NCBI GenBank assembly: GCA_034420695.1
Contig: DAOULB010000002.1
Location: 151,644 to 215,643 of the forward strand
Origin: Dehalococcoidia bacterium
Lineage (GTDB): Bacteria; Chloroflexota; Dehalococcoidia; Lucifugimonadales; UBA3495
DNA length: 64,000 nucleotides
Direction: 5' to 3'
In this document: in pieces, positions 1 through 64,000 of the stretch
Numbering within the stretch: the first letter of the stretch is position 1
How the letters are laid out: each line of letters begins with the position of its first letter
The notes under the pieces: model-generated
Databases searched by the model: none
What the model was told of the DNA's origin: nothing
The model's input: the letters and a program-made list of their open reading frames with translations, nothing else
Translations under genes and position numbers: made by a program

Positions 1-1097
1 CCGAGCGGGAGCGGCTGGCCGGCGTGGCGGTGGACGCCGTGGTGGACAGCGTTTCGGTGGCCACCACCTACCAAGAGACCCTGGAAAAGGCCGGCATCAT
101 CTTCTGCCCCATCAGCGAGGCAATCCAGAACCACCCCGAGCTGGTGCAGAAGTACTTGGGCTCGGTGGTCCCCTACGGCGACAACTTCTACGCCACTCTG
201 AACTCGGCGGTGTTCAGCGACGGTTCATTTGCCTACATCCCCAAGGGAGTCCGCTGTCCCATCGAGTTGATGACCTACTTCCGCATCAACCAAGCCGATT
301 CCGGGCAGTTCGAACGCACCTTGATCATTGCGGACGAAGGCAGCTACGTCAGCTACTTGGAAGGATGCACCGCCCCGGCCCGGAAGACCCACCAGCTTCA
401 CGCTGCCGTGGTGGAACTGGTGGCCCTGGAAGACGCCGAGATCAAGTACTCCACGCTGCAGAACTGGTTCCCCGGCGATAAGGAGGGCCAAGGCGGCGTC
501 TACAACTTTGTCACCAAGCGGGGCAAGGCCAAGGGCAGGAACTCCAAGATTTCCTGGACCCAGGTGGAGACGGGGTCAGCCATCACTTGGAAGTACCCCA
601 GCGTTGTGCTGGAAGGCGACAACTCCGTCGGCGAGTTCTACTCGGTGGCCTTGGTCAACAACCATCAGCAGGCCGACACCGGCACCAAGATGTTCCACTT
701 GGGCAAGAACACCCGGAGCACCATCGTCGCCAAGGGCATCTCCGCCGGCCAAGGCAACTCCACCTACCGCGGGCTGGTCAAGGTCAACCCCTCGGCCGAC
801 GGCGCCCGGAACTTCACCCAGTGCGACTCGCTGCTCATCGGGGACCGGTGCGGCGCCCACACCGTCCCCTACATCGAGGTGCGGAACCCTACGGCCCAGC
901 TGGAGCACGAGGCCTCCACCTCCAAGGTCAGCGACGAGCAGCTCTTCTACTGCCAGCAGCGGGGCATCTCCGTGGAGGACGCCCACCACATGATAATCAA
1001 CGGCTTCTGCCGGGGCATCTTCCAGGAACTCCCCTTCGAATTCGCTATGGAAGCTTCCCAGCTCCTCAAAGTAAGCCTGGAAGGAGCGGTAGGGTAA
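1..1097 (+). CDS. sufB: Fe-S cluster assembly protein SufB (C-terminal part; 5' end lies outside the window)
   Basis: The reading frame of ORF 24..1097 is open to the window edge. It contains the conserved SufB region ...[28 protein letters not shown]...[20 protein letters not shown]...STYRGLVKV...[22 protein letters not shown]. sufC, sufD, sufS and sufU follow on the same strand. Confidence 0.95.
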
Positions 1098-1180
1098 AAG
1101 GCGAATTGAAATCAAGATCATCAGAAACAGATGATTCGGAGAAAGGAGCCCGACAACAAATCTCCAAATGGGGATTTGGG

Positions 1181-2179
1181 ATGGCCCCGATTTCATCGCG
1201 CATGGAGACGAGATATACCACTGCATCGCACGCCATGTTAGAGGCGCTGCGAGGAACAACTGATATCGCCGAACTTGATCTGGACGCAGTTAGCGAAGTC
1301 AAAGGCATGTTTAATCGTTGTGTTCGCCAAGACCAGTGGGATTGGTTTAGCGTTCATACTAGACTCGGGCGTCCACATCTCCCCCAAATGCGCAGCATTG
1401 CTAGAGATTTGGACAATCTTCGCAAGTCGTTAAAGTTGGGAAATGACACATCCGCTCGAAACCACGTCGCTTCATTGGTTAGCAATAACCTTCACACCCT
1501 ACTGACAAATTACACTTCTCAACCAACTCATCTAAAGGGGTCTCAAGATTCTGGCTGGGTGTACATTTTGTCAACTCGTAAGCAACCTAACTACCTAAAA
1601 ATAGGAATGACTCACCGTCCCGTAGAGGATAGGGTCAAGGAAATCAATTCAGCGACGGGAGTTCTATTTCCATATTCTGTGCGTGCTGCCTTCCCTGTGA
1701 AGGATGCGAAGGTTGCTGAGAAGGCGGTTTTTGAGAGTCTTGAGGATTTTAGAGTAAGGGCTGATAGGGAATTCTTCGAGATCGATTTTGGGGAAGCGGC
1801 AAGAATCGTGCGGCAGGTCCTACACGAAGGTGGGATGATAGAACGCCCGAAGGGCAAAATCTCTTGGTTCGACAAGAAGAAAGGGTATGGACTCATAAAC
1901 ACATCTAATGGGGTGGATGTATTCCTTCATCATTCCCGGATTTCTAGGGCAAACACGGAGTTCTTGAGTGAGGGAACAACGGTTGAGTTTGACCTAGAAG
2001 TTACAGAGAGAGGACTAGCTGCCCTAAATGTAAAACTGTTGCCAGAACAGTTTGCTTTGCAAGAAGAAGACGAGGTGCCCGCGACGGCGCTGCTCAGTGA
2101 AGCCGCTCTAGCTGATGACTGGCTTAGTCCGGAAGAGGAAGAGGCATGGGCCCACTTGAAGGATCTGCCGTCGTTATAA
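1181..2179 (+). CDS. T5orf172 (MUG113, GIY-YIG-like) domain protein fused to a cold-shock domain, with an unknown N-terminal region of about 130 aa and an acidic C-terminal tail
   Basis: This is the in-frame ATG at 1181 of ORF 587..2179; the upstream part of that ORF is out-of-frame overlap with sufB. GWVYILSTRKQPNYLKIGMTHRPVEDRVKEINSATGV...REFFEIDF matches the T5orf172 pattern. GKISWFDKKKGYGLINTSNGVDVFLHHSRI matches the CSD RNP1/RNP2 motifs. The segment is visibly AT-richer (one sampled line is 47% GC). The start is uncertain; an alternative ATG is at 1202. Confidence 0.75.
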   Translation: MAPISSRMETRYTTASHAMLEALRGTTDIAELDLDAVSEVKGMFNRCVRQDQWDWFSVHTRLGRPHLPQMRSIARDLDNLRKSLKLGNDTSARNHVASLVSNNLHTLLTNYTSQPTHLKGSQDSGWVYILSTRKQPNYLKIGMTHRPVEDRVKEINSATGVLFPYSVRAAFPVKDAKVAEKAVFESLEDFRVRADREFFEIDFGEAARIVRQVLHEGGMIERPKGKISWFDKKKGYGLINTSNGVDVFLHHSRISRANTEFLSEGTTVEFDLEVTERGLAALNVKLLPEQFALQEEDEVPATALLSEAALADDWLSPEEEEAWAHLKDLPSL

Positions 2180-2285
2180 CGAGGTTCCCTTTCTCTAACT
2201 TATCCAGTCAGACCCTCAGGCCCGCCGTGGTTTTAGCCAGGACGGACTTGGGCGATTGGATTTTGGGACTAAGTCAAAGCCGAAA

Positions 2286-3068
2286 ATGACGACAAACGGC
2301 GATAATCAACCGCTACTTTCAGTCAGAGGCCTCCACGTCTCCGCCGGCGACCTAGCCATCCTGCGCGGGGTGGACCTCACGGTAAATGCCGGCGAAGTCC
2401 ACGCCATCATGGGGCCCAACGGCTCCGGCAAGAGCACCCTGGCCAACGTCCTGGCCGGACGCCCCGATTACACCGTGACCCAAGGCTCAGTTATCTACCA
2501 AGGCGAAGACCTCCTGGCCATGGAGCCGGAGGAGCGGGCCCGGTGGGGCGTTTTCCTGGCGTTTCAGTACCCGATAGAGCTCCCCGGCGTCAGGGATTGG
2601 CAGTTCCTCAAAGCGGCGGTGGACGCCCAGCGGCAGCACCGGGGCGAAGAGGAGATGGGAGCCCGTGAGTTCGACCGGCTGCTGCGGGAAAAAATAGAAA
2701 TGGTGGAGATCGGTCAGGACCTTGTGCGCCGCGCGGTCAACGAGGGTTTCTCCGGCGGCGAGAAGAAGCGCAACGAAGTGCTGCAGATGGCCGTGTTGGA
2801 ACCGACCCTGGCCCTGCTCGATGAGACCGACTCCGGCTTGGACATCGATGCCCTGCGCATCGTCTCCAACGGCGTGAACCAGTTGCGCCGGCCCGACAAC
2901 GCCATGATTGTCGTGACCCACTATCAACGCATTCTCGACTACATCACCCCTGACTACGTCCACGTCCTGCTGGAAGGGCGTATCGTCGAGTCAGGAAACG
3001 CCGACCTGGCCCGGGAGCTGGAAGCCAAGGGCTACGACTGGATTCGCGACTCCGTGGAGGCAGGGTAG
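2286..3068 (+). CDS. sufC: Fe-S cluster assembly ATPase SufC
   Basis: Walker A GPNGSGKST, the ABC signature FSGGEKKR and Walker B LALLDETDSGLD are present, and the gene lies within the suf operon. I chose the ATG at 2286, which is in frame with the TTG at 2256 used by the ORF track. Confidence 0.95.
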   Translation: MTTNGDNQPLLSVRGLHVSAGDLAILRGVDLTVNAGEVHAIMGPNGSGKSTLANVLAGRPDYTVTQGSVIYQGEDLLAMEPEERARWGVFLAFQYPIELPGVRDWQFLKAAVDAQRQHRGEEEMGAREFDRLLREKIEMVEIGQDLVRRAVNEGFSGGEKKRNEVLQMAVLEPTLALLDETDSGLDIDALRIVSNGVNQLRRPDNAMIVVTHYQRILDYITPDYVHVLLEGRIVESGNADLARELEAKGYDWIRDSVEAG

Positions 3069-3094
3069 TAGCCCGCCGTTGCGATTACGTTCAA

Positions 3095-3310
3095 ATGAGC
3101 TATTGGGTTCACGAAGATAGGCCGACAAACTCCGCGGTTACCCACCGGGGTAGCTGTAGATTCTGCAACGAAGGTCGCGGTCTGCGTAACCTTCCCAATA
3201 CTGCCGAGCGAATGTGGCACGGGCCTTTTGCAGAAGTAAAATCGGCGCGGGCCAAGGCGCGTATTACCAGACGTACTGACGTGCGTGACTGCAAAGTGTG
3301 CGCTCCATAG
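3095..3310 (+). CDS. Small hypothetical protein (71 aa) with two Cys pairs, zinc-ribbon-like
   Basis: The ORF is MSYWVHEDRPTNSAVTHRGSCRFCNEG...WHGPF...CKVCAP, with CxxC near the N-terminus and CxxC at the C-terminus. It occupies the sufC-sufD spacer. No function is recognisable. Confidence 0.5.
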   Translation: MSYWVHEDRPTNSAVTHRGSCRFCNEGRGLRNLPNTAERMWHGPFAEVKSARAKARITRRTDVRDCKVCAP

Positions 3311-3343
3311 GAATTTCTTGGCAGTGAGCAAATCGTTTCAGAA

Positions 3344-4696
3344 ATGACGTTGACTGCTTCGCTACACGAAGGATACGCGGCCGGGTTTGAGGCACTGCGA
3401 GCGGCCGCGCCCGTCCCGTCTTGGCTTGCCGAGCTGCGGGCCCAAGGCTGGGAGCGCTTCAATGCCCTGGGCTTTCCAACCGCCCGCCGTGGCAACGAAA
3501 AGTGGAAATACACCAACGTCCGCCCGGTAGCCGCCGCCCGGTTGGAAGTACCCTTGGCGCTGGACCCGGCGCAGGAACCCGCTCTTGAAGCCCTTAAGTC
3601 TGACGCCCCCTGGGACGATTCCTGGGTCAACCTGGTTTTCGTGGACGGAGTCTATTCACCGGCCCTTTCCTCTCCTCGCAGCCTGGGGGATGAAACCGGG
3701 GCCGCCAGCATCGGCAGCGCCCTGAACGCCGGGGACGGACCCTTGCACAACCATTTGGGACAATTGGCTTCGGTGGAAGATGATGCCTTTGTGGCCTTGA
3801 ACACCGCCTTCCTGCGGGATGGCGCCTTGGTCCAAGCCCCGCCCGGCCGGGACTGCCCTGCCGTGTTGAACTTGGTTTACGTGTCCACCGAAAGCGCCCG
3901 GCCCAAGGCAGCCTTCCCCAGGACCTTGGTGGTGGCGGGGGCCAACAGCCGCCTCACCGTGGCCGAGAGCTACGTCGGCCCATCCGCTGGAGGAAATCTG
4001 ACCAATGCCGTCACCGAAATTGTCCTTGAAGAGGGCGCCCACGTCGACCACTACAGTCTCCTCAAGGAGAGTCCCGGCGGCTATCATGTTGGGACCACCC
4101 GGGTGGTCCAGGCCGCGGATAGTTTCTTTGCCTCAACCGACTGTTCCTTCGGGATGGCCCTGGGGCGCCACGATTTGCAGGTAGTGCTCGACGGGCCTGG
4201 CAGCAGCTGCGACCTGAAGGGGTTGTACCTGACCTCCGGCAGCCAGCACATGGACAACTTCATCAACATCGACCACGCCTGCCCCCATACCACCAGTGAC
4301 CTCTTTTACAAGGGGGTCCTCGACGGCCGTTCCAAGGCCATCTTTGGTGGCACGGTGCTGGTGCGGAAGGATTCCCAGAAGGCCAAGGCCCGCCAGACCG
4401 ACCGGAACCTGCTTCTGTCCCGCACTGCCGAGGTGGACAGCAAGCCCAGCCTGCTCATCTACGCCGACGACGTGCAGTGCGGCCACGGGGCCACCGCCGG
4501 CCACATTGACCCGGAGGCGCTGTTCTACTTGCGCAGCCGCGGCCTCGGGCTGGACACCGCCCGCCGGTTTCTGGTCGAAGCATTTGCCCGGGAGATAGTG
4601 GACGCAGTCAAGGTGGAGACCTTGCGGGACTTCCTTAACCAAGCATTCATCCAGGCACTGCCCACCTCCACAACCAATCAAGAGGCCGCGCTATGA
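3344..4696 (+). CDS. sufD: Fe-S cluster assembly protein SufD
   Basis: The 450-aa ORF has the SufB/SufD-fold C-terminal region (...HTTSDLFYKGVLDGRSKAIFGGTVLVRKDSQKAKARQTDRNLLLS...DSKPSLLIYADDVQCGHGATAGHIDPEALFYLRSRGL). Its stop overlaps the sufS start (ATGA). Confidence 0.93.
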   Translation: MTLTASLHEGYAAGFEALRAAAPVPSWLAELRAQGWERFNALGFPTARRGNEKWKYTNVRPVAAARLEVPLALDPAQEPALEALKSDAPWDDSWVNLVFVDGVYSPALSSPRSLGDETGAASIGSALNAGDGPLHNHLGQLASVEDDAFVALNTAFLRDGALVQAPPGRDCPAVLNLVYVSTESARPKAAFPRTLVVAGANSRLTVAESYVGPSAGGNLTNAVTEIVLEEGAHVDHYSLLKESPGGYHVGTTRVVQAADSFFASTDCSFGMALGRHDLQVVLDGPGSSCDLKGLYLTSGSQHMDNFINIDHACPHTTSDLFYKGVLDGRSKAIFGGTVLVRKDSQKAKARQTDRNLLLSRTAEVDSKPSLLIYADDVQCGHGATAGHIDPEALFYLRSRGLGLDTARRFLVEAFAREIVDAVKVETLRDFLNQAFIQALPTSTTNQEAAL

Positions 4697-5952
4697 CTAC
4701 TTCCGGCGCCTCCGGCCCGCGGCCGGCGCTTTCACCTGTTGAAGTCGCCGAAATCCGGCGGGACTTTCCGATACTGTCCCAGACCGTCAACGGCCACCCA
4801 TTGGTGTACTTGGACAACGCCGCAACCAGCCAGAAGCCCCAAGTGGTCATAGACGCCCTGATGGACTACTACACCACCGAGAACTCCAATGTGCACCGGG
4901 GCGTCCACACCCTCAGCCAGCAGGCTACCGAAGACTACGAGGGTTCGAGAAGCAAAATCCGCCGCCTGCTGAACGCCGAAAAAGACGAGGAGATAATCTT
5001 CGTCCGCGGCACCACCGAGGGCATCAACTTGGTTGCCCAGACCTTTGGACGCCAGCGAATTGGCGAAGGCGATGAGGTGGTCATCTCTTCATTGGAGCAC
5101 CACTCCAACATAGTCCCCTGGCAGATTATCTGCCAGGAACGCGGCGCCAGCCTGAAGGTCGTCCCCATCAACGATGCCGGCGAGCTGTTGATGGAGGAAT
5201 ACGAGGCCCTGCTGACCCCGCGGACCAAGCTGGTGTCGATGCTCCATATCTCCAACGCCCTGGGCACCATCAACCCGGTGAAGCAAGTGATCGAACTGGC
5301 CCACAGCCGGGGGATCCCGGTGCTTCTGGACGGAGCTCAAGCCGCCCCCCACATGCCCGTGGACGTGCGGGACTTGGACTGCGACTTTTACGCCTTCTCC
5401 GGCCACAAGCTCTATGGCCCCACCGGCATCGGGATACTCTACGGCAAGGCCGGCCTCCTGAACGAAATGCCTCCCTTCCAAGCCGGAGGGGACATGATAA
5501 AGTCCGTCACCTTTGAAAAGACCCTGTACAACGACCTGCCCTACAAGTTCGAAGCCGGCACCCCCAACATCGCCGGGGCCATCGGCCTTGGCGCCGCCGT
5601 CGATTACGTCACCTCCATAGGCTTGGACCGCATCTTCGCCTACGAGCATGAACTGACGGAGTACGGGACTGGCTGCTTGTCCGGCATCGAGGGGCTGAGG
5701 CTGGTTGGCACTGCCCCGGAAAAAGCGGCCATCCTCTCCTTCGTCATGAAGCAGGCCCACCCCCACGACATCGGCACCATCCTGGACTCTCAAGGAATCG
5801 CCATACGCACCGGCCACCACTGCACCCAGCCCCTGATGGACCGGTTCGGCATCCCGGCCACCGCCCGGGCTTCCATGTCCTTCTACAACACTAAAGAGGA
5901 GCTCGACGCCCTGGCCAAGGGCATCGACCGGGTAATCGAGGTTTTCAGCTAA
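4693..5952 (+). CDS. sufS: Cysteine desulfurase SufS (class V aminotransferase, group II)
   Basis: It contains YLDNAATSQKP, the PLP-lysine region FSGHKLYGPTGIG and the catalytic-loop region RTGHHCTQPLM. It sits in the suf operon. Confidence 0.95.
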   Translation: MTTSGASGPRPALSPVEVAEIRRDFPILSQTVNGHPLVYLDNAATSQKPQVVIDALMDYYTTENSNVHRGVHTLSQQATEDYEGSRSKIRRLLNAEKDEEIIFVRGTTEGINLVAQTFGRQRIGEGDEVVISSLEHHSNIVPWQIICQERGASLKVVPINDAGELLMEEYEALLTPRTKLVSMLHISNALGTINPVKQVIELAHSRGIPVLLDGAQAAPHMPVDVRDLDCDFYAFSGHKLYGPTGIGILYGKAGLLNEMPPFQAGGDMIKSVTFEKTLYNDLPYKFEAGTPNIAGAIGLGAAVDYVTSIGLDRIFAYEHELTEYGTGCLSGIEGLRLVGTAPEKAAILSFVMKQAHPHDIGTILDSQGIAIRTGHHCTQPLMDRFGIPATARASMSFYNTKEELDALAKGIDRVIEVFS

Positions 5953-6401
5953 TGTCCAACTTGGGTGACCTCTACCAGGAAATCCTGCTTGAGCACAACA
6001 GCCGCCCCCGGAACTTCAGGGAACTGGACGACGCCACCGCCCGGGCCGACGGTTTCAACCCGCTTTGCGGCGACCAAGTGTCCCTGTACCTGAAACTCGA
6101 GGACGGCACGGTGTCCGACGCGGCATTCCAAGGCTCCGGCTGTGCCATCTCAAGGGCGTCGGCCTCCATGCTGACCCAGAGTATCAAGGGGCAGACCGTC
6201 GAGCGAGCCCGGGAAATCTTCGAAGCCTTCCACTCCCTGCTCACCGACCCCGGCGCCGAGCCCGACTACGACACCCTGGGTGACCTTGAGACTATGGCCG
6301 GAGTGGCTGAATACCCGGCCCGCATCAAGTGCGCCGTGCTGGCCTGGCACACCATGCGCTCTGCGCTGGACGGGAGCGGCGATTCGGTGACCACCGAGTA
6401 G
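5952..6401 (+). CDS. sufU: SUF-system NifU/IscU-like sulfur-transfer protein SufU
   Basis: All three conserved Cys contexts are present: NPLCGDQV, GSGCAISRASASM and RIKCAVLAW. The start overlaps the sufS stop (TAATG). Confidence 0.9.
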   Translation: MSNLGDLYQEILLEHNSRPRNFRELDDATARADGFNPLCGDQVSLYLKLEDGTVSDAAFQGSGCAISRASASMLTQSIKGQTVERAREIFEAFHSLLTDPGAEPDYDTLGDLETMAGVAEYPARIKCAVLAWHTMRSALDGSGDSVTTE

Positions 6402-6416
6402 CCGACGGCCTTGCGG

Positions 6417-6474
6417 CCAGGACAGAACCCCCAGGACTGATCGCCCAGGACAGAACCCCCAGGACAGAGCCCCC
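6417..6474. repeat. Short tandem repeat (about 3 copies of CCAGGACAGAACCCC, one copy degenerate) ending exactly at the ATG of the second sufU-like gene
   Basis: Read directly: ccaggacagaaccccc aggactgatcg cccaggacagaaccccc aggacagagccccc ATG. Confidence 0.85.
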
Positions 6475-6939
6475 ATGACACAAGGCCCCGACCTCCCCCT
6501 CAGCGGTCTCTACGGCGACCGCATCCTCGACCATTTCCGGAATCCCCGCAATCGCGCTCCCCTTCCGGCCCCTGACCTCACGGCCAAGGAGTTCAACCCC
6601 TTCTGCGGAGACCGTGTCCTGCTCCAGTTCAAACTGGACGGGTCAGGGAAAGTGGCCCAAAGCTGCGCCGCGGCCGAAGGCTGCTCCATCATCCAGGCCT
6701 CGGCATCCATGCTGTCCTGCCAGTTGGAGGGAAAGTCCCTGGAAGAAGTCGAAGCTCTTTCGGCAAACTTCCGCTCGATGATGGAGGGCGAAGAGTTGCC
6801 CCCGGAAATCTTGGAGGCCTTGGGAGAATTGGAAGCCCTGAGGGTGGTCTTGGCCTACCCCGTACGCATCAAGTGCGCCCTCCTGCCCTGGGTAGCCTTG
6901 GAAGAAGGGGTGGAGTCATACCGGAAGGGCCCGCCTTAG
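6475..6939 (+). CDS. Second SufU/IscU-like protein (tandem paralog)
   Basis: It has NPFCGDRV, AEGCSIIQASASM and RIKCALLPW, the same three-Cys architecture as the upstream sufU. No Shine-Dalgarno is visible because the tandem repeat abuts the ATG. Confidence 0.8.
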   Translation: MTQGPDLPLSGLYGDRILDHFRNPRNRAPLPAPDLTAKEFNPFCGDRVLLQFKLDGSGKVAQSCAAAEGCSIIQASASMLSCQLEGKSLEEVEALSANFRSMMEGEELPPEILEALGELEALRVVLAYPVRIKCALLPWVALEEGVESYRKGPP

Positions 6940-6968
6940 GAAAACCGCCGCCCTTCGCCAAGTTAAGC

Positions 6969-7288
6969 ATGGACGGGAAGTCACGGTACTCCAACAACAC
7001 CTTCGTGGAGCGTCAGTGGCGGACGCCAAAGTACGAAGAGGCGCACTTGAAAGCCTGCCCCAACGTCCTGGAGGCCCACAGGGGGATAGAAGGCTACTTC
7101 CGGGTCTACAACGACCAGAGGTCCCACCAGGCCCTCGCCTACCGGACCCCGGCAGAGGCGTCCCACGGGGTACAGAGAGTCGTAGAAGAGAAACCCAACG
7201 AAAGGAAGTGTTCACCGGGAGAAGGCTCAGAACCACTGGCAGTGCACCGGGACTCTCGCTTAACTCTGCGCTAATTTTGTCCAGATGA
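6969..7288 (+). pseudogene. Relic of an IS3-family transposase (C-terminal end of the integrase-core OrfB); 5' truncated and probably frameshifted near the end
   Basis: SMDGKSRYSNNTFVERQWRTPKYEEAHLKACPNVLEAHRGIEGYFRVYNDQRSHQALAYRTPAEA matches the conserved ...DN.FIER.WR.LKYEEVYL...EA...I..YF.FYN..RPHQALGYRTPAEV tail. No catalytic DDE region lies upstream. An alternative frame (7016..7288) ends in ...SLNSALILSR. Confidence 0.75.
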
Positions 7289-7592
7289 CCAGGTACACTT
7301 CATTTTGCCTCCGTCCCCAACGAATCAAACGTGAGAATCTCTATTCACCTACATAAGGGCAGTAGTCCCTTGCCGGCCACAACGGGAAGGTCCGAATGGG
7401 CGGTCAGATTCACAGGCATTGAGCGAGTCGTTGGACCAAGCCGACAAATATTGACAGAACGTGGATGATAATTGGCCCAGAGGCATAGTACCGGACGTAC
7501 AGGTGACTTTGGCGGTGATCAGAGCGAAAGGGAACTTACGTGGGACCTGTCCCTAGGGTTAACAACGGAGGCTGTTCTGTTGTAGGCTAGAG

Positions 7593-7635
7593 ACGGTCCG
7601 AGTCAGTAGCTGCAACGCTAGTGACTCGGCACCGT
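7593..7635. other. Strong hairpin (13 bp with one bulge, 16-nt loop) flanked by TAGGCTAG direct repeats, upstream of dcm
   Basis: ACGGTCCGAGTCA (7593-7605) pairs with TGACTCGG(C)ACCGT (7622-7635). TAGGCTAG occurs at 7583-7590 and 7636-7643. No T-tract follows. Confidence 0.6.
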
Positions 7636-7721
7636 TAGGCTAGTAATACAAACCCCGAGCCAAATTACTCCAAATGGGGTGAATAGCTAGAAGTCCTAAC
7701 TGCCGTTTAGGCGGGAAGCGA

Positions 7722-8903
7722 TTGGATTCGTATAATTATTTTTGCTCAGAAGAAGATGACTCCCCAAAATTAGTGGATCTGTTCTGTGGAGTGGGAGGCC
7801 TTAGCCTTGGCTCTTCGAGAGCGGGGTTTTCGGTTCATGGCGCCTTCGACGTGGATCCTGAGGCTATTCATGCCCACAGCCGCAACTTCCCAGGCACAGT
7901 TCATTTTAACACCGACGTAGCTGGGGTGAAGGGGCGGTCACTCAAGCGTCAGTTGAACCTTAAAGGAAATAGTCTCGACGGGATCGTGGGAGGACCACCT
8001 TGCCAGGGTTTCAGTTCAATTGGAAGAAGGGATCAAGCTGATGCTCGGAACGAACTGTTTGTCGAGTTCTTCCGAGTAGTTTCGGAAGCAATGCCTCGCT
8101 TCTTCTTGGCCGAAAACGTCCCGGGAATCATGCGGGAAAGTTATCGTGAGACTAGGGAGCGTGCTTTTTCCCTCGTCGAGAGGAAATACTCGATTTTGCC
8201 GCCGATGGAATTTGCCGCAAACGAGTACGGAGTGGCCACAACTCGCAATCGGGTTTTTTTCTTTGGTTACCTTCAAGACAGAATGGAACCTCTGACCAGC
8301 GATTGCTTCAGTGCTCCTTCGGACGTGGAACGAGTTTACGTGAAGGATGCCTTGCGCGGATTGCCGGCGAAGATAGACCCGGCATGGCAGACTGAAGAGC
8401 TGAGTTGGCGGACAATCCAGGGTTACGAGGACAGCAACTACGCGGGAAGGCTTCACGGCCATATTCCGAAGGGAGTAGGTGAAGCCATTGCTTTAGAGCG
8501 CCTCAAAGTGTTCAACCAGGTTTCAGGATTCCTCGGAACGAGACATACGCCACGAGTAGCTAAGCGTTACGCAAACACAGAGCAGGGAAAGCACGATGGC
8601 ATCTCAAAATCGTACCGACTCGATCCCGAGGGCTTTTGTCCTACCCTGCGGGCGGGTACCGGTCCCGACCAGGGGAGCTTCCAAGCTGTTAGACCCATTC
8701 ACCCAACAGAAGCTCGAGTCATAACTCCCCGAGAAGGGGCTCGGCTACAAGGTTTTCCTGACTGGTTCCAGTTTTCTCACACAAAGTGGCATAGTTTTCG
8801 CCAAATTGGAAACAGCGTTAGCCCAATTCTCGCGGAGCATATTTTCACGGTCATTGCTGCGGCGTTAGGTACTACAGCTCAAGCGGTGCATTGGCAGGGT
8901 TAA
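7722..8903 (+). CDS. dcm: DNA (cytosine-5)-methyltransferase
   Basis: The C5-MTase motifs are in canonical order: DLFCGVGG (I), GGPPCQGFS (IV), ENV (VI), RVITPREGARLQGFPD (IX region) and QIGNSVSP (X). The start is ambiguous: TTG at 7722 as in the ORF track, or the in-frame GTG at 7773 just before DLFCGVGG. Confidence 0.93.
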   Translation: MDSYNYFCSEEDDSPKLVDLFCGVGGLSLGSSRAGFSVHGAFDVDPEAIHAHSRNFPGTVHFNTDVAGVKGRSLKRQLNLKGNSLDGIVGGPPCQGFSSIGRRDQADARNELFVEFFRVVSEAMPRFFLAENVPGIMRESYRETRERAFSLVERKYSILPPMEFAANEYGVATTRNRVFFFGYLQDRMEPLTSDCFSAPSDVERVYVKDALRGLPAKIDPAWQTEELSWRTIQGYEDSNYAGRLHGHIPKGVGEAIALERLKVFNQVSGFLGTRHTPRVAKRYANTEQGKHDGISKSYRLDPEGFCPTLRAGTGPDQGSFQAVRPIHPTEARVITPREGARLQGFPDWFQFSHTKWHSFRQIGNSVSPILAEHIFTVIAAALGTTAQAVHWQG

Positions 8904-9051
8904 CGCACAACAACTTCAATTCTGGGAAGTAGATGCCTCAGCAGTCAAGTCGTTTTTCGTTTCAATGATTACGAGGGACATAAAGCTGGAGGAGGTGTTC
9001 CTCGCCTTACTGGACGATTTTGACGATGGCATTCTCCGCTTCGGTAGCTGA
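8904..9051 (+). pseudogene. Decayed N-terminal relic (about 48 codons) of a GHKL ATPase gene immediately 3' of dcm
   Basis: The frame beginning right after the dcm stop reads ...EVDASAVKSFFVSMITRDIKLEEVFLALLDDFDDGILRFGS*. It aligns without gaps to the N-terminus of the intact GHKL protein at 10572..11900 (TVDASPTKGLFVEMLTRDIRMAMAILDLVDNCIDGAIRIRG). Over the last 25 positions I count 11 identities plus many conservative matches, and 9 of the 11 positions just before that (VDAS, K, FV, M). There is no start codon at the relic's 5' end and an early stop. Confidence 0.55.
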
Positions 9052-9130
9052 AAGGGCAAGAGACCCTATGCTGCCTTCCAAAGACATTCACCATACTCAC
9101 TAAGAGGAGTCCCGTATCGTTCCTTGTCTC

Positions 9131-9565
9131 ATGGATACGCGCACAGAGAAACAGCGCAGCAAAATCATGGCCGCAGTCCGGAGCAAGAACACTGGCCCGG
9201 AACTGCGGGTACGCCGTTACTTATGGTCCAAAGGATTGAGGTACCGTGTCAATGTGGCAAGCTTGCCGGGGACGCCCGATATTGTTCTGTCTCGGCACAA
9301 ATTGGCTATTTTCGTTCACGGGTGTTTCTGGCATAGCCATGCAGGTTGTCCGAGAGGGAAGCTGCCAAAGTCTAGAACGGACTACTGGAGTAATAAGGTC
9401 GACGCGAATAAGGCCCGCGATACCAAGATCAAGGAAACACTGGAACAGGACGGCTGGCGTCATCTTGTTGTCTGGGAGTGCCAGATACGGACCAAAGGGG
9501 CGGCCTCGGTAGCTCTGCCCAAGCTTCTCGAAGAGATTAGTACAATTTGTGCTGAGGTTATCTGA
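9131..9565 (+). CDS. vsr: Very short patch repair endonuclease Vsr
   Basis: RSKIMAAVRSKNTGPELRVRRYL...GLRYRVN...LPGTPDIVL...LAIFVHGCFWHSH.GC...PKSRTDYWSNKV..N..RD...LEQDGWRHLVVWECQ is the Vsr family signature. It is the classic companion of dcm. Confidence 0.93.
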   Translation: MDTRTEKQRSKIMAAVRSKNTGPELRVRRYLWSKGLRYRVNVASLPGTPDIVLSRHKLAIFVHGCFWHSHAGCPRGKLPKSRTDYWSNKVDANKARDTKIKETLEQDGWRHLVVWECQIRTKGAASVALPKLLEEISTICAEVI

Positions 9566-9640
9566 GTCCTCTCCCTAAAGACCTTCGTCACGCTTCCGTC
9601 CTCCCTAAATGGCCGAGGGGAGCCATCCACTGATCTGTCG

Positions 9641-10582
9641 TCAAAGGTCGGTTTCCATAAATGTTGGGTAGTAACGATACACAGTGCTATATCCGGACAC
9701 GTCTCTTGGTGCCAAAAATGCAGGGGTAGAGTTTCCAGAAGGCAATGCAGCAGATAGTTTCATCTGTTCCTTATACGTTAAAGGCGGGACACTAATTTCA
9801 AGCGGAACGTCTCCTTCCCGCAAGAAATCGTAGTCTTCGAATTCACAATTCGCAAGCCGTTGAGATTGGTCGGCTCGATAAATTACTCCACCAACAGTGG
9901 TCATTCGAACATCATCAGCGTATATGACATTAAACAATTGCCTATATTCGACCTTATTTTGGGAAGGGAGTGCGGCGTTCCTCAGGCTTAATGCCCGATG
10001 GAGTTCATTGTCGACAATCTGACGAATCAGCTTTTGAAACCTTTTGCCTCTCATATCCTCAGGCGTAGCATCAGCAGGTACCGAATCCCCCAATGTAGAT
10101 CGCAGTTCGTCTAACGGACTTTGGTCTTCCGACCTGAATGACCCGCCTTCAGCTTGGATAGTAAACAGAGCCATGCTGCCAGGTTCAACCTGTCTGAAAA
10201 TCGTGCCGATATCCGAAAGCATTCCTTCATTGATTGGGTCGTCGTAATCCATCCAGATGATTGAGGGAATTCCATTCCACAGAAGATTGGGCAGCATTTC
10301 AGTCGATTCTCCCCAGCACATTTCAATGCAATCAAAAGGTTTGTTGAAGAGAAATCTGTCTTTGTCCTGAGACTCGCGTTCGATGCAGTTTAAATTAGTG
10401 ATTCCGTAGCGTCGATGAATCGACGCGAAATCGTTAAAGAACGGGGATCCGAGCCCGATGTATCTGAATCCCAGAAGATTCGAGAAGGCACCTAATCTCG
10501 AGCAAACTTCGACTATCATTTTTCGCTCTACCGCCTTGGCAGGACGAAGCCTGAAGTTAACGAGTCGATAACTAGGAGGCAT
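9641..10582 (-). CDS. Uncharacterised partner protein (about 314 aa) translationally coupled to the GHKL ATPase; the N-terminal half resembles a Rossmann/class-I-methyltransferase fold
   Basis: The ATG at 10582 is preceded by GGAGG-containing sequence and overlaps the GHKL stop (TAG 10574..10572) by 11 nt. The ORF track's alternative start is 10612. FRYIGLGSPFFNDF (Gly-rich loop), an acidic NCIERE about 25 aa later, and IIWMDYDDP about 50 aa later resemble SAM-MTase motifs I, II and IV. That resemblance is my inference only. I see no clear nuclease motif. Confidence 0.7.
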   Translation of the reverse strand: MPPSYRLVNFRLRPAKAVERKMIVEVCSRLGAFSNLLGFRYIGLGSPFFNDFASIHRRYGITNLNCIERESQDKDRFLFNKPFDCIEMCWGESTEMLPNLLWNGIPSIIWMDYDDPINEGMLSDIGTIFRQVEPGSMALFTIQAEGGSFRSEDQSPLDELRSTLGDSVPADATPEDMRGKRFQKLIRQIVDNELHRALSLRNAALPSQNKVEYRQLFNVIYADDVRMTTVGGVIYRADQSQRLANCEFEDYDFLREGDVPLEISVPPLTYKEQMKLSAALPSGNSTPAFLAPRDVSGYSTVYRYYPTFMETDL

Positions 10583-11900
10583 CGATGTTCTCTTGATCCA
10601 CGTAATAATCAAAAGTCATTTCTCCCGCTGCTCGAGCGCTCCCTGCACTAAGACTTTTCCTGACCGCGGTAACTAGCCATGCAGGCTTCTGGTATTGAAT
10701 TGAAATTAGTCGCTCGGTCACCGGAGGCGGAGGCGGAGGGGCCTGATAGGTGAAGTTCTCTGAACGGGACAGACTTACGATGGAAGCTGGCTTGGCGGTC
10801 CTGTCTACTAGGTTCATTAGGGGTCTCGAACCCTCCGGATTTTCATTGTCGCGGTCCACTGCATCCAAGAACCGGATCACCTGCTCCATCACAGTTAGCA
10901 TCAACCCATAGGCCTCTACGAAAACGGGTACACCCTCGTCTACTCCATCTTTGGTTGTATTCCATGGGAGCAAGGTAGAATCAGCGCTATCAAAAAAAGC
11001 GGCTCCTCTAAAGCGGGCATACTGATTGTGAAACCTCGGCATAATCCCAGGCTCGCCCCACCCAGTCGTTCTAGTTCTATCTCCCTCCAACACCATTCTC
11101 CCATTGCAATACACGTACCAACCAGCTTCTCGCGGGCTTGAATGCCCAACTCCCGCTACAAGACGTACATGAACCCCTTCCCGCTCGTATGCCCTATACG
11201 CAGGTCGTAGCAAGGGAGAGTCCGAGGTCAAGAACTCCAAACGAGAGGTCGGTATCGTTACTCCGTTCAATGAAATGGATATCCCATTGTCTATCTGGTA
11301 CTGATGGCGCCTGGATATTTCTCTCGTTAGATTCGTCAAATTATATGGAATCCCAACCCAACTCTTGGCTTCCTCAGTCAATTGAGTAACAGTTATTGTT
11401 GTGCCTATATCAGTCTCAGGCGGAGCCTCGGTCAAATGTTCGATATCTAGGACTGGGAAAGTCCATTCCTCAAGATCCATCCACTCGTCAACATCAGCGG
11501 TAATCCTGTACCTCTCATTTATGTTCGTGGTTGCAACGTCGAAGTAGCGCCCTAGTTTGAAGAGAGCTCTCTTCATCCCTACCCCGAATCGTCCAACGGA
11601 GTGCCTAACGCTGGGGGCTCCCGAAGGTCTTCCAAACCGAAACGCATAGTCAGTCGCCAAAGCCAATGGGATCCCGCCGCAGTTGTCTCCAATAATGAAG
11701 TGCTCTTGGTCAAATGTAATTTGAACAGTCAGGCCTTCTAGCGGAGCTTCACCTCGAATTCTTATTGCGCCATCAATGCAGTTATCGACGAGGTCCAATA
11801 TGGCCATTGCCATACGGATGTCTCTTGTGAGCATCTCTACGAATAGTCCCTTCGTAGGTGAGGCGTCGACGGTTACGCGCCCCTGATTGGTGCTCATCAT
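10572..11900 (-). CDS. GHKL-superfamily ATPase (HATPase_c_3 type, MORC-like/paraMORC)
   Basis: It has the N-box ILDLVDNCIDGA, the G1/G2-type motifs IIGDNCGGIP and GRFGVGMKRALFKLG, and a C-terminal GWYVYCNGRMV...LPWNTTKDGV region like the MORC S5-type module. I chose ATGATG at 11900/11897, directly after GGAGGAA. The ORF track's TTG at 11993 is the alternative start. Confidence 0.8.
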   Translation of the reverse strand: MMSTNQGRVTVDASPTKGLFVEMLTRDIRMAMAILDLVDNCIDGAIRIRGEAPLEGLTVQITFDQEHFIIGDNCGGIPLALATDYAFRFGRPSGAPSVRHSVGRFGVGMKRALFKLGRYFDVATTNINERYRITADVDEWMDLEEWTFPVLDIEHLTEAPPETDIGTTITVTQLTEEAKSWVGIPYNLTNLTREISRRHQYQIDNGISISLNGVTIPTSRLEFLTSDSPLLRPAYRAYEREGVHVRLVAGVGHSSPREAGWYVYCNGRMVLEGDRTRTTGWGEPGIMPRFHNQYARFRGAAFFDSADSTLLPWNTTKDGVDEGVPVFVEAYGLMLTVMEQVIRFLDAVDRDNENPEGSRPLMNLVDRTAKPASIVSLSRSENFTYQAPPPPPPVTERLISIQYQKPAWLVTAVRKSLSAGSARAAGEMTFDYYVDQENIDAS

Positions 11901-12784
11901 TTCCTCCAAGCAATCTAGTACGCGGTGTCCTGACAGACTGGGCAATTGCACCGATGCGACTATCGACAGCCAGTCGACCAAAGGGGTTGCCAAGCCTATT
12001 CCTAAGGAGACGGCCTGACTCGGAAAAACAGGGGTTTGGTAGCCGGATTTATACTAGACTCTTCAGGTCGCAGATGATCGACCCAAATCACTTTCGAGTT
12101 CTGAAGCGAAAACCGCCCGAGCACTTTTTGCTTCACCATTGTGGCTGCTCACCGCGGTAGTTTCATTAAGTGTGGTGTGGAATGTTAAAACCCAATTGAC
12201 CAGGCCGTCAACTAAGCCCGCCTCGCACGACGCCGCGTAAGCCCGTGCAATTGGACCAATACAAGGCTAAGTTTCTTCCGCCCATGTTTCTGTCGAAGAT
12301 TCGGGCGCGGGTCAGTACTAACAAGCTGGGATAGCGCCTTGGTTGGGGCTGTACCTAGGCATTTTCGTGAGCCTAACCGTCCGACTTCTGCGTTCAGACC
12401 ATCCAACAAGACTGGCGCCTTTAGTTGACCAGTTTTCGGGAATCAGGTCACTACACCCAACCACCTCTCAAACACGGTCTGGCCCACCGTCAAAATAGCC
12501 CCACCTAAGAAAATTCAAACCCGCTGCAACAGCGCTGAAGAACCGACAACCCATTCTGCCAGCCCTGCTTGGTCGCCTGCCAGGCTTCTAACCCTGTAGC
12601 CTTACCGCAATTCATTCGCCACGCCCTCCCTTCAAGTGCACGCCCCACGAGCATCGCAATCTTCCGTTGCGATTACTCTCTAAGCTTGACGATGAGAAGG
12701 TAGGCGGGACAGGGCGCGCCCAGAGACAAGCTGAGCCCTGCGACAGGAACGGTACGAGAAAGAGGTGGGGCCGGGGTTGGGGGC

Positions 12785-14080
12785 CTAAACTTCCTTGTTG
12801 AGGTTGGTCAGGAACTCCTGGTTGCTCCGGGTCTTCCCCATCCGCTCCAGCACCCGTTCCGTCGCATTGACCGAACCGTCGTTGGAGATGAGGCTGATCA
12901 TCCGCCGCAGCAGCCATATCTGCTTCAGCGTGTCCTCCGAAAACAGCAGCTCCTCCCGCCGCGTGCCGCTGCGCAGCAGGTCGATGGCCGGGAAGAAGCG
13001 CCGCTCCGCCAATCGCCGGTCCAAGTGCAGCTCCATGTTGCCGGTGCCCTTGAACTCCTCGTAGATGACCTCGTCCATCCGGCTCCCCGTGTCCACCAAG
13101 CAGTTGGCGATGATGGTCAGGCTGCCCCCCTCCTCGATGTTCCGCGCCGCGCCGATGAACTTCTTGGGCGGGTACAGGGCCACCGGGTCGATGCCTCCCG
13201 ACAGGGTGCGCCCGCTGGTGGGGGCCGCCAGGTTGTAGGCCCGGGTGAACCGGGTGATGCTGTCCAGCAGGATGACCACGTCCTGCCCGAACTCCACCAG
13301 CCGCTTTGCCCTCTCCAAGGCCAGCTCTCCCACCCGGCACTGGTCCTCCACCGACTCGTCGAAGGTCGAGGCGAAAACGTCGCCGTTAACCGCCCGCCTC
13401 ATTTCGGTCACTTCCTCGGGGCGCTCGCCGATGAGCACCACCATCAGGGTGATTTCCGGGTAGTTCAGGGCGATGGCGTAGGCCATGTTCTTCAGGATGG
13501 TGGTCTTCCCCGCCTTGGGCGGTGAAACGATCAGCCCCCTTTGGCCCATGCCCACCGGGGCGAAAAGGTCAACCATTCGGGTCGAAAGGTTGCTGTGTTC
13601 CGTCTCCAGCACCAGTTGCTTCTCCGGGAAGATGGGGGTCAGGTGCTCGAACAGCGGCCGGGAGCGGGACTGCACCTGCTCCGTGGTCAGCCCGTTGATC
13701 CTCTCCACCCGCACCAAGCCGAAATAGCGCTCCCCCTCCTTGGGCGGCCGCACCTGCCCGGTGACAGTGTCGCCGGTCCGCAGCCCGAAGCGCCGTATCT
13801 GCGACTGGGAAATATAAACGTCCCCGGAACGCGTGTGGGACTCCGCCTTGCGCAGGAAGCCGTAGCCGTCGTCCATTATCTCCAGGATGCCCGTGGCAAT
13901 CAGCGCCTGTTGCGAAGATGCCACTTGGAACAGCCGGCTCAGCAGGTCCTCCCGCCGCAGGTTGGTCAGGGAGCCGTTGTCGGCCAGACCCACGTCCGGC
14001 GCCAGGGCCAGGAGCTCGTCCTTCGTCTTGGCCCCCAAGTCCGCTACGTCCACGGGTCGTTGAGCAGTTGCCATGTTCAC
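12785..14080 (-). CDS. rho: Transcription termination factor Rho
   Basis: It has the N-terminal Rho_N (DELLALA...), a cold-shock-like RNA-binding domain ([14 protein letters not shown]...[18 protein letters not shown]), Walker A (PPKAGKTT) and the conserved C-terminal region. Confidence 0.96.
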
Positions 14081-14148
14081 CTCTCTGATATCCCGGCCCG
14101 CCGGTATCCCGGTCCGCCGGTATCCCGAGCCCCCAATATTCTGGCTCG

Positions 14149-14808
14149 CTAAATTTTCGCCGCTTTATCCCAGTCCGACTGGAACCGGGCCACCCCCGCG
14201 TCGGTCAGTGGGTGGTTGATCATCTGCACCAGCACCTTGTAGGGCACCGTCGCTATGTCCGCCCCCGCCCGCGCCGCCAAGGTGCAGTGCAGGGTGTGGC
14301 GGATGCTGGCGGCCATCACCAGTGTCTTGATGCCGTAACTCTTGAATATGGACGCAATGTCGGTGACCAAGTCCATCCCCGTCTCACCGATGTCGTCCAG
14401 CCGCCCCACGAAGGGGCTCACCACCGTGCTTCCCGCCTGGGCTCCCAGCAGGGCCTGGTTCGTGGAAAAGCACAGCGTCTGGTTCACCTTGATGCCGTCC
14501 CGGGCCAGCGCCGAAATCGCCTCGAAGCCGGCCTCCGTGCTCGGAATCTTCACCCAAGGGTTGGGAATCCACTCGGCAATGTCCCGCCCCTCTTCGATCA
14601 TCCCCTTGGCGTCCTGGCTGACCACTTCCACCGAGATGGGGCCGTCCACCACGTCGGAAATGGCCTGCACCGCGTTCCGGTAGCCCTCCCGGCTGCCGAT
14701 GCCCTCGCTGGCCGCCAAGGATGGGTTGGTGGTCACCCCGCTGATAACTCCCAAGCGGGCGCCATCCTCAATTTCCTGGAAATTCGCTGTATCCAAAAAC
14801 AGCTTCAC
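14149..14808 (-). CDS. tal: Transaldolase, short type (fructose-6-phosphate aldolase-like family)
   Basis: MKLFLDTANFQEIE...GVTTNPSL...VKIP.T..G...I..L...GI.VN.TLCFS...AL.A..AG...VSPFVGRLDD. The start codon is GTG. Confidence 0.92.
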   Translation of the reverse strand: MKLFLDTANFQEIEDGARLGVISGVTTNPSLAASEGIGSREGYRNAVQAISDVVDGPISVEVVSQDAKGMIEEGRDIAEWIPNPWVKIPSTEAGFEAISALARDGIKVNQTLCFSTNQALLGAQAGSTVVSPFVGRLDDIGETGMDLVTDIASIFKSYGIKTLVMAASIRHTLHCTLAARAGADIATVPYKVLVQMINHPLTDAGVARFQSDWDKAAKI

Positions 14809-14934
14809 GACGTCACCCCCTTCCCTGGTCTTCTCTTACGGCTCCGGCCTGCAACCCGTGCCGGTGGTTGAATCTGGGTGGTTGAACCGGCGGCATGGGA
14901 GACTCCCTTCTCGACTGTCCCCCGCTCCCGATTC

Positions 14935-14986
14935 CCGGCCCTGTCATGCCCGGTCCTGTCGTGCCCGGTCCTGTCGTGCCCGGTAT
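14935..14986. repeat. Tandem 15-mer repeat (about 3.5 copies of CCCGGTCCTGTCGTG) in the tal-pyrG spacer
   Basis: Read directly: cccggccctgtcatg cccggtcctgtcgtg cccggtcctgtcgtg cccggta. Confidence 0.9.
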
Positions 14987-15004
14987 AGACCCATCGCTGG
15001 CGCA

Positions 15005-16639
15005 TCAAACAAGGGGCAGGGGCTGCTGTGACCCCTCCCGGATGGTCTGCCGCGCCGCTTCGATGAACTGGCCGAACAGCGGATGCGGCCGGTTCGGCCG
15101 GGACCGGAACTCCGGGTGGAACTGCACCCCTACCATAAAAGGATGCTTGGCCACTTCTCCCGTCTCCACCAAGTTCCCGTCCGGCGATACCCCGCCGATG
15201 ATGAACCCCGAATTCTCCAAGGCCTCCCGGTAGGCGTTGTTCAGCTCAAACCGGTGCCGGTGCCGCTCGCTTATCTCCCCTGCCTTGTACGCCGCCATGG
15301 TCCGGGTGTTCGACTGCGGCCGGCAGGGGTAGGCCCCCAGCCGCATCGTCCCGCCAAGGTCCGTCACCGACCGCTGGTCCGGCATTATGTGTATCACCGG
15401 GTCCGGCGTGTCCGGGTCCAGCTCCGACGAGTTCGCCTGCGGCAGCCCCATCACGTTCCGGGCCCACTCTATCACCATCACCTGCAACCCCAGGCAGAGC
15501 CCAAGGTAGGGCACCTGGTGCTCCCGGGCGTACCGCACCGTCTCCACCATCCCCTCCACGCCCCGGGGGCCGAACCCGCCCGGCACCACAATCCCGCAGG
15601 CGTTGGCCAGCAGTTGGTCCGGGCCCTCTCTTTCTATGTCCTCGGAGTGCACCCATTGAATGTCTATGTCCCGGTCGTGGGCCAGCCCCGCGTGCCGCAG
15701 GGCCTCCTTCACCGAGATATAAGAGTCGGGGTACTCCACGTACTTCCCGACCAGCGCAATGGGCAGCTCCTCCTTCATCGTCTTCATCCGCTCCACCATC
15801 GCCGACCAGTCCGCCATGTCCCGCGGCTGCGCCTTCAGCGAAAGGTGGTCGTTGATTATCTCCCCCAGTCCCGCGTCCTCCAGTATCAGCGGCACCTCGT
15901 AAACGTTGTCCACCGTCGTCAGCGGTATCACCGACCCCGAAGGCACGTCGCAGAAGGAGGAAATCTTGCTCCTGATGGAGTCCGGCACCGGGTAGTCGCT
16001 CCGGCAGATGATGGCGTCCGGCTGTATTCCGATGGCCCGCAGCTCCTTCACGCTGTGCTGCGTCGGCTTCGTCTTCAGCTCCGCCGCCGCCGACAAGTAG
16101 GGCAGCAACGTCAGGTGCACGTAGAACACCTTGTCCCGCCCCACGTCGTTCCGTATCTGCCTTATCGCCTCTAGGAACGGCAGCCCCTCGATGTCGCCCA
16201 CCGTCCCGCCGACCTCCACCACGATCACGTCCGCCCCCGACTCGTCGGCTAGCGCGATGATCTTGTCCTTGATCTCGTTGGTCACGTGGGGTACCGCCTG
16301 TATCGTCCCTCCCAGGAAGTCCCCCCGCCGCTCCTTGGCCAGCAGGCTCAGGTACACCTGCCCGGCGGTGAGGTTGGAAGTGCGGGTCAGGTCGGCGTCG
16401 ATGAAGCGTTCGTAGTGCCCCAGGTCCAAGTCCGTCTCCCCGCCGTCGTTGGTGACGAACACCTCTCCGTGCTGGTAGGGCGACATCGTCCCGGGGTCCA
16501 CGTTCAAGTAGGGGTCCAGCTTCAATACGGAGACGGCGATACCGCGGCTTTTCAGGATGCGCCCTATTGAAGCAACGCTTATCCCTTTGCCGATGGAACT
16601 GACTACTCCGCCGGTGACGAAGATATAGTTAGCGGCCAT
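15005..16639 (-). CDS. pyrG: CTP synthase
   Basis: The 544-aa ORF begins YIFVTGGVVSSIGKGI and contains DPYLNVDPGTMSPYQHGEVFVT. Its glutaminase domain has GLCLGLQ and HRHRFE. Confidence 0.97.
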   Translation of the reverse strand: MAANYIFVTGGVVSSIGKGISVASIGRILKSRGIAVSVLKLDPYLNVDPGTMSPYQHGEVFVTNDGGETDLDLGHYERFIDADLTRTSNLTAGQVYLSLLAKERRGDFLGGTIQAVPHVTNEIKDKIIALADESGADVIVVEVGGTVGDIEGLPFLEAIRQIRNDVGRDKVFYVHLTLLPYLSAAAELKTKPTQHSVKELRAIGIQPDAIICRSDYPVPDSIRSKISSFCDVPSGSVIPLTTVDNVYEVPLILEDAGLGEIINDHLSLKAQPRDMADWSAMVERMKTMKEELPIALVGKYVEYPDSYISVKEALRHAGLAHDRDIDIQWVHSEDIEREGPDQLLANACGIVVPGGFGPRGVEGMVETVRYAREHQVPYLGLCLGLQVMVIEWARNVMGLPQANSSELDPDTPDPVIHIMPDQRSVTDLGGTMRLGAYPCRPQSNTRTMAAYKAGEISERHRHRFELNNAYREALENSGFIIGGVSPDGNLVETGEVAKHPFMVGVQFHPEFRSRPNRPHPLFGQFIEAARQTIREGSQQPLPLV

Positions 16640-16933
16640 GCACCTGGACTAGGGCTGAATTATGAGGAATGAGTTATGGATCACCAAGCCGGGCGCGCTG
16701 GAAAAGGGTAGTGTGAAAAGAGCGAAACAAAAAGAAAGGGAAGCATGGTCCACGGGGACCGATGGGGGTCGGCAGAACCGACGCCGCAATTATACTTTTC
16801 CCGAATTAACCCTGTCAACCGCCCCGCTGACGCCTTGCTGAGGCTTTCCCGGCCCCCGGCGGCATAGGAAGGATGGGGGCAGGGTATCCCGAAAGGACAA
16901 ATGCCAAGAGGAAATAGGAGAAACCCGGAAACC

Positions 16934-17149
16934 CTACCCCGCCAGGTACAACCCGATAATCGTACCCATCAGGGTTACCCAGCTCCCGCCCATGAACAGC
17001 ACCAAGGCGGTGAGCTTGCGGTCCATCTCCTGGCGCAGGGTGCTGACTTCCGACCGCACCGACTCTATCCCTCCGTTCAGGTCCGACAGCCGGCGGTCCA
17101 CCTGCTCGTAAGCGCCTTCCAGCCTGCTTACTCTCTGCTCCAGCGTCAT
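16934..17149 (-). CDS. Small tail-anchored coiled-coil protein (71 aa)
   Basis: MTLEQRVSRLEGAYEQVDRRLSDLNGGIESVRSEVSTLRQEMDRK is followed by one C-terminal hydrophobic helix, LTALVLFMGGSWVTLMGTIIGLYL. The architecture matches the two upstream genes. Confidence 0.6.
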   Translation of the reverse strand: MTLEQRVSRLEGAYEQVDRRLSDLNGGIESVRSEVSTLRQEMDRKLTALVLFMGGSWVTLMGTIIGLYLAG

Positions 17150-17287
17150 TCCAATACCTGCTGGCCTACTCTACAACGAGACGAAACATACGGCTTCATT
17201 TGAACTATCCTGAAGCCCCTCGAGTTGCCCCCAAAGTCCTCCCCCTCCCCGGGAATGCCACCCCAAGTCCATGAACTTTGCCGCCAG

Positions 17288-17791
17288 CTACCCGCCCCGC
17301 ACAATCAGCGTCACCATCACCCCCACAAGCGCCGCCGCCATACCACCGCCGATCGTCCACGTTGCCAGTATCAGCCGGTCTATCCTTCCATTCACCTGCT
17401 GGAAGCCCGCCGTCGTGTCGGCGTGAAGCCGGTCAACCCGCCCGTTCACCTGGTCAATCCTTCCGTTTACCTGCTGGAAGCCCGCCGTCGTGTCGGCGTG
17501 AAGCTGGTCAATCCGCCCGTTCACTCGGTCCAACCCGGTGGCCATTTCGCCCCGCACCTGCTGGAAGCCTGCCGTCATGTCGGCGTGAAGCTGGTCAGCC
17601 CGCCCGTTCACCTGGTCAACCCGCCCGTTTACCTGCTGCAACCCGGTGGCCATTTCGCCCCGCACCTGCTGGAAGCCCGCCGTCATGTCGGCGTGAAGCT
17701 GGTGCACCAAGGCAGACAGTTCCTCTACCCGGCCCTCCAGGTTGCCCAGGGTCCTGTCGTCCAGGGTCCTGTCTCCCGTATCTTGTGTCAT
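17288..17791 (-). CDS. Repeat-expanded tail-anchored coiled-coil protein (167 aa)
   Basis: The N-terminus is MTQDTGDRTLDDRTLGNLEGR. Repeated units follow (QLHADMTAGFQQVRGEMATGL..VNGR.DQVNGR), then a C-terminal TM helix TIGGGMAAALVGVMVTLIV. The DNA contains near-identical direct repeats, e.g. 17395-17429 = 17470-17504 and 17557-17594 ~ 17665-17702. Confidence 0.7.
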   Translation of the reverse strand: MTQDTGDRTLDDRTLGNLEGRVEELSALVHQLHADMTAGFQQVRGEMATGLQQVNGRVDQVNGRADQLHADMTAGFQQVRGEMATGLDRVNGRIDQLHADTTAGFQQVNGRIDQVNGRVDRLHADTTAGFQQVNGRIDRLILATWTIGGGMAAALVGVMVTLIVRGG

Positions 17792-17870
17792 GCCGCCCCT
17801 TGCTCCAGTTGCGCCAAAGTCATTCCGGCGCCTGATAACCAGTCATACCGTCCGGCTTGGTAAGCAATAC

Positions 17871-18137
17871 CTACCCTCTTTGCAGAATCAGCAACATGAT
17901 CATTACGACAAGACCCGCTGCCACGCCCCCGTTGATGACCACCATTGCCAGTATCAGCCCGTCTATCCGCCCATTCACGCGGTCAAACCCTGCAGTCATC
18001 TCGCCCCGCACCTGCTGGAACCCGGTGGCCATTTCGCCCCGCACCAGGTCAACCCGTCGGTTCACCTGGTCTATCCGCCCTTCCACGTTGCCCAGGGTCC
18101 GGTCGTCCAGGGTCCTGTCTCCCGTATCTCGCGTCAT
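17871..18137 (-). CDS. Tail-anchored coiled-coil protein (88 aa), short paralog of 17288..17791
   Basis: It has the same N-terminus (MTRDTGDRTLDDRTLGNVEGRIDQVN), one copy of the GEMATGFQQVRGEMTAGFDRVNGRID unit, and a C-terminal TM helix. Confidence 0.7.
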   Translation of the reverse strand: MTRDTGDRTLDDRTLGNVEGRIDQVNRRVDLVRGEMATGFQQVRGEMTAGFDRVNGRIDGLILAMVVINGGVAAGLVVMIMLLILQRG

Positions 18138-18330
18138 GCGGCCCCTCGCTCCGGTCGCTCCACGGTCATCCAGGAAGGGTCATTCCGCCGCCCGTTAAGC
18201 GGTCATGCCGTCCGCCAAAGCGATTATACCGCGAAGGACGCGTCCCGCAGGGCGCGCCCCCCTGTCCCCGCCCGCCCCCTCTGTGGCAATATATCGCCCG
18301 TGCGCCATAATATATGGTGCCGACACCCAT

Positions 18331-18366
18331 CCCGTAGGCGCGGCCCTGGTGGCCGCCCGCCGCGCC
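18331..18366. repeat. REP-like GC-rich hairpin element, copy A, upstream of the DinB-family gene
   Basis: The sequence is CCCGTAGGCGCGGCCCTGGTGGCCGCCCGCCGCGCC. The GCGGCC/GGCCGC stem has a 5-nt loop. It is about 30/36 identical to copy B and in the same orientation. Confidence 0.6.
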
Positions 18367-18397
18367 AACGCCAACCCATCCCGCCCGGAGGCCCAAC

Positions 18398-18904
18398 ATG
18401 GACCTGAACCTCTTCATCCAAGACGCCCTCGCCAAGGAACAGGAACTCCTCGACGATGCCCTCGACGGCCTCACCCCCGCCGACCTCGCCTGGCGTCCCG
18501 GCCCCGAAGCCAACCCCATCGGCTGGATCCTCTGGCACATGCTCCGCGTCGAAGACATGTGGTTCCAGTTCTTCATCCAGCGCCAAAACGAAATCTGGGA
18601 GCGCGACGGCTGGAACCAGAAGTTCGGCCTGCCCGCCCGCGACAACGGCTTCGGCCACACCCCCGACCAAGTCGCCGAATTCCCCCTCCTCGACCTCGCC
18701 GAACTCCGCCGCTACGGCCAAGCCGTCCGCCAAGCCACCCTCGACTACCTCGACACCCTGGCTCCCGAAGACTACGACGCCGTCCCCCGGGAACAGCGCC
18801 CCGAAATGTCCGTCGCCGCCGTCTTCCGCCAGATAATCGGCGAACTCTACCAGCACCAAGGCCACATCGCCTACCTCAAGGGCCTCGCCCGCTCCCAACC
18901 CTGA
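18398..18904 (+). CDS. DinB-family (DinB_2/YfiT-like four-helix-bundle) protein
   Basis: ...LDGLTPADLAWRPGPEANPIGWILWHMLRVED...GELYQHQGHIAYLKG shows the typical His-containing helices of the DinB superfamily. Confidence 0.75.
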   Translation: MDLNLFIQDALAKEQELLDDALDGLTPADLAWRPGPEANPIGWILWHMLRVEDMWFQFFIQRQNEIWERDGWNQKFGLPARDNGFGHTPDQVAEFPLLDLAELRRYGQAVRQATLDYLDTLAPEDYDAVPREQRPEMSVAAVFRQIIGELYQHQGHIAYLKGLARSQP

Positions 18905-18930
18905 CCCCCAACCCCCGCCAACCGGCCATA

Positions 18931-18966
18931 CCGTAGGGGCGACCCTTGTGGTCGCCCGCCGCCCGC
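18931..18966. repeat. REP-like GC-rich hairpin element, copy B, downstream of the DinB-family gene
   Basis: The sequence is CCGTAGGGGCGACCCTTGTGGTCGCCCGCCGCCCG. GGGCGACC (18937-44) pairs with GGTCGCCC (18950-57) as 8 perfect bp around a CTTGT loop. Confidence 0.65.
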
Positions 18967-19185
18967 GGTCGCCCACCCGCGGCCCCCGCCCCCCGGGCTA
19001 CTGACACTTCCCGCTGGCCTCCTCCCCCGTCCCTCCCTTATCATGGTTGTAGCCGTCTCGCCCTGCATCGCTCACCCCCGAAAAGGGCAACCCCAAAAGA
19101 CCAACCCCAAAAGGGCAGCCAAACGCCAGTCAAAAATGCCAAGAAGACCAGCCGGAAAGAACCCCCAACAACCCCGCTCCGCCCC

Positions 19186-19335
19186 AAAATGTCCCTTTTT
19201 GTCCCACATGTCCGTTTTTGTCCCGATTTTCCCGAATTTCAAAGCTGCCAGCTAGGACAAACCGGGACAAAATTGGACAAACCGGCCCAAAACAACGACA
19301 AACTCGGCCAAAACCAAGACAGACCGGGTCAAAAC
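19186..19335. repeat. Array of about 10-11-bp-phased short motifs in inverted orientation: TTTGTCC(C) on the left arm and GGACAAA-like on the right arm
   Basis: Left-arm GTCC(C/G) cores lie at about 19191, 19201, 19210, 19220 and 19231. Right-arm G(G)ACAAA-like cores lie at about 19254, 19265, 19275, 19296, 19317 and 19327. TTTTGTCCCG (19217-26) is the exact reverse complement of CGGGACAAAA (19263-72). Confidence 0.6.
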
Positions 19336-19383
19336 TGGCAACACCGGGACCCGGTAACCCGCGTCCCTCCGCCGCCCTCCCGC

Positions 19384-19421
19384 GTGACCAACGAGCGTGA
19401 CCAACGAGCGTGACCAACGAG
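19384..19421. repeat. Tandem 13-mer repeat (GTGACCAACGAGC, 3 copies)
   Basis: Read directly from the sequence. Confidence 0.9.
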
Positions 19422-19671
19422 ATCGCCGCCCCGCGCCCCCTCCCCCCATGCGCCCTCCCCCAAACACACCCCCTCCACCGCCCCCCGGCGGCCCGCGCCG
19501 GTAATAGTCCGGTAATTCTAGGCAACCTCTTAACAACCCCCGTCATAACATCCAGGGTTGCTGGTCCCCATCATCCCGCAGGGGCGGCTTTCAAACCCGC
19601 CCTGCCCTGGGCCGTCAATTCCGGAAAGGGCCTGGGCAAACAACCCCGCACTCCCTTCTCCCTCGCCCGAA

Positions 19672-19738
19672 GGATGGAAGGATGGAAGGATGGAAGGATG
19701 GCAGAATGGAAGGATGGCAGAAGGTCAGGATGAAGGTG
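19672..19738. repeat. Tandem repeat of GGATGGAA (3 copies) followed by GGATGGCAGAA(TGGAA) variants
   Basis: Read directly from the sequence. The ORFs crossing it translate to MEGWKDGRMEGW low-complexity peptides. Confidence 0.9.
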
Positions 19739-19857
19739 GCCATGCCCGCCCCCCTCGTCAACCGGCGCCCAAGTCATGGCCCTTGTACATGGCAAAACCC
19801 CAAGGAGTATAATCAGTGCGGGCCATTCACCCGGACCTTGGCACCGGACCCCGGCGC

Positions 19858-19913
19858 CAGTCCCGGTAAACCAGTCCCGGTGAACCAGTCCCGGTAGACC
19901 AGTCCCGGCAAAC
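19858..19913. repeat. Tandem 14-mer repeat (CCAGTCCCGGTNAA, 4 copies)
   Basis: Read directly: ccagtcccggtaaa ccagtcccggtgaa ccagtcccggtaga ccagtcccggcaaa. Confidence 0.9.
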
Positions 19914-19974
19914 GAAACAAGGAGGGCGGCGGTTGGGAATAGCTCAAATTGACCTAACCCGTGGTGCAAAGACG

Positions 19975-20003
19975 TTGACACAAATACCCTCTGATGTTAG
20001 ATT
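19975..20003 (+). promoter_or_regulatory. Sigma70-type promoter with an extended -10 for the giant cadherin-repeat gene
   Basis: TTGACA (19975-80), a 17-nt spacer ending in TGt, then TAGATT (19998-20003). It lies about 68 nt upstream of the ATG at 20071. Confidence 0.6.
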
Positions 20004-20070
20004 TTCAGGCATTGTGCGACTCTAGGATTGGGAGAGCCGCGCTAGCAAGAACGCCGAAGTGAGGAATTAC

Positions 20071-23000
20071 ATGTTGAAACGGTATCCAATAGCGCTAAAT
20101 ACCTGGGTGGCAGTGGCCGTCGGCGCCTTCGTGTTGGCGCTTTCGGCCTTTTTAGTGCTGTCCCACAATTCTCCCGATTCTGTTTCCGCGCAGGCCACAC
20201 CGGCCCCGGGGCTCATACAATACGCCGAGAACGGCGAGGGCCCGGTGCGCGTCTTCACCTCCGAAGACCCCGAGGGCGCCGGTGTCCATTGGGACGTTAC
20301 CGGCACCGACGCCGACGACTTCTCCATCTCCGGTGGCGTGTTGACCTTTAACAAGCCGCCCAACTTCGAGAGTCCGACCGACAGGCCTCACGGCATTCTC
20401 GATTTCAATGGCGATACCGACACCGCCGACCCCGGCGAGTCTGCTGCCACGACCGAGGCCGACCGGATGTACCAGATAACCATCCGCGCCAGCGAAATGC
20501 GGTCCGGCTCTGGTGGATTGGCCCTTTCCACCGAGGCCCACTTCACCGTAGAAGTCACCGATGTGAACGAGCCCGGCGTCGTGACCATTGACCGGATACA
20601 ACCCGAGGTCGGCACCACGCTCACCGCCTCGGTAAGTGACCCCGACGGTACCACCGGTACAACCGACACCCCTACTACTGTGGCTTGGCAGTGGTACTAC
20701 TCCTCGGTCACCAACCCGGTGGCCAGCTCCGAACGCCATTGGCGCGCCATCAGCGGCGCCACTGACCCTGCCTACATCCCGTCAGGTGACAGAGTGGGGG
20801 ATGCTACAGACAGCACGCCGGATACTGCGGGTAAATATCTGCGGGCCGTTGCCACCTATACCGATTCCCTTGGCACTGAGAGGACTACCCCGGGAGTTAC
20901 CGATAACCCCGTCCGGCCCGAGGTTGCCTCGACCTCCGACACTGGGGTTTCCAACCCCGCCAACGGTTCCCCCGGCTTTACCCAGGGGGTGGACTACAGC
21001 AGGACCGTGTCTGAAAGCCTCGGCAGGGGGATGAATGTGGGCGCCCCGGTGGTAGCCACCGACCCCCAAAACGACGTGCTGACCTACTTCCTGGATGACG
21101 ACGACGACGCCACCAACGGATTGGGTACGACCGGCGACGTGGGGCTCTTCTCCATAAACAAGGCCACCGGCCAGCTCATGGTGGCAAAGTCCCTTGACTA
21201 CGACAACAACGCCGACCGGAGGTACCGGTTCTACGTCCGGGCTTATGACCCCAGCGGCGAGGACGCCCAGGTGCAGGTGACCGTCAACGTTACCGACGCC
21301 AACGACGCCCCGGAGATAAAGGGGAACAAGCCATCGACTGCGGGGCCTACTGATCCCACACCCGACGCGCCGTCGGAACTGCGGGTCAATGAGCAGGACA
21401 GCGACAAGGGCGCGGACCCCTACGACGGTGCACCCGGCATGCCAATTGGATACGAACTGGGCAGTACGACTATTAACAGTCCGAACGTCTTCACCGCTCC
21501 TGACGAGGATGACCGCGGTCAGATTACCTGGACCTTGGAGGGAGATGATAAGGACCAGTTTGTTCTTACCCAGGCCAACCTTTCCGGTTCCGATGAGCCG
21601 GTGGCTGTCGTTTTCCAGAGTCCCCCCGATTACGAAAATCCCACCGACGCCAACGGCGACAGCGTTTACAAGGTGACCCTCGTCGCCACCGACAGCACCA
21701 GCCTGCCCGGCAGTTCCGCGCTGCGGGACGAGCGGCCCCTGACCGTGTTCGTGGACAACGTTCACGAACTGGGTAAGGTGACGATGAAGGCCGGCGGGGC
21801 CAACGAGGACCAGCCCCACATAGGAGAAGCGGTAACCGCCGAGGTAACCGATCCTGATGGCGGAGTGGCCGTGGTCACCTGGCAATGGTCCAGGGCCGGA
21901 TACGTCGAATCCGGGACCCAGGTTGCTGACACCGACGCAACGACTTACGAAGTCATACCAGGCGCAACCTCCAGCAGCTATACGCCGAGGACTCTCAGGA
22001 ATTCCAGGGGCGTCATAACGTATGACGACGACGGCGCTACACTGCGGGTTACGGCCACCTACATTGACGTGACCAGCGATGTGGACGATCCAGACTCGGC
22101 TACTGTGGACGAGCGTGTGCAGGGCACCGGGCCGGTAGCCAAGGTCGCCGATACCGGCGACGGTTCGGCTGCCGGAGCCACCAGACTGTACCGGGTGATG
22201 GCCACCTCGGAGAACGCCGTGCGGGTCGCCCCCGGCGATCCCAGTGCCACTGACGACCCGGTGTTCGAAATGGCCTCCTACGACAGGACCGTCGCCGAGA
22301 ACGCTGAGACCAATACCCTCGTGGGAGAGCCGGTCACGGTGAACCCGGAAAGAAACGTCACCTTCAACTACAACCTGGACGCCACCGTGACCAACGCCAA
22401 CGCCTACTTCACCATCGACAATCATGGGCAGATTAGGGTGGGCGAGGTCCCCTTCCCCGACCCGCTGCCCGCCGGCGTTGAGGCCATCCCGACCGGTGCC
22501 GACCCCGCCGATGGCCCCGTTATGGATGACCCGACGCTGGACTACGAGGGCACCAGCAACACCTTCTCCCTCATAGTCACCGCCACCGACGCCAGTGACA
22601 GCAGCCGCACCGCCACCGCCGGGGTGACCGTCACCCTCGACGACCTGAATGAAAGGCCCTATTTCGACATGGTGTCTAGGGCCGCTGGCGGTACCGCGAC
22701 CGACCCGCTAACCTACATCGAGACCCGGACCAACGCCGTGGTGGAATTGGAGGCGGTGGAGCCCGACGGTGATACCCTTCGCTGGGAGACCGCCGGCGCT
22801 GACGGCCCGGACTTCGAGGTTCGCCAGTTGTCCGACATCCCCGGCTCCGGCAAGGACCGGGTCGCCCTCTACTTCAAGTCCCAGCCGGACTTCGAGAACG
22901 GGAAAGGCTCCGGCGATTTTGATGATGATGGCACATCATCGCCAATCGAGTACGAGGTAACGGTGCGCGCCATCGAAACCACCGCCGTGGGCGGGGGTCC

Positions 23001-25809
23001 CAACCTCGCCGCCGAGCTGATGGTTTTCGTTACCGTGCAGAACGGTGACGAAGACGGTACGGTGGATATTTCCCTGCTCCAGCCCGAGGTGGGTACCGGG
23101 CTCACCGCCTCGGTAAGCGACCCGGACGGCGGCGTCACGGGCGCGACCTGGACATGGTACAGGTCCAAAACAGTCAACCCCGTCCAGGATGAGACGGACA
23201 CTACCGATTCCACTTTCGTAGCCTCTTGGGAGGCGATTACGGGGGCACCTACTGACGGGACCTATACGCCTGCCGTCGATGACGTAGGCAGGTACCTGCT
23301 GGCCAGGGTAGCCTACGGGGATACTCAGGATACTACCGCCGACGCTAAGGCAGCAGTGGCAAGAACGGGCGAAAGAGCGCGGGCGGATGTGGCGGACGAT
23401 GCCAACAACTCCCCCGACTTCAGGAATGCCGAAACCACTAGGACCATACCGGAAAATGCCGCTGTGGGAACTAACGTGGGCCGTCCGGTGATTGTAGATG
23501 TCAATGAGGACAATGACGTTCTGACCTACGTGTTGGACAACGACGCCATCGTCACCGGCGATGTGGACACGACCGGCGACGTGGGATTCTTCTCCATCAA
23601 CAAGAGGACCGGGCAGATCACGGTGGCCAAGAAGCTGGACTTCGACCAGAAGCCGGAGCACCCGGAGCCCGCCGACGGCAAGTATGTGTTCTGGGTCAGG
23701 GCCTGGGACTCCTCCGGGGAATCCACCGGCGACGAGAATAACGACCACATTGAGGTTACGGTCACCGCCACCGACGTCAACGATGCCCCGAAAATCACGG
23801 GAGGAGCTGCGGAAATCTCCATTAACGAGGTGGACAGCAGTAAGAAGAGCAGCGACGTTACCCGGTTTGTGGGGCTTGGCAAACGGTTGAACACCGCCGG
23901 CGATGCGCAGGAGGATGACCCTGATAACCCCAACCTCTACCGCCGGACCGATGAGGATCGCGTCGATAGCGGCAGGTGGCCCGACCAACCCATCGGGGGG
24001 CCGGACGGCAGCCTCTTTGAGTACAGCGTCCCGACCGGCGAGGCCGACATCGGGCGTAGGCTCCACTTCAAGAGGACCAACCTGCCCGACTACGAGAACC
24101 CCATGGACTCCAACCGGGACAACGTTTACGAGGTGACTGTAAGGGTCTTGGACAATGACGGCGCAGCCGGCACCAAGAACGTCCGCATCACCGTGATGAA
24201 CGTGGACGAGGCCGGCAAGCTGGTGTTGACCCCCGAGCAGCCCGACGCTGGGATGCCCGTGGTGGCGACGCTGACCGACCCCGACGGCGTAACCAGCATC
24301 ACCAACTGGCGCTGGGCCATCGCCGACGGCACCGTGGCTGATTTCGCCGCCGCAGTTGCCCTCGACGACACTATCGACGATGACGGCTTGGGCGAAGTCG
24401 CTGGCGCGACCATGTCCCAGTACATGGCCGACGAAGGCAAGTTCGTGTGGGCTGAGGTGGACTACCGGGACGGAGCCAGTGCGGTGAACCACCCGGTTAC
24501 CGCCTTGGACGAAAGGAACGACGATCCAGATACGGATCCAACCCCCATCGAAACGGCCTTCGATTCCGACGAGACCCTGGAGAAGGTGACCGACAACGCC
24601 GTGGAGCCGGACCCTGACACTACGACCGGCCCGGACGCGCCCTCCGCGGACATCATCGAGGTCGAGAGGATGGTTTACGAGAACGTCCCATCCACCGGCT
24701 ACGTGGGTATCCCGCTTGACCCCAATGCGCACATAGACTATCGGGCCAACGGCGGCACGGCGTCGCGGGACACCATAGCCGGCCCCGACGCGGCTACCTT
24801 CGTCTTCGCCGAGGAGCAAGACGATTCGGGCGACACCTTCTACGACACGACTCTGGCGCCCACGGACGACGATCTTACGGACAAGAAGGGCCAGCTTGCG
24901 GCGGCGGTGGTAACCCACTTCGACCGTGAGACCAAGCCCCAGTACATCATCGAGGTCAGGGACCCCGACGCCCAGGTTACCGTCGGCGCAGTGCGGGTCA
25001 CCATCAACGTGATGGACGTGAACGAAGCCCCGTCCGCGCCGGAGCAACTCCGGGCCGCCCTCACCGTGACCGGCACCCAGAGGTTCGAAATCGGCGAGGT
25101 AATCGACCCCGCCGGCGCAATGCCCGAGGTGGGTACCTTTAACACCCTGGGAGCCGACGCCGCCAGTTCCACTTGGACCCTGGCCGGCGCCGACATGGAC
25201 GACTTCACCATCACCCCGGGCCCGGGCAGCATGGCGACGGTAACCTTCGCCGCCCTCCCGGACTTCGAGAACGAGGCCGACGCCGACACGGACAACGTCT
25301 ACAACATAACGGTGACCGCCAACGACGGCTCCAACACCGCTACCCGTGACGTGACCGTAACCGTCACCAACATGAAAGAGGAAGGCACCGTCTCCCTGGA
25401 CATGGCTACCCCCAGGGTAGGTGAGGCTGTGACCGCGGAGGTCAGCGACCCCGACATGGTCGACATGGCCACCGTGACCTGGCAGTGGGCTGTTGAAGAC
25501 GCCGCCAACGGCGGGGACTACATGGACATCGCCGGAGCCACCACCGCCAGCTACACCCCGGTTGCCGACGACGTTGGCAAGAAAGTCAGGGCCACCGCCA
25601 GCTACACCGACGGCTTCGGTGCCGACGAGGCGGTGAAAGCTTCCACTAACCCGGTGGCGGCCGGAGGAATACCGGGCGACACCGACGGAGATGACTCCAT
25701 CAGCACCACGGAAATGTTGGCGGCCATAGGGCTGTACTTCCAAGACCCGCCGGGGCTCACTCTGATGGAAATGCTGGAAATCATAGGTGCCTACTTTAGC
25801 GGAAGCTAG
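20071..25809 (+). CDS. Giant secreted/surface protein (about 1,912 aa) with many cadherin-like repeats and a C-terminal dockerin/EF-hand-like module
   Basis: It has an N-terminal signal/anchor (MLKRYPIALNTWVAVAVGAFVLALSAFLVL...AQA). Repeated ...V.V.DVNE.P / VTDANDAPEI / ATDVNDAPKI / VMDVNEAPSAP motifs are cadherin DxNDxP-like. It also has recurring L(T)A.VSDPDG......W.W....Y.P...DVG..LRA.A.Y.D modules. The C-terminus is GDTDGDDSISTTEMLAAIGLYFQ...LMEMLEIIGAYF. The ATG at 20071 follows GAGGAA; the ORF track begins at the GTG at 20059. Confidence 0.85.
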   Translation: MLKRYPIALNTWVAVAVGAFVLALSAFLVLSHNSPDSVSAQATPAPGLIQYAENGEGPVRVFTSEDPEGAGVHWDVTGTDADDFSISGGVLTFNKPPNFESPTDRPHGILDFNGDTDTADPGESAATTEADRMYQITIRASEMRSGSGGLALSTEAHFTVEVTDVNEPGVVTIDRIQPEVGTTLTASVSDPDGTTGTTDTPTTVAWQWYYSSVTNPVASSERHWRAISGATDPAYIPSGDRVGDATDSTPDTAGKYLRAVATYTDSLGTERTTPGVTDNPVRPEVASTSDTGVSNPANGSPGFTQGVDYSRTVSESLGRGMNVGAPVVATDPQNDVLTYFLDDDDDATNGLGTTGDVGLFSINKATGQLMVAKSLDYDNNADRRYRFYVRAYDPSGEDAQVQVTVNVTDANDAPEIKGNKPSTAGPTDPTPDAPSELRVNEQDSDKGADPYDGAPGMPIGYELGSTTINSPNVFTAPDEDDRGQITWTLEGDDKDQFVLTQANLSGSDEPVAVVFQSPPDYENPTDANGDSVYKVTLVATDSTSLPGSSALRDERPLTVFVDNVHELGKVTMKAGGANEDQPHIGEAVTAEVTDPDGGVAVVTWQWSRAGYVESGTQVADTDATTYEVIPGATSSSYTPRTLRNSRGVITYDDDGATLRVTATYIDVTSDVDDPDSATVDERVQGTGPVAKVADTGDGSAAGATRLYRVMATSENAVRVAPGDPSATDDPVFEMASYDRTVAENAETNTLVGEPVTVNPERNVTFNYNLDATVTNANAYFTIDNHGQIRVGEVPFPDPLPAGVEAIPTGADPADGPVMDDPTLDYEGTSNTFSLIVTATDASDSSRTATAGVTVTLDDLNERPYFDMVSRAAGGTATDPLTYIETRTNAVVELEAVEPDGDTLRWETAGADGPDFEVRQLSDIPGSGKDRVALYFKSQPDFENGKGSGDFDDDGTSSPIEYEVTVRAIETTAVGGGPNLAAELMVFVTVQNGDEDGTVDISLLQPEVGTGLTASVSDPDGGVTGATWTWYRSKTVNPVQDETDTTDSTFVASWEAITGAPTDGTYTPAVDDVGRYLLARVAYGDTQDTTADAKAAVARTGERARADVADDANNSPDFRNAETTRTIPENAAVGTNVGRPVIVDVNEDNDVLTYVLDNDAIVTGDVDTTGDVGFFSINKRTGQITVAKKLDFDQKPEHPEPADGKYVFWVRAWDSSGESTGDENNDHIEVTVTATDVNDAPKITGGAAEISINEVDSSKKSSDVTRFVGLGKRLNTAGDAQEDDPDNPNLYRRTDEDRVDSGRWPDQPIGGPDGSLFEYSVPTGEADIGRRLHFKRTNLPDYENPMDSNRDNVYEVTVRVLDNDGAAGTKNVRITVMNVDEAGKLVLTPEQPDAGMPVVATLTDPDGVTSITNWRWAIADGTVADFAAAVALDDTIDDDGLGEVAGATMSQYMADEGKFVWAEVDYRDGASAVNHPVTALDERNDDPDTDPTPIETAFDSDETLEKVTDNAVEPDPDTTTGPDAPSADIIEVERMVYENVPSTGYVGIPLDPNAHIDYRANGGTASRDTIAGPDAATFVFAEEQDDSGDTFYDTTLAPTDDDLTDKKGQLAAAVVTHFDRETKPQYIIEVRDPDAQVTVGAVRVTINVMDVNEAPSAPEQLRAALTVTGTQRFEIGEVIDPAGAMPEVGTFNTLGADAASSTWTLAGADMDDFTITPGPGSMATVTFAALPDFENEADADTDNVYNITVTANDGSNTATRDVTVTVTNMKEEGTVSLDMATPRVGEAVTAEVSDPDMVDMATVTWQWAVEDAANGGDYMDIAGATTASYTPVADDVGKKVRATASYTDGFGADEAVKASTNPVAAGGIPGDTDGDDSISTTEMLAAIGLYFQDPPGLTLMEMLEIIGAYFSGS

Positions 25810-25852
25810 GGTAGCACTCGTTCCCGGCGGGAACCCGGGATAGACAAGACAA

Positions 25853-25900
25853 GGTCCCGCTTGCTCTAGGGGCAAAGCCCCAGTGAATGCAAGCGGGACC
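25853..25900 (+). other. Perfect 12-bp inverted repeat (with a nested GGGGC-AAA-GCCCC hairpin in the loop) between the cadherin gene and the next gene
   Basis: GGTCCCGCTTGC (25853-64) pairs with GCAAGCGGGACC (25889-900). A smaller hairpin, GTTCCC-GGC-GGGAAC, lies at 25820-34. The structure sequesters the ATG at 25887. Confidence 0.6.
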
Positions 25901-25916
25901 AAGAAGGAGAATAAGA

Positions 25917-27656
25917 TTGAATAGAGCATTGACGCTGCTGGTGATAGCGGCGGTGGTCATGGGAATAGCTGGGCTGGTGGTGGTAGGTACAGTGGCCGCT
26001 TCCCAGCATCCGGAGAGGACTTTCTCCCCTGCGTCAGTGGCTCCGGGCGGTGAGGTGGAAGTGACCTTGACGCGCACTGGCTTGGGTGCCGGTGTGGGCC
26101 AGGTCAGGGAGACCCTGCCGGCAGGCTTCACCTATGTAGCCGGCTCGGTGGCGGTTGCCGACGCGGCCCCCGCTCCCCGCGCTGGGGTAAGCGTGGACGC
26201 AAGGACCACCCAAGGCCAAGTGGTTAGCTTCAACGTGGCCGTGGCGGATTCTATCAAGTACAAGGTGATGGTGGCAGACTCCGTTGCGGACGGGCCCCAT
26301 GAATTCACCGGCCAAGTCTTGGGCTTGGCTGGCCAACAGGACATCGCTGCCAACTCGGTTACTGTGGCAACCGGTGCCACTCCGGACCCCTCGCCCTCGC
26401 CTTCCCCATCGCCTTCTCCCACCACACCGGCAGCCGGGCTGAATAGGTCCTTCTCGGCGGCCTCGGTTCGCCCGGGTGCCCGGGTTGAAGTGACTATCAG
26501 CGGAATTGGCGCCGCCAATGGGGTTGCCCAAGTGGTTGAGACCCTGCCCGGCGGATTCAGTTATGTTCACGGCTCGGCGGCCGTCGCCGACGCCAGTCCG
26601 GCTTCCCGTTCTGGAGTAACCGGTACGGTGGATAGCCAGAATTCCCAGATTGTGAGGTTCGACCTCGTAGCGGCTGACTCTATCAAGTACCGGGTCGACG
26701 TGGACTCCGGCGCCGCGGAGCAGTCCTACACTTTCTCCGGCGGCATTGTTAAGAGCCTTACCGGCTCCGATGAGTCTATTCCCGACAGCTCAATAACGGT
26801 AAGTGCCACCGCCGGGTTGCAACCCACTGGGGCGGTGCGCTCCTTCAACCCTGCGACCATCCCTGTGGCGGCTGCGCCGGGAGCCAATGTGACCGTAACA
26901 ATCACAGGGCTGGGAATTCCCAGCGGAGTGGGGCAGGTGTTAGAGACCCTGCCGGACGGGTTCAGCTTTGTCGACGAGTCGGAAATGATTGCCGACGCTA
27001 ACCCTTCAGACAGGTCGGCGATCTTGGCCACAGTGGACGGCCAGGTTGTTACCTTCGACATCATCGCCGCCAATTCGGTGAGTTACCAAGTGGAAATTGG
27101 CGCCGACATTCAACCCGGTACCCACACTTTCCGGGGCGTCTTGAAAGAACTGACCTCCGAGGGAGCGATCGAGGCGACTTCCGTGAGAGTGGACGCGCCT
27201 CCCCCGCCCCCAACGCGGGTCCGCCGCAGCGGCGGTGGTGGCGGCTTCCGCTACATTCCGCCCCCGGAAACCCCCACCCCCGCGCCCACGGCAACGCCGC
27301 GGCCGACGGCCACCATGGCCCCGCCCACGCCGGTGCCCACCCTCTCCGCCATGGAAATGGAAGCGGTCAAGGGCGACAAGGGTGACCAAGGTGACCCCGG
27401 CGACCAAGGCGACAAGGGAGCCAAGGGCGACAGGGGTGACACCGGAGCCAAGGGCCCGACCGGCGACGCCGGCGCAGCGGGCGCAGATGGGGCCCCCGGC
27501 GCAGCCGGCGCCAAGGGCGACGCCGGAGACGCTGGACGCGCCGGTGGAGCTGGACCCGACGGCGGCGGCAGTCCCCTGGGACTCATCGCCTTCATCCTGG
27601 CCGTGGTCGCAGTGCTCGGAGCCGGCGGAGTCTTCCTGGCGCGGCGCGGCGGCTAG
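25917..27656 (+). CDS. Surface protein: signal/TM, three copies of a domain of about 125-140 aa, a Pro/Thr-rich linker, a collagen-like GXY repeat, Gly-Gly, a TM helix and a basic tail
   Basis: The three repeats start at R(T/S)F(S/N)P/A at 26016, 26445 and 26838. Each contains ...V(R/V/L)ETLP(A/G/D)GF(T/S)(Y/F)V... and ...(V/I)(S/R/T)F(N/D)(V/L/I)...DS(I/V)(K/S)Y(K/R/Q)V. The GXY run is KGDKGDQGDPGDQGDKGAKGDRGDTGAKGPTGDAGAAGADGAPGAAGAKGDAGDAGRAGGAGPDGG (27372-27569). The C-terminus is GSPLGLIAFILAVVAVLGAGGVFLARRGG. I chose the TTG at 25917, 7 nt after AAGGAG; the ORF-track ATG at 25887 lies inside the hairpin. Confidence 0.8.
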   Translation: MNRALTLLVIAAVVMGIAGLVVVGTVAASQHPERTFSPASVAPGGEVEVTLTRTGLGAGVGQVRETLPAGFTYVAGSVAVADAAPAPRAGVSVDARTTQGQVVSFNVAVADSIKYKVMVADSVADGPHEFTGQVLGLAGQQDIAANSVTVATGATPDPSPSPSPSPSPTTPAAGLNRSFSAASVRPGARVEVTISGIGAANGVAQVVETLPGGFSYVHGSAAVADASPASRSGVTGTVDSQNSQIVRFDLVAADSIKYRVDVDSGAAEQSYTFSGGIVKSLTGSDESIPDSSITVSATAGLQPTGAVRSFNPATIPVAAAPGANVTVTITGLGIPSGVGQVLETLPDGFSFVDESEMIADANPSDRSAILATVDGQVVTFDIIAANSVSYQVEIGADIQPGTHTFRGVLKELTSEGAIEATSVRVDAPPPPPTRVRRSGGGGGFRYIPPPETPTPAPTATPRPTATMAPPTPVPTLSAMEMEAVKGDKGDQGDPGDQGDKGAKGDRGDTGAKGPTGDAGAAGADGAPGAAGAKGDAGDAGRAGGAGPDGGGSPLGLIAFILAVVAVLGAGGVFLARRGG

Positions 27657-27687
27657 CCCGCAACCGCCAGCAACCCCAGACCCGACC

Positions 27688-27717
27688 AAGCCGGGGGCCC
27701 CAACAGGCCCCCGGTTT
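27688..27717 (+). terminator. Putative intrinsic terminator after the 589-aa surface-protein gene
   Basis: CCGGGGGCC (27691-99) pairs with GGCCCCCGG (27706-14) around a 6-nt loop. Only TTT follows. Confidence 0.5.
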
Positions 27718-28020
27718 CGCTGTAATGTTCCCGGGTAATCGACCCGGCCGGAATTCGGGCTGGTTCCCAACAATCAGTGCCACCCTCGGTGGGGTTCTTG
27801 ACCCCCGCCGGCTGTGAGAAGAAACAGGGACCCCGCGCCTCCGGCCCATGCCGGCATACCGCCTGGAAGGCCTGTATCCCCAAGCTTGTAATACTGGCGT
27901 AATACAGACCGGGCTACACTCACCCCAAGTCCGGCCCCCTGTTCCACTCCCCACGGCTGGCCCTGCCCGGAGGGAACCCCGGGGGCAAACAAAACTGGCT
28001 TATTACGGTGTCCAAACTCG

Positions 28021-28050
28021 TTGACTTGGAATTTGGCCGGATGCTAGAAA
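28021..28050 (+). promoter_or_regulatory. Sigma70-type promoter with an extended -10, similar in architecture to the promoter at 19975
   Basis: TTGACT (28021-26), an 18-nt spacer ending in TGc, then TAGAAA (28045-50). It would give a leader of about 360 nt before the ATG at 28414. Confidence 0.45.
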
Positions 28051-28413
28051 TAGTAGGCCGGAAACTATGGGCCAGATTTGATGAGCCAGGCTCTATGAAA
28101 ACGGACCTGGACCCCGGTCCCGGGCTTAAATCTAACGGAGGTTTCGGGGAACTCTCGGGGAGAGCAGGGGAATGAGGCAAATGAACGCACTGCTTAACAC
28201 TACAGTTCCGGCTTTCTTGCTCCGGGCTTTTTTGCCTCCGGTTCCCTTGTTTATGGACCCTTCGCTGGTGCCCCGGTCCCGGGAGGAGGTGCCTATGTGA
28301 GCACCGGCCAAGCCGGCTGGGCCAAGCCCGCCGCAAAGGCCCCGAAGATAGAGAACGCCAGTCCAGGTCTTCCACTTGGCCCAAGGGGGCCAGAACACAG
28401 GAGAGTAGAGTAG

Positions 28414-30744
28414 ATGAAAACTAAAATCGGAGTATCTTCCGGACTTGCCCTGACCCTGCTGGTCGGCGTCTTCGCTACCATGCTGGCCCTGGGCATGTTC
28501 AACACCAGCCCCGTGGCCGCGCAGGCAGGCCTTCCCAGCGTGGAACATATACCCACTGGAACCGGGGACGCAGCCAAGGTCACGGTGAAATTTGTGACCG
28601 CTGCCGGACTGTCCCCCGGGGACTCGATCATGATCGAGTTTGAGGACGACGTAAAAGTGCCTGACGTGTTGAATCCTAGGCACGTTACCATCGGTGCCGG
28701 TGGTGTAGGCAGCAGCGGTAACAGCTTCGTTCCAGGAACGTCAACGTCTGGAGTAGCTCTGGGCGGCAGCGTAGTAGTGGAGTTTGTGGGAACCCCGGCC
28801 GATGAGGCCCTGGTTACCATAGACGTTGGCGACATGATTCCCGGAGACACCGCCCCCGGTTTGCAGGGAATTGAGGCGGGGTCGCCGGTAACTGTTACCT
28901 TCTCACAGTCGGCGGGGATCACGAACCCCACCGAGGGTGGCACTTGGAACGTCAAGGTGTCGACCACCAATGACGCTACCATGACTAGCGCGGACGATAA
29001 CAGCTTCGACACTCTGCGCACCATCTCCTTGAGCTCCAAGGACGGTGAGCGGGGTTCCAAGGTGACCGTAACCGGCGCCGGGTTCAAGAACAGCACCACC
29101 GCAGTGGCGTGGCTGGATAAGAACAATGACCGCAACCACGACACCGGCGAGATAGAGCTGTGCAACGCCGTCGTGGCCCGGGACGACACCTTCACCTGCG
29201 ACTTCACCGTCAACCCCAACCACTTCCCCGCTGGCGTGAAGCAGTACGTTGCCGCCTCCGACGGGCGTGGCAATAAGACCGATGAGGGCCAGAGTGGTGA
29301 GTGGACCCTGAAGGGACAGGTCAAGGCAGTACCCGACGAGGCCGCCATCGGCGACGTCGTCACCCTGGAATTCCGGGACTTCCCCGCTGGTCAAACCCTC
29401 AGCAGGCTGAGGATCGGGAGTACCAATTTGCTCAACGAGATGGGCGGGTTGGCTGACAGCTTCATTCCCGGCGCCAGCAATTCCGCTACAATCACGATTC
29501 CCAATGACGTGGACTTGGGCAAGCAGTCCTTGTCCGTTGCGACTGGTTCTGGCTCCACTGGGTCGGGCACCCGCCGCGACACCGTGAACATCCTGGGCGC
29601 CCGGGTGAACGTGGTCCCTGACACCCTCGTGGCCAACCAGTCGGTGACCATCAGCGGCAGCGGCTTCACCGGACGTTCGGTTGTTAGTTCCATCTCTCTG
29701 GGTGGGACCGACATCGCTTCCGGCAAGATCGACGGCGGAGATACCGTCCAAGTCGACGACGGCGGCAACTGGACCGCCACCGTGGTCATCCCGGTGGAAG
29801 GCCCCGCTGTCACCCCTGGCACCTACGACCTGAAGGTGACCGACGACGCCAACAGGGCCGGCGTGGCCCGGGTCACCGTCAAGGGCCGGACCATCTCCTT
29901 CGAGCCCGAAGAGAGCCACATCGGCACCCCGGTGACCGTCAGCGGTGAAGGCTGGCCCGCCAGCAACTCCGCCTCCGGCGCCGACAACACCCGCATCGAG
30001 GTCGAGTACAACGTCGGCGCTTCCATCGAAGAAGACGCCACCGTCACCGCCGATGCCGACGGCCGTTTCTCGGTGCAGCTGACCGTCCCCAGGGGCGCCA
30101 GCATACCCTCCACCAACCGGGTGGACGTGTGGTTCACCGCAACGGATAACAGCCGGGTCACCGAGACGGTGTCCCACCGGGTGCCCAGCGCATCCATAGC
30201 CATCAGCCCCACCAGCGGCCCCGGTGGCACCACCATCACCCTGACCGGCGGCGGCTTCAAGGGCTTCACCGGCTTGGAAAGCCTGCAGGTCAGCGGGCTG
30301 AACGTTACCCCCAGCCCGGGCAACCCCAACACCGACCGGGACGGCAACCTGCCCGAAATGACCGTCTTGATCCCCGGACTGGATCCCGGAACCGCTTCGG
30401 TGCGGATTAACGTCGGCGGCACCGTCGCCAGCGCCCCCTTCACCGTAACCTCCGGGGCAGTCGGTCCCAGCATGATGATGAAGACCGAGGACGCACCGGT
30501 CGAAGAGTTCCTTAAGGACCTCATCGACAACCAGGTGGAAGGCCAGCCCAACTTGGTGGACGCCTACTACCTTGACGAATCAACCCAGACCTACCAGTCC
30601 TTCGTGACCGACCCGGCCTTCGCCGCCTTCAACACCCTGACTACGGTCAACAGCGGCGACGTGCTGAACGTCCGCATCCGTGCGGCGCAGACCTTCCTGG
30701 GCAAGGACCGGCCCGGTCCCTGGACCAACGTGGTAGTACCCTAA
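28414..30744 (+). CDS. Secreted surface protein (776 aa) with several IPT/TIG-like Ig-fold repeats
   Basis: It has a signal peptide (MKTKIGVSSGLALTLLVGVFATMLALGMF...AAQA). It also has recurring G(S/T).VT(V/I)(T/S)G.GF motifs: GSKVTVTGAGFKN, NQSVTISGSGFTG, GTPVTVSGEGWPA and GGTTITLTGGGFKG. The RBS GGAGAG lies upstream. Confidence 0.8.
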   Translation: MKTKIGVSSGLALTLLVGVFATMLALGMFNTSPVAAQAGLPSVEHIPTGTGDAAKVTVKFVTAAGLSPGDSIMIEFEDDVKVPDVLNPRHVTIGAGGVGSSGNSFVPGTSTSGVALGGSVVVEFVGTPADEALVTIDVGDMIPGDTAPGLQGIEAGSPVTVTFSQSAGITNPTEGGTWNVKVSTTNDATMTSADDNSFDTLRTISLSSKDGERGSKVTVTGAGFKNSTTAVAWLDKNNDRNHDTGEIELCNAVVARDDTFTCDFTVNPNHFPAGVKQYVAASDGRGNKTDEGQSGEWTLKGQVKAVPDEAAIGDVVTLEFRDFPAGQTLSRLRIGSTNLLNEMGGLADSFIPGASNSATITIPNDVDLGKQSLSVATGSGSTGSGTRRDTVNILGARVNVVPDTLVANQSVTISGSGFTGRSVVSSISLGGTDIASGKIDGGDTVQVDDGGNWTATVVIPVEGPAVTPGTYDLKVTDDANRAGVARVTVKGRTISFEPEESHIGTPVTVSGEGWPASNSASGADNTRIEVEYNVGASIEEDATVTADADGRFSVQLTVPRGASIPSTNRVDVWFTATDNSRVTETVSHRVPSASIAISPTSGPGGTTITLTGGGFKGFTGLESLQVSGLNVTPSPGNPNTDRDGNLPEMTVLIPGLDPGTASVRINVGGTVASAPFTVTSGAVGPSMMMKTEDAPVEEFLKDLIDNQVEGQPNLVDAYYLDESTQTYQSFVTDPAFAAFNTLTTVNSGDVLNVRIRAAQTFLGKDRPGPWTNVVVP

Positions 30745-30878
30745 ATGGCCGCAAGCCAAGAGCTTAAACCCGGGGCCGCCCCCTCTCCCGGATTCCCCGT
30801 AGAAACGGAAGAAGGAAGAACGGAAGGGCGGCCCCGGCAGCCCACCCCCGGATCCCACCCCAGGATAAGGAGAATTAG

Positions 30879-31613
30879 ATGAAAAAGGTCAGAATACTAG
30901 CCTTGGCGGCCGTAGCGGCCCTGCTGCTGCTGTTCCCGGCAGTGGTATCGGCCCAGCCGGCGCCGCCCCACCTGACCAACCTGATGGTCAGCTTGGACGG
31001 CAACCCGGCCCCCGACGGCACCGAGGTAAAGGTGATGGTTGACGGGGCCATGGTCCAGGTCCAGGTCGGGGCCGAGATGATGGACTCGGTTATGACCAAG
31101 GGAGGCATGGTGGCCCTCGCCATTCCCGGCGATGCCGCTACCTCCGGCAAGACTATTAGCTTCATGATCAACGGAATGGACGCCGCCGAGACCGACAACT
31201 GGGAGCGGGGCGGTCACGTTGACAAGAACTTCTCCATCTCGGCCATGGGCGCCATGATGCCCAAGCCCGATGAAAAGCCCGCCATGACCGATGAAGAAAA
31301 GATGATGGCCATGAAGGGCGAGAAGGGAGACAAGGGCGACCAAGGCGAAAAGGGCGACACAGGACCTAAGGGCGACAAGGGCGACACTGGTGGCGCTGGC
31401 CCCAAGGGCGACACCGGTCCCGCCGGAGCCGACGGCGCCCCCGGCGCTCCCGGTGAAAAAGGCGACAAGGGCGACGCCGGAGCCCCAGGCCAGACCGGCC
31501 CTGCCGGAGCCGACGGCGGCGGCGGAGCCTTGGGCCTGGTTGCTCTCATCCTGGCAATCGTTGCCCTCGTGGGCGTAGCTGGCGCTTTCGTAATGGGCCG
31601 CTCCGGCTCATAA
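30879..31613 (+). CDS. Small surface protein (244 aa): signal peptide, a domain of about 95 aa, a Met-rich linker, a collagen-like GXY repeat, Gly-Gly, a TM helix and a basic tail
   Basis: The signal is MKKVRILALAAVAALLLLFPAVVSAQP. The GXY run is KGEKGDKGDQGEKGDTGPKGDKGDTGGAGPKGDTGPAGADGAPGAPGEKGDKGDAGAPGQTGPAGADGG (31317-31527). The C-terminus is GGALGLVALILAIVALVGVAGAFVMGRSGS. The RBS AAGGAG is 6 nt upstream. Confidence 0.85.
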   Translation: MKKVRILALAAVAALLLLFPAVVSAQPAPPHLTNLMVSLDGNPAPDGTEVKVMVDGAMVQVQVGAEMMDSVMTKGGMVALAIPGDAATSGKTISFMINGMDAAETDNWERGGHVDKNFSISAMGAMMPKPDEKPAMTDEEKMMAMKGEKGDKGDQGEKGDTGPKGDKGDTGGAGPKGDTGPAGADGAPGAPGEKGDKGDAGAPGQTGPAGADGGGGALGLVALILAIVALVGVAGAFVMGRSGS

Positions 31614-31678
31614 CCACCGCTGCCCCCACACCGGTTGCCGGCCAAGGGCCGGTAACCCCGCAACCCACGGAACCCCAA

Positions 31679-31713
31679 GAAGCCCCGGGTCAAACCCCGG
31701 GGCTTCCCCTTTT
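31679..31713 (+). terminator. Intrinsic terminator closing the surface-protein cluster
   Basis: GAAGCCCCGG (31679-88) pairs with CCGGGGCTTC (31697-706) as 10 bp, followed by CCCTTTTG. A second 11-bp hairpin without a T-tract lies at 31632-31656. Confidence 0.7.
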
Positions 31714-31824
31714 GTTAGGGCTGCGCGAAACCCGGCCCAAACCCGGACCGGTGCTGGCAAGAAGAGGCGTAAGGACGTAAGGGCGGTTGAACCGGCGGAG
31801 AAGAGGAGCGGCGTTGTGAGGTCC

Positions 31825-32607
31825 CTACGCCGCCCGGGCGGTGGGGCTGAGCACCACCACCCGCCGGTCGGTCGGCAGGTTGTTCTGGGTGACCACCAGC
31901 CGGGGTTGCGGCTGGACCTCGTCGAGCCCCATGCGCCGGAGGAACAGGTCCAAGGAGTAGATAGGTCGGTCGGAGGGCTGCCCCGCCCCGGCCCCGGAGC
32001 CCGCGCCGTCAGCATCCCCGGCCCCCGGCTCTGCCCCGGCAGGTTGTGCGGCAGGTTGTCCCGCTGGTCCCTCCTGCCCTTCACCGCCGCCGGCTGGCGC
32101 TGCAGCGGTCGTTGCTGCGGGCAGGTGGTGCATGGGTATAACTATCTTCGGGTCCAAGTCCTGCATCGCCTGGATGGCCTGGTCCAAGTCCAAGGTGGAT
32201 CCCCCGCCGGTGGGCAACAGGAGCACGTCAACCGGGGAAAGTTCGTCCACCAGCCGGGTGGTCAGCGGAACGGAAATATCACCCAAGTGGCAGATGTTCA
32301 CCCGGTCCATCTCGATGGAATAAGCGACGGTCCGGCTTTCCGGGGAAGCGCCGGGCGGCAGCGGTGTCATGACTCCCCGCACCGACACTCCGGAATATTC
32401 GTACTCGCCGGGGGCGTCGAATATCCGGGGGGAGCCTGCCACTTCGCCCCAGTTGCTGTGGTTGGGGTGAGCGCTGCTGACCGTCACCACGGTAGCCGGG
32501 CGGTTGTCGGGCCGTAGTCCCACCGCCAAGGGAAAGGGGTCGGTGATCACTACCAGGTCGTCGGCCCGCAGCCGAAAGCAGGAATGGCCTATCCAGGTGA
32601 TGTCCAT
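31825..32607 (-). CDS. Metallo-beta-lactamase-fold hydrolase (UPF0173-like) with a Gly/Ala/Pro-rich low-complexity insertion
   Basis: MDITWIGHSCFRLRADDLVVITDPF...SSAHPNHSN...ICHLGD...VDVLLLPTGG. I chose the ATG at 32607. The longer ORF-track version (to 33051) overlaps bioY out of frame. Confidence 0.8.
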   Translation of the reverse strand: MDITWIGHSCFRLRADDLVVITDPFPLAVGLRPDNRPATVVTVSSAHPNHSNWGEVAGSPRIFDAPGEYEYSGVSVRGVMTPLPPGASPESRTVAYSIEMDRVNICHLGDISVPLTTRLVDELSPVDVLLLPTGGGSTLDLDQAIQAMQDLDPKIVIPMHHLPAATTAAAPAGGGEGQEGPAGQPAAQPAGAEPGAGDADGAGSGAGAGQPSDRPIYSLDLFLRRMGLDEVQPQPRLVVTQNNLPTDRRVVVLSPTARAA

Positions 32608-33263
32608 GAGTCTCCACCGCCCCTCCGCCGCTCCAGCAGCCCCCAGGCGGTGGGCACTATCAGCGACGCCAAATAGAGTTTGACCAAGTCTCCCACGATG
32701 AATGGGTACAGGCCGTACTCGAAGACCTTGTCGCCGGGTACGAAAAGAGAAAGCTGCAGCAGGCCGGGCAGGTACAGCATCACGTTGCCGGCCAGCATTG
32801 CCACTATGATCCAAGGCTTGCGGTCCCAGCCCCGCTCGCAGAGCCAGCCAACGATGAACGCGGCGGGGATGAAGCCGATGAGATAGCCGCCCGAGGCCAG
32901 GTCCCAGAAGAGCCCCGCCGAACCCGAGGTGAATCCGAATACGGCGCTGCCGGCGGTGAGCTGCCAGAGGTAGTCGCCGCTGCCCCCGGCATAGACCGGG
33001 AACTGCATCCCCTCCAGCAGGTACAGCGTGAGTGCGGCGGCGCCCCGCCAACTGCCCAAGACGGCGCCGGTGAGCAGCACGCCCAGGGTCTGGCCGGTGA
33101 TGGGCACGGGAGTGAATGGCAGGTGGATGGAGATGCGGGCCAGCAGGACCATGAACAGGCTGAAGAAGATAATCAGCAGCACGTCCCGGGCCAGCCGGCG
33201 GGTTGGGTCGTCCACCGGCAGGAGGGCTTCAACGAAAGGAGTTGCAGTTGAGCGTTGGAACAA
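32589..33263 (-). CDS. bioY: Biotin transporter BioY (ECF S-component)
   Basis: ...ARISIHLPFTPVPITGQTLGVLLTGAVLGSWRGAAALTLYLLEG... is the BioY signature, with multiple TM helices. The start is TTG. The 3' end overlaps the next gene by 19 nt. Confidence 0.88.
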   Translation of the reverse strand: MFQRSTATPFVEALLPVDDPTRRLARDVLLIIFFSLFMVLLARISIHLPFTPVPITGQTLGVLLTGAVLGSWRGAAALTLYLLEGMQFPVYAGGSGDYLWQLTAGSAVFGFTSGSAGLFWDLASGGYLIGFIPAAFIVGWLCERGWDRKPWIIVAMLAGNVMLYLPGLLQLSLFVPGDKVFEYGLYPFIVGDLVKLYLASLIVPTAWGLLERRRGGGDSWTSPG

Positions 33264-33326
33264 GTTAGTTTTCGTGTGGTCTGCGTATAGGTATAGCCGG
33301 AAAGCTGCGATGGACCGGACCGGCCG

Positions 33327-33635
33327 TCAGTTGCCCAGCGGCCTAACCAAGGAAGTAACCAGGGTGGCCAAGGTAGTGCCCAAGAGGCCCATGCCCAGCC
33401 ATATCAGCTTGTCGACCTTAGCCTCCACCCGGTCAATCCGGGAATTGAGTTGGTCGTCCAGGCGATCCACCCGGGCGTTGAGCTGGCGCTGGCCCTCCAT
33501 CAACTCACCTAAGGTCTGGGCGGTATTTATCGCCGATTCGGATGCTATGTACTTTACCCCTGGCGCAAAGGCCACCGGATATGCGGCCACGTATGCCTGC
33601 CAAAATTGTACTATACCCAAGGGGTCGTTTGACAC
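33327..33635 (-). CDS. Tail-anchored coiled-coil protein, distant member of the 16934-18137 family
   Basis: ...MEGQRQLNARVDRLDDQLNSRIDRVEAKVDKL is followed by a single C-terminal TM helix, IWLGMGLLGTTLATLVTSLV. The true start may be the internal ATG at 33500, giving 57 aa. Confidence 0.55.
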   Translation of the reverse strand: MSNDPLGIVQFWQAYVAAYPVAFAPGVKYIASESAINTAQTLGELMEGQRQLNARVDRLDDQLNSRIDRVEAKVDKLIWLGMGLLGTTLATLVTSLVRPLGN

Positions 33636-33693
33636 CTCTTTTGAGCCCGTGGTACGTTGCCTTTACGAGTGCCCCGGATGGCCTTTCTCAGGT

Positions 33694-34398
33694 ATGGCAG
33701 TTAGCAACAAAGAAATTGCGACAGAGCGTGATCTGGCCGTGGGAGAACCCGAGGCGGTGAACCACGCCAGGGAAGCCCTGGAGGCAGGGGAGCCTTGGCA
33801 CCGGGCGTTGCTGTCGGCCATGGGCCTCTGGACGCTGCCCTACGAGGTGCACCAAGGCCGCCAGTTCAACTACCTCATAGCCGGAGAAGCCTTCGACTGG
33901 CTGCTATTGGCGGAGCGGCTCTGCCTTTCCTTGGACGAGGCCATTCCCCCCGATCACAGGGAGCGGCTGCTGTTCCACGGGAAACTTCCGGAGGAGGTTG
34001 GCGACGAGGAGTTCCGGGACCTCTTGGGGGCGAACAAGTTCCGGGGCTATCTGAACTTCTGGTATGGCGTGGTGGTGGAGGAAGCGTTGCAACTGGCGGT
34101 TGAAGAGGACGTGAGGAAGCGCCAGATTGCCCGCTGCTACCCGGACAGCGAGGACCTCATCGAAGAAGCCTACCAGCACCTGTATGGAGAGACCAGGACG
34201 GAGCTGCTGGCCGATTTCCGCCACAGGGAGGGTCTGGGGCAAGAGGGCCCCTTGAGCTTGGCCAACCTGAAGGAGTTCACCTACGGGCTGCACAAGCTGC
34301 GACTGGAAAAGTGGGACCCGGCCCGGGTGGCCAGCGATACCCAGCGGGGGATACGCAAGCTACGCCAGTTGGAGCAAGCAGCGGGTTTGGTAAAATAG
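33694..34398 (+). CDS. Hypothetical protein (234 aa)
   Basis: This is the in-frame ATG at 33694 of ORF 33028..34398. The upstream 222 codons overlap bioY and the coiled-coil gene on the opposite strand. I recognise no motif. Confidence 0.55.
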   Translation: MAVSNKEIATERDLAVGEPEAVNHAREALEAGEPWHRALLSAMGLWTLPYEVHQGRQFNYLIAGEAFDWLLLAERLCLSLDEAIPPDHRERLLFHGKLPEEVGDEEFRDLLGANKFRGYLNFWYGVVVEEALQLAVEEDVRKRQIARCYPDSEDLIEEAYQHLYGETRTELLADFRHREGLGQEGPLSLANLKEFTYGLHKLRLEKWDPARVASDTQRGIRKLRQLEQAAGLVK

Positions 34399-34432
34399 CG
34401 GCAGCAAGCGAGGAGAAGGGGAACAGGGCGGT

Positions 34433-35539
34433 ATGCAGGATTCCGACATCCAGGATTCCCATTTTCAGGTATCCGATTTCAATGAAATGGCTGATCTACC
34501 CGAGGAACTGCTGGGTCCGAAGACGCGGCAGAGGGGAGAATCGGTCGAGGGCGAGATTGTCCGGATAGACGACGAGGGCATTGTCATCAGTGTGGGCCTC
34601 AAGATGGAAGGAATGGTGCCGATGAGCGAGATGCGCACCATTCCCAGGGAGGAACTGGCCGGCTTCAAGCCGGGAGACACTCTCCTGGCTACGCTGGTGA
34701 GCAACCGGGGCCCCGGCGACATGGCCCTCCTTTCCGTGGACCAAGCCCGGGAAGAGCTGTACTGGCGGGAGTTGGAACACTCCTTGGACAGCGGAGAAAC
34801 GGTTGAAGTAAAGGTTACGGGCCACAACAGCGGCGGCATTGAGGTGGATTTCCGGGGCATCAGAGGTTTTGTGCCTTTCTCCCACTTGGCGCCGGCGGAG
34901 GACGGACAAGAGGCAGCCGGCCGTGTTGGCCAAGAATGCTCGTTCAACGTCTTGGAGGTTGACCAGGACGCCGGCCGGTTGGTCCTCACCGAGCGGTCAA
35001 TCTGGCGGCGGCGGCAGGAGGAGCTTCGGCTCCAGAAAATAGCGGACTTGCAGCCGGGGAGCATTATCTCAGGCCGTGTGGTGTCGGTGCGGGGCTTCGG
35101 GGCCTTCGTGGACTTGGGAGGGGTGCAGGGACTGGTTCACATCTCTGAATTGTCCTGGGGCACGGTGAAGGACCCTGCGGACGTGGTTTCGGTCGGCGAT
35201 GAAATCAACGTTTACGTGGTGGCGGTGGATGTGGAGAGCCAACGCATCAACCTGAGCCTTAAACGCACCATGCCGGAGCCTTGGGAGACAGTGCCGGAAC
35301 GCTACCGGGTCGGCGAGATCGTGGAAGGCTCGGTCACCAGCTTGGCCCAGTTCGGTGCATTCGTCAAAATCGAGGACGGGGTGGAAGGACTGGTCCACAT
35401 CTCGGAACTGTCCGCCCGGCGGGTGAACCACGCCAAGGAGTGTGTGTACCCGGGGCAGGCGGTGCGTGTAATGGTGACCGGGATAGACTCGGAACGCCGG
35501 CGGATGAGCCTTAGCTACCGCAAGGCCTTCGGTCTGTAG
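34433..35539 (+). CDS. rpsA: 30S ribosomal protein S1-like protein (four S1 RNA-binding domains)
   Basis: It has repeated S1 motifs: GEIVRIDDEGIVISVG, ...VKVTGHNSGGIEVDFRGIRGFVPFSHL, GSIISGRVVSVRGFGAFVDLGGVQGLVHISELSW and GEIVEGSVTSLAQFGAFVKIEDGVEGLVHISELS. Confidence 0.88.
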   Translation: MQDSDIQDSHFQVSDFNEMADLPEELLGPKTRQRGESVEGEIVRIDDEGIVISVGLKMEGMVPMSEMRTIPREELAGFKPGDTLLATLVSNRGPGDMALLSVDQAREELYWRELEHSLDSGETVEVKVTGHNSGGIEVDFRGIRGFVPFSHLAPAEDGQEAAGRVGQECSFNVLEVDQDAGRLVLTERSIWRRRQEELRLQKIADLQPGSIISGRVVSVRGFGAFVDLGGVQGLVHISELSWGTVKDPADVVSVGDEINVYVVAVDVESQRINLSLKRTMPEPWETVPERYRVGEIVEGSVTSLAQFGAFVKIEDGVEGLVHISELSARRVNHAKECVYPGQAVRVMVTGIDSERRRMSLSYRKAFGL

Positions 35540-35547
35540 AATCGCAC

Positions 35548-35571
35548 CGCGGCCCCTCGACGGCCGCGTTT
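35548..35571 (+). terminator. Possible terminator hairpin after rpsA
   Basis: CGCGGCC (35548-54) pairs with GGCCGCG (35562-68) around a 7-nt loop, followed by TTT. Confidence 0.4.
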
Positions 35572-35603
35572 CCAGACCGGATGCTGGCTGAAAGGAGATA
35601 GCC

Positions 35604-36701
35604 TTGCCACAGACAGGACTGACGGTCCACAAGCCAAGCCACGCCTACCCTGGGTACACCCTGATAGCCCCCATGGAACGCACCGACGCCTACTTGGTCG
35701 ACATGGAGGGGCGCATAGTACATCGTTGGCCTCTGCCCTACCGGCCGGGGGACTACGGCTACCTGCTGGAAAACGGCAACCTGCTTGTCGCCGGGCGCAC
35801 CGGCCGCAGCCCGGTGAACATCGGCGGGCACAGCGGTGTGGTCATGGAAATGGACTGGGATGGGAACATCCTGTGGGAGTACGTGGAAGACACGCTGCAC
35901 CACGACTTTTGCCGGATGCCCAACGGCAACACCATGGTGCTGGGCTGGGAGACGGTCCCCAAGGAGATGATAGACCAGGTCAGGGGCGGAGTGCCCGACA
36001 GCGAGCCCGAGGCCGGCATCTGGTGTGACTACTTCCGGGAGATAACCCCCGGCGGCGAAATCGCCTGGGAGTGGCACGCCTACGAGCATCTGGACACGGA
36101 AACCGACGTCATCTGCTACCTGCACCGCCGGGATGAGTGGACCCACACCAACACCTGCGAAGTGCTTCCCGACGGAAACATTCTGACCAGTTGGAGGCTG
36201 CTGGACACCGTGGCCATCTTGGACAAGGCCACCGGGGACTTTTCTTGGAAGTGGGGCCGGGGGGAACTGGGCCACCAGCACGACCCCACCCTGCTGGACA
36301 ACGGCAACATACTGATTTTCGACAACGGCTGGCACGCGATTACGGCCCCAATGCCCGGCTCCCGGGTGATAGAGGTCAACCCCGGCACCAACCGGATCGA
36401 GTGGGAGTACAAGACCCGTCCGCCTTGGAACTTCTTCAGCGCCTTCATCAGCGGGGCGCAGCGGTTGCCCAATGGCAACACCTTGGTGTGTGAGGGCATG
36501 ACCGGCAGGGTCTTTGAGGTTACCCGGGAGGGTGAGATGGTCTGGGAGTTCACCAACCCGTTCTACGGACCGGACGACAGGTTCGACCGGGTGAACCGGC
36601 TCTTCCGGGCCTACCGCTACGGTCCCGACTTCCCAGGTTTCAAGGGCAAGAGCCTCGATCCCTCAGGTCATTCCTGGAGCAGCCACCTCTACAGCCGCTG
36701 A
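35604..36701 (+). CDS. Arylsulfotransferase (ASST)-family beta-propeller protein
   Basis: ...YPGYTLIAP......YLVDMEGRIVHRW.......GDYGYLLENGNLL...HHDF.RMPNGNTMVL...H.N....LPDGNIL.S.......I.D..TG...W.WG....HQHDPTLLDNGNILIFDNG... is the typical ASST repeat pattern. The TTG start follows AAGGAG. Confidence 0.7.
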   Translation: MPQTGLTVHKPSHAYPGYTLIAPMERTDAYLVDMEGRIVHRWPLPYRPGDYGYLLENGNLLVAGRTGRSPVNIGGHSGVVMEMDWDGNILWEYVEDTLHHDFCRMPNGNTMVLGWETVPKEMIDQVRGGVPDSEPEAGIWCDYFREITPGGEIAWEWHAYEHLDTETDVICYLHRRDEWTHTNTCEVLPDGNILTSWRLLDTVAILDKATGDFSWKWGRGELGHQHDPTLLDNGNILIFDNGWHAITAPMPGSRVIEVNPGTNRIEWEYKTRPPWNFFSAFISGAQRLPNGNTLVCEGMTGRVFEVTREGEMVWEFTNPFYGPDDRFDRVNRLFRAYRYGPDFPGFKGKSLDPSGHSWSSHLYSR

Positions 36702-36762
36702 GGTGCCGTTAGCTGCGATCAGGTCTGGCATGGAGACTGGTCGAAATTAGAAGGCGTCCTGG

Positions 36763-37146
36763 CTAGGCTCCGGCCAACTCCTCGGCGTTCCTGATATAGT
36801 CCAGCGTCTCTCGGATATCCGAGGCAATGACGTCCTCCGGTTCGCAGTTTCCATCGTAGAAACAGGCGCCGTGCAGTTCGGATTGCCGTGCCAAGTACCG
36901 GATCCTCAACTGTTGTATGCCAGGATCCATTCTCTGCAATAAGCGCATCCCTTGGGATACCTTGCCTGAGGTGCGGGGCTCTTCCCCGCTCCTGGCCAGT
37001 ACGAAGGCCACTGTAGCCCTCATGGTTGCTCCCCATGCCTTTTCTGCGGCATTACGGGTACGTCCCTGCTCTAACATCGCCAAGGCATCTTCGTAGAGGA
37101 TTCGGGCGTCGGCGAAAATTTCTGCGACCCGTTCAACCACTGCCAT
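36763..37146 (-). CDS. PaREP1/HEPN-like helical protein (127 aa)
   Basis: ...ILYEDALAMLEQGRTRNAAEKAWGATMRATVAFVLARSG... resembles PaREP1/HEPN-type four-helix proteins. I chose the ATG at 37146; the ORF-track start is 37167. Confidence 0.5.
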   Translation of the reverse strand: MAVVERVAEIFADARILYEDALAMLEQGRTRNAAEKAWGATMRATVAFVLARSGEEPRTSGKVSQGMRLLQRMDPGIQQLRIRYLARQSELHGACFYDGNCEPEDVIASDIRETLDYIRNAEELAGA

Positions 37147-37217
37147 CGTTCGTTCCCTGCAGAGCAATTCGGTATATAATTTCCATTACTACTATGGATT
37201 TACCTTGAGATAAGAGC

Positions 37218-39932
37218 ATGGCTTCCGATTATACGACTCCTACCACCAACATACCCAGCGCCTACGCCCCCGCGGATGTGGAGCCCCGGGTCTACCAGCA
37301 ATGGCTGGACCAAGGCTACTTCACCCCGTCGGTGGACCCGGAAAAGAGGCCATTCTGCATCATAATGCCGCCGCCCAACGTGACCGGCGAACTTCACTTG
37401 GGCCACGCCTTGACCGCCTCGGTAGAAGACGCCCTGTGCCGCTGGAGGCGCATGATGGGCGATTCCACCCTCTGGCTGCCGGGCAAGGACCACGCCGGCA
37501 TTGCCACCCAATGGGTGGTGGAGCGCCTGTTGGCCGAGGAAGGCTTGACCCGCCACGACCTGGGCCGGGAGAAGTTTCTGGAGCGGGTCTGGGAGTGGGT
37601 GGCCCGGTATGGGAACACCATCGATGAACAGCACAAGCGGTTGGGTGCGTCTTGCGACTGGAGCCGCCTCCGCTTTACCTTGGACCCCGGACCTGCCAGG
37701 GCGGTGCGGACCACCTTCGTCAACCTTTTCCAAAAAGGGCTCATCTACCGCCACGAACGGATTATCAACTGGTGTCCCCGTTGCGCCACCGCGCTCTCCG
37801 ACTTGGAGGTGGAGTACCAGGAAACCAACGGCAAGCTGTACCATATCAAATACCCCACGGCGGACCGTGAGGGAGAATTCATCACGGTTGCCACCACCCG
37901 TCCTGAGTCCATGCTGGGGGATACCGGCGTTGCCGTGCACCCCGACGACTCACGTTACAGCGGCATGGTGGGCCATAACGTTATCCTGCCCATCATGGAC
38001 CGCCCGATTCCCGTGGTGGCCGATGCCGCTCTGGACATGGAGTTCGGCACCGGCGCCTTGAAGGTAACCCCGGGCCACGACCCCGTGGACTTCGAAATCG
38101 GAGAACGCCACGGCCTGGAAATCATTAACATCATTGGCTTCGATGGCTTGATGACCGGCGCAGCGGGTAAGTACCAGGGGGTTGAGCGTTTTCAAGCCCG
38201 GCGGGACGTTGTGGCTGAGTTGGGTTCCCTGGGCTTGCTGGAACGGGTAGACGATTATGTTCACTCGGTGGGGCACTGCCAGCGTTGCGACTCGGTGGTG
38301 GAGCCCCTCGTCAGCCTGCAGTGGTTCCTGAACGTGGGAAGCCACGACGACCCGCAGAGCATCGCCGGGAGGGCCCACGGGGCGGTCACTCAGGGCCGCA
38401 TCAAAATGGTGCCGGACCGTTTCAGCCGGGTCTATCTCAACTGGCTGGAAAACATCCGCGATTGGTGCATCAGCCGCCAGCTTTGGTGGGGCCACCGGAT
38501 TCCGGTCTGGTATTGCGCCAACTGTCCCGAACCCTTTGCGTCAATTGAGGACCTGGACCGCTGTCCCAACTGCGGCTCGGCGGACCTGCAGCAGGACCCG
38601 GACGTTCTGGACACTTGGTTCAGTTCCGGGTTGTGGCCTCATTCCACCTTGGGGTGGCCTGAAGAGACCGGGGACTTGGACTACTTTTACCCCACCACGG
38701 TAATGGAAACCGGGTACGATATTCTCTTTTTCTGGGTTGCCCGCATGATCATGATGGGCATAGAGAATACCGGCGACATTCCCTTTCAAACGGTGTACCT
38801 CCACGGGTTGGTCCGGGATGCCCAAGGGGCGAAAATGAGCAAGACCCGGGGCAACACTATGGATCCCCTGGACCTCATCCAAGTGTACGGCACCGACGCG
38901 CTGCGGTTTGCCCTCACCACCGGCACTGCTCCGGGCAACGACCTGCGGATAACCGAAGGCAAGCTGGAGGCAGCCCGCAACTTCGCCAACAAGGTCTGGA
39001 ACGCATCCCGCTTTGTGTTGACCAGCCTCGATTCTGCCGGCAGCCCTGCGGACTTTTCCGATTGGCAGCAGTTGTCCGGGCTCTCCCACCGCGAAGACCG
39101 CTGGATAGTGAGCCGGATGCACCGGGTGATTGCCGACGCCAATCGGCTATTGGAGAGCTTCGAACTGGGGGAGGCCCAGCAAAGGCTCTACGACTTCTTC
39201 TGGAACGATTTCTGCGACTGGTACATCGAAATGGCCAAGATTCGGTTGCGCCAGGACGGTGGGTCGTCGCCTCTCCCTGTACTGGTCCACGTCCTGGAGT
39301 CCGTGCTGCGGGCCATGCATCCATTCCTTCCCTTTGTCACCGAGGAAATCTGGCAAGGGTTGCGGGCCCGGCTGCCCGGGTCCGCCTCCCTCGAGGAATC
39401 CATCATGGTTTCCCCTTATCCACAAGCGGATGAGTCCCGCCTTGACCCTGGGGCGGAAGACCAGATGGAACTGGTGATGCAGACGGTGCGCGCGGTACGA
39501 AACGCGCGGGCGCAGTTGCGCATCCCGGCCAATCAGCAACTTGAAGCGTTGTTGGAGACCGATGGACAACAGGGGACCATGGAAGAGGAGTCTCCGGTGA
39601 TCCGGTCTCTATCCAGGGTCGATCCCCTGAGGATTGTATCCGGCGGGTCTGCCGGCGCCGACGGGCGCAGAGGCGTCACCTTGGTTGTGAATCCCCTGGT
39701 GATACGCCTGCCCTTGGAAGGGGTTGTGGACGTGCCCGGGGAAAGCCAGCGGTTGCAAGGGGAGCTGGACGACTGCCTTAAGAACCTCAACCGGGTTGAG
39801 GCTTTGGTCGCCAACCCGAACTTTACTGCCAAGGCCCGGCCGGAAGTGGTCCAGAAAGAACAGGAGCGCCTGGGAGAACTGGTGGAACGCCGGCAGCGAT
39901 TGGAGGAAATCCTGGCGCAACTGTCCGGCTGA
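37218..39932 (+). CDS. valS: Valine--tRNA ligase
   Basis: The 904-aa ORF has the HIGH motif (PPPNVTGELHLGHAL), KMSKS (KMSKTRGN), an editing domain and a C-terminal coiled coil. Confidence 0.97.
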   Translation: MASDYTTPTTNIPSAYAPADVEPRVYQQWLDQGYFTPSVDPEKRPFCIIMPPPNVTGELHLGHALTASVEDALCRWRRMMGDSTLWLPGKDHAGIATQWVVERLLAEEGLTRHDLGREKFLERVWEWVARYGNTIDEQHKRLGASCDWSRLRFTLDPGPARAVRTTFVNLFQKGLIYRHERIINWCPRCATALSDLEVEYQETNGKLYHIKYPTADREGEFITVATTRPESMLGDTGVAVHPDDSRYSGMVGHNVILPIMDRPIPVVADAALDMEFGTGALKVTPGHDPVDFEIGERHGLEIINIIGFDGLMTGAAGKYQGVERFQARRDVVAELGSLGLLERVDDYVHSVGHCQRCDSVVEPLVSLQWFLNVGSHDDPQSIAGRAHGAVTQGRIKMVPDRFSRVYLNWLENIRDWCISRQLWWGHRIPVWYCANCPEPFASIEDLDRCPNCGSADLQQDPDVLDTWFSSGLWPHSTLGWPEETGDLDYFYPTTVMETGYDILFFWVARMIMMGIENTGDIPFQTVYLHGLVRDAQGAKMSKTRGNTMDPLDLIQVYGTDALRFALTTGTAPGNDLRITEGKLEAARNFANKVWNASRFVLTSLDSAGSPADFSDWQQLSGLSHREDRWIVSRMHRVIADANRLLESFELGEAQQRLYDFFWNDFCDWYIEMAKIRLRQDGGSSPLPVLVHVLESVLRAMHPFLPFVTEEIWQGLRARLPGSASLEESIMVSPYPQADESRLDPGAEDQMELVMQTVRAVRNARAQLRIPANQQLEALLETDGQQGTMEEESPVIRSLSRVDPLRIVSGGSAGADGRRGVTLVVNPLVIRLPLEGVVDVPGESQRLQGELDDCLKNLNRVEALVANPNFTAKARPEVVQKEQERLGELVERRQRLEEILAQLSG

Positions 39933-39976
39933 GTTCCCCGCGGCCTGCCCCGGAATTCCGCCTCTGGAATCCCATC

Positions 39977-40846
39977 TTGGGAGTTAGTGGATTGGAATCT
40001 GCCCTCGGCGTTATCGGTTCTCCCATAGGTCATTCCATGTCCCCGGCCTTTCAGCAAGCCGCCTTGGACCACCTTGGAATCGGTGCCGACTACTTGGCTT
40101 ATGACGTGGCCCCGGAGGACGTTGGGCAGTTCGTGACCGGCCTCCGTAAGCCGGGAGTGATGGGCATCAACATCACCGCGCCCCATAAGGGGGCCGTAAT
40201 TCCCTTTCTGGACGAACTTGACGACTGGGCCGCTGTGGCCGGGGCGGTCAACACCGTCGTCAACCGGGACGGCCGCCTCACCGGGCATAACACCGACGGC
40301 TCAGGATTCCTGCGGGCGCTGCAGGATGAGGCTGGGTTCTCTCCAGAAGGCTGCCGCGCCTTGGTGCTGGGAGCGGGAGGGTCCGCCAGGGCGGTCGTGC
40401 TCGCCCTGACCCGGGACAGAATCGGCAGTTTGACTATCGCCAACCGGACTGCGTCCAAGGCAGCAGACCTGGCGGCATTGGCCCGGCAGAACGGCGCCGC
40501 CTCATCGGCCATCGGCTTGGAACGGGAAGTCCTGTCAGCCGCCGCCCGCGAGGCCGACCTGATTGTGAATTGTACCTCCGTCGGCATGGTCCGGGGCCCC
40601 GACGAGAGCGGCTCGGTGTTGGACCGGGAACAGATCCCGGCCAAGGCCCTGGTCAATGACCTGGTGTATAATCCCGCTGAAACTCCGCTGCTGCAGGAAG
40701 CCCAAGTGGCCGGGGCCAAGGTCTTGGGCGGAATCTACATGCTGGTATATCAGGGCGCGGCCTCCTTCGAAATGTGGACCGGCCAACCCGCTCCGGTGCA
40801 GGTAATGCTCCAAGCAGCCCTGAGGGCCTTGGCGGCCCGGGGCTGA
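39977..40846 (+). CDS. aroE: Shikimate dehydrogenase
   Basis: GVIGSPIGHSMSPAFQQAAL..LG....Y........L.......GINITAPHK...NTV......L.GHNTDG.GF...VLGAGGSARAV. The start is uncertain (TTG at 39977 or 39992). Confidence 0.9.
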   Translation: MGVSGLESALGVIGSPIGHSMSPAFQQAALDHLGIGADYLAYDVAPEDVGQFVTGLRKPGVMGINITAPHKGAVIPFLDELDDWAAVAGAVNTVVNRDGRLTGHNTDGSGFLRALQDEAGFSPEGCRALVLGAGGSARAVVLALTRDRIGSLTIANRTASKAADLAALARQNGAASSAIGLEREVLSAAAREADLIVNCTSVGMVRGPDESGSVLDREQIPAKALVNDLVYNPAETPLLQEAQVAGAKVLGGIYMLVYQGAASFEMWTGQPAPVQVMLQAALRALAARG

Positions 40847-40903
40847 GCCCCCGGCTGGCTTGGGAGTCTCTCATCTCTCCAGTGCCTCTCACGAGTGTAT
40901 TAA

Positions 40904-42094
40904 ATGATCAGATTTTTCACGGCTGGTGAGTCCCACGGACCGGGACTGGTGATAATAGTCGAAGGCGTGCCCGCAGGCTTGCCCTTGGACGAAGAGTACA
41001 TTGCAGGTCAGTTGGCCCGGCGGCAGCGGGGGTACGGCCGCGGTGGCCGGATGCTCATCGAACAGGACCGGGCGCAAATCCATTCGGGTGTGCGCCACGG
41101 AACGACGTTGGGAAGCCCCATCGGAATGACCCTGGAGAACAAGGACTGGGTCAACTGGCAACAGTCCATGTCGGTGGGAGAAGTGCCGGAAGAAGACTAC
41201 GACCCCGGCGACCCCCGGTCACAGCGGGTTACCCGCATCCGGCCCGGCCACGCCGACTTGCCAGGGGTGATGAAGTACGGGTTCGATGACGTGCGCAACG
41301 CGCTGGAACGCTCCAGCGCCCGGGAGACGGCGGCCAGGGTTGCCGCCGGGGCCGTAGCGGTGAAAATGTTGGAGCAGTTCGACGTACGCCTTCACAGCCA
41401 TGTGATATCCATTGCGGGAGTATTCGCCAACCCCCCTGAGTCCATCGACTGGGAGGCCGTTGAAGAGTCGCCGGTGCGCTGCGCCGACCCCACGGCAAGC
41501 AAGTTGATGATGGCCGAGATCGACGCCGCCAAGGAATCTGGGGACACCGTCGGCGGCACTGTTGAGGTCATAGCGGAAAACGTCCCCATTGGCCTTGGCT
41601 CCCACGTACACTGGGACCGGAAGATCGATGGTCAGATTGCCCAAGCCTTGATGTCGATCAATGCAGTCAAGGCCGTTGAGGTGGGTCCCGGCTGGGAGAT
41701 GGTGCAGAAGCGGGGATCCCAAGTGCATGATGTAATCGAGCCTGTTACCAACCCGGATCATCCTTGGCAGAGGAAAACAAACCGCTTGGGTGGCACCGAG
41801 GGAGGCATGACCAACGGAATGCCCTTGGTGGCCCGTTTCGGTATCAAGCCCATTGCCACCATGTTGAATCCCCTCCCCTCGGTGGACTTGGACACCGGGG
41901 AAGGTGTGCAAGCCCACTACGAGCGGTCCGACATCTGCCAAGTCCCGCCCGCCGGGGTGATAGGAGAAGCCATGGTGGCATTGGTGCTGGCGAACTCCTT
42001 CGCTGAAAAGTTCGGCGGCGACTCCATCCCCGAAATGGACCGCAACCTCCGCAACTACCTCAAGACGGTGGGACCCCGCCGGGTCTTCCAATAA
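40904..42094 (+). CDS. aroC: Chorismate synthase
   Basis: MIRFFTAGESHGPGLVIIVEGVPAGL...RRQRGYGRGGRM...RPGHAD...ERSSARETAARVAAGA. Confidence 0.96.
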   Translation: MIRFFTAGESHGPGLVIIVEGVPAGLPLDEEYIAGQLARRQRGYGRGGRMLIEQDRAQIHSGVRHGTTLGSPIGMTLENKDWVNWQQSMSVGEVPEEDYDPGDPRSQRVTRIRPGHADLPGVMKYGFDDVRNALERSSARETAARVAAGAVAVKMLEQFDVRLHSHVISIAGVFANPPESIDWEAVEESPVRCADPTASKLMMAEIDAAKESGDTVGGTVEVIAENVPIGLGSHVHWDRKIDGQIAQALMSINAVKAVEVGPGWEMVQKRGSQVHDVIEPVTNPDHPWQRKTNRLGGTEGGMTNGMPLVARFGIKPIATMLNPLPSVDLDTGEGVQAHYERSDICQVPPAGVIGEAMVALVLANSFAEKFGGDSIPEMDRNLRNYLKTVGPRRVFQ

Positions 42095-42125
42095 GGGGGA
42101 TGGGTCTCCGGCGCGCACAGGGCGG

Positions 42126-42153
42126 TTGACTTCCGGGATTTAGCGGTTAAAAT
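42126..42153 (+). promoter_or_regulatory. Sigma70-type promoter for the SelW-like selenoprotein gene
   Basis: TTGACT (42126-31), a 16-nt spacer, then TAAAAT (42148-53). GGAGG at 42174-78 lies 6 nt before the ATG at 42185. Confidence 0.55.
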
Positions 42154-42184
42154 TCAATTATCTTATTTCCTATGGAGGCCCTTA

Positions 42185-42466
42185 ATGGAAGGGAAAGTTC
42201 AGGTTGAGATCACCTACTGCGTAGCTTGACAGCACTTGGGAACTGCCACGTGGATGGCAAACGAGTTCTTTAAGGCCTTTGGACCCGACGTTTCGGTAGC
42301 TATCTCCCCCAGGGGACAGGGCATCATGGAAGTCTTCCTGGATGGCGAGAGGATCTTCGACAAGAAGGGCGAAGGCGATATCTTCCCCGACCTGAAGCGG
42401 GTCAGGGCAATGACGCAGCAAATTTCCAGCAAGATCAACAGCCTGGAGCCTGCCCCCGCCGACTAA
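42185..42466 (+). CDS. SelW/Rdx-family selenoprotein with an in-frame UGA (Sec) at 42227..42229
   Basis: Reading upstream of ORF 42236..42466 in the same frame gives ATG(42185) MEGKVQVEITYCVA-TGA-QHLGTATWMANEFF... This is the Rdx-family IxYCxxU motif followed by ...GIMEVFLDGERIFDKKGEGDIFPDLKRV. An RBS and promoter lie upstream, and a hairpin starts 11 nt after the UGA. Confidence 0.7.
42240..42268 (+). promoter_or_regulatory. Candidate bacterial SECIS hairpin
   Basis: GAAC (42240-43) pairs with GTTC (42265-68). TGCCA (42244-48) pairs with TGGCA (42055+200=42255-59) around the apical loop CGTGGA. There is a 5-nt 3' internal loop. The structure begins 11 nt downstream of the UGA. Confidence 0.5.
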
Positions 42467-42497
42467 CCGGGCCTGAGCCTGTGAACCGGGAACCAAG

Positions 42498-42525
42498 AGA
42501 GCCCCTCTCTTAAAGGAGGGGCTCT
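42498..42525. terminator. Possible bidirectional terminator hairpin between the convergent selW-like gene and tmk (overlaps the tmk 3' end)
   Basis: AGAGCCCCTC (42498-507) pairs with GAGGGGCTCT (42516-25) as 10 bp around an 8-nt loop. There is no clear T-tract on either side. Confidence 0.35.
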
Positions 42526-43118
42526 ACTCTTGTCCAGATCTCCCTTGAGAGCTGTCTTACACTGAGCGAGCCGGCCAGCACCAACCAGCAGGAAGGTTCC
42601 CTTTCGGCTTGGGCCCAATACCCCTTGCGCACCCTTTGCTGGAACTCCAATGGGGCAGAGTCGAAGTTGTCCATAGGGGCAGCAGACTCAGGGTCTCCTC
42701 TGAGGGCTGCCGTCTCGGGAGATAGGTCCAACAGGATTGTAAGGTCGGGCGCCAGCCCTGCCGTGGCCTCCCGGTTGACCTGCTCTATCAAGTTAAAGTC
42801 TAACCCCCGCCCGTAGCCTTGGTAAGCCACTGTAGAGGCACTGAACCGGTCGGCGACGACTATTTTGCCTTCTGCGAGTTCCGGACGTATAACTTTTTCC
42901 ACCAAGTGGGACCTGGCAGCGGAAAAAAGGAACAGTTCGTCCAAAGGACTGAGGCCGGGCTGGGTTTTGACCCAACGTCGGATTGTTTCTCCCAGGGGAG
43001 TGCCGCCGGGCTCCCGGATTCCTCGCGTCCGTCTGCGTGCGCTTTGCAGGCGACGCAATAGGGCACGCGCCTGCGTGCTCTTACCAGCCCTGTCGATCCC
43101 CTCGAATACTATGAACAC
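42510..43118 (-). CDS. tmk: Thymidylate kinase
   Basis: (M)FIVFEGIDRAGKSTQ...REPGGTPLGE.IR...DRF..S..AYQG.GRGL. The start codon is GTG. Confidence 0.93.
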   Translation of the reverse strand: MFIVFEGIDRAGKSTQARALLRRLQSARRRTRGIREPGGTPLGETIRRWVKTQPGLSPLDELFLFSAARSHLVEKVIRPELAEGKIVVADRFSASTVAYQGYGRGLDFNLIEQVNREATAGLAPDLTILLDLSPETAALRGDPESAAPMDNFDSAPLEFQQRVRKGYWAQAEREPSCWLVLAGSLSVRQLSREIWTRVEPLL

Positions 43119-43135
43119 TGGAGAGGACCCAATCG

Positions 43136-44782
43136 CTAGGGCTTGTAGAACATTACGGACCGGGCTGGGTCCCGTCCGTGGCTGATGGACGACACGTTGT
43201 ATCGTTGGCCAAGGATATGCTGCAACCGGCGCACGTAGGACTTCTGCGGCGCCAGCTTGATTGAGGACTCTCCTTCCAGCACTCTTTGCGCAGCTTCTTC
43301 CGCCTCCCGAATTGCCTCTTCCATTACGTCACGGAATTCTTCCTCGGACTCTTGGGAAGGCTTGTTGATTCCCTTCCCCTCCTTGGAGATAGTCCGGACG
43401 AAGTCTTGTATCTGGGGCATGGTGTTTTTTCTCAGCACGTAAACCGGGGTCCCGCTGCCCTCGGCGGTCCGCACCAAGTGAGAACCCCGCCGGTAGTGGG
43501 TCTTGGTGGTCAGGACCGCGTCGGCCCGCCGGAGCTCGTTTACCACTTCCACGGGGACGCCGGATTCGGCCACCGCTGCCTCCAGCTTGTCCCTGCCCAC
43601 TCCGAATAGGAACACCCGCACGTCGGGTTGCTGTTGTTGCGGTTCAGAGGCCTGAGGCTGGCGGGAAGGCGGAGGAGCCGGTTGTTCTTCGACATAGCTC
43701 TTGTAGCTGCCGGGCTGGGCTGCCCAGGGAGCGGGTCCGCCGTCGCTGCGGCGCAGTGCCTCCCTCTCCCGGTGAACCTGCCCCTCCTCGTCCAGCCACC
43801 GCACTTCGGGAGCTATTGAGAACCCGCGAAGCCACTGGTCAACCACTTGGGCTACGTTGTCGTGTACCGCCAGCCTTTCCCAGCTTTGAATCTCTACCAC
43901 CACGTCGAAGGTTGGCGGGGCCTTTCTCTCCAAGACCGTCTTCTGGGTGCCCCGGTAGCTCGCTTCTTGGTCTCCCAAGGTGACGGTCTGTACTCCCCCC
44001 ACCAAGTCGGACAAGGTGGGATTCATGATCAAGTTGTCCAGCGTATTGCCGTGGGCGGTTGCTATTAGCTGCACGCCCCTCTCCGCTATGGTGCGGGCAG
44101 CGGTGGCTTCCCTTTCCGTGCCCATTTCGTCTATGACCACGACCTCGGGCATGTGATTCTCTACGGCTTCGATCATCACACCGTGCTGCTTGTCGGGGCT
44201 TGAGACCTGCATGCGCCGGGAACGGCCAATAGCAGGGTGAGGAACGTCTCCGTCACCTGCTATTTCATTGGAGGTGTCCACGATCACCACCCGTTTGCCC
44301 GGTCCTCCGGTGTCAGAAGAAAGAACTCTTGCCATCTCCCTCAGCATGGTGGTCTTACCCACTCCGGGCCGGCCCAGGAGCAGTATGTTCTTCCCTGAGA
44401 AGGCGAGGTCTTCAATAATCTTGATGGTGCCGAACACCGCGCGGCCCACGCGGCAGGTGATTCCTACAACCTGGCCTTTGCGGTTTCTAATGGCCGATAT
44501 CCGGTGCAGAGTGCGTTCGATTCCGGCCCGGTTGTCTCCGCCGAATTCGCCGATGTTTTCCACTACGTAGTCCAAGTCTTCGCGCGTGACTTCCTCCTGA
44601 CTCAAGGGAATATCACCGTCGGTGAAGCGGGCTTCGGGCAGGCGACCCAAGTCCAGGACAATTTCAAGCAATTCCCCGTGGCCCTCGTTCTCACGAAGGG
44701 TATGTATCACCCGCGAGGGCAGCACCTCCAATAGCTCATCCAATTCGCTCCGGACCGATTCCTGGGAGTCAATCAACCCCAT
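43136..44782 (-). CDS. SpoIIIAA/Ycf45-like AAA ATPase with a C-terminal R3H nucleic-acid-binding domain
   Basis: ...LLEIVLDLGRLPEARF...GDNRAGIERTLHRISAIRNR.G.VVG.T.RVGR...LLLGRPGVGKTTMLRE...VVIVDTSNEIAG...IEAVENHMPEVVVIDE.GT..E..AA..IAERGVQLIATAHG... The C-terminus is LAPQKSYVRRLQHILGQRYNVSSISHGRDPARSVMFY (R3H-like). The ATG at 44782 overlaps the upstream gene's stop. Confidence 0.8.
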   Translation of the reverse strand: MGLIDSQESVRSELDELLEVLPSRVIHTLRENEGHGELLEIVLDLGRLPEARFTDGDIPLSQEEVTREDLDYVVENIGEFGGDNRAGIERTLHRISAIRNRKGQVVGITCRVGRAVFGTIKIIEDLAFSGKNILLLGRPGVGKTTMLREMARVLSSDTGGPGKRVVIVDTSNEIAGDGDVPHPAIGRSRRMQVSSPDKQHGVMIEAVENHMPEVVVIDEMGTEREATAARTIAERGVQLIATAHGNTLDNLIMNPTLSDLVGGVQTVTLGDQEASYRGTQKTVLERKAPPTFDVVVEIQSWERLAVHDNVAQVVDQWLRGFSIAPEVRWLDEEGQVHREREALRRSDGGPAPWAAQPGSYKSYVEEQPAPPPSRQPQASEPQQQQPDVRVFLFGVGRDKLEAAVAESGVPVEVVNELRRADAVLTTKTHYRRGSHLVRTAEGSGTPVYVLRKNTMPQIQDFVRTISKEGKGINKPSQESEEEFRDVMEEAIREAEEAAQRVLEGESSIKLAPQKSYVRRLQHILGQRYNVSSISHGRDPARSVMFYKP

Positions 44783-45732
44783 GCCTCCACAGCCGCGGTA
44801 GTGTAACTGTACTTTTGTGCTGTCGCTGTCCTGACCAAGACCGTAATCGGCGGCCCTTCCCGGAATCCTTGGTTTAGCAACCTGAGCCTTACCGATTCTT
44901 GGTGTTCCGGGACCCGCCACAGGCGCAGCCCCGGTTGGTCCGAAGCGATTTCCAAGAGAAGGCCCGCAACCTCAGGGCGGTCGGGATGTACCATCACCTC
45001 GCCCTCGTGCCGCCCATAGCGGCGCCACAAGCCGGTCCAGCCGACGATCCTGTCGCGGTGGCTTACTATCCACTGGCGGCTGGGACCGGGCTGCTGGGCG
45101 TCCAGCCATTGGTCAAGGGTGAACCCCAGGCCTGTCCTGACCGGTTGCGGTGTAGCGGCGCAAAACAACTGGAACAGACCCATAGTGTCTTGGGGCAGTC
45201 GTTCCCGAACACACAGGTCTGGGGCGGTTTGTGGAGCCGGGCGGCGGCCCTGGTTGCCTTCCAAGAGGGTTTCTCTCAGGAACGGGTAGAACCCAATGCG
45301 CCGTAAGGCGCTCACCAATGCGCTGCCAGCGAGGCAGCGCAGGAACACCCGGTGGCCCCCCCTTTCCAAGCACTCCTGCATCAGGCCGTCCAGCAGTTCC
45401 AGCATAGTCTCCCCGGCCGTAGCCTCCTGACCGGAAACAGGGTCTAGACTGTACGGGTCCCAGCCTTCGACATAGAGGCGGTCCACCTCCCAGGCCCCTG
45501 GACCGGACAGTTCCTTGGCCGAAGCCAAGGCGGCCAATGCCGTACCCTGGCGGGACACCCTGGTTATTCGATTCGAACCCTGGGTGACCACCTCAATCCA
45601 GAGCCTGGTGGTGGCGGACCTGGGATTGCCCTGGTCCCGGCAGACCCCTTTCCCCGCGACCAAGTTCTCACTGCCGGGACGGTTCAGAAGAACGCTCATT
45701 ACGGCGTCGCTTATTCGACAGTCTTGGATCAT
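44773..45732 (-). CDS. Hypothetical protein (319 aa), possibly two GNAT-like acetyltransferase folds
   Basis: ...GGHRVFLRCLAGSALVSALRRIGFYPF... and ...LRLWRVPEHQESVRLRLLNQGFRE... resemble GNAT beta4-alpha3 and C-terminal elements. This is a weak by-eye call. The start overlaps the pdxT stop (ATGA). Confidence 0.35.
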   Translation of the reverse strand: MIQDCRISDAVMSVLLNRPGSENLVAGKGVCRDQGNPRSATTRLWIEVVTQGSNRITRVSRQGTALAALASAKELSGPGAWEVDRLYVEGWDPYSLDPVSGQEATAGETMLELLDGLMQECLERGGHRVFLRCLAGSALVSALRRIGFYPFLRETLLEGNQGRRPAPQTAPDLCVRERLPQDTMGLFQLFCAATPQPVRTGLGFTLDQWLDAQQPGPSRQWIVSHRDRIVGWTGLWRRYGRHEGEVMVHPDRPEVAGLLLEIASDQPGLRLWRVPEHQESVRLRLLNQGFREGPPITVLVRTATAQKYSYTTAAVEAWG

Positions 45733-46361
45733 TCGGGAACGGCGGGGCTTTCCTTCGGAGACGGGACTGATGTAGCCGGACTACTGTCCACCAGTTCCAT
45801 GAAGAACCGGTGGAACCTGGGGTCGGAGGTCAATTCGGGATGGAACGACGAAGCCAGCAGGTTGCCATCGCGGACCGCTACTGCCTGGCCGTCGGGAAGA
45901 GAGGCGAGGACCTCCACTGCAGGCCCGGTTCTGATGATGCCGGGGGCGCGTATAAAAATCCCGCGGAAGGGTGAAGGGTCCAAGACGGAGATTTCCAAGT
46001 CCTGCTCGAAGCTGTCCACCTGGCGGCCAAAGGAGTTGCGCCTTACCCCAATGTCCATCAGGCCCAGTGGCACCGGGTCCTCTTCGGTAATCTCCCGGGC
46101 CAGCATTATCATCCCGGCGCAGGTGCCCCAGATGCACTTGCCCGCCTCGGCCATTTGCCGGACGGGTTCCCGCAGATGGTAGATGGACATCAAGCGGCTC
46201 AGCGTGGTGCTTTCTCCACCGGGGATTATCAACCCCCTCAAGCCTTGCAACTGGTGGGGCAACCGCACCTCTTGGCTCTCCACTCCCAGCTTGCGAAGCA
46301 CCGCCTTATGTTCTGCGAAGTCCCCTTGTACCGCTAATACACCGACTCTTGGTTCGGTCAG
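45729..46361 (-). CDS. pdxT: PLP synthase glutaminase subunit PdxT; the conserved N-terminus extends beyond the ORF-track GTG and probably starts at a non-canonical CTG
   Basis: It contains ...GLIIPGGESTT...GTCAGMI...RN.FGRQ.DSF...IRAP...FHPELT. The 20 codons upstream of the ORF-track start (46301) read (L)TEPRVGVLAVQGDFAEHKA. This is the conserved first beta-strand of PdxT, and it contains no ATG, GTG or TTG back to the in-frame TGA. The CTG at 46361 lies 9 nt after AGGAG. Confidence 0.8.
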   Translation of the reverse strand: MTEPRVGVLAVQGDFAEHKAVLRKLGVESQEVRLPHQLQGLRGLIIPGGESTTLSRLMSIYHLREPVRQMAEAGKCIWGTCAGMIMLAREITEEDPVPLGLMDIGVRRNSFGRQVDSFEQDLEISVLDPSPFRGIFIRAPGIIRTGPAVEVLASLPDGQAVAVRDGNLLASSFHPELTSDPRFHRFFMELVDSSPATSVPSPKESPAVPE

Positions 46362-46425
46362 TTGTATCCGCTCCTGTCAGGAGTTTATGAATATGGCTGG
46401 AATCGACGGCTCTTGGGCCGGTGGC

Positions 46426-47316
46426 CTACTTGCTCCTGGGCGCCAGTAGCTGTTCGGCCGGAATGGACTTGGCGCTAATACCCACCATCGGCTCTCCCAA
46501 GTCCTTGGAAACATCGGCCAGAATCTTGGGGTCCCTGTAGTGCGTGACCGCTTGGACTATGGAATGGCCCCGCTGTGCCGGGTCTCCGGACTTGAAGATA
46601 CCCGACCCGACAAAAACGCCGTCGGCCCCAAGTTGCATCATCAGGGCCGCATCAGCCGGAGTTGCCACTCCGCCGGCGGCGAAATTGACCACCGGCAGGC
46701 GGCCCATCTCCTTGGTCTTCAGCAAAAGTTCCAAGCTGACTCCCAAGTCCCGCGCCTCGACCACCAGTTCGTCTTCGGGCATATTCTGCAGCTTGCGAAT
46801 GGAGTCCTGTACCGACCGCATGTGCCGTACCGCTTCCACCACGTCGCCGGTGCCCGCTTCGCCCTTGGTGCGGATCATCGTTGCTCCCTCGGAGATGCGC
46901 CGCAGGGCTTCACCCAAGTCGCGGCAACCGCAAACAAAAGGAACGGTGAAGTCGTGCTTCCAGACATGGTGTAATTCGTCGGCAGGAGTCAGCACCTCCG
47001 ACTCGTCGATGTAGTCGACCCCGATGGCTTCCAGAATCTGGGCTTCCACGAAGTGGCCGATGCGCACCTTGGCCATCACCGGGATGCTGACCGCATCCAT
47101 GATCGAACAGATAATGCCGGGGTCGGTCATACGGGCTACGCCGCCGTCGGCGCGTATGTCCGCCGGCACCCGCTCCAAGGCCATCACCGCCACAGCTCCC
47201 GCCTCTTCCGCTATCCTGGCCTGGTCGGGAGTGACCACATCCATGATTACTCCACCCTTCAGCATTTGGGCGTGGCCTTCTTTGACTGTGGAAGTGCCGG
47301 TCAGGACGTCCACCAT
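46426..47316 (-). CDS. pdxS: PLP synthase subunit PdxS
   Basis: ...[48 protein letters not shown]...[28 protein letters not shown]...[15 protein letters not shown]... The ATG at 47316 lies 9 nt after GGAGG. Confidence 0.96.
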
Positions 47317-47478
47317 GGCTGAAATCCTCCATGCGGAATGGGTTGCTCTCGTCACCCATTATACGACGCTGCCCAGTTGGTTATCAATTGACTGCTCCGG
47401 GCCAAGCTTGGCAGGGACTTTCAAGACGGCAAAAGAAAAAGACCCGGTCTCAAACCGGGTCTCTTCGGGATGTTCACT

Positions 47479-47553
<75 letters not shown>

Positions 47554-47582
47554 CCGTGTGTTTGTTCGGCCCTGCGGGGCGG

Positions 47583-47658
47583 TGGTGCCGAGGGACAGAA
47601 TCGAACTGTCGACACCGGCATTTTCAGTGCCGTGCTCTACCAACTGAGCTACCTCGGC
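47583..47658 (-). tRNA. tRNA-Phe (anticodon GAA), CCA encoded
   Basis: The reverse complement is GCCGAGGTAGCTCAGTTGGTAGAGCACGGCACTGAAAATGCCGGTGTCGACAGTTCGATTCTGTCCCTCGGCACCA. The anticodon loop is CTGAAAA and the T-arm is AGTTCGATTCT. Confidence 0.93.
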
Positions 47659-47712
47659 AGGGGATTTAATCTTACGGCTGGCCCCGGAACGCTGTCAAGA
47701 CGAGGGCCGCGG

Positions 47713-49989
47713 TTAGGCAACCCCCGCCTTGAAGGCCTGCCGGTTGCGAAACAGGGCCGGTTCGACGTAGGCGCTGGGGGATGATAGGGCCTCCTCGATA
47801 ATCTGCAGCACCGCCTGCACCGCCGGGTCCTTCATCAAGTTGTCCCGCTTTTCCTGGCTGTCGGTCATGGCCCAATGGTCTGGGTTGTCTGCGTTCTGAC
47901 GGTCCACTATGGCGGCGGCTTCCCGGATGGCCGACTCTATCTCTTCTTGCGTAACCACCCCGTGCAGCTTCCAGTTGGCGATTAGGGCGCTGTCTATTCG
48001 CTCGGTGGCCCGGTCCTTCATCTCTTCAATCTGGTCGAAGTTGAGCACCCCGGTGCAGCCGATTCCCCGGTGCACCCAAGGGGCCACGTAGGCCATCATG
48101 CTGTGGACGTAACGCAGCAGGTAGCCTTGTCGGGCGCCGGATTCTTCCAACTTGGCCCCTTCCAGCAGCGGGAATGTAAGCAACCCTTGCCGGGTGATGT
48201 CTTTGGGCGGCGAGTCTTCCATGGTGCGTTGTACTTGATCGACGTCGATGATGTGGTAGTGCATTGAATGTATATCGCTGGGATAGGGAGCGGGCACCCA
48301 GGCAGTGTTGCCCCCGCTGCGGGGATGGTCTATCTTCCGCTCCAGCATCTCCGCCATCGCCCGGTTCCTCACCTGCATCCCTTTGCCAATCTTGCCGCTC
48401 TTGTGCACCCCGGCTTGGATACCCACGTCCACGTTGTGCAGCTCGTAGCTGGTGTTGAAGGTCTTTTGGGTGAGATCGTCCCGCAGGTCCACGGGGCCTG
48501 CCTGCATCTGCACCCGTATCTGTGAGCCGGTGCGGTCAAGGAAGCCGGTGTTGGTGAAAAAGGTGCGGCTCTGGGATGCCCTGAGTGACTCCGTCAATTG
48601 CAGGGTCATGCCCAGTTCTTCGTTCATGATGCCGATCAATATCGTCCCGGCAGCCAGGCCCAAGGCCGACTCCACGGCTTCAAAGAAGCGCACCTGCTCT
48701 GCCACCTCTTCTGAGGTCTGCAGCTTGGGCGTCACTTGATAGACGTAGCCCAGTTTGCTGTTTGGTCCCCTCCGGGGCATTGCGCCTTCGCCATTCCCCG
48801 GTGAACGCTCCTCGCCGTCGGAGCCCCTGTCGTGAAAGGAGGCAATGAGGGTAGTCAGGAACACCCCCAGAGTTCTTTCAGGGATGTCCCGCCCGTCCAG
48901 CCGTACCATGCCGGTGTACATATGCAGGGACACGTTCCGCACCGACATAAGGCTGGTGCCCTTCAGGGTGATTGAATTCTCCGCCGGGTCAAGGCAGGTC
49001 TTGTCGGAATTGAGGGTCTTGATATTGCCCCGCGAGCCATGTGCCTGGAGGTCTCCCTTCATCAACCCCAAGTAATTTCTCAGCCCCACAACCATGTCCT
49101 CGGCATCTACGATGGCCACAGCGTCCTCAAAGTCCACGATATTGGTGATGGCAGACTCGACGATCAGGTCCTTGAACTGCCCGTTGCCCGGGTCAACCCG
49201 GCCCCCTTCGTACAACTGGAACTGGATTCTCAACCCGTTGTTCTGGAGTAGAAACTCGGTCAACTCCCCATCTTGGCTGCGGTTGAAGCCGGCGAACTTA
49301 TCCGATTCCAGCAGGCCGAAAGCCGCTCCGGATGCGTTTACCCCCTTCAGTTCGTAGTTTCCCTGGTTGTTCTGCTCCACTCTGTAGCCGGTAAAATCTT
49401 CGAATGTTGCGCCGCCCTCCCACCGGGCAACGTGCTGTTCCAGGAAGGCATTGGTTTCCTCAACCACCATTCTGAGCCGGGCGGGCCGCTGCGCCTCCCG
49501 GTCTATTTCCGGGTGTATGTCGCTCAGGAAGTAGGCGTCGTACAAACTACCCCAGCGGGCGTTGGCCCCCCCAACCGCCATGCTGGCATTGGTGACGGGG
49601 GTCACTAGCTCGGGGCCGTTCTGGTCCATTTCGGCGTCGAGCTTGGGCGTGGTCATGGTAAAGCCCCCGTCCTGCCGGGGTAGCAGGTAGCCAATTTCAA
49701 CTAGGAATCTCTCCAAGTCCAGTGCATCTTGCGGTGCCGAATCTCCGGATGGCCGCCAACCGGCGGCCCGTTTGCTGACGAAGTATTCGTCTATCCGCGC
49801 TTGGACCTGGGTGCGCCGCTCCAGAAGCTCCCGGTTGCGGGGTTCGAACTCTTCCACCAGCCGGCCCAGCGTCTTGAACACTTGCTCGGGACTCCAATCC
49901 GAACCGGGCAGTACCTCGTCTCTGACGAATTCGAATAGAACGTCGGCAACCTGGAGAGTTGCGCCGGACTCAAGGGTAATTGCAGCCAT
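47713..49989 (-). CDS. glcB: Malate synthase G
   Basis: The 758-aa ORF has an N-terminus (...VADVLFEFVRDEVLPGS...LLERRTQVQARIDEY...) and overall length typical of the G-type malate synthase. It contains the conserved ...NTGFLDRTG... and ...GNTAWVPAP... regions. Confidence 0.85.
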   Translation of the reverse strand: MAAITLESGATLQVADVLFEFVRDEVLPGSDWSPEQVFKTLGRLVEEFEPRNRELLERRTQVQARIDEYFVSKRAAGWRPSGDSAPQDALDLERFLVEIGYLLPRQDGGFTMTTPKLDAEMDQNGPELVTPVTNASMAVGGANARWGSLYDAYFLSDIHPEIDREAQRPARLRMVVEETNAFLEQHVARWEGGATFEDFTGYRVEQNNQGNYELKGVNASGAAFGLLESDKFAGFNRSQDGELTEFLLQNNGLRIQFQLYEGGRVDPGNGQFKDLIVESAITNIVDFEDAVAIVDAEDMVVGLRNYLGLMKGDLQAHGSRGNIKTLNSDKTCLDPAENSITLKGTSLMSVRNVSLHMYTGMVRLDGRDIPERTLGVFLTTLIASFHDRGSDGEERSPGNGEGAMPRRGPNSKLGYVYQVTPKLQTSEEVAEQVRFFEAVESALGLAAGTILIGIMNEELGMTLQLTESLRASQSRTFFTNTGFLDRTGSQIRVQMQAGPVDLRDDLTQKTFNTSYELHNVDVGIQAGVHKSGKIGKGMQVRNRAMAEMLERKIDHPRSGGNTAWVPAPYPSDIHSMHYHIIDVDQVQRTMEDSPPKDITRQGLLTFPLLEGAKLEESGARQGYLLRYVHSMMAYVAPWVHRGIGCTGVLNFDQIEEMKDRATERIDSALIANWKLHGVVTQEEIESAIREAAAIVDRQNADNPDHWAMTDSQEKRDNLMKDPAVQAVLQIIEEALSSPSAYVEPALFRNRQAFKAGVA

Positions 49990-50211
49990 TCCATCGCTCC
50001 CATGAGGCTCAAGACGGGTGTCCTGCCAGCCCGAATGTCAACGGGCCAAACCATAACATAGGACAGGTCGAGTGGGTAGCTCCCGCTGTACCCTGCCGCC
50101 GTCACGGGCTATAATCCCTTGGTGCGTTCCCAGACAGGCCCGGGGCGCCGGCCCGGGTAGTGGAGATAGCCCCCCGTGTAACGGGCGGCGCCGTCCGAAG
50201 GGAGAAGAGAG

Positions 50212-50661
50212 ATGCCAGACCGTAAGTTCACTTCATGGGTACACGGGTCCAGCATGCAGATCGAATACGCAGCCCGGATAACCTCGGTGCGCCACTGCGG
50301 GCCTTTCGTCCGCATTGAAGGCGCCAGAGGACAAAACACCTGGGTGCATTTCCCCATCCCTACTCCCGCCGTGGTCGATGGGGCTAGGATGCAGGTTGAT
50401 TCGGCAATGGTGTCGTTCCGCACCCGTGCCAATGCAGTTGTCCACGAGGTGATCGTTTACGACGGAGAAAAGCGGATTGCCGAGCACATGGACCTGAATA
50501 TGCGGGAAGACCACCTTGACGCCCGGTTCGATGTCCCCGGCTCGCCGGAGGTGAACCAGGGGATCAACATCACAGTGGGGGTCACCTTCGACAGCAGCGC
50601 TCCCGACGTTCGGTCCATGCAGGTGGAGATAGTCGGGGCTGGAATCGAGTTCAGCGGTTAA
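50212..50661 (+). CDS. Hypothetical protein (149 aa)
   Basis: It is a clean ORF with GAGAAGAGAG upstream of the ATG. No recognisable motif. Confidence 0.55.
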   Translation: MPDRKFTSWVHGSSMQIEYAARITSVRHCGPFVRIEGARGQNTWVHFPIPTPAVVDGARMQVDSAMVSFRTRANAVVHEVIVYDGEKRIAEHMDLNMREDHLDARFDVPGSPEVNQGINITVGVTFDSSAPDVRSMQVEIVGAGIEFSG

Positions 50662-50720
50662 ATACCGGCCAGTCTGGAGCGGCGGGGCTGGGCCCTGTCA
50701 ACAAGCAGAGGAGACGGCAG

Positions 50721-52232
50721 ATGACTAGCAACCCAGGGGCATCGGGCGGTGTTCCCGTGTACGAGAATTACATCGGCGGTCAATGGGTTCCTACCGGGAC
50801 CGGCCGCACCTACCCGGTCAATAACCCCGCTAGGAAATCCGAAGTGCTCGGTGAGTTCCAGACCTCCAATGTGGATGATGCCCTGGCAGCGGTTGAGGCT
50901 GCCCGTAGCGCCCTGCCCGCCTGGGGCGGCATGCCGGCCCCGGTGCGTGCCGGTTTCCTTTTCCGCGCCTTGGAGATAATGCGTGAACGGGCAGACGACA
51001 TAGCCCAAACCATCACCATGGAAGAGGGCAAACCCATCGCCGACGCCCAAGGCGAAGTCAAGAGGGCTATGAACATCATCGAATATGCCGCCGGGGAAGG
51101 CCGGCGCATGTTCGGCTACACCACGCCCTCGGAGTTGCCCAACACGGTTGCTTATACGGTGCGCCGGCCCCTGGGGGTAGTGGCCATCATTACCCCTTGG
51201 AACTTCCCCATCGCCATTCCGGCTTGGAAGATCGCCCCGGCGCTGATTTGCGGCAACACCCTGGTGTTCAAGCCGGCATCCGGCACTCCCCTCAGCGCGG
51301 TCAAGCTGGTGCAGGTGTTCGAGGACGCCGGTCTGCCTCCCGGGGTATTAAACCTGATTACCGGACCTGGCGGCTCGGTCGGCAACGCCTTGGTGGAGAG
51401 TCCCGACGTTAAGGCCATCTCCTTCACCGGTTCCACCGGCATCGGCACCGATATCTACGCCGAAGGCGCCCGCCGCTTGAAGAAGGTGCAGTGTGAAATG
51501 GGCGGCAAGAACGCCGTAATTCTGCTGGCCGACGCCGACATGGACAAAGCCATGGGCGGAATAGTCCAAGGGGCCTTTGGTTCCACGGGACAACGATGTA
51601 CTGCCACCAGCAGGGTAATTGTGGAGGACTCGGCCTACGACCAGTTCCTGGAGGAATTGATCGACCGGGCCAGCAAGCTGAAGATTGGAGACGGGCTGGA
51701 CCCCAGCGTGGACTTGGCCCCGCTATCCAGCCAGTCCCAGATGGACACGGTCCTGGAATACATCGGCATTGGCACGGAAGAAGGGGCGAGGCTGGCCTAT
51801 GGCGGCCGGGCAGTGACCGGGGGAGATTACGACCAAGGCTATTACGTGGAACCCACTATATTCACCGATGTGAAGCCAGGCATGCGCATTGCTCAAGAGG
51901 AGATTTTCGGTCCGGTCCTGACCGTGTTCCGGGCTTCGGGGTTGGAAGAGGCCATCGAGATTTCCAACAGCGTAGAATTCGGCCTTTCGTCGTCGGTTTA
52001 CACTAAGGACCTTACCCAAGCCTTCCAGTACATCGACACCGTGGAATCCGGCATGGTCCACGTCAATGCTCCAACCCTGGGGGGCGAGGTGCACCTGCCC
52101 TTTGGCGGCCTGAAGTCTTCAGGTGTCGGCCAGCGGGAGCAGGGGGTGGAAGCCGTGGACTTCTTCAGTGAGGTTATCACGGTCTACATCGACCACGCCC
52201 AAGACACCCGGCAGCAAGCCCGGTTCATCTAG
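50721..52232 (+). CDS. NAD(P)+-dependent aldehyde dehydrogenase family protein
   Basis: [24 protein letters not shown], the catalytic-Glu context CEMGGKN, the catalytic Cys in GQRCTA, and EEIFGPV. Confidence 0.92.
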
Positions 52233-52243
52233 TAAGGGCCTGC

Positions 52244-53143
52244 GTGACCTTCGGGACCTCCCCAAGACCTGACGTTTTGACCGGAAACAAGAACAACTTT
52301 CAGGCCCAGGACATGGCCCTGCTAATCGACCGCAAGGGTCGTCGATATCTCCAGACGCTGGAAGACGAGCAGGTGTTCCATTCCCACTTGGGCCGGCTGT
52401 ACCACGACCAGTTGATAGGCAATCCGGTGGGTGACTGGCACCGTACCGACAAGGGCCACGTGCTTCTGGCGGTCCGGCCCACCATGGGAGACTACGTCCT
52501 GGAGATGCCCAGGGGCCCCCAGGTCATTTACCCCAAGGACCTCGGCAACATCATCACATTCGCCGATGTATTCCCTGGGGCTACCGTGGTGGAAGGAGGT
52601 CTCGGTTCCGGAGCGTTGACCTCGGCGTTGCTCCGGGCGGTGGGGACCTCCGGCCGGGTCATCACCTATGAGATAGACGAGAAGGTGATTCCCAGGGCCC
52701 GCCGCAATATCGAAAAGCTGGCGCCGGAGACGTCCAACTTCTCCGTGAAAGTAGGCGACATTTACCAGGGCATCTCGGAGCGGGACGTTGACCGGGTAGT
52801 GCTGGACGTTCCTGAGCCTTGGCAGGCCGTGAGCGCTGTCGGGGACGCCCTGGTGATGGGCGGCATTGTTTTAAGCTTCCTGCCCACCATCCTGCAGGTC
52901 AACCAGTTGGTGGAAGAGTTGAAAGGAGACGGGCGTTTTCAGCTCATCGAGTCCTTGGAGACCCTGCTGCGCCCCTGGCATCTCAAGGAGCGGAGCGTCC
53001 GTCCGGTGCACCGTATGGTGGCCCACAGCGGCTTCCTCACCACGGCGGTCCGTTGCCTGCCACGGAACGGTGGGCCAGCCAGGGAATCCCGGGAGGAGGC
53101 GGATGGCGGGGGGCCGGTCGAAGGTGAGGCGCCCTCGGAGTAG
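52244..53143 (+). CDS. trmI: tRNA (adenine-N1)-methyltransferase TrmI/GCD14-like
   Basis: ...RGPQVIYPKDLGNII...PGATVVEGGLGSGALT.AL...G..G.V..YE........AR.N.........V..GD......E..VDRVVLD.PEPW... The start is uncertain (GTG at 52244 or ATG at 52313). Confidence 0.8.
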   Translation: MTFGTSPRPDVLTGNKNNFQAQDMALLIDRKGRRYLQTLEDEQVFHSHLGRLYHDQLIGNPVGDWHRTDKGHVLLAVRPTMGDYVLEMPRGPQVIYPKDLGNIITFADVFPGATVVEGGLGSGALTSALLRAVGTSGRVITYEIDEKVIPRARRNIEKLAPETSNFSVKVGDIYQGISERDVDRVVLDVPEPWQAVSAVGDALVMGGIVLSFLPTILQVNQLVEELKGDGRFQLIESLETLLRPWHLKERSVRPVHRMVAHSGFLTTAVRCLPRNGGPARESREEADGGGPVEGEAPSE

Positions 53144-53200
53144 TACACTTTAATCGGACTACTGGGAGGAAGGCTGAACTCTTGGAAACCGTCTATTGGA

Positions 53201-53788
53201 GTGGCTGCATTGAACGTTATGGAGCGGAGCGAGACCATAGGGTTCCTTAATAACCACGTTAAGACCGACATGCTGATGAAGCACCTGCTATCCGTCGAAG
53301 CCTCGATGCGGGGATATGCCAGGCAGTTCGGTGAAGATGAACACCGCTGGGGAATCGCCGGACTATTGCACGACTTCGATTGGGAAATATGCCCTACTCC
53401 CGAAAGTCACCCGGAGTACGGAGCACAACTATTGAGAGATCAAGGTTACCCCGGCGACATAGTCCGGGCGGTGTTGACCCACGGAGACCACACCGACATG
53501 AAGAGAGAGTCGCTGATGGAGCGGACCCTCTTTGCCGTGGATGAACTATCGGGCTTCGTCAGGGCTGTGGCCTTGGTGCGCCCGACCAAATGTCTGGACG
53601 AAGTTACACCCCGGTCGATCAAGCGAAAGATGCGCGACAAAGGATTTGCCCAAGCCGTCAACCGGGATGATTTGGTGCGGGGGGCGGCGGAGCTGGGGGT
53701 GGACTTCGACGAACACATCGCCTTCGTGGTTGAGAGCATGAAGCCGGTATCAGAACAGATTGGGCTGGTCCCTCCCGGCGGCCCATAG
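53201..53788 (+). CDS. HD-domain metal-dependent phosphohydrolase
   Basis: ...KHLLSVEASMRGYA...WGIAGLLHDFDWE...HPEYGA..L...G......AVL.H... contains the H...HD...D motif pattern. Confidence 0.75.
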   Translation: MAALNVMERSETIGFLNNHVKTDMLMKHLLSVEASMRGYARQFGEDEHRWGIAGLLHDFDWEICPTPESHPEYGAQLLRDQGYPGDIVRAVLTHGDHTDMKRESLMERTLFAVDELSGFVRAVALVRPTKCLDEVTPRSIKRKMRDKGFAQAVNRDDLVRGAAELGVDFDEHIAFVVESMKPVSEQIGLVPPGGP

Positions 53789-53822
53789 GCCAACGCCTGG
53801 CCTTCCTTACGAATTTTTGCCC

Positions 53823-55088
53823 TCATGAGTCTGTCCCACCCGGCCATAGGGCGTCCAGTTCGAATCCGGTCTCGATCTCGGTGGAGGGATGCCGTCCTTT
53901 GACTTGGTCCAAGTGCCGTTCCGTCAAGAGGGGCGGGTCCAGGTCTTTAACCAAGTCTATAGATTCGCTGTCAGCTTGGAATCCCCATAATGCACCGCTT
54001 TCCACCCCTTTGCCTTGAAGCAGGACCGCAAAGTCGCCCAGTCCTCCAGAACGCGTCAAGTCCAACAATCCTGCCCGGTTTGATTCAGCTTGACGCTGTG
54101 GGAGACCCAGAGTCCTCAATTGGCGTTGCCACAAATCCAGCCCCAGGTTCTTCAGGAACCGCCCCTGATTGGTGAGTCCCATTGGTACAAGACCTGTTCG
54201 CCGCCCCTCCTCAATGAGCGAGGTGAAGTCCACTTGAGAGGTGATGTCCTGGGATCCAACCCGGCGCAGGGGGGCATCGGTCTGGGTATGGCGGTAAAAA
54301 GTAGTGAGGGTACCCCGCATGCGCTTTTCCGGGGAATAAAGCTCGGGGGCTTGCCTGCCGTAGTCGATTGTTAGAACGTAGCCGGAATCAATGGAGGTCG
54401 ACACGGTTTCCAACCAATCGGCTAGGCCAAGGTTTATCTCGGCAACCTGGCTTTCCTCCAGGGTTATATCCAAGTTCCGCAAACGCTGGGCTAAGGCCGG
54501 GGTGGATACCGGGCCCAATTGCTCGTTGATCTCTTGGCCATGCAGGACCACGTATATCTCCTTGAGTTCACCCTCCTCTACCTTAACTTGGTGGACCGGA
54601 AATGCGTCCAGCAACTCGTTGGACAACACACAACCGGTAATCCCTATGGGAGCCTCATCGGAACTGACTACCTTGAAGGGCAACTCTTCCCGGGCTAGGC
54701 CCGTGGGGCTCTGCCGCTCGATCCCAAGGTAGTCCAAGGCTGTTCCAAAGCCGGCGGGCAGGTGTGCGCTGAAGGCCAACACGTCCCGGCCCAATTGCAG
54801 GTTCCCGCAACCGTGCTCCACCACGGTGAACCGACCGGGCTCTCCAAGAAGCAGCCACATCTGGAAGAGTTGCACCGCAATGAGTCCGCCAAAGGTGGGG
54901 TGGACCATGGGGCTGGTGTAATAGTCACCAAGGGCGCCTGCCCTGCCGGATGCCCCGGTGTAGTACCCGCCCTCCGGCCAGTAGAGGGCCAGTTCCATGA
55001 ACTCGGCAAAGGTGATGGCCCCTCTTTCACCAATGCGGCGCCGTATTTCAGATTCCGCGGTCATTGGGCGCCATTGTACGACAGGCAT
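53823..55088 (-). CDS. Class I SAM-dependent methyltransferase of the MidA/NDUFAF7 (DUF185) family
   Basis: ...GAITFAEFMELALYWPEGGYYT.......GDYYTSP.VHP.FG..IA.Q......LG.P..F.VVE.G.G.G.L..D.L... Confidence 0.75.
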   Translation of the reverse strand: MPVVQWRPMTAESEIRRRIGERGAITFAEFMELALYWPEGGYYTGASGRAGALGDYYTSPMVHPTFGGLIAVQLFQMWLLLGEPGRFTVVEHGCGNLQLGRDVLAFSAHLPAGFGTALDYLGIERQSPTGLAREELPFKVVSSDEAPIGITGCVLSNELLDAFPVHQVKVEEGELKEIYVVLHGQEINEQLGPVSTPALAQRLRNLDITLEESQVAEINLGLADWLETVSTSIDSGYVLTIDYGRQAPELYSPEKRMRGTLTTFYRHTQTDAPLRRVGSQDITSQVDFTSLIEEGRRTGLVPMGLTNQGRFLKNLGLDLWQRQLRTLGLPQRQAESNRAGLLDLTRSGGLGDFAVLLQGKGVESGALWGFQADSESIDLVKDLDPPLLTERHLDQVKGRHPSTEIETGFELDALWPGGTDS

Positions 55089-55194
55089 GGCCCATGCTGA
55101 TGGGGTCCTTCGATTCCCGAAAATGGCTTCCCAAAGAAAAGGGGCCCGTTCAGGCCCCTTTGCATGCTTCGCTGTGCCTTGTCAGATTGCGGTC

Positions 55195-56328
55195 CTACCC
55201 CCGCTCCCCTATGGGCACGTACTCCAAGTCCATTTCGCCGGTGTACTCCAGCAGGGGCCGAATGAGGATGTTGTCCTTGTACTGCTCTACGCACTGAAGG
55301 GTCCAGCCGGGGATGCGCCCCAAGGCGAATATGGAAATGAACAGGTCGTCGGGGATGTCCAGTAGGTAATAGATAGCCCCGGCGAAGAAGTCCACGTTGA
55401 CACAGATTCCTCTGTCCCGGTAGGGGAGCATGGTCTTCTGTTCCAGATGGGAGAGAATCTGGAACCACCGCGGCTCACCCTTCTTTTCTCCCAGTGCCTG
55501 GGCGCGCTCCCTGAGGTGGCGGGCCCTGGGGTCCTCCGCTCGGTAAACCCGGTGGCCGAAGCCCATTATCCGCCCCCCGGACTCCAAGTGATTGCGGGCG
55601 TACTCCTCGGCATTCTCCGGGTTGCCTATGTCCAGAGACATTTTCATGACTTCTTCGGCGGCCCCGCCGTGGGCTGGGCCCTTCAGAACGCCGACGCCGG
55701 TGGTCACCGCGGAGTGCAGGTCGGAGATGGTTGAGGCGGTTACCCGGGCTCCGAAAGACGAGGCGTTGGCCCCGTGTTCGGCGTGCAGGATGAAGTCCAC
55801 GTCCAGCAGGCCAATGGTTTCCTCGTCCGGCACCTCTCCGAACATCATGTACAGGAAGTTGCCGGCGTGGTTGAGGTCCGGGTTTGGTGCGACCGGCTCC
55901 AAGCCCTGCCGCAGCCGGTGGTGGGCGGCGACAATGGTGGGACCTTGGGCAGTCAACCTGATGCCCTTACGAATGGTGGCCTCCACTGAATTGTCGGCCA
56001 CTTCTGGATCAAAGGCAGCTAGCGCGGAGATGCCGGTCCGCAAAGCGTCCATCGGGTGGCTGGCTTTCACCAAATCCAGGACTTGGATAATTTCGTCTGG
56101 AATACGACGGTTAGCCCGAAGTGTGTCGTCGAATTCCTGAAGCTGCTGCCGATTGGGTAGTGCCCCGTACAGAAGCAGGTAAATGACCTCTTCGAAGGTA
56201 GACTTTTCCGCCAAGTCATGAATGTTATAACCGCGGTACAGCAGCTTGCCTACCTGCCCGTCAATGAAGCTGGACTCTGTGGTGTCCAAATACACGTCCT
56301 TGAGTCCCTTCATAATTTCGGGTGCCAT
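55195..56328 (-). CDS. gltA: Citrate synthase (short, type I/2-methylcitrate synthase-like)
   Basis: ...GLKDVYLDTTESSFIDGQVGKLLYRGYNIHDLA...LHAEHG.NASS...GPAHGGA.E.V...GFGHRVY...DPRA... The ATG at 56328 lies 7 nt after GGAGG. The ORF-track start at 56406 adds 26 poorly supported codons. Confidence 0.9.
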   Translation of the reverse strand: MAPEIMKGLKDVYLDTTESSFIDGQVGKLLYRGYNIHDLAEKSTFEEVIYLLLYGALPNRQQLQEFDDTLRANRRIPDEIIQVLDLVKASHPMDALRTGISALAAFDPEVADNSVEATIRKGIRLTAQGPTIVAAHHRLRQGLEPVAPNPDLNHAGNFLYMMFGEVPDEETIGLLDVDFILHAEHGANASSFGARVTASTISDLHSAVTTGVGVLKGPAHGGAAEEVMKMSLDIGNPENAEEYARNHLESGGRIMGFGHRVYRAEDPRARHLRERAQALGEKKGEPRWFQILSHLEQKTMLPYRDRGICVNVDFFAGAIYYLLDIPDDLFISIFALGRIPGWTLQCVEQYKDNILIRPLLEYTGEMDLEYVPIGERG

Positions 56329-56616
56329 AAAGTGTCCTCCTTGTGTATGAGGGAAAGTCCCAGCAAGCGACCGGAGCAGTGTCCGCACGGGGCCAAATTG
56401 AGCCATCGAAAAGCAAAGGAAATATTGCCCGCCCGGCGGGCCGCCGCGGGCGATTCTAGCATCGGCCTATGTGAGTGTCAAGCTGAACCAGCTTTGAAGA
56501 GCCCTTGCGGGGACTCGCCCGGAGCCTCATTTCCCTCACAAGTCGGGCCGGATTATCAATGCAGGTCTCCTCCTGTGAAAGGAGCGTGAGCCAGTGAAAC
56601 TGCGAGCCGAAGTTGG

Positions 56617-57501
56617 CTAGGCGGACCGGTCGGCGCCGGGAAGGTAGCTGCTCAGCCAGGTCTGGAGCATTACCCGTACCTTTTCCCCGGTGCTGAGGCT
56701 TACCCGGTGGGTCAGCACGTCATAGTTCCTTTTTTCAATTCGTTCCAGGATCTTGCTGTAGAGCCGCCCAAGCACTGCCGGACAAGCCCGGGAACCGGGT
56801 GTGAGGTAGGGGAGCAACTGGAAGCCGCTGTGGAAGTAGTCCCTCGCCCTTTGGGCTTGGAACCGCATAAGGTCGATGAAGGACTGGTTAATGGCCCCTC
56901 TCTTCAAGTCCTCTTCCGAGTAGCCGAAGCGCACCAGTTCGTCCTGGGGCAGGTATATCCGCCCCATCTCCAGGTCCTCCTTCACGTCCCTAGCGATGTT
57001 GGTTAGTTGCATGGCCAAGCCCAAGTCTATCGCGTGCTGGCGGGCCCTGGAATCCCGGTAGCCAAAAATCTGCAGGCAGACCAGCCCAACCACCGATGCG
57101 ACCCGGTAGCAGTACTGGCGCAGCTCTTCAAAGTCCTGGTACCGCGTCTTGGTCAGGTCCATCTCCACCCCGGAGATTATGTCCAGAAAATATTCCTGGG
57201 GTATGTCATAGAGGCGGGCCACGTCGGATAGGGCCAGGAAGACGGGGGAACCGGAGCAGTCATCGTAGGAGCGTGCCAGGTCGTCACGTATTTGAGAGAG
57301 GGCCTCCAGCTTTTCTCCCGTGCTGCTCCAAGTGTCCACTGCGTCGTCGCAGTGGCGGCAGAAGGCATAGGCTACGTAAATTGCACGGCGTTTGGGATGG
57401 GGAAGGGTCAAGAAGGCGTAGTAGAAGTTCTTGGCCTCCCGCCGGGTGATGGACTGGCATTCCCGGTAGGCGGTCTCCAAGTCTATCAAAGGGGCCGCCA
57501 A
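56617..57501 (-). CDS. Squalene/phytoene synthase family protein (HpnD/Sqs/CrtB-like)
   Basis: It has the two Asp-rich regions YAFCRHCDDAVD and NIARDVKEDLEMGRIYLP. The start is TTG. It is adjacent to shc. Confidence 0.85.
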   Translation of the reverse strand: MAAPLIDLETAYRECQSITRREAKNFYYAFLTLPHPKRRAIYVAYAFCRHCDDAVDTWSSTGEKLEALSQIRDDLARSYDDCSGSPVFLALSDVARLYDIPQEYFLDIISGVEMDLTKTRYQDFEELRQYCYRVASVVGLVCLQIFGYRDSRARQHAIDLGLAMQLTNIARDVKEDLEMGRIYLPQDELVRFGYSEEDLKRGAINQSFIDLMRFQAQRARDYFHSGFQLLPYLTPGSRACPAVLGRLYSKILERIEKRNYDVLTHRVSLSTGEKVRVMLQTWLSSYLPGADRSA

Positions 57502-57507
57502 TGGGAC

Positions 57508-57951
57508 CTATTCCCCTACCACCTGCAGCATGACCTCCCGGGGCCTTGGGTGGTCTAGTTCAATAAAGAACACGCTCTGATAGGTGCCGAACTGCATGCC
57601 CCCATCGACCAATGGAATAGTCTCGCTGGTGCCCATCAACAGGTGTTGGATGTGTGCGTGACCGTTGGGGGCCTCGTCGGGCGTCATGTTCACGGTCCGG
57701 ATGCTGAAGTCGTTGTGCTGGTAGCAGCCGTGCCTCGGGGAGAACTGCTCCAAGAAATTCTCCATGTCTTTCACAAGCAAAGGCTCGTTTTCGTTGATCT
57801 TGACGGCCGCGGTGGTGTGCTTGGAATAAACCACCACGAACCCGTTGAAAACTTTCGATTTAGCGACGCATTCGCATACCCATTCGGTAATATCGATGAA
57901 CTGCGGCGCCTTCTCGGTATCCAGGTGGAGACAAAATGTCTTGGATTTCAT
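57508..57951 (-). CDS. yjbQ: YjbQ/UPF0047 family protein (secondary thiamine-phosphate synthase-like)
   Basis: ...IDITEWV...G.V.VYS.HTTAAV.INENEP.L..D...FL........Y.HN........NGHAH....L.G.S...P...G....GT.Q.V...E.D.PR.R.V... Confidence 0.8.
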   Translation of the reverse strand: MKSKTFCLHLDTEKAPQFIDITEWVCECVAKSKVFNGFVVVYSKHTTAAVKINENEPLLVKDMENFLEQFSPRHGCYQHNDFSIRTVNMTPDEAPNGHAHIQHLLMGTSETIPLVDGGMQFGTYQSVFFIELDHPRPREVMLQVVGE

Positions 57952-57978
57952 TTTTCAGCATCCTTGTTAGGGAAGAGT

Positions 57979-60033
57979 TCAGGACTTGGTTCCGTTAATG
58001 CGCCGGTCAAGGCCCGGATAGTCCTCTCTGGAATTGGACAACTTTCGGAACCGGCCCAAAGCCAAGAGCGGCCAATAGTTCCGGTAGTGGTGATAATTGA
58101 TCATGAATGCCCCGGGCATACTGGGGTCTTGGTAACCGCGCTCCCCGGGCTTGGGGAGCTTTTCAGGACGTTCTCCCACCAAGTAGCCGGGGAACCCTGC
58201 GCCAGTGAAGTAGGGCTCGTCCCAACATCCCTCGTCGGTCTGGCTTCCCAGGAGATACAGAATGCCCCTTTCTACTGCGCTGTTTTCCGTCTCCCCGGCA
58301 GCAAGCAAAGCCAGAATGGCCCATGCGGTCTGTGACGCGGTGCTGGGACCCACACCGTGAAAATTAGGGTCCACGTAAGACGCGCAGCTTTCACCCCAGC
58401 CCCCGTCCTCGTTCTGATGGTCCAGCAGCCAGTCCACGGCCCGTCGAACATAGGGCCGCCGCATGTCTTCCCCGATCGCTGCCAGGGCAGGCAGCACTGC
58501 GCCGATCCCGTAAATGTAGTTGACCCCCCAGCGTCCGAACCAAGAACCGTCCTGCTCCTGTTCCCGGCGAATGAAGTCGTAGGCCCGCTTGAGTGGAGGG
58601 AAGTTCAAGGTATATCCCAGCTTCCCGAACATCTCCACTAAGTGGGCGGTCACGTCCACGCTGGGTGGGTCCAGCACCTCACCAAAGTCCGAAAAGGGCA
58701 ACTCGGCCAGGTACCGGCGGTTGTTGTCCTTATCGAAGGCCGCCCAACCGCCGTTCTTGCTCTGCATGGCAAGGACCCAATCCACGCACCGGCTGATGGC
58801 GTCCTTGCGGCGTTTGTCATGGCCTGGGGGCAGCTCCGCCAAGGCCAAGGCCATCACAACCTCGCCGGCGTCGTCTATGTCCGGGTAATTATTGTTATTG
58901 AATTCGAAGGACCAACCGCCGGGCTGGGCATTCTTGGCCCGCACCTTCCAGTCCCCTGGAGTCAATATCTGCTGGTCCAGCAGCCAATCGGTGGATTTCT
59001 GAATCATCGGGTCTCCCGGCGGGACCCCGGACTCGGCTAAGGCAATTTGGGCCAAGCAGGTGTCCCAAACCGGCGAAATGCAGGGCTGCACAATGAAAGT
59101 CTCTTCGTCTTCAATGGCGAAGCCCTCGAAACCGTTGAAACCCGCTTCCATCATCGGGTCGTCCATGGGGAACCCCAAATGGTGCAAAGCAATCAAGCTG
59201 TACACCCAGGGAGGTTGAATACCTCCCCAAGACCCGTCCCCTTCCTGGTGGTCCTTGAGCCACTGCACGATCCTGCGTTCCGACTGGGAGCGCAGCGGGT
59301 GCAATGGCAACTTCTGATAGAGGGCGATGGCCCGGTCCAAGTAGTAGAAGAGCTTGGGCCATCCCCAACTCAGGTCTGAATCGGCCAGGGTATAGTCGGT
59401 CTCACTGCGCGGGGTGGGATAAAGCTCGTCGATGTTGGCATAATCGGGCACCGGGCAAGTGGGGCGGCGGGTGAGAATGACGAGCATTGGCACAATGGTG
59501 CCCCGCGCCCAACTGGAAAACTCGTAAATGTTGAAGGGCGCCCAAGTGGGCAGCAACATCATCTCCAGGGGCATGTTGGGAGTTCCCTCCCAGTCCCACT
59601 GGCCGAAAAGCGCCAGCCAGATCTTGGTGAAAACCCGGGTTTGCGGCACGCCGCCCTGAGACAGGATGAATTCCTTTGCTTTCAGCATCGGCTCGGAATC
59701 GGGCGCCTGCCCCGCCAGCTTCAGCGCGAAGTAGCACTCCACCGAGGTGCTCAGGTCTCCGGGGGCCTGGTAGTACTGGCCCCAGGAACCGTCTTTGCTC
59801 TGCTGCTGCAGAATGTAGTTGGATATTTTCCCCCAACGCACCGTGTCCCCCTTCCCCAGAAAATGGGAAAGGAGAAGGTATTCTGCCTCCATGGTCGCGT
59901 TGGCTTCCAGCCGCCCCCACCAGTAGCCCTCTTCGTACTGGTTGGAACGGAAAAACTCCTGACATCGGAGGATGGCCTGGTCTAGGCCCTCCTTGGTAAT
60001 AGAGCTTGTCAAACCCGTCGCTTCAGGAATCAT
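57979..60033 (-). CDS. shc: Squalene-hopene cyclase
   Basis: The 684-aa ORF has multiple QW repeats (e.g. Q..DGSWG, QNEDGGWGE, QTDEGCW) and the DxDD-type catalytic region (YPDIDDAGEV). Confidence 0.95.
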   Translation of the reverse strand: MIPEATGLTSSITKEGLDQAILRCQEFFRSNQYEEGYWWGRLEANATMEAEYLLLSHFLGKGDTVRWGKISNYILQQQSKDGSWGQYYQAPGDLSTSVECYFALKLAGQAPDSEPMLKAKEFILSQGGVPQTRVFTKIWLALFGQWDWEGTPNMPLEMMLLPTWAPFNIYEFSSWARGTIVPMLVILTRRPTCPVPDYANIDELYPTPRSETDYTLADSDLSWGWPKLFYYLDRAIALYQKLPLHPLRSQSERRIVQWLKDHQEGDGSWGGIQPPWVYSLIALHHLGFPMDDPMMEAGFNGFEGFAIEDEETFIVQPCISPVWDTCLAQIALAESGVPPGDPMIQKSTDWLLDQQILTPGDWKVRAKNAQPGGWSFEFNNNNYPDIDDAGEVVMALALAELPPGHDKRRKDAISRCVDWVLAMQSKNGGWAAFDKDNNRRYLAELPFSDFGEVLDPPSVDVTAHLVEMFGKLGYTLNFPPLKRAYDFIRREQEQDGSWFGRWGVNYIYGIGAVLPALAAIGEDMRRPYVRRAVDWLLDHQNEDGGWGESCASYVDPNFHGVGPSTASQTAWAILALLAAGETENSAVERGILYLLGSQTDEGCWDEPYFTGAGFPGYLVGERPEKLPKPGERGYQDPSMPGAFMINYHHYRNYWPLLALGRFRKLSNSREDYPGLDRRINGTKS

Positions 60034-61061
60034 ACTGTCACAGCCGCCTCAAGTTTCACGTATCCGTGGCCGGTGAACCAGTCGATAGCTTTACGTAGAG
60101 CCTCCTTCACAGGGGTCTGGGGCAGGCCCAACTCTCTAATTGCCTTTTCGCAGTTTACGTACATCGGATGCCTGGCTACCTGTACTCCCTCCAGCGGAAT
60201 GCGGGGTTGGCGGCCCATGAGGCGGCCCTCCACCAAGCCGTCCAAGTAACCCGCCGCTGTTACCATCCAAAAGGGCGCCTTCCAGCGGGGAGCCGGCAGT
60301 CCGGTCAGGTCTGCCAGTATGCGAAAAATTTCCCTCAAGGTCAGGTTGGTATTTCCCAAGAGGTACCGTTCCCCTTCCCGCCCCCTCTCCAAGGCCAGAA
60401 TGTGACCGGCCGCCACGTCTTCCACATCCACCACGTTCATTCCGCTGGAGAAATAGACCGGGATACGCCCGCGAAGAAAATCGAGCACCATCTGCCCGGT
60501 AGGAGTTGGCTTGACGTCCCAAGCTCCAACCGGAGCTGTGGGGTTTACCACCACCACCGGCACACCCTGAGACGCCCTTTGCAAAACGAGCCGCTCCGTT
60601 TGATACTTCGACTTCTTGTAGGTGCCAACCAAGTGGTGCTCCCGCACCGGCGTGTCTTCGTTCCCCAAGGCTCTGCGAGTGTCTTCTCCGGAAGAATCTC
60701 CGGTCAGTCCGATAGTGGACACCGTGCTCGTATAGACCATCCTGGACACCCCGGCGGCCTCCGCTGCGTCCAGCACGTTTGCGGTGCCGGTCACGTTTGT
60801 CTCGTAAATCAGCCGGGGGTCGGGGCTCCAGAAAGTATAGGCCGCGGCGCAATGGAAAACGGCTTCACAGCCCTCAACGGCCCTGTCCAAGGATGCCCGG
60901 TCCAATATATCCCCGGAAACCATCTCAATCCCGGTGCCCTCCAAGGGGATTGCACTGCTTTGTGGCCGTACCAATGCGCGGACACGATGGCCTTCATTCC
61001 AGAGCGCCCTGGCCAAGTTGCCGCCGATAAAACCTGTTCCCCCGGTCACCAAGACTTTCAT
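60030..61061 (-). CDS. hpnA: Hopanoid-associated sugar epimerase HpnA (NAD-dependent epimerase/dehydratase family)
   Basis: MKVLVTGGTGFIGGNLARAL, YxxxK (YKKSK), and its position between shc and hpnG with ATGA overlaps on both sides. Confidence 0.85.
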   Translation of the reverse strand: MKVLVTGGTGFIGGNLARALWNEGHRVRALVRPQSSAIPLEGTGIEMVSGDILDRASLDRAVEGCEAVFHCAAAYTFWSPDPRLIYETNVTGTANVLDAAEAAGVSRMVYTSTVSTIGLTGDSSGEDTRRALGNEDTPVREHHLVGTYKKSKYQTERLVLQRASQGVPVVVVNPTAPVGAWDVKPTPTGQMVLDFLRGRIPVYFSSGMNVVDVEDVAAGHILALERGREGERYLLGNTNLTLREIFRILADLTGLPAPRWKAPFWMVTAAGYLDGLVEGRLMGRQPRIPLEGVQVARHPMYVNCEKAIRELGLPQTPVKEALRKAIDWFTGHGYVKLEAAVTV

Positions 61062-61873
61062 CTATTCTCAGGCCCCGGGCGCAAGAGTATCTCGGAAGCC
61101 GGGATAGCCCCGGATAGAGATTCACCGGAAGATGTTGCGTATTCTTTCTGTTCCCAAGCCCTGAATTCGGAAACGAAGGCATTGGTAAACTTTGTCAATA
61201 CCCCTTGGGAGCGGCGCATCCTGGTGTATAGCGACAGAAGAACCGGGAATTGCCACGGTTTGGCCGCGGCGCTGATCGTTGCCACGGGGCCTGCTCCGGC
61301 AAGTTCTATCAGGTCATCTGGCAGGGTTTGTCCCTGCGGGTCCAACACTACCCGGGCGGAAAGGAAGGGTACCCCGGCATCGGCCGCAACCCCTGCCGCT
61401 GCGTAATCTTCCATGTTCACTGACGACGCAGAAAAGGCGTTGTAGATGAGCAGCTTTTCCCTGGGGCTGTGAACCATGCTGTCCACCGTCAGAGAAGGCC
61501 CGCAGTTCACCTTCAGGCCGGCCCTGGCGGCTGCTAGGCTGCCCAGTGCCAACATTTCCCGGTCCGGCTCCACCGACTCCAATGGCCCGGCCCCCCGGGA
61601 GTCGGTGCCCGGCGGAAGCCAATAGTAAAAGGATGCCAATACCAAGTCTCCCGTGTTCAGCGCCGGGTCGGCCCCGCCGGCGAACCCCACTAGCAGTACG
61701 GCCTGGCAGGGGGCGGAGGCGCCTTGCCCCTGCCGTGACAGCAGCTCTCCCATGGACGCCGAAGCCCGCTCCGGGCCTATGCCCAGCACGCCGAATTCCG
61801 CGCCTCCATCCTCCCCGCGGCCTTGGGTGAGGGACGGCAGCTCCCGTTCCATGCTGGCAATGATGGTTAACAT
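61058..61873 (-). CDS. hpnG: Hopanoid-associated phosphorylase/nucleosidase HpnG (PNP/UDP-1 family)
   Basis: The Gly-rich phosphorylase-family regions (...GIGPERA...VLLVGFAGG...) are present. It lies between hpnH and hpnA. Confidence 0.7.
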   Translation of the reverse strand: MLTIIASMERELPSLTQGRGEDGGAEFGVLGIGPERASASMGELLSRQGQGASAPCQAVLLVGFAGGADPALNTGDLVLASFYYWLPPGTDSRGAGPLESVEPDREMLALGSLAAARAGLKVNCGPSLTVDSMVHSPREKLLIYNAFSASSVNMEDYAAAGVAADAGVPFLSARVVLDPQGQTLPDDLIELAGAGPVATISAAAKPWQFPVLLSLYTRMRRSQGVLTKFTNAFVSEFRAWEQKEYATSSGESLSGAIPASEILLRPGPENR

Positions 61874-61897
61874 AGCAAGCTTGCGCCAGCCAGCAGG

Positions 61898-62938
61898 CTA
61901 GGCGGCGGTCAGTCCCCCTTTGCTGGCGGCGCCCGACTTTATCAGCGTGGCCCAGTCCCTGGGACTGGACACCGCTTGGAAGATGGTGGCCGATTCAAAG
62001 CCGCAATGCATCATGCAATTGGAGCAACGCGGGTCCTTTCCCACGCCGTACCGGTCCCACAGGCCGGAATCGTAGAGCTCTTCCAAGTCGTCCACATGCT
62101 CATCGGCCAAGGGGTAGCAGGGCTTGCGCCAGCCCATTACGGTGTAGGTTGGGTTGGACCAAGCGGTGCACTGGTATTCCTTCTGCCCCTTTAGGAAGTC
62201 CAAGTACAGGGGGTTGTTGTAAAAGCGCATACCCTCCGTCTTCTCGGGGTCCAGCAGTTCCTTGAACATCCCGTGGGACTCCCTGCGTGTCAGGAACATG
62301 TCCCGGTCAGGGGCGTCTTCGAAGTCGTACCCTGGCGAAATCATCGACCCTTCGACGCCCAAGTCGCTTACAAACCGGAACATCTCCCACAAGTCGGGCA
62401 CGTCGCTGCCCCGGAACACCGTAGTGTTGGTGCAGACCCGGTAGCCCCGGCTCAGGGCAAGCTCAATGCCCTGCACCGCCTTCTTGAAAACTCCGGAGCG
62501 CGCTACCGACTCGTCGTGATTCTCCTCCATTCCATCCAAGTGAATAACCCAGCTGAAGTACTTGGAGGGAGGTATCCGGTCCAGCATTCTCTCCAGCAGC
62601 AAGCCGTTGGAGCAGCAATAAACAAAGTACTTTTCTTCTACCAGGGTGTTTATGATTTCGTGAATCTTGGGGTGGATCGTGGGCTCCCCCCCCGCAATAG
62701 ACACGATGGGAGTTCCCGCTGCCCGCACCGCGGCTAGGGCTTCCTCCACCGGCATCAACTTGTCCAGCACCGGCTTGTATTCACGGATGCGCCCGCAGCC
62801 AATGCAAGCCAAGTTGCACATCTCCAAGGGCTCCAGCATGGTGACCAACGGAAACCTCTTCCTGCCCTTCAAACGGTTCTTCATTATGTAGTAAGCCAGC
62901 CGGACTGCCATTTCCGCTGGGCGCTTTGCAGTCTTCAT
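61898..62938 (-). CDS. hpnH: Adenosyl-hopene transferase HpnH (radical SAM)
   Basis: It has the radical-SAM CxxxCxxC (CNLACIGCG), ...SIAGGEPT..., and a C-terminal Cys-rich region (CSNCMMHCGFE) typical of HpnH. Confidence 0.88.
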   Translation of the reverse strand: MKTAKRPAEMAVRLAYYIMKNRLKGRKRFPLVTMLEPLEMCNLACIGCGRIREYKPVLDKLMPVEEALAAVRAAGTPIVSIAGGEPTIHPKIHEIINTLVEEKYFVYCCSNGLLLERMLDRIPPSKYFSWVIHLDGMEENHDESVARSGVFKKAVQGIELALSRGYRVCTNTTVFRGSDVPDLWEMFRFVSDLGVEGSMISPGYDFEDAPDRDMFLTRRESHGMFKELLDPEKTEGMRFYNNPLYLDFLKGQKEYQCTAWSNPTYTVMGWRKPCYPLADEHVDDLEELYDSGLWDRYGVGKDPRCSNCMMHCGFESATIFQAVSSPRDWATLIKSGAASKGGLTAA

Positions 62939-63064
62939 ATCACCTTCTTTTTCGGTCGTTCGGCAAAATCGCTGGAGTTTGATTTCTATACGGGATTATC
63001 TATATCGAGCCGAGGATTTCCAGGCCGTGAAGAACACACCCGTCAACCTGCTGTCAGCCTGGTA

Positions 63065-64000
63065 TCAGAATTCCCTGTTGGCCAGAAAATCGACCAGTGA
63101 CTCGGCTTCGGACTGGGCCCAGCTTGGCAGCCTCAGCCCTCCAATGGATTCCAGGGCTTGGTTGGCGCTGGCTTGGGTAATCCTGTGGGACTGCTCCCGT
63201 GCTCCCACCTCTTCCAGTATGTCCAGCACCCGTGCTACATCTTCATCTGGCATATCGGCTGGGCCGTCCCCATCGCCGTAAATGCGCATCAGGTCCTCCC
63301 GGTCGCTCCCATCGGCCTTCTCCAAGGCATATACCACCGGGAAAGTCTTCTTCCGCCGGCGTATGTCGTTGCCGGCCGCCTTGCCTGTTGTGGCTTGGTT
63401 TCCCCAGATTCCCAAGTAATCGTCCCTGATCTGAAAGGCCCGCCCCACGCCGTCGCCGAAGGCAGAGAAGGCCCGGAAGGTGGCAGGATCGTTGCTGGCC
63501 AATAGGGCCCCAATCTCCAGTCCGCTGCGAATTAGCGCGCCGGTCTTGAAGGCAATCATCTGCAGATAGTCATCGGCCAGGATGTTCGTTCTTGACTCGA
63601 ACTGCAGGTCAAGACATTGCCCCTGCATCATCTCCAGGCTGCATTCGGAAAGAATCCGTGAAACCCGGAGGGCCGTTTCCGCCGGAACCAAGGGCCCCGC
63701 CACGTTCAAAAGCGTCAAATCCCCCACCGCCTGCAGTCCGCTGCCGGCTGCCAGAGCCCTGGGAATTCCCCACAGCTTCCACAAAGTGGGCTGGTGACGG
63801 CGCTCTATATCTTGGTCCTGAATATCGTCGTGGACCAAGGAGAAGTTGTGGATAAGTTCCAAGGCAGCGGCGGCCGGGAGGGCCAGTGCTGGATCGGCTC
63901 TTAAAGCCTCGCAGGCAAAAAGGCACAAGGTGGGACGGAGGGCCTTCCCTTGGGAGAGAGGAGTAGCGGCCGGGTCCCCATCCCGGTCAACCCATCCCAA
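63065..64000 (-). CDS. Polyprenyl diphosphate synthase (FPP/GGPP synthase family); the N-terminus lies beyond the window edge
   Basis: It has the first Asp-rich motif LVHDDIQDQD and the second, FQIRDDYLG. The ORF is open to position 64000. Confidence 0.88.
   Translation of the reverse strand: MGWVDRDGDPAATPLSQGKALRPTLCLFACEALRADPALALPAAAALELIHNFSLVHDDIQDQDIERRHQPTLWKLWGIPRALAAGSGLQAVGDLTLLNVAGPLVPAETALRVSRILSECSLEMMQGQCLDLQFESRTNILADDYLQMIAFKTGALIRSGLEIGALLASNDPATFRAFSAFGDGVGRAFQIRDDYLGIWGNQATTGKAAGNDIRRRKKTFPVVYALEKADGSDREDLMRIYGDGDGPADMPDEDVARVLDILEEVGAREQSHRITQASANQALESIGGLRLPSWAQSEAESLVDFLANREF

Follow-up and report, generated by a model that had tools for sequence, protein, structure and literature searches.

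The window, as the whole 64,000-nucleotide stretch of DNA analysed here is called, opens with the 3′ part of sufB (1-1097, + strand; Pfam SUFBD_core, E=2e-79), a gene that runs off its left end and terminates in a TAA stop codon at 1095-1097. The next suf gene, sufC (2286-3068, + strand; Pfam ABC_tran), starts with an ATG at 2286. The interval that separates the sufB stop from the sufC start, 1098-2285, is AT-richer, as had been noted in a preliminary description of this DNA, and compositionally foreign: the predicted nuclease ORF within it has a GC content of 0.486 and a GC3 of 0.483, compared to 0.617 and 0.877 in sufB and 0.628 and 0.805 in sufC, and the insert has a GC3 of 0.47 against 0.8-0.88 in its flanks. 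Searches of the insert identified neither a + strand terminator nor a clear promoter, therefore it is probable that the nuclease gene is co-transcribed with the suf operon. A 71-aa CxxC protein encoded in the sufC-sufD gap (orf71) accompanies the gene in the window and in a distant relative (L001), and was considered as a partner; this was rejected, as a further relative (L171) has orf71 without the nuclease gene and none of the other family loci has orf71.

A single intact + strand ORF is present in the interval, ending at 2179. From a TTG at 1106, it encodes a protein of 357 aa (1106-2179) with three domains and a captured tail. An alternative ATG at 1181 would give 332 aa, and it was this later start, with a protein of about 333 aa, that had been described initially. 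A conserved peptide, I-x-K-W-G-F-G, lies directly upstream of M1181 and is in frame both in the window and in the homologues; in the KWGFG region the window and L001 differ at synonymous third positions, and in a sister family the peptide is internal to the protein. Because this upstream peptide is conserved as protein and TTG 1106 is the sole in-frame start following the sufB stop codon, translation almost certainly begins at TTG 1106 and not at ATG 1181, judging from the comparison of sequences, and the start has been moved about 25 codons upstream. Comparison to the L001 copy indicates purifying selection on the gene (pN 0.196, pS 0.741), and AlphaFold, given 110 homologues, models the protein with confidence (pLDDT 87, pTM 0.77). 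The public gene call for the nuclease is of 190 aa only and the relatives are named 'cold shock protein'; the short call and these names are an annotation problem.

The second of the three domains, a T5orf172/MUG113 domain of the GIY-YIG superfamily, is encoded at 1553-1819 (+ strand; aa 150-238 of the 357-aa protein). It is recognised by Pfam as T5orf172 (PF10544, E=4.7e-15, 56.4 bits against a cut-off of 20, aa 125-213 in the 332-aa numbering) and as MUG113 (E=3e-11, 44.2 bits against a cut-off of 22.3), and the structure model matches T5orf172 proteins in a library of viral structures. Residues Y153, K165, R176, N181, and E205 are invariant among the 110 homologues, and E179 is conserved in at least 90 %. 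From the order of the motifs, R176 and E205 are the putative catalytic arginine and glutamate, comparable to R27 and E75 of I-TevI and E180 of Odn. In Odn (PMC8263062) and in SNIPE (PMC13190303), the T5orf172 domain has been demonstrated to act as a nuclease. The third domain is a cold-shock domain (1850-2035, + strand; aa 249-310) with the RNP1 motif KGYGLI and the RNP2 motif VFLHH, which matches PF00313 with E=1.1e-16 and 60.9 bits against a cut-off of 27 (aa 224-285 in the 332-aa numbering). The modelled domain superimposes on the structures of CspA and CspB with TM scores of 0.87-0.90, residues W254, F263, F273, and H275 are at least 90 % conserved in the family, and searches of the PDB, with the whole model or with a sequence profile, return matches to the cold-shock domain only. 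Kinship to the cold-shock proteins is at the level of the domain, since the best of the NCBIfam Csp equivalogs, CspE, scores 56 bits against a cut-off of 120. Both of the domain assignments made initially, T5orf172/MUG113 and a canonical cold-shock domain, are thus significant by their profile scores.

The first domain (1181-1540, + strand; aa 26-145) is all-alpha, with six helices, and contains the invariant motif SE-KGMFNRC-R-DQWDW. No Pfam family was found on scanning this domain or the tail, and a fold search of the PDB with the N-terminal domain returned generic helical bundles only (best E=0.08, TM no greater than 0.46). This region, called unknown in the preliminary description, is a strongly conserved domain rather than a linker. 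It is present in 365 clusters at 50 % identity and has several partners: in four clusters it is fused to TIR_2, elsewhere to T5orf172 and a kinase, and it is also joined to a domain with a D..E.K motif. This last partner has no Pfam match; its best PDB sequence matches, which are weak (E=0.02), are to PD-(D/E)xK cap-snatching endonucleases and, together with the motif, suggest a putative PD-(D/E)xK domain. Since the N-terminal domain has no recognisable fold relative, a role as a regulatory or sensing module is a guess.

The remainder of the protein is of a different origin from its domains. The acidic tail and stop codon (2057-2179, + strand; aa 318-357) correspond to the 3′ end of a MazE/PemI-like antitoxin gene, joined in frame. 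The last 40 residues are 93 % identical (37 out of 40) to the C-terminus of a free-standing 73-aa antitoxin (P0121), the partner of a PemK/MazF-like toxin, so the likeness to antitoxin tails that had been remarked upon initially is correct. Residues 1-33 of the antitoxin are absent from the window protein. The tail has a pI of 4.05 and a GC3 of 0.62, nearer to host values, and is missing from all 23 aligned homologues. Overlapping the end of the ORF is the remnant of a PemK/MazF-like toxin gene (2146-2289, + strand) of 47 codons, the stop codon of which still overlaps the sufC start as ATGA. This toxin has been cut from 113 to 47 aa by the in-frame loss of 66 internal codons; the intact toxins of three relatives (L088, L087, and L090) are of 113-115 aa and are homologous to one another, and that of L087 scores above the Pfam PemK_toxin cut-off. 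On these alignments, the tail is a captured antitoxin fragment, a fossil rather than part of a working pair.

Antitoxins of the MazE type bind their toxin through the C-terminal tail, and the captured tail may have served to neutralise the toxin as the gene inserted. Whether the tail is functional now is a separate matter. Acting in trans, it could neutralise a toxin of the PemK/MazF type; alternatively, as an acidic mimic of nucleic acid, it could inhibit the adjacent cold-shock domain or nuclease of its own protein. The known toxin-binding role of such tails is in keeping with this, as are the in-frame fusion and a helix predicted at aa 342-351 in the AlphaFold model. There are also three synonymous and no non-synonymous differences from L088 across 34 tail codons, in contrast to the toxin remnant, which has three amino-acid changes in its first 41 codons, although these substitution counts are too small for significance. 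Against this, the cognate toxin is only 47 aa and there is no paralogous toxin in the 64-kb window; the rest of the family functions without a tail, as it is absent from all other members; and the tail is modelled with a pLDDT of 47-76 and no docking is predicted. A functional tail is therefore considered doubtful, at perhaps one chance in a few.

Comparison of the sufB-sufC junctions of related genomes supports the gene being an accessory, mobile-type insertion, as had been proposed. The nearest relative, L088, is 96-98 % identical to the window at the nucleotide level in sufB, sufC, and sufD (98.4 % in sufB as far as base 1093 and 96 % in sufC), and one other contig (L089) encodes a SufC protein identical to that of the window. 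At its sufB-sufC junction, L088 has an intact 73-aa antitoxin gene and a PemK/MazF-like toxin gene, without the nuclease gene. The nuclease gene is likewise absent from L087, L090, and L171, and both L087 and L090 have the same sufB-antitoxin-toxin-sufC layout as L088, with a spacer between sufB and the antitoxin gene of 26-30 nt that aligns loosely across the three loci. There is thus presence/absence polymorphism between genomes that are otherwise near-identical here, and neither lineage-wide conservation nor host-like composition. From blastn and MAFFT junction alignments, positions 1094-2072 of the window (+ strand) replace 617-761 of L088, which comprise the sufB stop codon, a spacer of 26 nt, and the 5′ part of the antitoxin gene. 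The break points are at 1093/1094 on the left and at about 2072/2073 on the right, where the junction lies within 2050-2073. No target-site duplication, terminal repeats, or end hairpins beyond chance were found at the insert. In the distant relative, L001, a nuclease gene copy with 69 % identity is present at the same sufB-sufC junction, and the spacer between sufB and the gene is homologous to that of the window. This copy is the only close homologue among 5.8 billion proteins. Site-specific mobility and recombination through the conserved flanks fit its location equally well.

Because it is absent from the near-identical L088 and has a non-host composition, the nuclease gene is very probably a horizontally acquired accessory insertion that has overwritten half of a resident toxin-antitoxin pair. 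The comparison shows that the lineage first had, in the sufB-sufC gap, a mazEF/pemIK-like pair whose translation was coupled to that of sufC. Next, the nuclease gene arrived directly after the last sufB codon, removing the sufB stop codon, the spacer, and the first 33-38 or so codons of the antitoxin gene. With the loss of its own stop codon, it now continues, in frame, through the final 40 codons of the antitoxin gene, and the toxin gene was disabled by the in-frame deletion of 66 codons, with the coupling to sufC kept.

The T5orf172 plus cold-shock architecture is not unique to this locus. It was found in 118 out of the 120 best database clusters; at 90 % identity, at least 118 clusters have exactly the architecture of the window protein's three domains. 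The preliminary description, in which this combination was not recognised as described, holds to the extent that a literature search found no paper on T5orf172 with cold shock, nor on MUG113 in defence. In all six family loci that were measured, the family gene is AT-richer than its host. A conserved partner gene was sought in 22 non-redundant loci and none was found: among 121 neighbouring ORFs no family occurs more than twice, and the ORFs 3′ of the gene in L001 and in another family locus (L002) are unrelated to each other. Every family locus examined other than the window and L001 is at an unrelated site, often a defence island. A type I hsdR gene is directly upstream of the family gene in L002 and L172, AIPR and AbiC are nearby in Pseudomonas aeruginosa, and a PLD-helicase, ParE, and an MmeI-type enzyme are nearby in L004. 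Other family loci are near ThsB (Thoeris), pAgo/SIR2, SduA, and PDC candidates. Some family members are among housekeeping genes. None of 80 metagenome loci of the family adjoins suf genes, and among GTDB species representatives, where the best SufC match is 72 % identical, the gene is in none of 80 suf loci. Searches of INPHARED (50,697 phage records) and of PLSDB plasmids returned single-domain matches only and no full-length member.

Based on these contexts and on the domain content, a stand-alone conflict-type nuclease, of an anti-phage or abortive-infection type, is marginally favoured as the function. The predicted T5orf172 domain would cut nucleic acid, the cold-shock domain would supply binding to single-stranded DNA or RNA, for example to phage replication intermediates or transcripts, and the N-terminal domain, of four to six helices, would hold the nuclease off until triggered. 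The window protein, as a member of this widespread family, would be a soluble protein of 357 aa. A defence-type role was one of two suggested initially, and it fits the defence neighbours and the fusions of the N-terminal domain to TIR, kinase, and putative PD-(D/E)xK domains. Counting against it are the family members among housekeeping genes and the position within suf, since a co-oriented and probably co-transcribed insertion is unusual for a defence gene. The statement as a whole, of a horizontally acquired three-domain gene with a history of overwriting a toxin-antitoxin pair and encoding a stand-alone defence-type nuclease, is considered reasonably likely.

The other initial suggestion, a homing-type nuclease, has not fared as well. 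As a free-standing homing endonuclease, the protein would cut the empty or toxin-antitoxin-occupied sufB-sufC junction in related chromosomes, and repair would then copy the gene in. In phages, T5orf172 genes form a recognised class of homing endonuclease gene beside essential, conserved genes (PMC10448857), and the insert here is gene-sized and without a recombinase, target-site duplication, or terminal repeats. The polymorphism between genomes of 96-98 % identity would also be expected, as would the L001 copy at the same junction with its homologous spacer, the gene-less lineages between L001 and the window, and the non-host GC3 of both copies. However, sufB shows no co-conversion tract, its final 80 bp being identical to L088 with a sharp break in homology at 1093/1094, and the right junction is illegitimate, inside the antitoxin gene. 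Likewise, Pfam identifies no Zn-finger (CapR, DUF723, or DUF4397), NUMOD, or HTH module of the kind by which homing endonucleases bind DNA; instead there is a single-strand-binding cold-shock domain and a domain that is elsewhere fused to TIR or kinase. The scattered sites of the other family loci, none of the 80 from metagenomes being beside suf, also argue against homing, and transfer of DNA between bacterial chromosomes would be required in addition. Homing is therefore unlikely. Slightly less likely again is a selfish homing-type nuclease of bacterial chromosomes that is at home in the sufB-sufC junction and spreads among related bacteria. In this lineage it would have invaded a junction where the toxin-antitoxin pair was already resident, and would have survived only because the toxin-binding tail of the antitoxin, captured in frame, neutralised the toxin until that decayed; if true, it would be an 'addiction-escape' insertion.

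A history without recent acquisition, in which the gene is an ancient vertical resident of the suf operon that the window and L001 both kept from a common ancestor, whereas L087, L088, L090, and L171 lost it, is improbable. The position and homologous junction are the same in both carriers, the gene is under purifying selection, and its 69 % protein identity is within the range of the suf proteins for the same pair (SufB 86 %, SufC 76 %, SufD 55 %). Yet the gene would have to have been deleted precisely, and independently, at least twice, each time leaving the same short spacer between sufB and the antitoxin gene in L088 and in L087/L090. The 5′ half of the antitoxin gene, which the window lacks, is intact in L088, therefore an intact toxin-antitoxin pair after sufB is ancestral for these two. 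In neither carrier has GC3 (0.46-0.48) moved towards the 0.8-0.88 of the host. In addition, pS is saturated at 0.74 in the nuclease gene, versus 0.44-0.55 in the flanking suf genes, although the strong codon bias of suf weakens this point and the dating of the gene. The least probable of the alternatives, and a very unlikely one, is that the nuclease-like domain is inactive and that the suf operon has domesticated the protein for RNA binding or regulation, or that it is simply a paralogue of the cold-shock proteins. It would account for the orientation and probable co-transcription with sufBCDS, for the resemblance of the cold-shock domain to CspE and CspC, and for the public annotation of relatives as 'cold shock domain-containing protein'. 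It does not sit well with the gene being missing both in the closest relative and in 80 further suf operons, with NCBIfam Csp equivalog scores that are far under their cut-offs, with the invariant putative catalytic residues, or with the foreign composition and the unrelated, often defence, contexts of the family.

On the reading preferred here, of an acquired defence-type nuclease, the family is coherent, widespread, and unstudied, and a concrete candidate for testing in phage defence. The modularity of the N-terminal domain, with T5orf172 and cold-shock, TIR, kinase, or putative PD-(D/E)xK domains as partners, is typical of single-protein immune sensors, and the family could reveal by what means a nuclease of the GIY-YIG type, itself fairly unspecific, is directed to single-stranded nucleic acid. 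The locus itself presents two near-identical genomes that differ by one gene overwriting half a toxin-antitoxin module in an essential Fe-S operon. Its chimeric protein, with the coupling to sufC preserved, informs the displacement of addiction modules, and the case bears on the role of conserved junctions within operons as hotspots where accessory genes settle.

Several known systems share parts of this arrangement. In the MazEF/PemIK pairs, the counterpart of the last 40 residues of the window protein is the C-terminal part of the antitoxin and that of the downstream 47-codon ORF, a toxin remnant, is the toxin; unlike these pairs, the window is without the N-terminal half of the antitoxin and its toxin is without a core. 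In RNase II and RNase R, cold-shock domains feed single-stranded RNA to the nuclease domain, whereas the nuclease fold of the window protein is GIY-YIG-like and not RNB. The cold-shock domain also matches the effector of retron Se72 (type V), with E=2.2e-11 and 43.5 bits, below the cut-off of 82. Unlike the retron, there is no reverse transcriptase or retron RNA nearby, the neighbours being sufB and sufC, and an Rfam scan of the window returned two tRNAs only. The best PADLOC match is to PDC-S57 (E=1.1e-22), limited to profile positions 3-93 of 212, which are the common T5orf172 domain. A better fit to PDC-S57 is the protein of L159 (E=3.6e-30), in which a hydrophobic C-terminal half replaces the N-terminal and cold-shock domains. 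A literature search found no paper mentioning PDC-S57.

The T5orf172 nucleases of ICP1 and T5-like phages include putative homing endonucleases, Odn/Gp88, and the domesticated CapR (PMC10448857, PMC8263062). The window protein has the same nuclease domain, with the conserved arginine and glutamate by motif order, is likewise encoded by a free-standing gene between conserved essential genes, and is similarly modular, with the nuclease separate from a targeting domain. The phage nucleases are encoded in phages or satellites and are targeted by Zn-fingers (CapR, DUF723, DUF4397) or RepA_N; the gene in the window, by contrast, is chromosomal and bacterial, with a novel helical N-terminal domain and a cold-shock domain of the single-strand-binding kind. 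SNIPE/PD-lambda-1 is a membrane-bound nuclease of the GIY-YIG type, which cleaves phage DNA as it is being injected (PMC13190303). Its nuclease is of the same GIY-YIG/T5orf172 type, and the PADLOC PD-Lambda-1 models match the nuclease region of the window protein with E=1.3e-7 and 2.2e-7 at model positions 351-451. Unlike SNIPE, the window protein has no DUF4041 and no membrane anchor, its maximum Kyte-Doolittle hydropathy over 19 aa being 0.88, and no transmembrane segment; its nuclease domain is central, not C-terminal, and a cold-shock domain is present. SNIPE is, however, a defence system of a single protein in which accessory domains are thought to give target discrimination, as is proposed here for the accessory domains of the window protein.

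A single intact forward-strand ORF, ending at 2179, occupies the interval between sufB, a gene that extends beyond the window's left edge and has its stop codon at 1095-1097 (+), and sufC, which starts with ATG at 2286 (+). Sliding GC content is 0.45-0.49 across this interval against 0.60-0.66 in the flanks, in agreement with the AT-richer segment reported in the preliminary description, and GC3 of the ORF is 0.48, compared with 0.88 in sufB, 0.81 in sufC, 0.78 in sufD and 0.82 in sufS. The ORF had been taken to encode 333 aa; a protein of 357 aa initiated at TTG 1106 is most likely, because a KWGFG peptide is conserved upstream of ATG 1181 and TTG 1106, 8 nt 3′ of the sufB stop, is the only in-frame start after that stop. 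In all homologues annotated with longer N-termini, I-x-K-W-G-F-G directly precedes the Met equivalent to 1181. In the window, ISKWGFG is encoded in frame just upstream of this ATG, by codons that differ from those of L001, a more distant relative carrying the gene, at synonymous third positions only. In a sister family, the equivalent FG-x-x-PIS-RM-x-RY sits approximately 75 residues inside the protein. The public gene call (P0002, 190 aa) is truncated. No forward-strand terminator was found in the insert, and the gene is probably co-transcribed with the suf operon.

Both domain assignments made previously score above the Pfam cut-offs: T5orf172 (E=4.7e-15, 56.4 bits against 20, aa 125-213) and the cold-shock domain, CSD (E=1.1e-16, 60.9 bits against 27, aa 224-285; both numbered from ATG 1181), with a further match to MUG113 (E=3e-11). 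A structure model based on 110 homologues is confident (pLDDT 87, pTM 0.77); its CSD superposes on CspA and CspB (TM 0.87-0.90) and its central domain matches viral T5orf172 proteins. On the sequence evidence, these domain identities hold and the putative catalytic and nucleic-acid-binding residues are conserved across the 110 sequences: in the 357-aa numbering, Y153, K165, R176, N181 and E205 are invariant and E179 nearly so in the nuclease domain, while the CSD shows near-invariance at W254, F263, F273 and H275. The N-terminal region, previously left unassigned, is instead the best-conserved part of the family (invariant SE-KGMFNRC-R-DQWDW, plus M-x-x-RY). Its fold has no significant relative in the PDB and resembles only generic helical bundles. 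There is no membrane segment in the protein. Judged from substitutions between the window and L001 (pN 0.196, pS 0.741), the gene is under purifying selection.

None of the 23 aligned homologues has the last ~37 residues, not even P0001, the 69 % identical copy in L001, and the GC3 of this stretch (0.62) is more host-like than that of the rest of the ORF. Searches with this acidic tail alone returned free-standing 73-aa proteins, the C-terminal 40 residues of which are 80-93 % identical to it; the antitoxin-like character suggested for the tail is borne out by 37/40 identities with the C-terminus of one such antitoxin, P0121. In three contigs (L087, L088, L090), the 73-aa genes sit between sufB and sufC in a common layout of sufB, a 26-30-nt spacer, antitoxin, toxin and sufC. 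The 113-115-aa gene overlapping the antitoxin 3′ end exceeds the Pfam PemK_toxin cut-off in L087 (25.0 against 23.1 bits), where it shares 58 % identity with its L088 counterpart; the toxin stop and the sufC start overlap (ATGA) in each contig. The two small genes make up a MazEF/PemIK-like pair within the suf operon. The alignments identify the tail as a captured antitoxin C-terminal end, and the protein as chimeric.

The break points are visible in comparison with the nearest relative, L088, which lacks the nuclease gene. L088 is a 2.9-kb contig from a sister sample in the same study as L089, a contig that matches 8 kb of the window at 100 % identity. Matching segments are the sufB 3′ end (window 478-1093, L088 1-616; 98.4 % identity), the antitoxin 3′ end with the toxin 5′ end (window 2073-2272, L088 762-961; 95 %) and sufC (window 2274-3067, L088 1161-1965; 96 %). 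The first 57 bases of sufD (3344-3400) are 98 % identical by blastn, and global alignment of 3344-4260 gives 32 mismatches in 917 bases (~96.5 % identity). In L088, sufC (1173-1966) is called as two ORFs, with an 11-bp indel relative to the window near window 2552, the result of either misassembly or a genuine disruption of sufC. The left break falls inside the last sufB codon (window GGG TAA, L088 GGC TGA) and homology restarts inside the antitoxin gene, 979 bp of the window (1094-2072) standing in place of 145 bp of L088 that hold the sufB stop, the spacer and ~38 antitoxin codons. The incoming ORF has lost its own stop and reads in frame to the antitoxin stop; at the protein level, the junction falls in the interval aa 313-324.

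Only the 3′ part of the antitoxin-toxin cassette is retained in the window. Relative to L088, the toxin gene has lost 66 internal codons in frame, leaving a 47-codon remnant ORF (2146-2289, +) that keeps the ATGA overlap with sufC; by this comparison, the toxin has decayed. There is no paralogous toxin within the 64-kb window. Speculatively, the in-frame tail might have let the insertion survive by still neutralising the resident toxin. Against L088, the tail has three synonymous and no non-synonymous differences and the toxin remnant three amino-acid changes, counts that are too small to carry weight.

The gene is accessory, polymorphic and compositionally foreign, as had been proposed for a mobile gene with a nuclease-type domain: it is present in the window and L001, and absent from L087, L088 and L090 and from the sufB-sufC region of all 80 distant genomes compared. 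SufB of L087 and L090 is 88-90 % identical to that of the window, and that of L088 is nearly identical. The simplest history is that the common ancestor of the window and L088 had the intact cassette immediately 3′ of sufB, and that the nuclease gene was inserted later. Were the nuclease gene ancestral instead, and repeatedly and precisely deleted, equivalent end points would have to have arisen in at least two independent deletions. In most of the 80 distant genomes, sufB and sufC are adjacent, with gaps below 200 bp, and a few have unrelated inserts. Other cargo occasionally takes this junction, such as genes for a 293-aa protein and a 136-aa putative lipoprotein in L076 (2711-4002) and for 207-aa and 155-aa proteins in L086 (2842-3939), both unrelated genomes.

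Nevertheless, the only close homologue found anywhere, P0001 in L001, occupies the same junction. L001 belongs to a more distant lineage (SufB 86 %, SufC 76 % and SufD 55 % identity) and lacks the toxin-antitoxin cassette; its spacer between sufB and the gene is homologous to that of the window, and the nucleotide alignment is collinear through the junction. This gene sub-lineage is therefore tied to the sufB-sufC site, and in the donor of the window copy the gene was probably next to sufB already. Two routes of transfer could account for this: homing, or homologous recombination across the conserved end of sufB combined with an illegitimate join on the right. They are not separated by the insert ends, which bear no repeats, by sufB, which has no co-conversion tract and whose final 80 bp are identical to L088, or by synonymous divergence, which codon bias makes uninformative. 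The homing-type nuclease suggested in the preliminary description is a minority possibility. In L001, a 136-aa ORF (2548-2958), with no Pfam match or homologue in the other loci fetched, lies between the nuclease gene and sufC.

Further features of the window were observed. A 71-aa ORF with CxxC...CxxC (3095-3310, +) fills the 275-bp sufC-sufD gap, which narrows to 4-25 bp in L087, L088 and L090, forming a second presence/absence islet in this operon; homologues are found at this position in L001 (38 % identity) and in another locus, L171 (P0126, 44 %), and its only Pfam resemblance is a weak match to DUF6233. Just 3′ of the suf genes, GC drops to ~0.50 (~6970-8900), over which L089 has calls for an rve_3 integrase fragment and a C5 DNA methylase; the stretch resembles a further foreign islet. 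sufS is followed by two NifU_N (SufU-like) genes in tandem (5952-6401 and 6475-6939, +), an arrangement shared with L087 and L090, and two tandem tRNA genes (47482-47553 and 47586-47658, -) are the only Rfam matches at the gathering threshold in the window.

No paper joining T5orf172 with a CSD was found in the literature search, in line with the earlier impression of an undescribed combination, yet the architecture is not unique to this genome. A word-indexed database search with the window protein gave 462 matches, and precomputed Pfam annotation places both domains in 118 of the best 120, aligned over ~86 % of the query at 41-69 % identity. The family spans phyla, based on sources that include Pseudomonas aeruginosa ('cold shock domain-containing protein'), Pseudopedobacter ('GIY-YIG nuclease family protein') and Fibrisoma (hypothetical protein); no full-length member was found in the phage and plasmid collections searched. 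One member, P0023 (383 aa, 14 member sequences), has a PF09720 'Unstab_antitox' addiction-module segment at the N-terminus of the same ORF, upstream of KWGFG, a second, independent juxtaposition or fusion of this family with an antitoxin.

The N-terminal domain is more widespread, being carried by 365 clusters at 50 % identity, including ~235-aa forms without a CSD. TIR_2 lies N-terminal to it in four clusters, T5orf172 is combined with a protein kinase in one, and in a ~370-aa group T5orf172 is replaced by a ~190-aa domain with a D..E.K motif, putatively PD-(D/E)xK, whose best, weak PDB sequence matches (E=0.02) are arenavirus PD-(D/E)xK cap-snatching endonucleases, in an alignment that pairs the catalytic motif. 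Such fusions are represented by proteins P0178, P0179, P0239, P0159 and P0132 and loci L153, L155, L157, L160, L161 and L169, some with an extra ~75-aa N-terminal extension. Swapping of the nuclease fold and fusion to TIR would be the pattern expected of immune sensor-effector proteins.

Gene context is heterogeneous, with no conserved partner gene across the family loci, but genes of defence and mobile elements are recurrent neighbours. In every locus measured the nuclease gene is AT-richer than its surroundings. A type I hsdR is immediately upstream of the next-closest homologues after P0001 (P0003 and P0004, ~49-50 % identity) in L002 (2560-3771) and L172 (2214-4259), and type I restriction enzymes are neighbours in 2 of 22 metagenome loci; the gene may be recurrently embedded in type I restriction-modification loci. 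The P. aeruginosa locus has AIPR and AbiC beside a filamentous prophage, and another, L004, has a PLD-helicase, ParE and an MmeI-type enzyme nearby. Among the 22 metagenome loci are ThsB, pAgo/SIR2, SduA, PDC-S05, PDC-S30 and PDC-M66B, with type I and II restriction-modification genes, recombinases and phage tail genes.

Nuclease activity has been demonstrated for T5orf172, a subfamily of GIY-YIG (PMC8263062, PMC13190303). In the mechanism proposed here, the T5orf172 domain would cleave nucleic acid, the CSD would steer it to single-stranded DNA or RNA, the N-terminal domain would gate its activity, and the biological role would probably lie in defence or abortive infection. Among stand-alone T5orf172/GIY-YIG nuclease genes, a group familiar from conflicts between phages and hosts, this one is best classed as a new and uncharacterised variant whose insertion history is unusually clear. 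ICP1 Odn cuts a satellite replication origin, and does so no longer once the Glu equivalent to I-TevI E75 is changed to Ala (PMC8263062); T5orf172 genes also form one of the major classes of putative phage homing endonucleases (PMC10448857). Among PADLOC models, the window protein matches the candidate PDC-S57 over the T5orf172 domain only, and those for PD-Lambda-1 over their nuclease part (E=1.3e-7). SNIPE/PD-lambda-1 is a defence nuclease of the same domain type that is toxic if delocalised (PMC13190303); it is membrane-anchored, whereas the window protein is without such a segment.

Follow-up and report, generated by a model that had tools for sequence, protein, structure and literature searches.

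The window, a stretch of 64,000 nucleotides from a Dehalococcoidia contig (DAOULB010000002.1), contains a low-GC island in which two pairs of genes converge. In the GC profile, positions 7500-12500 have 47-53% GC versus 60-68% in the flanks; thus, the AT-rich island described in an earlier note on this DNA is real, but the contrast is milder than the 32-50% versus about 70% given there. The left edge of the island is marked by a fragment of an integrase-core (rve_3) transposase at 6873..7274 (+ strand; PF13683, 5.4e-10; GC profile). Neither direct repeats nor tRNA-type ends were found at the island borders, and promoter and terminator scans gave results at chance level.

On the plus strand lie dcm (7722..8903), encoding a C5 cytosine DNA methyltransferase of 393 aa (PF00145, 2.9e-56; TIGR00675, 4.5e-43; PADLOC MTase_II, 1.7e-91), and vsr (9131..9565), encoding a very-short-patch T:G mismatch endonuclease of 144 aa (PF03852, 5.7e-32; TIGR00632, 7.8e-44). 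Facing them on the minus strand are a gene for a GHKL+S5 ATPase of 441 aa (10572..11897) and a gene for a partner protein of 313 aa with a class I methyltransferase fold (9641..10582). The two minus-strand genes overlap by 11 nt (10572..10582), the TAG of the ATPase gene occupying 10574-10572 and the ATG of the partner 10582-10580, an arrangement that implies translational coupling and that agrees with the coordinates reported earlier. The upstream end of the pair requires correction. Gene callers on the same contig place the ATPase start at 11897 (the possible ATG codons being 11900 and 11897), and the earlier bound of 11993 merely reflects the longest open reading frame starting with TTG. 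Likewise, the GGAGG that had been placed before the partner ATG is found at 11907-11903, where, as read from the sequence, it forms a Shine-Dalgarno element (11903..11907, - strand) 5 nt ahead of the ATG with which the ATPase gene begins (11897).

A search of the island for nucleases with Pfam, NCBIfam, and PADLOC returned Vsr alone, and neither gene of the pair matches a nuclease family; Z1, AIPR, and PD-(D/E)xK genes are likewise absent from the island by open reading frames, Pfam, and PADLOC. The earlier statements that dcm-vsr has no cognate endonuclease, that the partner has no nuclease motif, and that the usual companions of such ATPases are missing are all borne out. Consequently, the dcm locus is not a classical Type II restriction-modification system, which would have a cognate endonuclease beside the methyltransferase.

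The spacer between dcm and vsr (8904..9130, + strand) is the scar of a lost second, paralogous GHKL-PF20553 pair, as seen by a tblastn match to the remnant, DNA alignment, blastn breakpoints, and translation of the frames. The remaining 5' end of the second GHKL gene, at about 8929-9066 (+), reads ..EVDASAVKSFFVSMITRDIKLEE..LLDDFDDGILRFGS*, and at about 9067-9071 it runs into what is left of a second PF20553 gene, the 3' tail. Relative to locus L003, which is 73-76% identical, 2,229 bp are missing from the window, and the L003 genes at the missing segment encode a HATPase_c_3 protein and a PF20553 protein (7.6e-57). Both dcm and vsr are intact despite this loss, which is the order of decay expected if the lost part were a dispensable or toxic arm. 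However, since dcm-vsr once had a second pair of its own, it is uncertain whether this dcm has its proper partner in the pair that survives.

The ATPase and its methyltransferase-fold partner

The ATPase belongs to the GHKL superfamily and is of the MORC/MutL type, with a HATPase_c_3 domain (PF13589, 2.6e-9, 37.7 bits versus a cut-off of 25) followed by an S5 transducer. All of the motifs quoted earlier (ILDLVDNCIDGA, IIGDNCGGIP, GRFGVGMKRA, and GWYVYCNGRMV) are present. In an alignment of 30 homologues, invariant positions include D35, D38, N39, D42, and G43 of the N-box (ILD35LVD38N39CID42G43A), the G1 box D71-N-C-G-G75 at the position of motif II (DxGxG), the G2 box G102-R-F-G-V-G107 (GRFGVGMKR; motif III / ATP lid), and the transducer lysine of PWNTTK316. 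In ATPases of this superfamily, the N-box supplies a Mg-binding Asn and a catalytic acid, and the conserved transducer Lys reaches the gamma-phosphate. The usual catalytic acid of a GHKL N-box is Glu; here, it is Asp. The AlphaFold2 model (pLDDT 85) is matched by Foldseek to ParE/GyrB, MORC2, Hsp90 (TRAP1), and SMCHD1 at E values of about 1e-13, with alignments that span ATPase and transducer (about 380-460 columns). Behind a Pro-rich linker, the last ~50 aa make up a C-terminal domain of two helices; a profile of this region found no match among PDB sequences (E about 1), and a ribbon-helix-helix domain would be a guess.

The partner, which had been taken as a protein of unknown kind, is indeed uncharacterised but belongs to a catalogued family, PF20553 (Methyltransf_35, "putative O-methyltransferase"). 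The match is of full length, residues 4-311 covering model positions 2-307 of 309 (E 1.1e-93, 314.4 bits versus a cut-off of 27), and 2,036 cluster representatives of this type were found at E<=1e-10 among 1.84 billion. The methyltransferase-like spacing noted earlier (YIGLGS, CIERE, WMDYDDP) is present, motifs I and II and a putative motif IV are conserved, and the partner has a class I SAM methyltransferase fold with conserved predicted SAM-site motifs. Across a 35-sequence alignment, the invariant residues are R13, K16, R20, Y41-G43-G45, H56, E68, N80, P82, W110-D112-Y113, and Y221-D223. Among these, the Gly loop of motif I (Y41-I-G43-L-G45) and the acidic residue at the end of strand 2 (E68) are retained down to 26% identity, and W110-x-D112-Y113, past strand 4, fits no known motif such as DPPY, NPPY, or K-D-K-E. 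The AlphaFold2 model (pLDDT 90.4) has the strand order expected for a Rossmann-like seven-strand fold.

Foldseek comparison of the partner model with the PDB gave 425 matches at E<=1e-3, with TM scores of only 0.26-0.37 among the matches listed; each of the 50 listed is an enzyme of the class I fold, whether a SAM-dependent methyltransferase, a spermidine synthase, or another type. Since these are generic SAM methyltransferase folds, they provide no clue to the substrate. A profile of the partner against PDB sequences had a best E of 0.36. The analogy with Topo VI B/A had suggested that the partner might be a Toprim-like domain (E...DxD), which was rejected because only D112 of the "DYDD" is invariant and because the Gly loop, the acidic end of strand 2, and the fold are methyltransferase-like.

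Pairing and genomic context

Homologous pairs were surveyed, as the earlier note had proposed, in 160 loci from many phyla, using a genome set anchored on PF20553 and a metagenome set anchored on the ATPase. The ATPase gene lies immediately upstream, on the same strand, in 79/79 of the PF20553-anchored loci, and PF20553 lies immediately downstream in all 78 testable ATPase-anchored loci, so that adjacency is complete (157/157). Of the 79 genome loci, 47 have overlapping genes at the junction, and in none are the two genes more than 19 nt apart. Furthermore, pairwise identities of the two proteins are correlated (r=0.88), indicating co-divergence, and ATPase- and SAM-site residues remain invariant down to 26% identity. 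Judged from sequence, the ATPase and PF20553 form an obligate pair and a co-translated unit, as had been proposed from the overlap; the PF20553 family (about 2,000 protein clusters) is spread over many bacterial phyla and reaches at least one archaeon. Given this adjacency in many phyla, the idea that the partner is a housekeeping small-molecule O-methyltransferase lying fortuitously beside the ATPase, akin to what the earlier note had named as a finding that would count against its proposal, is in effect refuted by the gene-neighbourhood data, even though Pfam and NCBI name the family "O-methyltransferase" and natural-product O-methyltransferases are among the top Foldseek matches. Those matches are generic to the fold (TM only 0.3-0.37), no biosynthetic genes are conserved near the pair among the surveyed loci, and the partner lies in low-GC mobile islands; the chance that this idea is correct is negligible.

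In about 90% of the loci, a modification module adjoins the pair within a few kb. The modules are Dcm with or without Vsr, DndCDE(A) phosphorothioation genes, a DndC-like PAPS reductase, and, once, class-1 DISARM. The neighbours in the genome set are Dcm (38), Dnd (30), DndC-like PAPS reductase (5), and none visible (6); those in the metagenome set are Dcm (64), Dnd (7), and none (9, of which 7 are on short contigs). In 40/62 metagenome cases, Dcm immediately precedes the pair on the same strand. Dcm-ATPase-PF20553-Vsr operons occur, and Vsr accompanies 18 of the 38 Dcm-linked loci from genomes and 18 of the 64 from metagenomes. The divergence of Dcm also parallels that of the pair (Mantel r=0.59; 0/2000 permutations as high). 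The linkage of the pair with Dcm across phyla is thus far beyond chance, and the suggestion that the pair is an arm of the dcm system holds to that extent; it is not specific to dcm, because the pair is found equally in dnd clusters and once with DISARM. Dcm-linked and Dnd-linked pairs interleave in the pair tree.

The pair is embedded between DndE and DndA in dnd clusters and between DrmMI and DrmA in a DISARM class-1 operon on a Microvirga plasmid, where it accompanies the complete DISARM restriction genes (DrmABC). Dnd-linked operons of the order dndC-D-E/HerA-ATPase-PF20553 are seen, for example, in L017 and L043. The three-gene cassette is carried as cargo by a Pf prophage, where one paper scored a cassette of this kind as an "incomplete" system, and by a haloarchaeal integrated element. 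Compact cassettes are present, for instance, as ORF1-3 of PfAC20 from P. aeruginosa (PP058144), in Paenibacillus humicus NBRC 102415 (L010), and in Stenotrophomonas pictorum JCM 9942 (L063). Co-occurrence with defence genes is also evident, the loci being islands with Mrr, GmrSD, SIR2, an HNH/AAA_21 gene pair, and NERD-UvrD. No nuclease is kept with the pair across the surveyed loci, Vsr being present in a minority only. For some pairs, no modification gene is visible within 6-10 kb, and a single pair of the Thiolapillus type was seen in five different settings, in three of them beside an IS.

Likeness to known systems

PADLOC, the tool suggested in the earlier note, does not recognise the pair, which therefore falls outside its models, and a literature search found no description of the pair, of PF20553/Methyltransf_35, or of a GHKL / HATPase_c_3 ATPase with dnd. 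The nearest precedent is that of Iyer, Abhiman & Aravind (2008), where, in the part of the paper available, GHKL+S5 ATPases are placed beside cytosine methylases and Vsr in mobile operons like those of restriction-modification systems, and these MORC/paraMORC ATPases are proposed to remodel or loop DNA for a restriction complex (PMC2292703). The present locus shares the ATPase, the cytosine methylase with Vsr, and the mobility with those operons. However, the ATPase partners given in the same part of that paper are SF2 helicases, RE-fold, HNH, or HKD nucleases, TIR, Z1, and AIPR; neither a PF20553-type partner nor a link to Dnd is among them (PMC2292703). The HEF_HK / Response_reg_2 "two-component-like" pairs, whose function is likewise unknown (Bellieny-Rabelo et al. 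2021, PMC8011034), have a similar layout, with Dcm upstream, a paraMORC-like HATPase_c_3 gene, a linked Rossmann-like gene, and often Vsr downstream. They differ in that the ATPase carries HEF_HK (PF19191) and the second gene is CheY-like (PF19192), in contrast to the SAM methyltransferase fold of the present partner (PMC8011034); in a Pfam scan at E<=1, PF19191 was not detected on the ATPase, nor PF19192 on the partner.

A MutL-like GHKL ATPase (MzaB) is also part of the multi-gene anti-phage system MzaABCDE (MZA), and among the defence models of PADLOC and NCBIfam, MzaB is the only one with any match to the ATPase. This match involves the N-terminal ~110 residues only (PADLOC, 15.6 bits, E 1e-3; NCBIfam NF041932, 19.1 bits versus a cut-off of 850), and membership in MZA was rejected because MzaB is far below threshold and no Z1 or AIPR gene lies in the island. 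In the GHKL-fused Shedu proteins (paraMORC3 / VcSduA), a GHKL ATPase is proposed to gate an effector in phage defence, and this has been shown experimentally for VcSduA (PMC12137116); the Shedu effector is a fused PD-(D/E)xK nuclease (DUF4263), whereas here it would be a separate methyltransferase-fold protein.

By position, the pair resembles DndFGH, PbeABCD, SspE, and DISARM DrmABC, gene sets that lie beside a modification module and are thought to act on unmodified DNA. Its proteins are nonetheless unrelated to these and include no nuclease or helicase, and it can coexist with DndFGH and DrmABC. In dnd clusters without DndFGH, the pair takes a DndFGH-like position, and none of the ten large open reading frames flanking Dnd-linked pairs proved to be DndFGH. 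However, in L051 PADLOC identified DndG and DndH immediately ahead of the pair, and clustering shows L070 to be arranged likewise; in view of this coexistence in two loci, a plain replacement of DndFGH by the pair was discarded as an explanation. GHKL, MORC, and MutL proteins are not mentioned in a reappraisal of Dnd neighbourhoods published in 2024 (PMC10853773).

Possible roles and significance

Because this obligate pair is almost always found beside a DNA-modification module, in many phyla, it probably represents an arm of modification-based immunity that had escaped description; it is the gene neighbourhood that suggests a restriction or effector role. The reading that we favour, with a confidence that falls a little short of even, is that the pair would be an ATP-gated, SAM-using sensor or effector, the non-modifying arm that acts on DNA without the resident mark. 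In this model, the dimerising MORC/MutL-like ATPase would clamp or scan DNA, the PF20553 subunit, tightly coupled to it and having a SAM-binding methyltransferase fold, would be the catalytic or ligand-sensing part, and the two gene products would assemble into one machine. As a portable module, it would join whichever modification module adjoins, that is, Dcm 5-methylcytosine here and Dnd phosphorothioate or the DISARM methylase elsewhere. In a Dcm-ATPase-PF20553 cassette, with or without Vsr, the pair would then most likely supply the non-modifying arm, reading the modification state and responding to DNA that lacks the mark; no classical nuclease would be involved, and the outcome may be restriction or abortion.

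Several observations count against this sensor/effector model. With Pfam, PADLOC, and Foldseek, no nuclease or other toxic domain could be recognised in either of the two proteins. The simple "R arm" form of the model is weakened by pairs without a visible modification gene and by the two loci with DndFGH, and orphan pairs beside IS elements argue against a lethal restriction activity, unless a methylase lies elsewhere in the genome. In addition, a single reader protein would have to face three chemically different marks, and the Asp in the N-box is a further observation on that side. It is also conceivable, at low probability, that the pair is a nuclease-free, modification-agnostic effector, in which a MORC-like clamp would load onto DNA without the mark (5mC, phosphorothioate, or m6A) and the methyltransferase-fold subunit would then silence or mark this DNA or trigger abortive infection.

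Some of the same findings would fit a non-restricting accessory, which is unlikely but is to be taken seriously. Here, an ATP-driven loader or regulator would work with a second methyltransferase that adds a mark to DNA, RNA, or protein or tunes the modification enzyme, neither being toxic or defensive alone. The invariant SAM-site motifs suggest a working methyltransferase, the pair directly follows Dcm, DndE, or DrmMI, it coexists with DndFGH and with complete DISARM restriction genes, it occurs beside IS elements with no methylase in view, and its loss in the window left dcm intact. To our knowledge, however, the characterised Dcm, Dnd, and DISARM systems work without such a helper. None is mentioned in PMC10853773, and a non-restricting three-gene Dcm cassette would have no obvious selective reason to travel on prophages and islands. 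A self-contained two-gene defence or abortive-infection system that simply shares islands with restriction-modification, Dnd, and DISARM genes is improbable. Such a system might respond to something set free on infection, such as modified nucleotides left by the breakdown of host DNA; the defence-island setting, the existence of orphan pairs, and recent papers that reportedly describe systems triggered by methylated mononucleotides would all be in keeping with it. Yet the adjacency is operonic rather than loose, with Dcm so often directly upstream and the pair lying inside DrmMI-DrmA and DndE-DndA, and both the co-divergence of Dcm with the pair and the modification gene near about nine loci in ten argue against independence. 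A role in very-short-patch repair, with the MutL-like ATPase stimulating Vsr at T:G mismatches that arise by 5mC deamination, is very improbable. The Dcm-ATPase-PF20553-Vsr operons would accord with it, as would the stimulation of Vsr by E. coli MutL, cited in PMC2292703. However, just under half of the Dcm-linked genome loci and a smaller share of the metagenome loci have Vsr, linkage is equal to Dnd and DISARM, which make no T:G mismatches, and the methyltransferase-fold subunit would be left without a role.

MORC-type ATPases in bacterial operons resembling restriction-modification systems have been a prediction since 2008, with hardly any put to the test. A specific, tightly coupled partner family for such an ATPase is now defined, PF20553, with about 2,000 protein clusters, and one two-gene module is seen to attach to three chemically unrelated DNA-modification systems. 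The module is a concrete candidate for the "other half" that many seemingly orphan Dcm methylases, as well as dnd clusters without DndFGH, are missing, and cassettes scored as incomplete by current tools become recognisable. Furthermore, with only three genes, the cassette is a convenient system in which to study how foreign DNA might be distinguished from self by a GHKL clamp together with a SAM-binding subunit, no nuclease being obvious; this question also bears on how eukaryotic MORC proteins came to cooperate with DNA methylation. If the modification-agnostic effector should prove correct, the pair would be a prokaryotic forerunner of the coupling of eukaryotic MORC to methylation-based silencing of foreign DNA.

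The low-GC island and its deletion scar

The island lies at positions 7000-12500 of the window, where GC content is 47-53% versus 60-68% in the flanks. It is flanked on one side by rho-tal-pyrG and on the other by a suf operon, with sufS, two NifU-like genes, and then an rve_3 transposase fragment (6873-7274). Four genes are present: dcm (7722-8903, plus strand; PF00145 at 3e-56), vsr (9131-9565, plus strand; PF03852 at 6e-32), and, on the minus strand, an ATPase of 441 aa (10572-11897; PF13589 HATPase_c_3 at 2.6e-9) and its partner of 313 aa (9641-10582). An earlier note, made from the sequence alone, had the last two overlapping by 11 nt, which is borne out (ATPase TAG at 10574-10572, partner ATG at 10582), and every motif it quoted is found in the window. 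The GGAGG that it placed ahead of the partner instead precedes the ATPase ATG at 11897, and its boundary of 11993 belongs only to the longest ORF that opens with TTG; on the identical public contig (L001), the start used by gene callers is 11897. At a separate low-GC patch (1001-2000), a T5orf172/MUG113 plus cold-shock-domain gene (1607-2179, plus strand) seemingly sits within the suf operon, with SufB/D-type and SufC-type genes on either side in the gene calls of L001 (18404-18976).

Because a weak tblastn match to the ATPase is found between dcm and vsr, the window was compared with L003/L005, loci of a Dehalococcoidia MAG; at the protein level, the pair there shares 82-86% identity with the window pair. 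There, ATPase-PF20553 converges on Vsr-PF20553b-ATPase2-Dcm, i.e., two paralogous pairs. Window 7771-9071 aligns to L003 15047-13747 and window 9067-11908 to L003 11517-8675; thus, the window is without exactly 2,229 bp encoding ATPase2 and PF20553b. The dcm-vsr spacer (8904-9130) is the scar of this excision and retains about 140 nt of the ATPase2 5' end, with a degenerated N-box region still readable and a stop codon at the end. Taken together with the L003 layout, the scar indicates that dcm and vsr formerly made up, with a pair of their own, an operon of four codirectional genes. What the earlier note flagged is therefore the second, surviving pair, whose L003 counterpart has nothing but IS elements upstream.

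An ATPase and its constant partner

Far from lacking a family, the partner matches PF20553 ('Methyltransf_35, putative O-methyltransferase') over its full length at E 1.1e-93; a literature search found no paper on this family. Its supposed likeness to methyltransferases is upheld by an AF2 model (pLDDT 90.4), which predicts a class-I SAM methyltransferase fold that carries an insert of helices and is extended at the C terminus, and which has only generic matches in the PDB (TM 0.26-0.37). Homologues down to 26% identity all keep the Gly loop (Y41-G43-G45), the acid of strand 2 (E68), and, following strand 4, W110-D112-Y113. Since these SAM-site motifs are kept, the partner probably still binds SAM. 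A basic N-terminal helix (R13, K16, R20) is likewise invariant over this range. Searched with a profile, 1.84 billion cluster representatives yielded 2,036 members at E<=1e-10, the best 150 of which are nearly all stand-alone proteins of about 300-370 aa. In BFVD, the top viral structural matches of the model are giant-virus 'chromo domain-containing' proteins (Tetraselmis virus 1, Hyperionvirus), together with uncharacterised Yasminevirus proteins; at TM 0.43-0.48 the BFVD matches exceed every PDB match, and PF20553-like domains may occur in eukaryotic-virus chromatin proteins.

In the ATPase, the N-box, G1, G2, and S5-lysine motifs are invariant among 30 homologues, and the AF2 model (pLDDT 85) superposes on the ATPase and transducer modules of ParE/GyrB, MORC2, Hsp90/TRAP1, and SMCHD1 (E ~1e-13). 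A Pro-rich linker leads to a conserved C-terminal two-helix domain of about 50 aa, suspected to be a ribbon-helix-helix, for which a profile search of the PDB gave no match. Several cassettes carry an extra, longer GHKL protein (540-650 aa) adjoining Dcm and the pair (L059 10437-12167; L117 8249-9862; L124 2738-4573; L128 3755-5608; L141 3953-5893); HATPase_c_3 is its sole recognised domain, and Pfam gave no match for its C-terminal ~300 aa.

A genome scan anchored on the partner gave 80 loci in Chloroflexota, Cyanobacteria, Acidobacteriota, Bacteroidota, Bacillota, Actinomycetota, Pseudomonadota, Planctomycetota, Verrucomicrobiota, and others. In 79, the next gene upstream is the ATPase, on the same strand; the 80th is a 1.1-kb contig. 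When a metagenome scan was anchored on the ATPase (80 loci), the partner followed in 78/78 with room for it downstream. The stop-start junction, never more than 19 nt wide, is an overlap in 47 of the 79 genome loci, and, in pairwise comparisons, the identity of one protein correlates with that of the other (r=0.88). Given such pairing, a housekeeping O-methyltransferase is an unlikely identity for the partner, its Pfam title notwithstanding.

Modification and defence neighbours

Flanking ORFs were clustered, and the clusters were then labelled by Pfam and PADLOC. The proposed link to dcm/vsr stands insofar as Dcm adjoins the pair in 38/79 genome loci (18 also with Vsr) and 64/80 metagenome loci, directly upstream on the same strand in 40/62 of the metagenome set; it is not exclusive, as Dnd genes (DndC, DndD, DndE or a DndE-HerA fusion, DndA, and sometimes DndB) take this place in 30/79 and 7/80. 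Five genome loci (Lachnospiraceae) have a 333-aa DndC-like PAPS reductase, and no modification module is visible in 6/79 genome and 9/80 metagenome loci (7 of these on short contigs). In one Lachnospiraceae locus (L083 1097-8957), an SF2 helicase, a 603-aa HATPase_c_3 protein, a PLD-family protein, and a DndC-like PAPS reductase precede the pair; this is a MORC-helicase-HKD type operon combined with the pair. The most distant sampled homologue (26% identity) lies in an operon Dcm-ATPase-PF20553-Vsr, an archaeal one (Halorubellus) in Dcm-ATPase-PF20553 with an integrase nearby, and a P. aeruginosa Pf filamentous prophage bears ATPase-PF20553-Dcm as accessory cargo; a paper on that prophage lists the methylase alone and terms the system incomplete. 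Pair-bearing islands also hold Mrr, GmrSD, SIR2, an HNH/AAA_21 gene pair, and NERD-UvrD, as well as integrases, transposases, and TrwC relaxase.

In a tree of the concatenated pair, Dcm-linked and Dnd-linked pairs are interleaved; consequently, the pair has changed its modification partner several times. Within the Dcm-linked set, Dcm and the ATPase diverge together (Mantel r=0.59, reached by 0/2000 permutations). In ten dnd clusters (L011, L015, L017, L021, L026, L027, L030, L031, L043, L052), the gene directly upstream of the pair is DndE fused to a HerA/FtsK-like ATPase resembling the DndH C-terminal domain (PADLOC DndH positions 1367-1647, and mad8).

What the pair may do

It is firmly established that the two genes form one module, tied in function to DNA-modification and defence loci; their products would be its two subunits. 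The reading we favour, tentatively and at somewhat less than even confidence, is that the pair would serve modification-based immunity as an ATP-gated sensor or effector arm. It is favoured because prophages, plasmids, and islands carry the three-gene Dcm cassette as one unit, in which there is no other candidate for the non-modifying half, because the pair occupies the restriction-partner position in dnd clusters without DndFGH, and because the decay in the window, with a pair lost and the methylase kept, is the order expected of a restriction arm. Against it, the clustered neighbours contain no nuclease conserved with the cassette except Vsr, itself in a minority, which also makes a helper of VSP repair an unlikely role despite the Vsr-linked loci. 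Furthermore, a single reader would have to cope with three different marks.

Coexistence with restriction genes of other systems also counts against a sensor or effector arm. In L051 the pair accompanies DndG and DndH (PADLOC), and clustering, which put the full-length DndH of both loci in one cluster with the DndE-HerA/FtsK-like fusions, shows this arrangement in L070 too. On Microvirga terrae plasmid pR24_2, the pair is embedded in a class-1 DISARM operon with its full gene set (DrmD, MmeI-like DrmMI, ATPase, PF20553, DrmA, DUF1998, DrmC). Orphan pairs are a further point against such an arm: Thiolapillus-type metagenome contigs (L168-L172) place an identical pair in five distinct chromosomal settings, and in three of these (L168, L170, L172) its neighbour is a DDE_Tnp_1 transposase, as though an IS carried it as a passenger. 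A non-restricting accessory or second-methylation role is a less likely alternative, and an independent defence system is less likely still.

Passages of Iyer et al. 2008 (PMC2292703) describe MORC/paraMORC ATPases in R-M operons adjoining Dcm and Vsr and give their partners as helicases, nucleases, TIR, Z1, and AIPR; a methyltransferase-fold partner is not named in these passages. The nearest layout, Dcm / HATPase_c_3-HEF_HK / Response_reg_2 / Vsr (Bellieny-Rabelo et al. 2021, PMC8011034), differs in its second gene from the window partner, and a Pfam scan detected neither HEF_HK nor Response_reg_2 in the window genes. MZA is matched by the window ATPase far below threshold only. A 2024 reappraisal of Dnd neighbourhoods (PMC10853773) makes no mention of GHKL, MORC, MutL, or HATPase; PADLOC has no model for either protein, the DISARM-embedded copy included, and both are present in PHROGs as families of unknown function. 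The general theme of MORC/paraMORC ATPases in R-M operons beside Dcm and Vsr has been known since 2008.

Follow-up and report, generated by a model that had tools for sequence, protein, structure and literature searches.

Three small genes upstream of pyrG

On the minus strand of the window (the whole 64,000-nucleotide stretch analysed, from an uncultured Dehalococcoidia bacterium of the SAR202-type Chloroflexota), three neighbouring small open reading frames encode proteins of 71, 167 and 88 aa at the coordinates given in the first-pass annotation. The ORF list and its translations define p71 (16934-17149, minus strand) as a tail-anchored coiled-coil protein with the cap MTLEQRVSRLEGAYEQVDRRL and the anchor LTALVLFMGGSWVTLMGTIIGLYLAG, separated by 36 residues. 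p167 (17288-17791, minus strand) reads as a tail-anchored rod in which a 17-residue tip is followed by 8 heptads and 6 hendecads (122 residues) and then by the anchor LILATWTIGGGMAAALVGVMVTLIV and the residues RGG; past two lead heptads, its units run in the order H R N N H R N H N N H N. p88 (17871-18137, minus strand) has its tip in common with p167 and a short stalk of units N N R R N, which gives 43 residues from cap to anchor when measured at the homologous position. The peptide repeats listed earlier, and the N-terminus MT(Q/R)DTGDRTLDDRTLGN(L/V)EGR common to the two larger genes, were all found in the translations.

The cluster lies upstream of pyrG (15005-16639, minus strand) in the same orientation, as had been reported, and because a promoter belonging to pyrG itself (sigma-70-type, 12/12) lies at 16818-16789, between pyrG and the p71 gene, the cluster need not be co-transcribed with pyrG. 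The surrounding genes were rho, a transaldolase-like gene, pyrG and a DinB/MST-like gene; no phage gene was present within ~5 kb, in agreement with the first reading, and neither Rfam matches, tRNAs nor a compositional anomaly were found in the region. Two of the genes are preceded by an 11-codon upstream ORF, MTLAQLEQGAA (17788-17823, minus strand), whose TGA stop overlaps the p167 start codon (ATGA), and MTVERPERGAA (18134-18169, minus strand), whose TGA stop overlaps the p88 start codon. The length and overlap seen ahead of p167 were kept ahead of p88 and of the p167 orthologs P0002 and P0003, and the p167 copy may be a relic of an MTLEQ-type start.

The three proteins had been described as paralogs. 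p88 and p167 are close ones, with 61% identity across residues 1-59 and 105 nt of 5' DNA in common at 85%, and p71 belongs to the same family at a greater distance. With a profile made exclusively from LEGAYEQVD-type proteins, p88 was recovered at E 1e-6 and p167 at E 6e-5, the family profile matched p71 at E 1e-27, and an intermediate protein (P0029) joins a p71-type cap to a p167-type anchor. The three proteins belong to an unnamed family defined by a LEGAYEQVD cap and a tail anchor.

Repeat units, recombination and selection

The rods are composed of 7- and 11-residue units; the original description of the repeats as heptad-like was correct for the heptads and incomplete, since hendecads are mixed in. 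Within p167, Tandem Repeats Finder scored a period of 108 bp at 351, with 1.9 copies and 92% matches; a second period, of 75 bp, recurred in 3.4 copies (76%), and periods of 21 bp were reported as well. Combined with a diagonal scan, these results define a 108-bp tandem duplication at 17504-17703, equivalent to 36 residues (11+11+7+7), and a 75-bp tandem duplication at 17377-17524, equivalent to 25 residues (7+7+11). The best copies in the diagonal scan were 17504-17595 and 17612-17703 for the former (85/92 identical, 92%) and 17377-17449 and 17452-17524 for the latter (68/73 identical, 93%). The direct repeats of 75 and 108 bp first noted in p167 were therefore real, although the positions assigned to them (17395-17504 and 17557-17702) were only roughly right and their identity was 92-93% rather than near-perfect. 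A further repeat family, D2 (105 nt at 85%), consists of the 5' module of p167, comprising its leader and first codons (17724-17828), and a second copy ahead of and extending into p88 (18070-18174).

Repeat number was not fixed among relatives, and near-identical strains differed from one another. The p167 orthologs on near-identical metagenome contigs were 118 aa (P0002) and 109 aa (P0003) rather than 167 aa, and all indels between orthologs were in frame, each corresponding to a whole 7- or 11-residue unit, which upheld the expectation of a variable copy number. At locus L002, where the flanks are 97.5% identical, a 118-aa gene consists of the p88 5' end fused to the p167 body with fewer repeats; its DNA tracks p88 down to window position 18087 and p167 from there on, and the D2 copies were likely the substrate of this recombination. 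At locus L001 the order was DinB, a 71-aa gene, a 109-aa gene and pyrG, with the 71- and 109-aa genes in swapped order. Unequal recombination between repeats whose lengths are multiples of 21 or 33 bp, and between the shared 5' ends of paralogs, thus adds or removes whole units and genes, so that rod length varies and the helical phase from cap to anchor is preserved. Throughout the family, the cap-to-anchor distance equalled 29+7a+11b residues in 206 of 231 proteins (89%), a rule that allows 39% of integers, and the earlier suggestion of a coiled-coil "ruler" would fit such quantised stalk lengths.

dN/dS was 0.27 for p71 against its L001 ortholog, and 0.16 and 0.23 for p167 against P0003 and P0002, respectively, with pyrG giving 0.07 for comparison. 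These ratios (0.16-0.27) mark the ORFs as real genes on which purifying selection acts. Long spurious ORFs are frequent in GC-rich DNA, and these small, repetitive ones might instead be non-functional and unexpressed products of repeat DNA, but this is highly improbable in view of the purifying selection, the restriction of indels to in-frame whole units, the invariant cap motif across the family and the hundreds of homologs with the same architecture.

Family distribution, predicted fold and topology

The source genome carries at least 13 copies of the family and relatives carry 0-25, so that the search for family size called for by the first-pass annotation returned a multicopy family. Members were present in 14 of 41 relatives and absent in 27, and 4 of the 7 genomes of the genus (source genome counted) had none, from which we conclude that the family is dispensable; upstream of pyrG, six congeners had other genes and no family member. 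The LEGAYEQV motif identified 272 relatives across 185,579 species genomes, the best 80 of which were all from Chloroflexota, mostly Dehalococcoidia, and at E<=1e-10 the family comprised 241 clusters (50% identity). Members were also seen in Tepidiformaceae MAGs. Family genes formed tandem arrays of 2-5 in 15 of 79 loci, and clustering the neighbours of these 79 loci yielded no conserved neighbour or partner gene, the recurrent ones being only enzyme families that are expanded in SAR202 generally, and spurious ORFs of GC-rich DNA. Promoter-like sites occurred upstream of family genes at 24% of loci versus 1.7% of control windows, and SD-like sites at 64% versus 21%. A literature search found no paper joining the terms tail-anchored, coiled-coil and Chloroflexi.

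AlphaFold2 models, which cover p71 and p167, predicted one unbroken helix for each (residues 3-70 at pLDDT 91 and residues 6-166 at pLDDT 82.5, respectively) ending in a hydrophobic tail of ~24 residues. In the three window proteins the terminal uncharged stretch spans 24-26 residues, with 0, 3 and 2 residues beyond it, which lends in silico support to the single C-terminal TM helix proposed for all three; among 252 family proteins, ~92% had a C-tail of 0-3 residues. A terminal K or R, seen in many members, would on its own favour C-in. The N-termini of the three proteins are hydrophilic and have no signal peptide, and their one hydrophobic helix stands at the extreme C-terminus, so that in silico the proteins fall into the operational tail-anchored class, in which insertion has to follow translation. 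Family-wide, the K/R count was 3.1 in the 15 residues preceding the anchor versus ~1 after it, and this positive-inside count favours a cytoplasmic location for the N-terminal domain, which is 35% charged and contains 8-14 Arg with a median net charge of -3.

In the opposite orientation (N-out, C-in), the rods would be surface stalks or spacers reaching from the membrane to the protein surface layer of these wall-less bacteria, and phage or host pressure would drive their length variation. We consider this quite unlikely. A single K or R follows the anchor in many members, the N-domain is mildly acidic, giant cadherin-like surface proteins lie a few kb away in the window and in some relatives, and strain-level polymorphism in length and copy number is typical of surface proteins. 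However, a domain of 45-139 residues with the above charge and arginine content would have to cross the membrane without a signal peptide, K/R residues are commoner on the N-side of the anchor than behind it, giant ORFs were not enriched near family genes (within 5 kb at 3 of 11 loci versus a 22% background), and the dN/dS values give no sign of diversifying selection.

Several features hint at a trimer. The family cap contains a near-invariant R-V-S-R-L-E, which would fit the trimerisation motif R-h-x-x-h-E (PMC6173795); p167 and p88, when checked for the full motif, lacked it. Each anchor contains a small-xxx-small motif, which we count as a further hint from sequence. The commonest sub-threshold matches were to trimeric coils (TolA_bind_tri in 33 of 62 members, HSBP1 and CLZ), and a sequence profile compared with solved structures gave weak matches to trimeric coils only (HA2, sigma-1, trimeric autotransporter and Lpp); a Foldseek search that used the single-helix model gave no matches. 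Conservation was strongest in the soluble N-terminal cap, not in the anchor.

Proposed role and comparison with known proteins

Our best reading, to which we give about an even chance, is that these proteins are post-translationally inserted, cytoplasm-facing and probably trimeric rods of ~6-20 nm. Each gene would produce a single alpha-helix of ~70-170 residues without a signal peptide, which would be inserted after translation as a tail-anchored protein with its helix in the cytoplasm. The helices would then assemble into a parallel coiled coil, probably a homotrimer, with a register that continues into the membrane helices, as the quantised cap-to-anchor distances would suggest, and the resulting rigid rod would fix how far the conserved N-terminal cap or tip stands from the membrane (an estimated ~6-7 nm for p71 and p88 and ~20 nm for p167). 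With low certainty, the rods would most likely serve as a scaffold or tether anchored in the membrane, comparable to DUF1640/MCUR1-type stalks that lack the head; the cap might be a docking surface and paralogs of differing length a graded set. The failure to find a conserved neighbour or partner gene counts against this role.

A bolder version, which we put forward tentatively and regard as rather unlikely, is that Chloroflexota possess an undescribed class of length-coded homotrimeric tail-anchored rods with the cap placed 29+7a+11b residues (~4-20 nm) from the anchor. Since cap and anchor would both need to be in register, paralogs of different length could not co-assemble. If this were true, the p71/p88/p167 array would constitute independent rulers or tethers in one cell, unit-wise recombination would re-tune their lengths between strains, and the rods could organise a cortical layer in these wall-less bacteria.

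Small tail-anchored proteins of bacteria are poorly catalogued, and this family, with up to 25 copies per genome, is an abundant one that, judged from its best 80 matches, is restricted to Chloroflexota, a phylum with unusual envelopes and few genetic tools. It provides a natural example of coiled-coil length evolving by phase-preserving quanta of 7 and 11 residues, with the recombination visible at one locus between near-identical strains. Should the proteins prove to be rulers or tethers, they would indicate an unknown organising principle at the SAR202/Dehalococcoidia membrane and a natural modular rod system for protein designers; should they not, the definition of the family and the correction of an MtrG mis-annotation would still stand.

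For the family, Pfam, NCBIfam, PHROGs and PADLOC returned nothing beyond coiled-coil noise that stayed under the cut-offs, and the initial statement that no family could be assigned was sustained, with no curated family (DUF1640, XhlA, DUF883 or MtrG) at threshold. The HSBP1 profile on p167 (28.9 versus a cut-off of 28.6 bits) was rejected as a compositional match to a 51-residue trimeric coil and not a sign of membership. The MtrG label (TIGR01149/COG4064) that JGI attaches to some family members was likewise rejected as a mis-annotation: MtrG is also small with a C-terminal membrane helix, but the three proteins scored 10-12 bits (p71 12.3, p88 10.4) against a cut-off of 50.65, no mtr genes lie near the cluster, and the organism is not a methanogen. 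The CpoB/YbgF trimerisation domain (PF16331, sub-threshold in 33 of 62 family members), HSBP1 and Lpp resemble the family in coiled-coil sequence only and, unlike it, are periplasmic or soluble and have no tail anchor.

A kinship with XhlA or holins, to which the architecture had first been likened, was not supported. XhlA (PF10779), from the Bacillus PBSX lysis cassette, is similar in its ~70-90 aa, N-terminal coiled coil and C-terminal TM helix, but its profile (cut-off 34.7 bits) did not match any of the three proteins and reached 12-22 bits on distant paralogs, the best score in the genome (21.8 bits) being on another ORF; moreover, the XhlA cassette contains a holin and an endolysin, neither of which neighbours the present cluster, which adjoins pyrG and a DinB-like gene. 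The broader idea that these are membrane-active proteins (XhlA-like lysis helpers, holin-type proteins, type I toxins or exclusion factors), in which the coil would serve only to oligomerise a membrane-damaging helix, is in our view improbable. Besides the sub-threshold XhlA matches on distant paralogs, it draws on the small, tail-anchored, multicopy and patchily distributed nature of the family, on one relative in which a type I restriction system has three copies inserted between its hsdR and hsdS genes, and on weak matches of p167 to phage families of unknown function (phrog_5225, E 9e-9; phrog_6701, E 1e-8). Against it, neither 50,697 phage records nor IMG/VR yielded a relative, lysis or prophage context is absent and PADLOC returned nothing apart from coiled-coil noise, conservation peaks in the cap instead of the anchor, and a phase-preserving quantisation of length is hard to square with a toxin.

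DinB-type genes are very abundant in SAR202, and the adjacency of such a gene to the cluster may therefore be chance. It bears on a specific case of the cytoplasmic tether that we judge unlikely, namely that the proteins are stress-type C-tail-anchored proteins like E. coli ElaB, YqjD and YgaM, since the divergent neighbour is a DinB/mycothiol-transferase-like stress enzyme and at locus L005 a DinB-like protein follows a family gene. ElaB (PMC6389858) and its relatives share the overall plan, being helical, C-tail-anchored proteins of ~100 aa without a signal peptide and with several paralogs per genome, and they face the cytoplasm, as is predicted for the present family. Such proteins serve as ribosome tethers or protect the membrane during stationary phase or oxidative stress. 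They do not, however, consist of quantised repeat units or carry a LEGAYEQVD cap, and DUF883 (PF05957, cut-off 25.4 bits) matched no family member in the source genome, its best scores of 12.6-14 bits falling on unrelated ORFs.

The closest architecture is that of the DUF1640/CCDC90-like family (PF07798), which comprises MCUR1, CCDC90B, their yeast homologs and small prokaryotic members (PMC4786415, PMC7519068), and in which, as in the AlphaFold2 helices and anchor described here, a coiled-coil stalk leads into a C-terminal TM helix. Three relatives with members of the LEGAYEQVD-type family have head-bearing DUF1640 genes as well, and one paralog in the source genome (C42:82662-83102) combines a LEGAY cap with the DUF1640 beta-layer motif V-A-T-K-A-D and scored 22.8-24.8 bits over stalk and anchor (match 82701-82997), the sole PF07798 match in that genome and one below the gathering cut-off of 33.5 bits. 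None of p71, p167 and p88 was matched by PF07798 at E<=1, and only 3 of 62 family members matched at E<0.01. The three proteins lack both the DUF1640 head (profile positions 1-70; FDT..VK.L..AGF..AQAEA in relatives) and the beta-layer ATK motif, which has the form [aliphatic]-A-T-K-[polar]-[D/E] and lies at the start of the stalk (PMC4786415); they begin directly with the coil or a 17-residue tip. An hhalign comparison of 62 family sequences with a very shallow profile of three head-bearing DUF1640 proteins was weakly negative (probability 0.7%, E 0.081, 19 anchor columns only); on this result and the PF07798 scores below the cut-off, kinship was rejected and DUF1640 was retained as the closest architecture only. 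In overall plan the rods resemble headless DUF1640-type stalks, though the link is weak, and they differ from them in having a stalk that is a variable array of 7- and 11-residue units.

Gene order, repeats and strain variation at the locus

The cluster lies within a 3.43-Mb source assembly (61 contigs, 60.7% G+C; window at C2:151644-215643) and comprises three minus-strand ORFs of 88, 167 and 71 aa, p88 (18137-17871), p167 (17791-17288) and p71 (17149-16934). It is flanked by a plus-strand DinB/mycothiol-transferase-like gene (18398-18904; PF12867, E 5e-20) and, on the other side, by pyrG (15005-16639, minus strand). Because a perfect sigma-70-type promoter (TTGACA-18-TATAAT, 12/12; 16789-16818, minus strand) lies between p71 and pyrG, expression of pyrG would be independent of read-through from the cluster. 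No RNA families, tRNAs or compositional anomaly were found in the cluster region. A DinB-family gene also adjoins a family gene at one unrelated locus, downstream of it (L005, 6226-6885; the arrangement in the window is divergent), an adjacency that may be due to chance, SAR202 genomes carrying many DinB genes. The ~1.1 kb at 18905-20058, which separates the DinB-like gene from a 1916-aa cadherin-like protein, holds no convincing ORF or tRNA and has strong strand skews (GC skew to -0.39, AT skew to +0.45).

The locus was also present on two metagenome contigs, L002 (97.5% identical to the window in the flank) and L001 (~90% identical), against which dN/dS was 0.27 for p71, 0.16 and 0.23 for p167, and 0.07 for pyrG, with substitution counts that were small, yet consistent. 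All length differences from the L001 and L002 genes were in frame and amounted to whole repeat units (47 = 11+7+7+11+11, 11 and 54 residues). At 78 other loci, promoter-like sites (at least 9/12) were found upstream of family genes at a frequency of 24% vs 1.7% in control windows, and SD-like motifs at 64% vs 21%, the controls being mostly coding DNA.

Tandem Repeats Finder detected internal periodicity in p167 at 108 bp (92% matches), at 75 bp and at 21 bp; the best copies were 17504-17595 with 17612-17703 (85/92 identical) and 17377-17449 with 17452-17524 (68/73). p88 and p167 have in common 105 nt of leader and first codons (85% identity). All four p167/p88-type genes in the window, L001 and L002 are preceded by a conserved 11-codon upstream ORF, MT(L/V)(E/A)(Q/R).E..AA (window 17788-17823 and 18134-18169, minus strand; L001 ~1016-1051; L002 ~763-798), whose TGA stop overlaps the main-gene start (ATGA) in 4/4 cases. 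The L001 copy starts MTLEQ, resembling a p71-type start, and the upstream ORF could be either the remnant of an earlier start or a leader that serves translational coupling.

The order DinB, p88, p167, p71, pyrG in the window becomes DinB, 118-aa gene, p71 in L002 and DinB, 71 aa, 109 aa, a relic of the p71 3' end, pyrG in L001. The 118-aa gene consists of p88 DNA down to window position 18087 and then of p167 with fewer units, which looks like a deletion via recombination between the p88 and p167 5' modules. Thus, close strains differ in the number of repeats and in the number and order of genes, and the ongoing repeat change proposed in the first-pass annotation was borne out, since repeat number was not fixed between the window and L001 or L002.

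Family size, sub-types and distribution

That the three ORFs are paralogous coiled-coil genes, as first described, was upheld by the 61% identity between p88 and p167 proteins (residues 1-59) and by a profile built from p71-type members alone, which detected p88 (E 1e-6) and p167 (E 6e-5). Two sub-types were distinguished, one with the cap (the conserved N-terminal segment) (M..E.)RVSRLEGAYEQVDRRL and the anchor ..GSWVTLM.., as in p71, and the other with the cap ..LEGRVEEL.. and the anchor ..W.IGGG..AALV.., as in p167 and p88. P0029, a public protein, joins a p71-type cap to a p167/p88-type anchor, and this mixed protein together with the profile matches places all three in one family, of which p71 is a distant member. 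Own-genome searches gave at least 13 tail-anchored members, among them a further, distant one in the window at 33327-33635 (minus strand; 102 aa, or 57 aa from an internal Met), with RVDRLDDQLNSRIDRVEAKVDKL repeats, a C-terminal anchor and an E value of 2e-5 with the family HMM.

A profile search of 5.8 billion proteins returned 443 matches, one from Ardenticatenaceae among them, and an exhaustive search of representatives returned 241 clusters at E<=1e-10. Across 185,579 species genomes, the LEGAYEQV motif recovered 272 relatives; the 80 best were all from Chloroflexota (Dehalococcoidia, SAR202, Tepidiformaceae). Occurrence was patchy (14/41 relatives, 0-25 copies; 3/7 genomes of the genus); the p167 sub-type was limited to the source genome and one congener, and in six congeners no family gene was present upstream of pyrG. 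At 15/79 loci, 2-5 family genes formed a tandem, co-oriented array. One such array, of 111-, 90- and 71-aa genes (L003/L008; L003 positions 5283-6216) in a 3.76-Mb Dehalococcoidia MAG (OY761541.1), lies inside a type I restriction-modification operon, with hsdR on one side and hsdS/hsdM on the other, and its 111- and 71-aa genes have the same cap and anchor and differ in their stalk repeats alone. No conserved neighbour gene and no enrichment of giant surface-protein genes nearby were found.

Predicted rod anatomy, length and oligomeric state

AlphaFold2 predicted a single helix for both p71 (residues 3-70, pLDDT 91) and p167 (residues 6-166, pLDDT 82.5). As read from the sequence, the 3-4 hydrophobic spacing of heptads (e.g. 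VNGRIDQ) is broken by the 4-4-3 spacing of hendecads (LHADMTAGFQQ, VRGEMATGLQQ). With the two hendecads coded as H and R and the heptad as N, the units before the anchor are two lead heptads and then H R N N H R N H N N H N in p167, N N R R N in p88, H R N N H N in the 118-aa L002 ortholog of p167 (P0002) and H N H N N N' in its 109-aa L001 ortholog (P0003).

Among 271 unique proteins, the distance between the L of LEGAY and the anchor start peaked at 29, 36, 40, 43, 47, 54, 58, 65 and 76 residues. Of the 231 proteins with a distance of 29-69 residues, 206 (89%) fell on 29+7a+11b, a formula that allows 39% of the integers in this range; these counts come from related sequences and are no independent-sample statistic, but the peaks were drawn from many different genomes. 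The distance was 36 in p71, 43 in p88 (homologous position) and 122 (= 8x7 + 6x11) in p167. The rule implies a conserved helical phase between cap and anchor, as expected if a single continuous coiled coil extends from the cap into the membrane.

The C-terminal tail anchor of the first-pass annotation was confirmed in silico as 24-26 uncharged residues, continuous with the predicted helix and followed by 0-3 residues; small-xxx-small motifs occur in p71 (GTIIG), p88 (GVAAG) and p167 (GMAAA/ALVG). In the family, ~92% of 252 proteins had a C-tail of 0-3 residues and K/R averaged 3.1 in the 15 residues before the anchor vs ~1 after it. From the short C-tail, this bias and the 35% charged N-domain, we infer that the proteins have the classic topology of tail-anchored proteins, their rods lying on the cytoplasmic side of the membrane. 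The putative rods would measure ~6-7 nm (p71, p88) and ~20 nm (p167), given 1.5 Å per residue.

The near-invariant cap segment R6-V-S-R-L-E11 matches the trimerisation motif R-h-x-x-h-E (PMC6173795), of which p167 and p88 carry only R-h-x-x-h-(S/N). Sub-threshold matches to the CpoB trimerisation domain were obtained for 33/62 members; HSBP1 and CLZ also recurred, as did trimeric coils of HA2, reovirus sigma-1, trimeric autotransporter fragments and Lpp. The trimer is the oligomeric state that we prefer, with a chance that we put slightly above even. The fuller model, of probably trimeric rods that face the cytoplasm, are tail-anchored and evolve in length by quanta of 7 and 11 residues, is one that we consider evenly balanced, and a role of the rods as membrane scaffolds or tethers appears less probable than that model.

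Comparison with known families

No Pfam, NCBIfam, PHROG or PADLOC model matched at cut-off except HSBP1 on p167 (28.9 vs 28.6 bits), taken as a compositional coiled-coil match, and no relatives were found in phage and viral collections. The kinship with XhlA suggested earlier was not upheld, XhlA giving no match to p71, p167 or p88. DUF883 likewise gave no match to the three, and MtrG scored 10-12 bits vs a cut-off of 50.65. The few family matches with names were called 'hypothetical protein' or carried erroneous JGI labels (MtrG, FlaC, FliD). P0013, P0080, P0086 and P0110, family members or look-alikes, were labelled 'tetrahydromethanopterin S-methyltransferase subunit G', 'flagellar capping protein FliD' or 'archaellum component FlaC', names that look like coiled-coil mis-annotations.

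Tail-anchored coiled-coil stalk proteins are already known, while the present family is itself unnamed. The nearest comparison is with DUF1640, for which a beta-layer motif of the V-A-T-K-A-D type has been described (PMC4786415). The own-genome paralog C42:82662-83102 joins a LEGAY cap to V-A-T-K-A-D and 11-residue DIAEVKAEIAELRAESKT repeats and is the sole own-genome member to match PF07798 (22.8-24.8 bits, sub-threshold, over stalk and anchor), which makes it a possible evolutionary bridge. In one relative (L105), a headless protein has the sequence RLTRLETSHEHLATKEDI and reaches 29.4 bits on PF07798, and three relatives with head-bearing DUF1640 genes all carry the present family as well. 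Unlike DUF1640, p71, p167 and p88 have neither head domain nor beta-layer; they do not match PF07798, and hhalign against the head-bearing copies from relatives gave a probability of 0.7% (shallow three-sequence profile). Weighing these differences against the C42 and L105 links, we regard DUF1640 not as the family of p71, p167 and p88 but as the most similar architecture known and possibly a distant relative.
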